A DNA stretch of 6,175 nucleotides from IMG/VR virus record IMGVR_UViG_2713896774_000002, one strand, 5' to 3'. The stretch's first letter is position 1. Every line of letters begins with the position of its first letter. The translations under genes and the position numbers were made by a program. The notes under the pieces were generated by a model. That model did not search any database. It saw only the letters and a list, made by a program, of their open reading frames with translations, and was not told where the DNA came from. Positions 1 through 6,175 of the stretch are shown one piece after another. Source of the stretch: a virus. Taxonomy: Duplodnaviria > Heunggongvirae > Uroviricota > Caudoviricetes.

Positions 1-903
1 CAGACCGTCAATAAGAAACTGGAAGACCAGAGTGCGGCAATTCAGCAGATACAGAAGGTTCAGGTTGATACAAATAATAACCTGAACAGCATGTGGGCTG
101 TGAAGCTGCAGCAGATGCAGGACGGACGCCTTTATATCGCGGGTATTGGTGCCGGTATTGAGAACACCCCTGACGGCATGCAGAGTCAGGTGCTGCTGGC
201 GGCGGACAGGATTGCGATGGTTAATCCTGCGAATGGCAACACAAAACCGATGTTTGTTGGTCAGGGCGATCAGATATTCATGAACGACGTGTTCCTGAAA
301 CGCCTGACGGCCCCCACCATTACCAGCGGTGGAAATCCACCGGCATTTTCCCTGACACCGGACGGAAAGCTGACTGCTAAAAATGCGGATATCAGTGGCA
401 GTGTGAATGCGAACTCCGGGACGCTCAACAACGTCACGATTAATGAGAACTGTCAGATTAAGGGGAAACTGTCAGCCAATCAGATTGAAGGCGATATTGT
501 CAAAACAGTGGGTAAGGCTTTCCCGCGGGACTCCCGGGCACCGGAGCGGTGGCCATCAGGGACCATTACCGTCAGGATTTATGACGATCAGCCTTTTGAC
601 AGGCAAATTGTTATTCCAGCGGTGGCATTCTGCGGCGCTAAACATGAGCGGGAGAATAACGATATTTATTCGTCATGCCGCCTGATAGTGAAGAAAAATG
701 GTGCTGAAATTTATAACCGTACCGCGCTGGATAATACGCTGATTTACAGTGGTGTTATTGATATGCCAGCTGGTCACGGCCACATGACGCTGGAGTTTTC
801 GGTGTCAGCATGGCTGGTAAATGACTGGTATCCCACAGCAAGTATCAGCGATTTGCTGGTTGTGGTGATGAAGAAAGCCACCGCAGGCATCAGTATCAGC
901 TGA
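1..903 (+). CDS. J: Tail-tip host-specificity protein J, C-terminal portion (5' partial; reading frame is open from base 1, stop TGA at 901-903)
   Basis: Frame 1 is open from position 1 through 903, so the ORF-track start at 91 is an internal Met. The translation (…[103 protein letters not shown]…) matches my recollection of the C-terminal part of lambda gpJ. It sits directly upstream of lom and stf, as in lambda. Confidence 0.85.
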
Positions 904-922
904 ATTTTATAACCCATATACG

Positions 923-946
923 GGCGCCAGAAATGGCGCCTTTTTT
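923..946 (+). terminator. Rho-independent terminator downstream of J
   Basis: Perfect 7-bp GC-rich stem GGCGCCA (923-929) pairing with TGGCGCC (934-940), closed by a GAAA tetraloop, followed immediately by TTTTTT (941-946). Located 20 nt after the J stop codon. Confidence 0.6.
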
Positions 947-960
947 ATTGCAGAAAAGCG

Positions 961-965
961 AGAGG
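961..965 (+). promoter_or_regulatory. Shine-Dalgarno sequence for lom (AGAGG, 5-nt spacer to ATG 971)
   Basis: Purine-rich AGAGG lies 5 nt upstream of the lom ATG. Confidence 0.5.
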
Positions 966-970
966 TAATT

Positions 971-1042
971 ATGCGTAAAGTTTGTGCAGCCATTTTGTCC
1001 GCAGCCATCTGTCTGGCCGTATCCGGTGCGCCTGCATGGGCG
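971..1042 (+). other. Sec signal peptide of Lom (24 aa, predicted cleavage after AWA)
   Basis: Positively charged N-terminus (MRK), hydrophobic core ([14 protein letters not shown]) and an A-W-A signal peptidase I site, all read directly from the translation. Confidence 0.6.
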
Positions 1043-1570
1043 TCTGAGCAGCAGGCCACACTGAGCGCAGGGTATCTTCATGCCCGTACGAACGCTCCCG
1101 GCAGCGATGATCTGAACGGGATTAACGTGAAATACCGTTATGAGTTTACGGACACGCTGGGGCTGATTACGTCATTCAGTTATGCCAACGCTGAAGATGA
1201 GCAAAAAACGCATTACAGCGATACCCGCTGGCATGAAGATTCCGTGCGTAACCGCTGGTTCAGCGTGATGGCGGGGCCGTCTGTGCGCGTGAATGAATGG
1301 TTCAGCGCGTATGCGATGGCGGGTATGGCTTACAGCCGTGTTTCGACTTTCTCCGGAGATTATATCCGCGTAACTGACAACAAGGGGAAAACGCACGATG
1401 TGCTGACCGGAAGTGATGACGGTCGCCACAGCAACACGTCTCTGGCGTGGGGAGCTGGCGTGCAGTTTAACCCGACCGAATCCGTGGCCGTTGACGTCGC
1501 TTATGAAGGCTCCGGCAGCGGTGACTGGCGTACCAACAGTTTCATCGTGGGTGTCGGTTATAAATTCTGA
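971..1570 (+). CDS. lom: Lom outer-membrane protein (Ail/Lom/OmpX/PagC family 8-stranded beta-barrel), 199 aa
   Basis: 199-aa ORF with an N-terminal signal peptide ([24 protein letters not shown]|SEQ, AxA cleavage motif) and a C-terminal aromatic residue (…VGVGYKF) typical of OM beta-barrels. Sequence and position between J and stf match lambda lom as I recall it. Alternating hydrophobic/aromatic beta-strand patterns run through the protein. Confidence 0.9.
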
Positions 1571-1596
1571 TTAGCCAGGTAACACAGTGTTATGAC

Positions 1597-1623
1597 AGCC
1601 CGCCGGTTCAGGCGGGCTTTTTT
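1597..1623 (+). terminator. Rho-independent terminator downstream of lom
   Basis: 8-bp perfect stem AGCCCGCC (1597-1604) / GGCGGGCT (1611-1618), 6-nt loop GGTTCA, followed by a T-run (1618-1623). Located 27 nt after the lom stop. Confidence 0.7.
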
Positions 1624-1634
1624 GTGGGGTGAAT

Positions 1635-4600
1635 ATGGCAGTAAAGATTTCAGGTGTACTGAAAGACGGCACAGGAAAACCGGTACAGAACTGCACAATC
1701 CAGCTGAAAGCAAAACGTAACAGCACCACGGTGGTGGTGAACACGCTGGCCTCAGAAAATCCGGATGAAGCCGGGCGTTACAGTATGGACGTTGAGTACG
1801 GTCAGTACAGCGTTATTCTGTTGGTGGAAGGATTCCCGCCGTCACATGCCGGGACCATCACCGTGTATGAAGATTCCCGACCCGGTACGCTGAATGATTT
1901 TCTCGGTGCCATGACGGAGGATGATGCCCGTCCGGAGGCACTGCGCCGTTTTGAGCTGATGGTGGAAGAGGTGGCGCGTAACGCGTCCGCGGTGGCACAG
2001 AACACGGCAGCCGCGAAGAAGTCAGCCGGCGATGCCGGCACATCAGCCCGTGAGGCGGCAACCCATGCGACTGATGCTGCAGGCTCAGCACGTGCAGCCA
2101 GCACATCAGCCGGGCAGGCCGCGACGTCGGCTCAGTCAGCGTCTTCCAGCGCAGGAACGGCATCAACAAAGGCTACTGAAGCATCAAAAAGTGCTGCCGC
2201 TGCAGAGTCCTCAAAAAGCGCGGCAGCTACCAGTGCCGGTGCGGCGAAAACGTCAGAAACGAATGCGGCAGCGTCACAAAAATCTGCAGCCACTTCTGCA
2301 TCCGCAGCGACCACAAAGGCGTCAGAAGCTGCCACCTCAGCCCGGGATGCGGCGGCCTCAAAAGAGGCAGCGAAATCATCAGAAACGAACGCATCATCAA
2401 GCGCCAGTAGTGCCGCTTCCTCGGCAACGGCGGCAGGAAATTCCGCGAAGGCGGCAAAGACGTCCGAGACGAACGCCAGGTCTTCTGAAACGGCAGCGGG
2501 ACAGAGTGCCTCAGCTGCGGCAGGCTCAAAAACAGCGGCAGCATCATCTGCCAGTGCCGCGTCAACAAGTGCCGGGCAGGCCTCAGCCAGTGCCACCGCT
2601 GCCGGAAAGTCGGCAGAAAGTGCCGCCTCGTCTGCTTCAACAGCCACAACGAAGGCTGGCGAAGCCACTGAACAGGCCAGTGCAGCAGCGAGGTCTGCTT
2701 CCGCAGCGAAGACATCCGAGACGAACGCGAAAGCGTCGGAAACCAGCGCAGAATCCTCAAAAACGGCTGCCGCATCGTCCGCCAGTTCGGCGGCGTCATC
2801 GGCATCATCGGCGTCAGCTTCAAAAGATGAGGCGACCAGACAGGCGTCAGCAGCGAAGGGCAGCGCCACGACAGCATCCACGAAGGCGACAGAGGCAGCT
2901 GGCAGTGCGACGGCGGCAGCACAGAGCAAAAGTACGGCGGAATCCGCGGCAACGCGCGCCGAGACAGCAGCTAAACGGGCAGAGGATATTGCATCCGCCG
3001 TGGCGCTTGAGGATGCAAGTACGACGAAAAAGGGGATAGTACAGCTCAGCAGTGCGACCAACAGTACGTCTGAAACGCTGGCGGCAACGCCAAAGGCAGT
3101 AAAATCAGCCTATGACAATGCAGAGAAACGTCTGCAGAAAGACCAGAACGGCGCTGATATACCCGATAAGGGACGCTTCCTGAACAACATTAACGCGGTC
3201 AGTAAAACAGACTTTGCTGATAAGCGTGGTATGCGTTATGTGCGGGTTAACGCTCCTGCAGGTGCAACATCTGGAAAATATTACCCTGTTGTTGTTATGC
3301 GTTCTGCTGGCTCAGTAAGCGAACTGGCATCAAGGGTCATTATCACCACGGCACCGCGAACCGCAGGCGATCCGATGAATAACTGCGAGTTTAACGGATT
3401 TGTTATGCCTGGTGGCTGGACTGACAGGGGGCGTTATGCTTATGGAATGTTCTGGCAATATCAAAACAATGAACGAGCCATCCACTCAATAATGATGAGT
3501 AATAAGGGCGATGATTTGCGCTCTGTGTTCTATGTTGATGGCGCTGCTTTCCCTGTTTTTGCGTTTATCGAAGATGGCCTGTCAATATCCGCACCTGGTG
3601 CTGATCTCGTTGTTAATGATACGACCTATAAGTTTGGGGCAACAAATCCAGCGACTGAATGTATCGCGGCGGACGTTATCCTTGATTTTAAGAGTGGGCG
3701 TGGTTTTTATGAGTCTCATTCGTTAATCGTTAACGATAACTTGTCGTGCAAAAAACTTTTTGCCACAGACGAAATTGTAGCGCGTGGTGGTAATCAGATT
3801 CGAATGATAGGTGGGGAGTATGGTGCATTATGGCGTAATGATGGCGCTAAAACTTACCTGCTGCTTACCAATCAAGGTGATGTTTATGGTGGCTGGAATA
3901 CATTAAGACCGTTTGCTATTGATAACGCAACCGGCGAACTGGTTATTGGAACCAAACTGTCCGCAAGTCTGAACGGTAATGCATTAACAGCAACAAAGCT
4001 GCAAACGCCAAGACTGGTTTCTGGTGTTGAGTTTGATGGTTCCAAAGATATTACTTTAACCGCCGCGCATGTGGCTGCTTTTGCCAGAAGGGCAACGGAT
4101 ACATATGCCGATGCGGATGGTGGCGTTCCCTGGAATGCCGAATCAGGCGCTTACAATGTCACCCGCTCTGGCAACAGCTATATTCTGGTTAACTTCTATA
4201 CCGGAGTCGGAAGTTGCCGGACATTGCAGATGAAGGCGCATTACAGAAATGGAGGTCTGTTCTACCGTTCCTCAAGAGATGGCTATGGTTTTGAGGAAGA
4301 CTGGGCAGAAGTTTATACCTCGAAAAATCTTCCACCAGAAAGCTACCCAGTCGGTGCACCAATCCCGTGGCCATCAGATACCGTTCCGTCTGGTTATGCC
4401 CTGATGCAGGGGCAGACTTTTGACAAATCTGCTTACCCGAAACTTGCAGCCGCTTATCCGTCAGGCGTGATCCCTGATATGCGTGGCTGGACGATTAAGG
4501 GCAAGCCCGCCAGTGATCGAGCCGTATTGTCTCAGGAACAGGACGGCATTAAATCACACACCCACAGCGCCAGCGTATCCAGTACGGATTTGGGGACGAA

Positions 4601-4985
4601 AACCACATCGTCGTTTGATTACGGCACTAAATCCACGAATAACACTGGTGCGCATACCCATAGTGTTAGCGGTACGGCTGCTTCAGCCGGTGCACATACC
4701 CATTCGATGACATTTGTTTCAGGTGGTTCCAGTGGTGCTCCGGGAAGTGGATCACCTGATTATTCTAAATACAGTGTTAACACTTCTTCTGCAGGCGCTC
4801 ATACGCACTCTGTATCGGGTACTGCTGCAAGCGCAGGTGCACACGCACATACTGTCGGTATTGGTGCTCATACGCACTCCGTTGCGATTGGTTCACATGG
4901 ACATACCATCACCGTTAACGCTGCTGGTAACGCGGAAAACACCGTCAAAAACATCGCATTTAACTATATTGTGAGGCTTGCATAA
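1635..4985 (+). CDS. stf: Side tail fibre protein Stf (about 1116 aa from ATG 1635; ORF track begins at in-frame GTG 1629)
   Basis: The N-terminus [26 protein letters not shown]… matches my recollection of the lambda/Rac Stf N-terminus. A long Ala/Ser/Thr-rich shaft follows, then a conserved phage tail-fibre repeat ([36 protein letters not shown]), then a C-terminal region with His-x-His repeats. The gene is followed by an overlapping tfa, the canonical stf-tfa pair. The ATG at 1635 is preferred over GTG 1629 because of the conserved MAVK N-terminus and a GGGG/GGTG SD-like tract at 1626-1632. Confidence 0.9.
2244..2728 (+). repeat. Four dispersed copies of a 24-bp direct repeat encoding AK(T/S)SETNA within the Ala/Ser-rich shaft of stf (copies at 2244-2267, 2370-2393, 2454-2477, 2705-2728)
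   Basis: Near-identical DNA units read directly: GCGAAAACGTCAGAAACGAATGCG, GCGAAATCATCAGAAACGAACGCA, GCAAAGACGTCCGAGACGAACGCC and GCGAAGACATCCGAGACGAACGCG, each encoding A-K-T/S-S-E-T-N-A. They are embedded in a low-complexity A/S/T-rich segment spanning roughly 1975-3000. Confidence 0.7.
3027..3131 (+). other. Conserved phage tail-fibre repeat / collar-like motif within Stf
   Basis: The peptide [36 protein letters not shown] resembles the short repeat motif recurrent in many phage tail fibres (recalled, not searched). Confidence 0.5.
4557..4904 (+). other. Cluster of seven His-x-His motifs in the Stf C-terminal tip (putative metal-binding needle-like domain)
   Basis: Translation shows SHTHS, GAHTHS, GAHTHS, GAHTHS, GAHAHT, GAHTHS and SHGHT between nt 4557 and 4904, mostly in the unit (S/T)AGAHTHS and interspersed with Gly/Ser-rich linkers. 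Confidence 0.6.
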
Positions 4986-5560
4986 TGGCATTCAGAATGA
5001 GTGAACAACCACGGACCATAAAAATTTATAATCTGCTGGCCGGAACTAATGAATTTATTGGTGAAGGTGACGCATATATTCCGCCTCATACAGGTCTGCC
5101 AGCAAACAGTACCGATATTGCACCGCCAGATATTCCGGCTGGCTTTGTGGCTGTTTTCAACAGTGATGAGGCATCGTGGCATCTCGTTGAAGATCATCGG
5201 GGAAAAACCGTCTATGACGTGGCTTCCGGCGACGCGTTATTTATTTCTGAACTTGGCTCGTTACCGGAAAATGTCACCTGGTTATCGCCGGAAGGGGAAT
5301 ATCAGAAGTGGAACGGCACAGCCTGGGTGAAGGATACGGAAGCAGAAAAACTGTTCCGGATCCGGGAGGCGGAAGAAACAAAAAACAACCTGATGCAGGT
5401 AGCCAGTGAGCATATTGCGCCGCTTCAGGATGCTGCAGATCTGGAAATCGCAACGGAGGAAGAAATCTCGTTGCTGGAAGCATGGAAAAAGTATCGGGTA
5501 TTGCTGAACCGTGTTGATACGTCAACTGCACAGGATATTGAATGGCCAGCACTGCCGTAG
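4985..5560 (+). CDS. tfa: Tail fibre assembly protein Tfa (191 aa)
   Basis: ATG 4985 overlaps the stf stop (TAATG) and is preceded by TGAGG (4972-4976). The C-terminal region (…[29 protein letters not shown]) matches the conserved C-terminus of lambda-type Tfa chaperones as I recall it. Its position immediately after stf fits. Confidence 0.9.
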
Positions 5561-5657
5561 GGTAAAACATATAAATTCTATAATTAGATGTATCTTTCCA
5601 TTTACGGCAAGGAAGGGGGCTTGGAAGACGTAAAGCATCTCACACCGAGATTATTTT

Positions 5658-6175
5658 TTATATGTCAGGTGTCTGAAGTTTTGCTTTGGCTCTTAAAATG
5701 GTTTGCCGCGAGGTTTTGAATTCCCGGGCAATGGCACTTATACTTACACCTGACTTAATTCGTTCGAATACCGCCTGTTTCTGTTCTTCATTTAACACAG
5801 GTGGTCGACCAAAACGTTTCCCTGCGCCGCGGGCTCTTACTATCCCGGAATGAGTGCGTTCAAGTAAAAGGTCTCGTTCAAATTCAGCGACTGCTGAAAT
5901 TACTTGCATCATCATTTTTCCTGTTGGACTGGTCAGGTCAATGCCCCCCAATGCTAAGCAATGCACTCTGATACCTGTTTCGGTCAGTTGTTCCACTGTT
6001 TTCCTGATATCCATTGCATTACAACCAAGGCGATCCAGTTTTGTCACAATCAATTGATCACCACATTTCAGGCGAGCAAGCAACCGGTTAAAACCAGGAC
6101 GCTCACTGGTTGCTGGGTAATGACTCCAACTTATTGATAGTGTTTTATGTTCAGATAATGCCCGATGACTTTGTC
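5658..6175 (-). CDS. pin: Serine recombinase, DNA-invertase (Pin/Hin/Gin-like), C-terminal about 170 aa; N-terminus lies beyond the window end
   Basis: The minus-strand frame is open from 6175 down to the stop at 5658-5660; the ORF-track 'M' at 6083 is a TTG and not the real start. The translation contains resolvase/invertase hallmarks: …[33 protein letters not shown]…[23 protein letters not shown]…GRPP… plus a C-terminal helix-turn-helix ([21 protein letters not shown]). Convergent with tfa, as in Rac-type prophages (stf-tfa-pin). Confidence 0.85.

Follow-up and report, generated by a model that had tools for sequence, protein, structure and literature searches.

A probable metal-binding needle, homologous to the T4 gp37 tip, in the C-terminal region of a side tail fibre from a lambdoid prophage

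The window, by which we mean the whole 6175-nucleotide stretch analysed from the virus record IMGVR_UViG_2713896774_000002 (Caudoviricetes), carries, according to its open reading frame (ORF) list and Pfam matches, the end of J followed by lom, stf and tfa and then a pin-like invertase gene interrupted by IS1. The J segment (91–903, plus strand, as are the following three genes) is the 3′ end of the central tail fibre gene with the receptor-binding C-terminal domain (Pfam Ig_GpJ_C and Phage_Tail_Tip). It is followed by lom (971–1570), which encodes an Ail/Lom outer-membrane protein (Pfam Ail_Lom, E = 2.7e-126), by the side tail fibre gene stf (1629–4985), an intact ORF of 1118 amino acids (aa) with a GTG start, and by tfa (4985–5560), which encodes a tail fibre assembly chaperone (Pfam Caudo_TAP, E = 3e-43). 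Positions 1–6115 show 97–99% DNA identity to E. coli loci annotated as stfR/“prophage tail fiber”, stfR/tfaR/pinR or tfaQ/pinQ, and the J–lom–stf–tfa order is also annotated in E. coli genomes. The window is the tail module of a lambdoid (Rac/Qin-type) E. coli prophage. Prophages of this type are frequently defective, the invertase gene beside these genes is disrupted, and the Stf fibre may or may not be produced.

Pfam assigns to Stf the domain PF08400 at aa 3–136 (E = 9.2e-72), Gp34_trimer at aa 665–764, Collar (PF07484) at aa 909–956 and a Phage_fiber repeat, and the protein matches PHROG 295, “tail fiber protein” (E = 5.5e-135). Its N-terminus also matches the Ur-lambda Stf collar structure 9E7M/9MGH (E = 1e-51), which together with PF08400 provides the N-terminal tail-attachment domain of a lambdoid side tail fibre; the gene order typical of such fibres is likewise present. 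We therefore identify Stf as a side tail fibre from the N-terminal structural match, the J–lom–stf–tfa order and the DNA identity to the stfR/tfaR and tfaQ loci. Long low-complexity stretches occur throughout the fibre.

The initial annotation had counted seven His-x-His (HxH) motifs, five of them HTH, one HAH and one HGH, over about 115 residues at nucleotides 4557–4904. The translated protein contains exactly these seven and none elsewhere, spanning 116 residues (aa 977–1092) when counted from the codon that opens motif 1 to the one that closes motif 7, with coordinates identical to those given. On the plus strand, motifs 1 to 4 are HTH, starting at aa 977 (nt 4557–4565), aa 1009 (nt 4653–4661), aa 1023 (nt 4695–4703) and aa 1058 (nt 4800–4808), and are followed by HAH at aa 1072 (nt 4842–4850), HTH at aa 1081 (nt 4869–4877) and HGH at aa 1090 (nt 4896–4904). 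The repeated (S/T)AGAHTHS context described earlier is looser than claimed, one actual context being IGSHGHT, and the flanks are rich in Gly, Ser, Ala and Thr. A 21-aa protein segment is duplicated within the region, and motifs 5–7 are spaced with a 9-aa periodicity. The Pfam “Phage tail fibre repeat” (PF03335, GxHxH), known from work on T-even phages as the “His box”, scores 24.5 bits against Stf (cut-off, 20), with its best match at aa 1004–1017, spanning motif 2; it is a short motif family with no structural domain definition and, alone, is uninformative on needle geometry.

When Stf was compared with the PDB by phmmer, aa 904–1118 matched residues 27–242 of the chain in 2XGF, the “long tail fiber protein P37”, which is the receptor-binding tip of T4 gp37 (E = 5.9e-88). 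The last 215 aa align end to end with this structure at about 70% identity, so that the similarity covers the whole crystallised tip. In a three-way alignment, all 14 motif His of Stf fall in the same columns as those of T4 gp37 and of lambda Stf, the latter being 78% identical over the C-terminal 216 aa. The Stf motifs starting at 977, 1009, 1023, 1058, 1072, 1081 and 1090 correspond to T4 His 883/885, 915/917, 929/931, 966/968, 980/982, 989/991 and 998/1000, respectively. The steps between successive motifs are also alike in the two proteins, namely +32, +14, a tip-containing step of 35 in Stf and 37 in T4, +14, +9 and +9. The proposal of a gp37-like metal-binding needle is supported by this match, by the shared His and by the spacings, and the alignment with the gp37 C-terminal domain flatly contradicts the absence of detectable similarity that had been named as grounds for abandoning it. 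The equal number of motifs, from which a similar needle had been argued, reflects common descent rather than coincidence.

Subdomain limits were transferred to Stf from those of T4 gp37 (PMC6957217), and all lie on the plus strand. The first part of the collar or knob domain (aa 904–975, nt 4338–4553), which contains the Pfam Collar match and corresponds to T4 gp37 D10 (811–881) in the 2XGF alignment, is 83% identical to T4. The descending half of the needle stem (aa 976–1025, nt 4554–4703), with motifs 1–3, aligns without gaps to T4 gp37 882–931 at 72% identity, and the ascending half (aa 1052–1101, nt 4782–4931), with motifs 4–7, aligns equally gaplessly to 960–1009 at 68% identity. The C-terminal strand back to the collar (aa 1102–1118, nt 4932–4982) matches T4 gp37 1010–1026 in 16 of 17 residues (94%) and is identical in lambda Stf. 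Thus, as in gp37, a collar stands ahead of the needle, and the last residues of the chain lead back into it. Between the stem halves, and between motifs 3 and 4, lies the tip (head) subdomain (aa 1026–1051, nt 4704–4781), the presumed receptor-binding surface, which is a hypervariable cassette with only 21% identity to T4 932–959, compared with 68–94% elsewhere.

The same pattern was observed among relatives, which we sampled from 80 viral-contig loci and reduced to 46 distinct C-terminal sequences. All seven motifs, and therefore all 14 His, are retained in 44 of the 46; the two exceptions are a truncated fragment of 12 aa and one sequence (L043) in which motif 3 was lost through a deletion. 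Variation is instead concentrated at aa 1026–1051, where per-column identity falls to 0.3–0.5 and 24 distinct segments were found among 49 aligned sequences. At the DNA level, identity to relatives is 56–74% in the tip versus 94–100% in the collar and the C-terminal end.

A gene for a gp38/Tfa-type chaperone adjoins stf directly. The tfa ATG and the stf stop codon overlap by one base (TAATG), and Tfa matches PHROG 105, “tail fiber assembly”, as well as T4 gp38 (30% identity, E = 3e-18). By homology with gp38, Tfa would be the chaperone required for the folding and trimerisation of the Stf C-terminal region.

Very probably (roughly 0.93 in our estimate), nucleotides 4557–4904 encode the metal-binding stem of a receptor-binding needle in Stf that is a homologue of T4 gp37 D10 and D11. 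What the sequence itself shows is the homology, the column-by-column conservation of the His, the variable tip and the neighbouring chaperone gene, whereas the trimer geometry, metal occupancy and metal identity of Stf, and the role of its tip in receptor binding, would follow from the T4 crystal structure by homology. Like gp37, Stf would be a homotrimer. Past the collar, each chain would run outward through motifs 1–3, make the distal tip at aa 1026–1051 and return through motifs 4–7 into the collar, which would give the trimer the shape of a slender antiparallel beta needle with six strands. Seven levels would follow one another along it, and at each the corresponding HxH motifs of the three chains would direct six imidazoles toward the threefold axis, where they would hold one metal ion in octahedral coordination. 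The T4 needle coordinates seven iron atoms along its length (PMC6957217; PMC11705849), so that the number of ions given in the initial annotation is correct, and by analogy the metal in Stf would be iron, with seven ions per fibre. These ions would replace a hydrophobic core and lock the register of the trimer. The conserved stem would then serve as a scaffold, and the hypervariable segment between motifs 3 and 4 would form the receptor-binding surface; the corresponding tip of T4 binds both OmpC and LPS, and that of Ur-lambda binds OmpC (PMC12617516 for Ur-lambda). A single-sequence AlphaFold2 model of the last 216 aa as a monomer had a mean pLDDT of only 35.6 (pTM, 0.17), and the placement of the Stf His along the axis therefore rests on homology and not on that model.

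Could the HxH run instead be a contingency locus, in which repeated DNA units slip or recombine at appreciable rates and thereby change the number of motifs or the reading frame, switching the fibre on or off or altering its length? The duplicated 21-aa segment and the 9-aa periodicity of motifs 5–7 would fit such a locus, and the extra unit of lambda Stf together with the loss of motif 3 in L043 implies that gain and loss of units have indeed occurred in evolution. However, the repeats, which had been described as nearly identical in DNA and as possibly allowing slippage, are not nearly identical: the seven 30-nt units share only 9/30 to 21/30 positions pairwise (30–70%), and the longest exact direct repeat within 4500–4985 is the 14-nt GCTCATACGCACTC at 4797 and 4866. 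A repeat search returned 20-nt copies with 70–90% identity, and Tandem Repeats Finder found no tandem repeat in the HxH region. Slippage between the repeats is thus unsupported. Furthermore, the duplicated segment is identical in only 40 of 63 nucleotides, and such near-saturated synonymous differences oppose recent homogenisation or frequent slippage. The retention of seven motifs in nearly all of the distinct relatives and in T4 also speaks against a locus of this kind, which we regard as very improbable.

An alternative to which we likewise give only a very slight chance is that the His are surface-exposed and form a metal- or ligand-binding surface for receptor recognition, or a pH sensor, with no axial structural metal site. 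The region is certainly His-rich, with 13 of the 20 His of Stf in its last 140 aa, and the axial placement of these His in Stf is predicted from homology. On the other hand, the His positions are invariant, whereas the variability falls between motifs 3 and 4, in the segment that would set receptor specificity. The equivalent His coordinate axial iron in the 70%-identical T4 structure, and T4 H929 and H931, which correspond to H1023 and H1025 of Stf in the alignment, are essential, as substitution of either by Ala is lethal, an effect ascribed to folding and structure (PMC6957217).

That the motif count is a functionless compositional accident of a low-complexity, Gly/Ser/Ala/His-rich tail, as the flanks and the low-complexity stretches noted above might suggest, is refuted by shuffling (whole-protein shuffles gave a mean of 0.34 HxH, with 0 of 20,000 reaching seven, and shuffles of the last 140 aa, which contain six of the motifs, gave a mean of 1.1, with 16 of 100,000 reaching six), by the 2XGF match and by the conservation of every His, column by column, from prophages to T4, and its probability is close to nil. 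An invertible tail-fibre segment of the Mu G, P1 C or e14 P type was also rejected, since the invertase is truncated by IS1 (its ORF lacks resolvase profile positions 1–54 and abuts an IS1 end), since we found in the window neither a gix/hix-like core above chance nor a suitable inverted repeat, and since its ORF list contains no second tfa or second fibre C-terminus.

The tip of Stf is too diverged from those of T4 and lambda for receptor specificity to be transferred from them. Its low identity to T4 implies that the specificity is probably different. We put forward, tentatively and as somewhat doubtful, the idea that the His-box and stem sequences flanking the tip (4704–4781) may anchor the recombination of receptor cassettes among E. 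coli prophages, lambda-like phages and T-even phages, and that the common allele found here would bind a different receptor from T4 and lambda, with their OmpC and LPS sites. The passage of PMC3157838 that describes Tetart 1996 links the His boxes of T4 to duplication endpoints.

The practical consequence is that the structure of the T4 gp37 tip permits a residue-level annotation of Stf, as a collar and metal-stapled stem scaffold with a swappable tip at aa 1026–1051 and an accompanying chaperone gene. Such an annotation can be used in host-range prediction and in the engineering of chimeric lambda or T4 fibres, and the needle is relevant to estimates of the iron carried in phage particles. 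The finding itself is correct but ordinary and adds no new biology.

Among known fibres, the T4 short tail fibre gp12 has the collar domain in common with Stf, and a short tail fibre chain (9CUY) matches aa 900–959 in the phmmer comparison (E = 1.5e-8). In gp12, an axial metal (zinc) is held by one HxH motif from each of three chains. It has a single metal site and a different head domain and is without a seven-site needle such as the one predicted for Stf.

Ur-lambda Stf/Tfa and the Rac StfR/TfaR and Qin StfQ/TfaQ pairs of E. coli K-12 lie in the same J–lom–stf–tfa order as the genes of the window. Lambda Stf, however, has eight HxH motifs, owing to one extra 9-aa unit (GIGAHQHPVV), and a tip that is longer than, and unrelated to, that of the window’s Stf, which for its part is set against the lambda and K-12 homologues by its 1118 aa and long Ala/Ser-rich shaft. 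The Stf of Ur-lambda shares the gp37 tip structure with T4 and binds OmpC (PMC12617516), and the HxH motifs are iron-binding in T4 and conserved in lambda (PMC11705849). Published work (PMC12617516; PMC9659904; PMC11705849) thus already covers the homology of lambda Stf to gp37, the needle with its seven irons and HxH conservation in lambda-type fibres.

T4 gp37 itself shares with Stf the succession of collar, descending stem, tip, ascending stem and C-terminal strand, the seven equivalently placed HxH motifs and a chaperone gene directly downstream, although the Stf tip is two residues shorter. The remainder of the two proteins is unrelated in layout, as Stf is a PF08400-anchored lambdoid side fibre and gp37 is the distal half-fibre of a myovirus, joined to gp36. 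Unlike gp37, Stf is the product of a temperate, siphovirus-type prophage.

The side tail fibre protein Stf (1118 aa; 1629–4985, + strand, in the ORF map) contains exactly seven His-x-His (HxH) motifs in translation, all within its final 142 residues: HTH at aa 977, 1009, 1023, 1058 and 1081, HAH at aa 1072, and HGH at aa 1090. The initial annotation had placed seven such motifs at 4557–4904, and the translated stf gives the same count and coordinates. This number is far above chance. Shuffles of the whole of Stf gave a mean of 0.34 HxH and reached seven in 0 of 20,000 cases, and when the His-rich last 140 aa alone were shuffled, 16 of 100,000 shuffles reached the six motifs present there.

Could these motifs belong to a metal needle of the T4 gp37 type, as was initially proposed? 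A PDB sequence search with Stf aa 758–1118 retrieved 2XGF, "long tail fiber protein P37", the structure of the T4 gp37 receptor-binding tip (E = 5.9e-88), and the alignment, which pairs Stf aa 904 through its final residue with chain residues 27–242 at 70% identity, supports the proposal. When Stf, T4 gp37 and lambda Stf were aligned, Stf was 70% identical to T4 gp37 and 78% identical to lambda Stf; all 14 of the 14 motif His residues fell in invariant columns, and a C-terminal stretch of 16 letters was identical in the three proteins. Furthermore, the T4 tip carries its HxH motifs at 883, 915, 929, 966, 980, 989 and 998, a spacing of +32, +14, +37, +14, +9 and +9 compared with +32, +14, +35, +14, +9 and +9 in Stf, so that the two differ across the tip hairpin only.

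The likeness is unevenly distributed. The T4 subdomain limits (D10 collar, 811–881 and 1010–1026; stem, 882–931 and 960–1009; tip, 932–959; PMC6957217) were used to compute identities to T4 for each part of Stf, all on the + strand: 83% for the first part of the collar (4338–4553), 72% for the descending stem (4554–4703), 21% for the tip (4704–4781), 68% for the ascending stem (4782–4931) and 94% for the C-terminal strand (4932–4982). In the tip, where the alignment itself is uncertain, the T4 contact positions G938, G940, G942, S947 and Y949 were kept, whereas I933M, N937S, G943S and K945D were changed and Y953 fell in a gap.

The T4 needle holds seven iron atoms, whose ligands are the histidines of the HxH motifs from all three chains; the substitution of H929 or H931 with Ala is lethal, and binding to LPS and OmpC is through residues of the tip (PMC6957217; PMC11705849). 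T4 H929 and H931 correspond to Stf H1023 and H1025. Because both stem halves align gaplessly to the crystal structure at 70% identity, we infer that the Stf histidines line one axis. Homology to T4 suggests that, in an Stf trimer, every chain would descend through motifs 1–3, build the distal tip and return through motifs 4–7. Each motif, supplied by three chains, would coordinate one axial metal ion octahedrally, and the seven ions per fibre would staple a needle too thin for a hydrophobic core. A single-sequence prediction of the C-terminal monomer had a pLDDT of 35.6 and was unusable.

Among 80 related loci found in a scan of viral contigs, 75 had a complete C-terminal reading frame, giving 46 distinct C-terminal sequences, and 44 of these retained all seven motifs. 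The exceptions were L043, which has lost motif 3 by deletion (six motifs), and L022, a truncated 12-aa fragment. The His columns were otherwise invariant, and column identity fell to 0.3–0.5 in the tip (aa 1026–1051), which took 24 distinct forms in several unrelated length classes among 49 aligned sequences. Relatives with other tips shared 94–100% of the window's DNA sequence over the collar, over the C-terminal end and over tfa, and 82–90% over the stems; the tip was effectively unalignable. This pattern is that of a conserved scaffold surrounding a cassette-like specificity segment. Compared with loci L031–L084, the diversity was centred on the tip (4704–4781), while the collar, the C-terminal strand and tfa kept their 94–100% DNA identity, a picture suggestive of cassette exchange or of strong diversifying selection acting on the tip.

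The HxH run is unlikely to be a slippage or contingency locus. Units have been gained or lost over evolutionary time (lambda has eight motifs and L043 six), and T-even phages are known to undergo exchanges close to conserved motifs of their adhesins (PMC3157838), but the count of seven is stable and the DNA identity among the units is low. The repeats had been described as near-identical in DNA, which did not hold: the seven 30-nt units are only 30–70% identical to one another, the longest exact direct repeat within 4500–4985 is 14 nt, and a duplicated 21-aa block matches at 40 of 63 nt. A repeat search of the HxH region returned only 20-nt copies of 70–90% identity, and Tandem Repeats Finder reported no tandem repeat there. 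A surface-exposed, receptor-binding role for the histidines is contradicted by their invariance beside a hypervariable tip, and the T4 structure also speaks against it. A compositional accident is ruled out by the shuffles and the column-for-column conservation.

The stf product is a lambdoid side tail fibre of the Rac/Qin type and an ordinary representative of the lambdoid Stf family. On the + strand, it is preceded by the 3' end of J (91–903; Pfam Ig_GpJ_C and Phage_Tail_Tip) and lom (971–1570; Ail_Lom, E = 2.7e-126) and followed by tfa (4985–5560; Caudo_TAP, E = 3e-43). Prophage loci on E. coli chromosomes match the whole window at 97–99% identity; their genes are annotated as gpJ, Ail-Lom, stfR ("prophage tail fiber N-terminal domain-containing protein"), tfaQ or tfaR, and pinQ or pinR. 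Of the 5426 complete E. coli genomes, 786 carry at least 80% of the window. Stf aa 3–96 match the collar of the Ur-lambda side tail fibre, whose structure has been solved (9E7M/9MGH, E = 1e-51).

By Pfam and PDB sequence comparison, Stf is apparently a mosaic whose segments match fibres of unrelated phages: this Ur-lambda collar, Mu tail fibre S (aa 443–523 and ~814–909; 5YVQ/8JU3), the T4 gp34 trimerisation domain (aa 665–764; Gp34_trimer, 4UXE/5NXF) and the T4 gp37 tip (aa 904–1118; 2XGF). The shaft (~2030–3060) is rich in Ala, Ser, Thr and Lys, contains a short 9-nt tandem repeat (2791–2816) and is overlapped by long ORFs of other reading frames, one of 335 aa on the + strand and two of 309 and 241 aa on the − strand, which look like composition artefacts of repetitive GC-rich coding sequence rather than genes.

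Tfa shares 30% identity with gp38, the T4 chaperone, and presumably folds and trimerises the Stf C-terminal region. Its ATG shares one base with the stf stop TAA (TAATG, 4983–4987), which suggests translational coupling of fibre and chaperone. Within tfa, Rfam RF02111 "IS009" matches at full model length (5328–5526, +; 221.7 bits against a gathering score of 117; E = 3.5e-55); the match may reflect either a genuine RNA or an Rfam family derived from conserved coding sequence of tfa.

Downstream, the ORF map and Pfam scan place a remnant of a pin-like serine invertase (5658–6083, −) that retains only resolvase profile positions 55–144, plus HTH_7. The final 60 nt of the window (6116–6175) match the IS1 terminal sequence, and divergence from intact pinQ begins exactly at this boundary (6115/6116); the N-terminal part, which in serine recombinases includes the catalytic serine, was therefore removed by IS1. 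Searches of the window for a gix/hix-like crossover site and for a flanking inverted repeat found neither.

The finding of a gp37-type needle in Stf is correct and already known, and the structural role of HxH motifs has been recognised since 2010. A "T4- and lambda-based RBP family" spanning the last ~215 residues has been described (PMC9659904), and the lambda Stf/T4 gp37 homology goes back, by the citations in PMC12617516, to Montag 1989 and Hendrix and Duda 1992. Judged by sequence, Stf has all the testable defining features of a gp37-type tip: similarity to 2XGF over its full length, seven equivalent HxH motifs, a collar preceding the needle, a variable tip insertion, a C-terminal return strand and an adjoining chaperone gene. 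Lambda Stf differs in having an eighth HxH motif, through one added 9-aa unit, compared with the seven in the Stf studied here.

Follow-up and report, generated by a model that had tools for sequence, protein, structure and literature searches.

The locus and its closest described relatives

Phages lambda, T4, P1, P2 and Mu have been known to exchange parts of their tail fibres horizontally since 1989–1994, according to the work cited in PMC3945230 (its references 71–74), and lambda has been shown experimentally to recombine with the stf-tfa regions of the Rac and Qin prophages via Red-beta or RecA (PMC3945230). The mosaicism of the stf gene described here is already known biology and conceptually nothing new; its value is that of a clean worked example of phages trading host-range parts. 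Among the closest known systems is the Stf of Ur-lambda, which corresponds to orf401 plus orf314 in lambda PaPa. Residues 1–91 of this protein assemble into a dodecameric collar where gpV meets gpM, residues 102–393 of lambda Stf are described as a coiled coil, and four Stf trimers per virion together with faster adsorption are known for Ur-lambda only (PMC12617516). In the tip of T4 gp37, residues 929–953 contact receptors, as established by mutagenesis, and seven iron atoms sit in the needle (PMC6957217).

The window, that is, the whole stretch of 6,175 nt that was analysed, is the J-lom-stf-tfa-pin tail end of a prophage, with the following features:

91–903: J, C-terminus
971–1570: lom
1597–1628, plus strand: intrinsic-terminator-like hairpin with T-run between lom and stf, predicted from sequence
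1635–4985, plus strand: stf, side tail fibre gene, 1116 aa, intact (ORF call)
1635–2036, plus strand: N-terminal virion-attachment domain, collar domain (aa 1–94) followed by a linker (PF08400, PDB 9e7m)
1947–3044, plus strand: Ala/Ser/Thr-rich shaft, aa 105–470, 52 uninterrupted heptads x-A-x-[TS]-S-A-[TS] (periodicity, register counts)
2955–3197, plus strand: conserved Mu S-like junction, aa 441–521, ending at the first breakpoint, ~nt 3142–3172 (PDB 5yvq)
3165–4065, plus strand: replaceable module B, aa ~511–811, GC3 0.38 (identity profiles, Pfam, PDB)
4068–4355, plus strand: Mu S-like domain, aa 812–907 (PDB 8ju3, residues 321–415)
4338–4982, plus strand: gp37-type receptor-binding needle (PDB 2xgf; Pfam Collar and Phage_fiber)
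4645–4845, plus strand: hypervariable tip cassette, aa ~1004–1070, GC3 0.28 (identity profiles)
4647–4661, 4689–4703, 4794–4813 and 4863–4882: His-box repeats D7 and D8
4985–5560, plus strand: tfa, tail fibre assembly chaperone (Pfam PF02413 Caudo_TAP, E = 3e-43; phrog_105, E = 1e-98)
5658–6115, minus strand: pin-type serine invertase gene, truncated (Pfam Resolvase)
6116–6175, no strand assigned: end of an IS1 element inserted into pin (IS1A annotation)

The stf gene begins with the ATG at 1635, preceded by a Shine-Dalgarno-like GGGGTGA run, and ends with a TAA stop at 4983–4985, exactly the extent given in an earlier note on this DNA. The final A of the stop doubles as the A of the tfa ATG (junction TAATG, a 1-nt overlap). 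Upstream, the hairpin between lom and stf, AGCCCGCC-GGTTCA-GGCGGGCT followed by TTTTTT, has 8 pairs, 7 of the 8 being G-C. The placement of stf after J and lom, with tfa directly 3′, is of the Stf type, and the N-terminal domain, the gene position and the predicted proximal coiled-coil shaft are those of a lambda-type Stf (PF08400 family). The gene is an unremarkable example of the Rac/Qin-type side tail fibre genes carried by E. coli prophages; its DNA is 99.3% identical to the gene of a prophage at the Qin site, and its protein shares 95.9% identity with StfR of E. coli K-12.

K-12 Rac StfR (b1372) and the Qin-site stf of USDA-ARS-USMARC-50748 have the same lom-stf-tfa-pin order and the same block architecture as the window. 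The Qin-site prophage is 99.4% identical in DNA over window nt 1–6115, whereas StfR, 1120 aa long, carries a different tip cassette (62–69% nt identity over nt 4635–4834); unlike both, the window has a pin interrupted by IS1. Ur-lambda Stf shares with the window a 92% identical collar domain, the heptad coiled-coil type, the junction motif, the Tfa partner and a gp37-type collar and needle (67% identity over aa 903–1116). However, lambda Stf lacks module B and the Mu S-like block, window aa ~405–902 having no counterpart, its shaft is 15 heptads shorter, and its tip allele is longer, different and common to phage 9g. The T4 gp37 tip has all seven HxH motifs and an identical C-terminal 15-residue stretch, but its tip loop is only 32% identical to that of the window, and the rest of gp37 and its gp36 attachment are unrelated to the lambda-type anchor. 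Finally, the fibre of Nonagvirus 9g, a member of the Queuovirinae outside the lambdoid genera, is collinear with the window over its full length, including module B (50–88% identity in alignment windows) and the needle, but its anchor is only 25–40% identical and its tip allele is lambda-like.

The anchor and the shaft

The first ~110 residues had been recognised as the conserved lambdoid Stf N-terminus, and three comparisons bear this out. Residues 1–134 match Pfam PF08400 phage_tail_N over its full length (profile 1–134, E = 9e-72), residues 1–94 match the solved collar domain of lambda Stf (PDB 9e7m, E = 2e-51, 7 mismatches in 94), and lambda and window Stf are 92% identical across aa 1–113. 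By homology with lambda Stf, the collar domain (aa 1–94) would clamp the fibre trimer onto the tail tube just above the tip. The N-terminal 134 aa found matches in 318 phage records; among the matches listed are lambdoid, Stx-converting and Gifsy phages, and those below 60% identity come from Queuovirinae and Serratia siphophages. Judged from sequence, the anchor is present in lambdoid and other siphophages.

The shaft that follows is repetitive and rich in Ala, Ser and Thr (A+S+T fraction 0.73, GC 0.613 over nt 2037–3044), and the recurring AKTSETNA units noticed before are found in it as four copies of K[TS]SETNA, at aa 205, 247, 275 and 359. The description of this region as low-complexity can be refined into 52 uninterrupted heptads. 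Self-identity is 0.36–0.41 at lags that are multiples of 7, versus 0.14–0.24 at the remaining lags; Fourier analysis gives z-scores of up to 40 relative to 1000 shuffled sequences, far above chance; and in the heptad register Ala occupies two core positions in 47 of 53 and 35 of 53 cases. Tandem Repeats Finder called no array in the shaft except a 9-nt × 2.9 run at nt 2791–2816, because the heptads are too degenerate in DNA; the periodicity became visible only in the protein and, in DNA, through repeat spacings in multiples of 21 nt. In a single-sequence AF2 model of aa 91–520 the shaft is a continuous helix (pLDDT 70–87), this model being a monomer folded back on itself, with a pTM of 0.26, that was not used for fold search. 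Periodicity, predicted helix and the coiled coil described for lambda suggest a trimeric coiled coil, which with an Ala core would be ~54 nm long (computed at 0.148 nm per residue). The shaft exceeds those of lambda and Fels-1 by exactly 105 aa, or 15 heptads, and the lambda register is equal modulo 7.

The earlier note had also set the shaft apart within a mosaic Stf and counted its GC richness in the compositional pattern, and both points need correction. Anchor, shaft and junction are collinear to ~aa 505 in the relatives compared, in which the shaft moves with the N-terminal anchor and is not exchanged as a module of its own; the three parts are very probably inherited jointly within lambdoid siphophages. 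As for composition, the high GC of the shaft is due to its Ala, Ser and Thr codons (GC2 0.80), GC3 being an unremarkable 0.50, so that it is an amino-acid effect and no sign of foreign origin.

Breakpoints and distal blocks

Could the whole gene, then, have evolved vertically within lambdoid prophages, without horizontal exchange and with a base composition that only reflects the amino-acid content of its domains? The shaft, whose GC excess lies wholly at GC2, is in favour of this explanation. Total GC indeed drops from ~0.61 to 0.42–0.49 from about nt 3150, as had been seen by eye, but at synonymous sites the AT-richer DNA is confined to nt 3195–4034 (GC3 0.38) and nt 4635–4835 (0.28), and nt 4335–4634 has a GC3 of 0.54, as elsewhere in stf. 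This heterogeneity among eight stf segments, significant for GC3 (chi-square p = 9e-6) and for four-fold sites (p = 7e-5), argues against vertical descent, and the two low-GC3 segments are the two most replaceable blocks of stf. Dips in GC3 can flag exchangeable receptor-binding cassettes, only once the amino-acid effect has been removed.

Identity profiles against seven relatives share breakpoints at ~nt 3142–3172, 4065, 4357, 4645 and 4845, where identity falls within a few tens of nt from 96–100% to ~60% or to no homology, and then recovers. Lambdoid relatives that are 93–100% identical in DNA over nt 1635–3140 carry diverged or unrelated distal sequence. The junction matches residues 91–172 of the Mu tail fibre S (PDB 5yvq), and just 3′ of it the identity to Turner, PhiR29_2, mEp460 and PhiR30_1 collapses. 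Module B is ~61% identical in nt to Turner and PhiR30_1 and ~100% identical to 2H10, E6 and K-12 Rac, while PhiR29_2 and mEp460 are non-homologous to the window up to nt 4357. The Mu S-like block is kept in Turner-type relatives and replaced in PhiR29_2-type ones, and the P1-like phage Ro157c2 shares nt 4200–4631 at 96%.

Within module B, aa 663–762 (nt 3621–3920) are a trimerisation domain like that of T4 gp34 (PF21446, E = 3e-27), and aa 706–777 match PDB 4uxe/5nxf. A PDB sequence search with aa 501–722 gave only a marginal 20-residue match to a Mu S repeat (E = 0.025). Residues 511–907 would be shaft domains with beta structure, of the kinds seen in T4 gp34 and Mu S. The 1104 phage records matched by aa 511–811 include only 9 at 95% identity or more, the others being mostly T-even gp34/36/37, rV5-like phages and P1. 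Separate protein searches with the parts of Stf, a check suggested in the earlier note, gave the outcome expected of a mosaic: among the matches listed, lambdoid phages and other siphophages for the N-terminus and mainly T-even, P1-like and P2-like myophages for the distal parts, which have closer relatives among myophages than the anchor has.

On the basis of domain matches, step-like identity profiles and block-specific lineages, which uphold the idea of a mosaic Stf, the protein is very probably a series of functionally distinct blocks, the distal ones of which have been exchanged across phage families. The exchange proposed for the distal part stands; its treatment as a single module does not, at least three blocks having been exchanged independently. 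A purely vertical history is already largely refuted for the distal half, and we consider it very unlikely for the gene.

Vertical descent also draws on full-length collinear homologues, which do exist, side by side with a composition that is not uniform: they include 2H10 (96% aa identity) and K-12 StfR and occur in 1229 of 5426 E. coli genomes, whereas other lambdoid relatives break collinearity. Their abundance, at 96–99% identity, indicates that this combination of blocks is old and widespread in E. coli. The nearest full-length genome differs by scattered substitutions only, and E6 by the tip cassette alone. The combination does not come from a recent event in the window, and nothing shows exchange in the window's recent ancestry. 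Within E. coli, 4936 genomes carry nt 1635–3194, at 16,229 places in all, whereas 1377 genomes carry nt 3195–4034 (1679 places) and 646 the tip cassette (771 places). For nt 3195–4034, 92% of the E. coli records are at 99% identity or more; this near-clonality of module B was dropped as evidence of mosaicism, many copies being N-terminally truncated, vertically inherited Qin remnants.

The distal blocks of Stf have probably been swapped by homologous recombination inside short conserved stretches; these would be the junction motif, the DNA at nt ~4065 or 4357 and, on either side of the tip cassette, the His-box repeats. The same positions offer natural splice points for host-range engineering, usable in lambda-based or T4-based delivery vehicles.

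Another possible source of variation is the adjacent Pin invertase, which would act on a 3′ end of stf lying in a shufflon-like invertible segment of the Mu G, P1 C and e14 P kind. A gene for a pin-type serine recombinase is indeed encoded 97 nt beyond tfa, on the minus strand, and stf-associated invertases have been credited with ancient exchanges (PMC3945230). However, IS1 cuts pin at nt 6115/6116: the gene has lost its first ~46 codons, and with them the region of the catalytic Ser, its Resolvase match starts at profile position 55, and its alignment to PinQ and PinR ends at nt 6115. The 63-nt query covering the IS1 end matches E. coli genomes at 71,080 places, which carry the annotation IS1A. 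Moreover, no gix-like site was detected at up to 3 mismatches, the crossover core AAACCNNGGTTT shows no enrichment, with a single match at nt 244, and no long inverted repeats run from stf to the tfa-pin spacer, where the best arms were of 14–23 nt with 73–94% complementarity, short and at chance level. There is one tfa only and no second, inverted stf-C/tfa set. The window thus contains neither an intact invertase nor inverted crossover sites bracketing alternative C-termini or chaperones, and an invertase-driven switch seems exceedingly improbable.

The needle and its tip cassette

A globular-looking stretch followed by an HxH tip had been proposed for the end of Stf, and this is what we found: a Pfam Collar domain (PF07484) at aa 907–954 (E = 7e-12) and seven HxH motifs within aa 975–1090. 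Residues 902–1116 align end to end with the T4 gp37 tip (PDB 2xgf, E = 1e-86), and matches of aa 908–1116 come from T-even gp37, P2-like and Felix-O1-like phages. Collar, HxH repeats, conserved C-terminus and a dedicated downstream chaperone (PF02413) are all features of gp37-type needles. The chain would run to the tip and back, with its seven HxH motifs binding seven metal ions on the trimer axis, a coordination suggested by the conservation of all His pairs, and the downstream Tfa would fold the needle. Residues 1021–1045 align with the T4 gp37 receptor-contact residues 929–953, so by analogy the receptor-contacting loop would be aa ~1021–1045. Ur-lambda Stf uses OmpC (PMC12617516). By analogy with Ur-lambda and T4, Stf probably makes reversible adsorption faster, and the receptor would be an outer-membrane porin or LPS.

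The tip cassette is 58–69% identical in nt to relatives whose flanks are 96–100% identical, and it is flanked by His-box DNA repeats with which its edges coincide. Tip and module B might have diverged in place by point mutation under diversifying selection, without replacement of cassettes. Positive selection is expected in a receptor-contact loop, which is where the variable patch lies, and the pairings sampled are formally tree-compatible: among eight sequences typed, module-B types and tip alleles form no cycle, and hence a formal incompatibility of the four-gamete type is not demonstrated. Yet the alleles differ by ~40% in DNA, with indels, next to flanks that differ by 0–4%, the cassette GC3 of 0.28 is unlike that of its flanks, and the same alleles are found in more than one background and also in T4-like phages, all of which makes divergence in place hardly credible.

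Replacement by cassettes fits the discrete tip alleles common to different backgrounds. One allele is shared by 2H10, E6 and PhiR29_2 and another by Turner and K-12 StfR, across different module-B backgrounds. In the phage collection, the window allele is complete only in Mosigvirus AV116/AV118, where its nt identity is 83% and that of the upstream flank 69% (Fisher p = 0.003). The tip cassette may be a mini-module that temperate lambdoid prophages and virulent T4-like phages continue to exchange by recombination at the His-box repeats, a possibility to which we give a little less than even weight. If true, a mobile tip cassette would imply recent gene flow between temperate and virulent phages, which has been reported as not found, with the exception of the 'ancient' stf case (PMC3945230). 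A sister tip allele joins the lambdoid 2H10 and Mosigvirus G2285, which are 100% identical over the last ~150 nt scored and 86–100% identical over the last ~350 nt.

Genomic setting of stf

The window (6175 nt) covers the tail-fibre end of a lambdoid prophage and carries the following features:

nt 91-903: tip protein J, C-terminus
nt 971-1570: lom
nt 1635-4985: stf, side tail fibre gene (1116 aa)
nt 4985-5560: tfa, chaperone gene
nt 5658-6115, minus strand: pin-type invertase gene, cut at nt 6115/6116
nt 6116-6175: IS1 end, inserted in pin and annotated as IS1A in E. coli genomes

The interval 1635-4985, to which the earlier note had drawn attention, coincides exactly with the coding sequence of stf. 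From its ATG at 1635 the protein opens MAVKISGVL…, a start shared with the solved lambda Stf N-terminal domain, and the last base of the TAA stop is also the first of the tfa ATG. At the DNA level stf is 99.3% identical to the copy in E. coli USDA-ARS-USMARC-50748, located at the Qin site and adjoining pinQ, ydfK, ynfT and ydfJ, and the protein shows 95.9% identity with K-12 Rac StfR. Of the 5426 complete E. coli genomes, 1229 carry a copy of stf with coverage of 80% or more. Between lom and stf, nt 1597-1628 form a hairpin resembling a strong terminator (8 pairs, 7 of them G-C, then T6), 7 nt upstream of the stf Shine-Dalgarno-like run; late transcription would need to read past this hairpin, presumably via Q-type antitermination.

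Architecture and composition of the fibre

All the elements that the earlier note had described along stf are present. The lambdoid N-terminus, or anchor, matches the full Pfam phage_tail_N profile over aa 1-134 (E=9e-72) and is 92% identical to lambda over aa 1-113. In the Ur-lambda cryo-EM structure, residues 1-91 of lambda Stf make up the collar domain, which binds at the gpV-gpM junction, and residues 102-393 the proximal coiled coil of the trimer (PMC12617516). The GC-rich, Ala/Ser/Thr-rich shaft is likewise confirmed (nt 2037-3044, GC 0.61, Ala+Ser+Thr 73%, four copies of K[TS]SETNA). This shaft is a coiled coil rather than mere low complexity. Indeed, aa 105-470 contain 52 consecutive heptads without a stutter (consensus x-A-x-[T/S]-S-A-[T/S]), in which Ala occupies 47/53 and 35/53 of two positions 3 and 4 apart, the a/d core positions, and the AKTSETNA units are recurring variants of this heptad. 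Self-identity is 0.36-0.41 at all multiples of 7 and 0.14-0.24 at other lags, Fourier power at periods 7 and 3.5 reaches z values up to 40 against shuffles, and direct repeats in the DNA are spaced in multiples of 21 nt. Single-sequence AlphaFold2 predicts a near-continuous helix over aa 98-505 (pLDDT 70-87), in a monomer model folded back on itself that is informative for secondary structure only. The distance from RFELMVEE to GIVQLS is 362 residues, compared with 257 in lambda and Fels-1, a difference of exactly 15 heptads. The shaft is overlapped by long ORFs of 335, 309 and 241 aa (nt 2032-3061), antisense or in alternative frames, and lambda has the annotated orf206b at the equivalent place. 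Most likely these ORFs are not genes and exist because GCN/TCN/ACN heptad coding yields few stops.

Beyond the shaft, a sequence search of the PDB outlined a patchwork:

aa 441-521: Mu tail fibre S (PDB 5yvq)
aa 706-777: T4 gp34 (PDB 4uxe, 5nxf; Pfam Gp34_trimer at aa 663-762)
aa 812-907: Mu S (PDB 8ju3)
aa 902-1116: T4 gp37 receptor-binding tip (PDB 2xgf, E=1e-86)

For aa ~521-705, sequence comparison gave no relative of solved structure. A 12-residue stretch noticed earlier in the globular-looking region corresponds to the Pfam Collar domain, and the HxH tip comprises seven HxH motifs (aa 975-1090). In the 2xgf alignment every HxH pair and a C-terminal 15-residue stretch are conserved in Stf, and gp37 residues 929-953 (chain index + 784) correspond to Stf aa 1021-1045. 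In T4, these gp37 residues contact OmpC and LPS, according to mutagenesis, and the needle holds seven iron atoms (PMC6957217). In every feature that could be tested, stf conforms to a lambda-type side tail fibre bearing a needle of the T4 gp37 type and accompanied by a Tfa chaperone.

The distal DNA is AT-richer, as had been noted, with GC falling to 0.42-0.49 at nt ~3200-4100. Splitting GC by codon position puts this composition in a different light. The high GC of the shaft is a second-position effect (GC2 = 0.80) due to its Ala, Ser and Thr codons, its GC3 (0.50) being below that of the N-terminal domain (0.61). Genuine depression at synonymous sites is confined to nt 3195-4034 (GC3 0.38) and nt 4635-4835 (GC3 0.28), with GC3 at 0.54 in nt 4335-4634; segments differ significantly (chi-square p=9e-6 for GC3, 7e-5 for four-fold sites). 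Since these low-GC3 blocks are exactly the two most often replaced in relatives, composition and comparison agree.

Evidence for exchange of distal blocks

Identity profiles of the stf region against seven relatives are step-like, with common breakpoints. Up to nt ~3142-3172 all lambdoid relatives are ~90-100% identical. Turner and PhiR30_1 then drop to ~61% until nt 4065 and return to 96%; in PhiR29_2 and mEp460 homology is absent until nt 4357, after which identity is 96-97%. At nt ~4645-4845, the tip cassette, identity is ~60% in all but Qin-type copies, and 3′ of nt ~4845 it is regained (96-100% through tfa). In the case of strain E6, 99.5% identical over nt 1652-4644, the 200-nt tip cassette is essentially the sole difference; over nt 4200-4631 the P1-like phage Ro157c2 is 96% identical, but its tip is a different one. 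Tip alleles are discrete and recur in different backgrounds, one being common to 2H10, E6 and PhiR29_2, another to Turner and K-12 StfR and a third to lambda and 9g. The cassette edges coincide with repeated His-box DNA, GGTGC[G/A/T]CATAC (nt 4647, 4689, 4794, 4863). Swapping of gp37 adhesin domains via His boxes was reportedly described by Tétart and Krisch (1996, 1998).

Separate searches of the parts of Stf, proposed in the earlier note, returned different phage lineages for anchor and distal blocks. The anchor (aa 1-134) matched 318 phage records; those listed are from lambdoid, Stx-converting and Gifsy phages, joined at less than 60% identity by Queuovirinae and by siphophages of Serratia. 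Module B (aa 511-811) matched 1104, just 9 at ≥95%, the remainder mostly T-even gp34/36/37, rV5-like phages and P1; aa 908-1116 matched T-even gp37 (T4 68.7%), P2-like and Felix-O1-like phages. Each protein quarter hit 11-27 different PHROG tail-fibre families. The Stf of Nonagvirus 9g (Queuovirinae) is fully collinear with the window architecture, its anchor being 25-40% and its distal domains 70-90% identical, a comparison suggesting that the whole distal half may have moved between phage groups.

Block exchange by homologous recombination within conserved linkers would be the simplest mechanism. Recombination of lambda with Rac/Qin stf-tfa has been shown experimentally, via Red-beta or RecA, at ~2e-6 (PMC3945230). 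The alternative that stf variation is driven by invertase switching is not supported: no gix-like site or crossover core was found near stf or tfa, an inverted-repeat scan of the window gave no adequate arms, and the window has no additional fibre and chaperone genes in inverted orientation. Moreover, pin is cut by the IS1 end and is therefore without its catalytic N-terminus, and stf-tfa-pin does not qualify as an invertible tail-fibre segment. The missing part of pin amounts to ~46 N-terminal codons, the catalytic serine region among them; PinQ and PinR alignments end exactly at nt 6115, and in E. coli genomes the 60 nt of the IS1 end are found at 71,080 sites.

The case for recombination rests on how sharp the edges are, on how far identity drops and on sharing across families; the pairings of module B with tip alleles, typed in only eight sequences, are still formally tree-compatible. 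The earlier note had held that uniform composition and collinear homologues in one lineage would refute the mosaic reading; collinear copies are indeed common in E. coli, but composition is uneven and other relatives show identity steps. The block combination of the window is old and common, and no exchange could be placed in its own recent history. The segment nt 3195-4034 occurs in 1377 E. coli genomes (92% of records at ≥99%). We do not take this conservation as evidence of mobility, since the near-clonality of the distal blocks in ~1300 genomes is partly due to vertically inherited Qin remnants lacking the stf 5′ half. In many E. coli genomes, exemplified by LD39-1 and K_EC180, a deletion in such remnants has joined 3′ stf, which starts at window nt ~2700 in LD39-1, to a portal or terminase gene that is itself truncated; this remaining part of stf, and tfa after it, match the window at 100%.

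The tip cassette in temperate and virulent phages

That stf is mosaic is thus correct and already known: tail fibre mosaics common to lambda, T4, P1, P2 and Mu are classic (Montag 1989, Haggård-Ljungquist 1992, Sandmeier 1992/1994; refs 71-74 of PMC3945230). Slightly past textbook knowledge is the tip cassette, which at the DNA level appears to connect temperate and virulent phages. The cassette of the window is complete in just two phage records, Mosigvirus AV116 and AV118 (OR352946/OR352948), where it is 83.1% identical in nucleotides versus 69% in the upstream flank (Fisher p=0.003). The tip allele itself is 83% identical to the AV116/AV118 gp37 tip, in protein and DNA alike, versus just 51-56% in other lambdoid Stf proteins.

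In 2H10 the 3′ ~350-400 nt of stf (positions ~5957-6354 of the compared locus) agree with gp37 of Mosigvirus vB_EcoM_G2285 (~3750-4148) at 86-100% nucleotide identity; the last three 50-nt windows to be scored are at 100%, and the 250 nt upstream at 58-74%. These sequences have the look of a temperate-virulent exchange that took place recently and extends to the stop codon. Such sharing would suggest that gene flow is not solely ancient, and bears more on related loci than on the window, whose tip allele is carried by 646 E. coli genomes versus 3913 for the surrounding nt 4035-4985.

Follow-up and report, generated by a model that had tools for sequence, protein, structure and literature searches.

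Why does a gene for a serine recombinase lie beside tail-fibre genes when no invertible segment can be seen around it? The question is raised by a 6,175-nucleotide stretch of viral DNA (IMG/VR record IMGVR_UViG_2713896774_000002), referred to here in its entirety as the window, in which the initial annotation placed a Din-family invertase next to the genes stf and tfa. In the systems served by Din invertases, the invertible segment is flanked by two inverted 26-bp sites with a 12-2-12 structure and carries, in the opposite direction, an alternative tail-fibre C-terminus and assembly gene; the recombinase gene contains a Fis-dependent enhancer towards its 5′ end. The features of the window, with their coordinates and strands, are these:

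1 to 903, plus strand: terminal (3′) portion of the tail-tip gene J, whose open reading frame runs in across the left edge (Pfam Phage_Tail_Tip and Ig_GpJ_C)
971 to 1570, plus strand: lom, intact, encoding an outer-membrane β-barrel of the Ail/Lom type (Pfam Ail_Lom, full length, E 2.7e-126)
1635 to 4985, plus strand: stf, single copy, encoding a side tail-fibre protein of 1116 amino acids (Pfam phage_tail_N, Gp34_trimer, Collar and Phage_fiber)
4985 to 5560, plus strand: tfa, single copy, encoding a tail-fibre assembly protein of 191 amino acids (Pfam Caudo_TAP, E 3e-43)
5561 to 5614, no strand assigned: spacer DNA leading from the tfa stop to the remnant of the transposon end; beyond about 5567 it is carried along with the pin block
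5615 to 5649, plus strand: decayed 38-bp terminal inverted repeat of the Tn3/Tn21 family, colinear with an intact plasmid repeat
5658 to 6115, minus strand: the last 458 nt of a tnpR-like serine recombinase gene of the pinQ/pinR type, called pin below (Pfam Resolvase and HTH_7; pinQ homology)
6116 to 6175, minus strand: IS1 end interrupting pin (100% match to an annotated IS1A end)

The window very probably represents the right arm of a lambdoid prophage of the Qin/Rac type, with J, lom, stf and tfa, followed by the remnant of a transposon end. The J portion is 99% identical with gpJ of Escherichia coli ATCC 8739, and the central part of stf is mosaic relative to that strain between positions 3117 and 4346, boundaries that were placed by blastn. 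The stf frame runs from the ATG at 1635 to a stop codon ending at 4985, where the ATG of tfa begins, giving a one-base overlap (TAATG); the tfa stop codon ends at 5560. The Pfam domains of the two products and the order of their genes after J and lom fit a lambdoid side tail fibre with its assembly protein. The stop codon of the recombinase gene occupies 5658–5660 on the minus strand, and the spacer between the tfa and recombinase stops (5561–5657) measures exactly the 97 bp first given for it. A scan of this spacer for promoters and terminators gave nothing notable and no terminator-like site. The stf–tfa–pin layout is already known, being a common and annotated feature of Qin/Rac-type prophages. 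The order J-lom-stf-tfaQ-pinQ-ydfK-ynfT-ydfJ′ is found in ATCC 8739 and other strains, at least 80% of positions 4400–6175 of the window is present in 1,969 of 5,426 complete E. coli genomes, and stf, tfa and pin are similarly arranged in the functional phages Turner, Kati and 2H10.

The initial annotation described stf and tfa as single-copy and contiguous, and the open reading frame coordinates, the Pfam matches and tblastn searches of both strands of the window bear this out. With Tfa and the C-terminal 616 residues of Stf as queries, tblastn detected no second copy of either protein on either strand, the best off-diagonal match having an E value of about 0.7–0.9, and confirmed that inverted tfa′ or stf′ fragments are missing from the window. 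The further claim that the window has no repeat resembling a 26-bp crossover site was confirmed by searches with site consensus, half-site and pix sequences. The Din consensus TTNTCNNAAACCNNGGTTTNNGANAA has no match in the window at up to three mismatches, and the 12-bp Din half-site has none at up to one mismatch, where chance alone would give 1.2; the e14 pix repeat as published, the 16-mer CCTTCTCCCAAACCAA, is likewise unmatched in the window at up to three mismatches. The inverted repeats present in the window are all short, with arm complementarities of 72–100%, those of the intact ATCC 8739 locus are short too, and in neither place do any of them bracket stf–tfa or the variable part of stf together with tfa. 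No site-like sequence in the window lies over the recombinase stop codon, which is the position of cixL in P1.

Two further candidates were considered and rejected. A Din-like site was sought at the spot in stf equivalent to that of P1 cix (about 3870–3960, beginning TTATTGGAACCAAACTG), and no match within three mismatches was found there. On the minus strand, the spacer can be read as a peptide ending in SKPPSLP before a stop, which resembles the EWPALP terminus of Tfa and made the stretch a candidate tfa′ remnant; tblastn gave no Tfa match at this place at E values of up to 100, and the stretch is accounted for by the transposon terminal repeat described below.

Related loci were sampled as 80 viral contigs with PinQ proteins 99–100% identical. 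In every one of them the tfa homologues lie on the strand opposite pin, in one orientation, and an inverted stf or tfa fragment is absent. Paired sites or the presence of both orientations would have spoken for inversion of stf–tfa; the window has no such sites, and all 80 loci show the same orientation.

The premise that the gene is a Din-family invertase fails when the protein sequences are compared, PinQ being 35–39% identical to PinE and Cin as against 61–85% to resolvase-type proteins of transposons and plasmids. The individual values are 39/38% for PinE, 36/35% for Cin and 36% for Gin of phage D108. PinE and Cin are 83% identical to one another, and this high mutual identity of the Din invertases is not shared by PinQ. 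Its recognition helix also differs from theirs, and its helix-turn-helix is near-invariant with that of the transposon and plasmid relatives. The closest relatives are those on IncI, IncK and IncF plasmids, at 85% identity (e.g. WP_000086536.1; 250 records fall at 80–90%), those of Shewanella and Erwinia at 77–78%, those of Mycoavidus at about 69–70% and that of an alphaproteobacterium at 61%. Tfa, Stf, J and Lom are absent from the neighbourhood of every relative outside Escherichia. The Shewanella (L016, 77%) and Mycoavidus (L017) genes reside inside elements that have 48-bp terminal repeats and a DDE_Tnp_Tn3 transposase (PF01526; E 1e-148 and 8e-154, respectively). Comparison with solved structures gave a slightly better score to Gin (105 bits) than to γδ resolvase (83 bits), an observation that counts against a resolvase lineage.

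Upstream of the gene, the relatives possess a three-dyad res array with the half-site TGTCCGAAA/TTTCGTACA. In the intact E. coli loci, the stretch of roughly 85 bp immediately before pinQ is homologous to the res regions of these relatives (scores 45 and 54; the null maxima were 28 and 30), with homology at subsites II and III and a degraded subsite I. Because of IS1, this region falls outside the window, where no res dyad of the PinQ clade was found and half-sites occur at chance level (3 against 2.5 expected). Through this degraded array, the earlier suggestion that the sites of the recombinase lie beyond the window is weakly true, though in a different sense from the one intended. On that suggestion, cognate sites would bound a larger invertible or excisable segment containing stf–tfa or the pin–ydfK block, and phage Turner, in which a 3′ piece of tfa recurs beyond pin, speaks in its favour. 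However, the array found upstream of intact pinQ, past the position of IS1, contains no recognisable intact crossover subsite I and has no partner within 6–10 kb, and the Turner duplicate, which is part of a gene and not a site, lies in direct rather than inverted orientation. Given also the constant orientation in the 80 loci and a published survey in which no inversions were found in Qin or Rac (PMC12529663), we consider such an outlying pair of sites very improbable.

The spacer contains the other part of the evidence. The repeat at 5615–5649 is placed with its outer GGGG end towards tfa and its inner end towards pin, and it has suffered a 3-bp deletion. It is colinear with an intact 38-bp repeat situated 13 nt past the stop codon of the 85%-identical plasmid gene (L113). 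The two copies are identical at 27 of 35 bases, and their local alignment score of 31 was reached in none of 2000 shuffles, which gave 25 at most. Between prophage and plasmid, homology extends over 697 nt at 83% identity and ends at the outer end of the repeat. In a second plasmid (L114), the same repeat is interrupted by IS4321. This insertion sequence targets terminal repeats of the kind, and we count its presence as corroboration of the identity of the repeat. The prophage repeat is diverged, and a comparison with nothing but the distant Shewanella repeat gives a score that loci of 15–20 kb also reach by chance; what carries the case is the colinear alignment with the repeat on the plasmid.

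Only one end of a transposon survives near pinQ, since neither a tnpA remnant (tblastn) nor a second terminal repeat was found in the window or in the E. coli and phage loci (L001, L003, L004 and L009). A search for an empty site found none: the phages that have no pin share homology only as far as 5547–5566 and not up to the repeat, which leaves direct insertion of a transposon at this point hypothetical. Phage HannyBb shares positions 5450–6115 even though its fibre module differs.

From these relationships we infer, with a probability of roughly 0.85, that the pinQ/pinR-type gene beside tfa is the leftover of a Tn3-family transposon end consisting of a terminal repeat and a tnpR-like gene. 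One such end, with its 38-bp repeat, would have become joined to the phage arm after tfa. The remnant is decayed, its repeat having diverged and no tnpA or second repeat having been found, and IS1 has further truncated the recombinase gene at 6115/6116. The recombinase would adjoin tfa owing to the way in which an accessory block joined the phage arm, and not through past service to an adjacent invertible tail-fibre segment. With a tnpR-like origin, a tfa′ or stf′ copy and crossover sites are not to be expected, and the missing segment becomes ordinary for a gene that is probably a transposon resolvase by descent and is here also cut by IS1. The initial annotation had offered "orphan or remnant" as one possibility; "remnant" is apt, but what appears to be left over is an end of a Tn3-family transposon and not a decayed inversion system of the Mu, P1 or e14 type.

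A decayed Din-type system is nevertheless the obvious competitor. It would be P1-like, with its alternative arm and both crossover sites lost, and its ancestor can be drawn as cin-like pin → [stf′v tfa′][tfa stf v] ← stf c. The polarity is indeed that of P1, in which cin and S–U converge and cixL and the stop codon of cin overlap; Stf and Tfa have homologues in S and U of P1 and in StfE and TfaE of e14; and residues 775–813 of Stf match sequence just inside the repeats of the P1 C segment. Against this, the protein is far from the Din invertases (35–39%, where these reach 83% among themselves) and near to the transposon and plasmid resolvase-type proteins (61–85%), and the spacer holds the remnant of a transposon terminal repeat instead of a cix-like site. 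The window has no Din site even with three mismatches allowed, no tfa′ or stf′ remnant, and nothing site-like at the P1-equivalent position in stf (about 3870–3960). Moreover, a single orientation with no inverted copy was found at 80 of 80 related loci, and in HannyBb the same pin block stands beside an unrelated fibre module. Descent from such a system thus seems to us highly unlikely.

The presumed transposon end has been damaged further in the window. What remains of pin is 2 nt of codon 45, codons 46–196 and the stop; codons 1–44, including that for the catalytic Ser11, are missing, the 5′ 133 nt of the gene being absent from the window, and the Pfam Resolvase match covers only positions 46–144 of the 145 in the profile. 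The gene is 99% identical to intact pinQ as far as 6115, where homology stops, and the protein is 99% identical over the 151 codons retained. Over 61 nt, the adjoining IS1 sequence is a 100% match to an IS1A end that is annotated in strain EA2 (L002, 7456–7516). The IS1 terminal repeat adjoins the transposase frame on its 3′ side, and that frame would be on the minus strand, as is the coding sequence in EA2; one end only of the element is visible in the window. It is highly probable, judging from this junction, that the gene was inactivated at 6115/6116 by insertion of IS1 or by an IS1-mediated rearrangement, and the copy is presumably non-functional: with codons 1–44 and the catalytic serine removed by the IS1 event, it should be able to act neither in cis nor in trans. 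Neither the viral contigs of IMG/VR nor the 5,426 complete E. coli genomes contain this exact pin::IS1 junction, the top matches having only pinQ and an IS1 near each other, and neither of the two pin loci of Shigella flexneri SFBU0723 has an IS1 in pin. The incompleteness of the recombinase frame, due to IS1, and the position of the gene outside the Din family by sequence had both been overlooked in the initial annotation.

The catalytic residues of serine recombinases are Ser10, Arg8, Arg68 and Arg71 in Tn3 numbering. The window copy lacks the serine and the region of Arg8, and its KLDRLGC motif puts a cysteine at the position equivalent to Arg71. This replacement was found in 95 of the 95 prophage copies sampled, and Tn3 resolvase mutated at R71 loses its ability to recombine (PMC2794168).

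That the recombinase might act elsewhere, as the initial annotation proposed, has a basis in the intact protein, but the copy in the window lacks the catalytic serine. A paper of 2025 reports that intact PinQ/PinR of K-12 inverts the P segment of e14 in trans, in vivo (PMC12529663). Over-production of PinQ raised inversion of the P segment from about 30% to 88%, deletion of stfP, stfE or e14 abolished the phenotype, and a BLAST survey revealed inversions only in e14; the authors state that PinQ inverts the DNA of another prophage and not the DNA adjacent to it (PMC12529663). In the same work the P segment was locked in a pinE mutant, and an in vitro assay with purified PinQ is not reported (PMC12529663). 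Inversion in vivo by intact PinQ is unexpected for an enzyme of resolvase lineage and counts against the explanation that we favour.

Taken at face value, the over-production, the deletions and the e14-only inversions would make the recombinase a functional trans-acting invertase of the e14 P segment, producing a chimeric StfE2 that blocks phage T2. For the copy in the window, deprived by IS1 of codons 1–44 and of Ser11 with them, we judge this most improbable. As regards the intact protein, some caution is in order: the P segment is locked in the pinE mutant and the assay with purified PinQ goes unreported; all prophage copies have cysteine at a position where mutation deprives Tn3 resolvase of recombination (PMC2794168); and the helix-turn-helix of PinQ is that of the res-binding clade.

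A more tentative proposal, which we regard as possible but doubtful, is that the PinQ/PinR lineage is a domesticated, catalytically compromised TnpR and perhaps not itself the flipper of the e14 P segment. The points behind it are the cysteine at Arg71, the degraded crossover subsite of res, the lack of tnpA and the decayed repeat. If it were true, PinQ-dependent inversion and T2 resistance would be indirect, for instance through DNA binding or through modulation of PinE, and an indirect action would fit the locked P segment of the pinE mutant. The proposal concerns intact copies elsewhere; the copy in the window is dead regardless.

For the window itself these results have little importance, the gene here being a pseudogene, and it has already been noted in print that no invertible segment adjoins the gene. 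The labels "Pin" and "DNA invertase" invite the wrong expectation for a gene that, on the transposon-end reading, descends from a Tn3-family module of res, tnpR and terminal repeat. Scans that flag an "invertase without invertible segment" by tail fibres should check the serine-recombinase clade first. The cysteine at the catalytic arginine position in all prophage copies bears on the testing of the reported trans-inversion of e14.

Among known systems, the Qin and Rac loci of K-12, with pinQ and pinR in an stf–tfa–pin–ydfK/ynaE block, have the gene order of the window, the same convergence of tfa and pin and the same 97-bp spacer; they differ from it in that the window gene is truncated by IS1 at codon 45 and the central region of stf is a different mosaic. 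With the Din systems (Mu Gin/G, P1 Cin/C, e14 Pin/P and Salmonella Hin) the window shares a small serine recombinase that adjoins tail-fibre genes, fibre products with homologues in S/U and StfE/TfaE and, as in P1, convergent polarity. Unlike them, the window has no 26-bp sites and no inverted alternative arm, and its recombinase has a different recognition helix and only 35–39% identity. From the TnpR modules of Tn3-family transposons and the res–tnpR–terminal-repeat remnants of plasmids, the prophage copies differ in having no tnpA and no second repeat, a degraded subsite I, cysteine in place of the Arg71 equivalent and a decayed terminal repeat. What the two have in common is 61–85% identity of the recombinase, homology at the promoter-proximal res subsites II and III, and a 38-bp repeat of the Tn21 type 3′ of the stop codon.

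The window is the right arm of a lambdoid prophage, 6175 bp in length, and matches by megablast Qin/Rac-type prophages annotated with J, lom, tail fibre, tfaQ, pinQ, ydfK, ynfT and truncated ydfJ. At least 80% of positions 4400–6175 is held in 1,969 of 5,426 complete Escherichia coli genomes, and the J–lom–stf–tfa–pin layout is already known. Open reading frames and Pfam matches define the following features:

to 903, plus strand: 3′ end of J
971–1570, plus strand: lom
1635–4985, plus strand: stf, side tail-fibre gene
4985–5560, plus strand: tfa, assembly gene
5658–5660, minus strand: stop codon of the serine-recombinase ORF

On either side of lom, GC-rich hairpins precede runs of T (915–950, cgggcgccagaaatggcgcctttttt; 1595–1625, cccgccggttcaggcgggctttttt); they look like intrinsic terminators that would make it a separate unit. 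The Ala/Ser-rich part of stf at 2000–3000 contains imperfect periodic repeats of 21, 42 and 63 bp, which yield long spurious ORFs in the remaining frames and on the opposite strand, such as 2032–3039 (plus) and 2132–3061 (minus). At the 3′ end of stf (4640–4900), repeated GAHTHS (His-x-His) motifs, similar to the metal-binding repeats of T4-type fibres, match the phage tail-fibre repeat of Pfam. The central part of stf, 3117–4346, is without homology to the intact ATCC 8739 locus, which is 99% identical elsewhere, and is matched only in parts by phage Turner (for example, 4020–4672 at 95%). Such sharply bounded mosaicism is typical of tail fibres.

The initial annotation had remarked that a recombinase gene abuts the tail-fibre genes with no invertible segment in view, and on this point it was accurate. 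stf and tfa are contiguous with a one-base overlap, and a 97-bp spacer (5561–5657) separates the tfa stop from that of the recombinase. In tblastn searches of both strands, Tfa and the C-terminal 616 residues of Stf match their own genes only; both genes are thus single-copy, with no inverted fragment. The 26-bp Din crossover consensus is unmatched in the window at up to three mismatches, as is the published e14 pix repeat, and the Din half-site, expected 1.2 times by chance, does not occur at up to one mismatch. The window and one intact locus contain only short inverted repeats, none of which encloses the variable stf region together with tfa. Among 80 viral contigs encoding PinQ at 99–100% identity, tfa homologs lie opposite in strand to pin in every case, with a single copy in 79 and two same-strand copies in one, and none of the 80 carries an inverted stf or tfa fragment. 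The invertible segment is truly absent from the window, yet this is no puzzle given the probable transposon-end identity of the gene set out below.

The assignment of the recombinase to the Din family, by contrast, could not be sustained. PinQ is 38–39% identical to PinE, 35–36% to Cin and 36% to Gin, whereas PinE and Cin are 83% identical to one another; its recognition helix is also unlike that of the Din invertases. When one genome per species was scanned, relatives of 57–78% identity emerged in Shewanella, Erwinia, Budvicia, Photorhabdus, Mycoavidus and alphaproteobacteria, none of them with Tfa, Stf, J or Lom as neighbours. In Shewanella and Mycoavidus the relative is carried by elements that encode a Tn3-type DDE transposase (E values of 1e-148 and 8e-154) and are bounded by 48-bp terminal inverted repeats. 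On plasmids, 250 records encode an 80–90% identical protein, its gene neighbouring ParM or RelE/ParE in IncI, IncK and IncF plasmids. The helix-turn-helix is almost invariant throughout this prophage, transposon and plasmid clade.

Some of these loci have features of their own. The Mycoavidus element (L017, 3850–9678) carries as passenger a 1942-residue ARM/WD40-repeat protein. In Erwinia oleae (L020, 1299–2633), two paralogs of the clade lie head to head in a 1.35-kb palindrome of 75% identity, separated by a res-like array. In Budvicia aquatica (L025, 9876–13267), 39-bp Tn21-type repeats surround a PinQ-like gene, an unknown 320-residue ORF and an IS110-family transposase, and the recombinase start directly adjoins a remnant of the tnpA C-terminus.

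The spacer itself points to a transposon end. In plasmid L113, a complete 38-bp Tn21-type terminal repeat, identical at 37 of 38 positions to the Shewanella repeat, lies 13 nt past the stop of an 85%-identical gene. Window positions 5615–5649 are colinear with it, with 27 of 35 bases identical, one 3-bp deletion and the outer GGGG end toward tfa (local score of 31 against a maximum of 25 in 2000 shuffles); against the distant repeat from Shewanella by itself, the alignment is no more than suggestive. Prophage and plasmid align by blastn as a single 697-nt block of 83% identity, extending from some 59 bp ahead of the ATG to the outer edge of the repeat. In a second plasmid, L114, the same repeat is broken after 17 nt by IS4321, which targets terminal repeats of Tn21-like transposons (PMC8269217). 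Near pinQ we found neither a tnpA remnant nor a second terminal repeat. We likewise found no empty site bounded by the repeat, since in phages that lack pin the homology extends no further than 5547–5566.

Upstream of the gene, transposon and plasmid relatives have a three-dyad res array (half-sites TGTCCGAAA and TTTCGTACA) whose subsite I is a 26-bp dyad. At intact E. coli loci, roughly the final 85 bp ahead of the pinQ ATG, comprising subsites II and III and the promoter, are homologous to these arrays (local scores of 45 and 54, the null maxima being 28 and 30), and of subsite I only half is recognisable. This region lies beyond IS1 and hence outside the window; within the window no res dyad occurs, and half-sites are no more frequent than chance predicts. 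From these comparisons, we conclude that pin is in all probability a decayed Tn3-family transposon end, consisting of terminal repeat and tnpR.

In phage HannyBb, the same block (window 5450–6115, including a 111-bp tfa 3′ remnant) adjoins an unrelated fibre module; the block therefore moves separately from the fibre genes. The remnant, at 7690–7799 of HannyBb (L003), is followed by the switch to the unrelated module, which places a mosaic junction inside the tfa 3′ end. Phage Turner (L004, 4954–5074) has a further tfa 3′ fragment, 89% identical to window 5404–5524, beyond the pin–ydfK block. This fragment has the same orientation as tfa, so that direct repeats of the tfa end enclose the block. 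The window copy is, moreover, incomplete. Homology to intact pinQ ends at 6115, and 6116–6175 matches the end of an annotated IS1 at 100% identity. Codons 46–196 are kept and codons 1–44 are gone, with the YCRISTLDQ motif holding the catalytic serine; only positions 46–144 of the 145-position Pfam Resolvase profile are matched. Broken by the IS1 terminal repeat after codon 45, the frame stays open through the IS1 end to the window edge. This exact junction is absent from the 5,426 complete E. coli genomes and from IMG/VR, so it may come from Shigella or from a strain not yet sampled. The transposon-end block is an accessory unit travelling beside the tail-fibre genes of Qin/Rac-type phages, here also truncated by IS1.

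All 95 prophage-type copies sampled, the window's included (5883–5903, minus strand), read KLDRLGC, against KLDRLGR in all 14 transposon, plasmid and Din relatives. The cysteine aligns with Arg71 of γδ and Tn3 resolvase; R71 mutants of the Tn3 enzyme no longer recombine, and their cleavage is slowed by a factor of at least 10^3 (PMC2794168). Our literature search found no description of PinQ/PinR as a transposon-resolvase remnant; automatic annotation already gives the label "pinR" to a plasmid gene beside Tn5403. The moderate interest that remains attaches to intact PinQ/PinR elsewhere, not to the window copy. In K-12, PinQ and PinR, described as 38% identical to PinE, are reported not to invert adjacent DNA and to invert in trans the 1797-bp P segment of e14, the product being a chimeric StfE2 that prevents T2 from adsorbing (Kirigo et al., NAR 2025; PMC12529663). 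That paper contains no in vitro assay of purified PinQ, and it states that in the pinE mutant the P segment is locked; given these points, the cysteine and the clade, PinQ may act either directly or indirectly. The BLAST survey in the same study (PMC12529663) placed inversions in e14 only.
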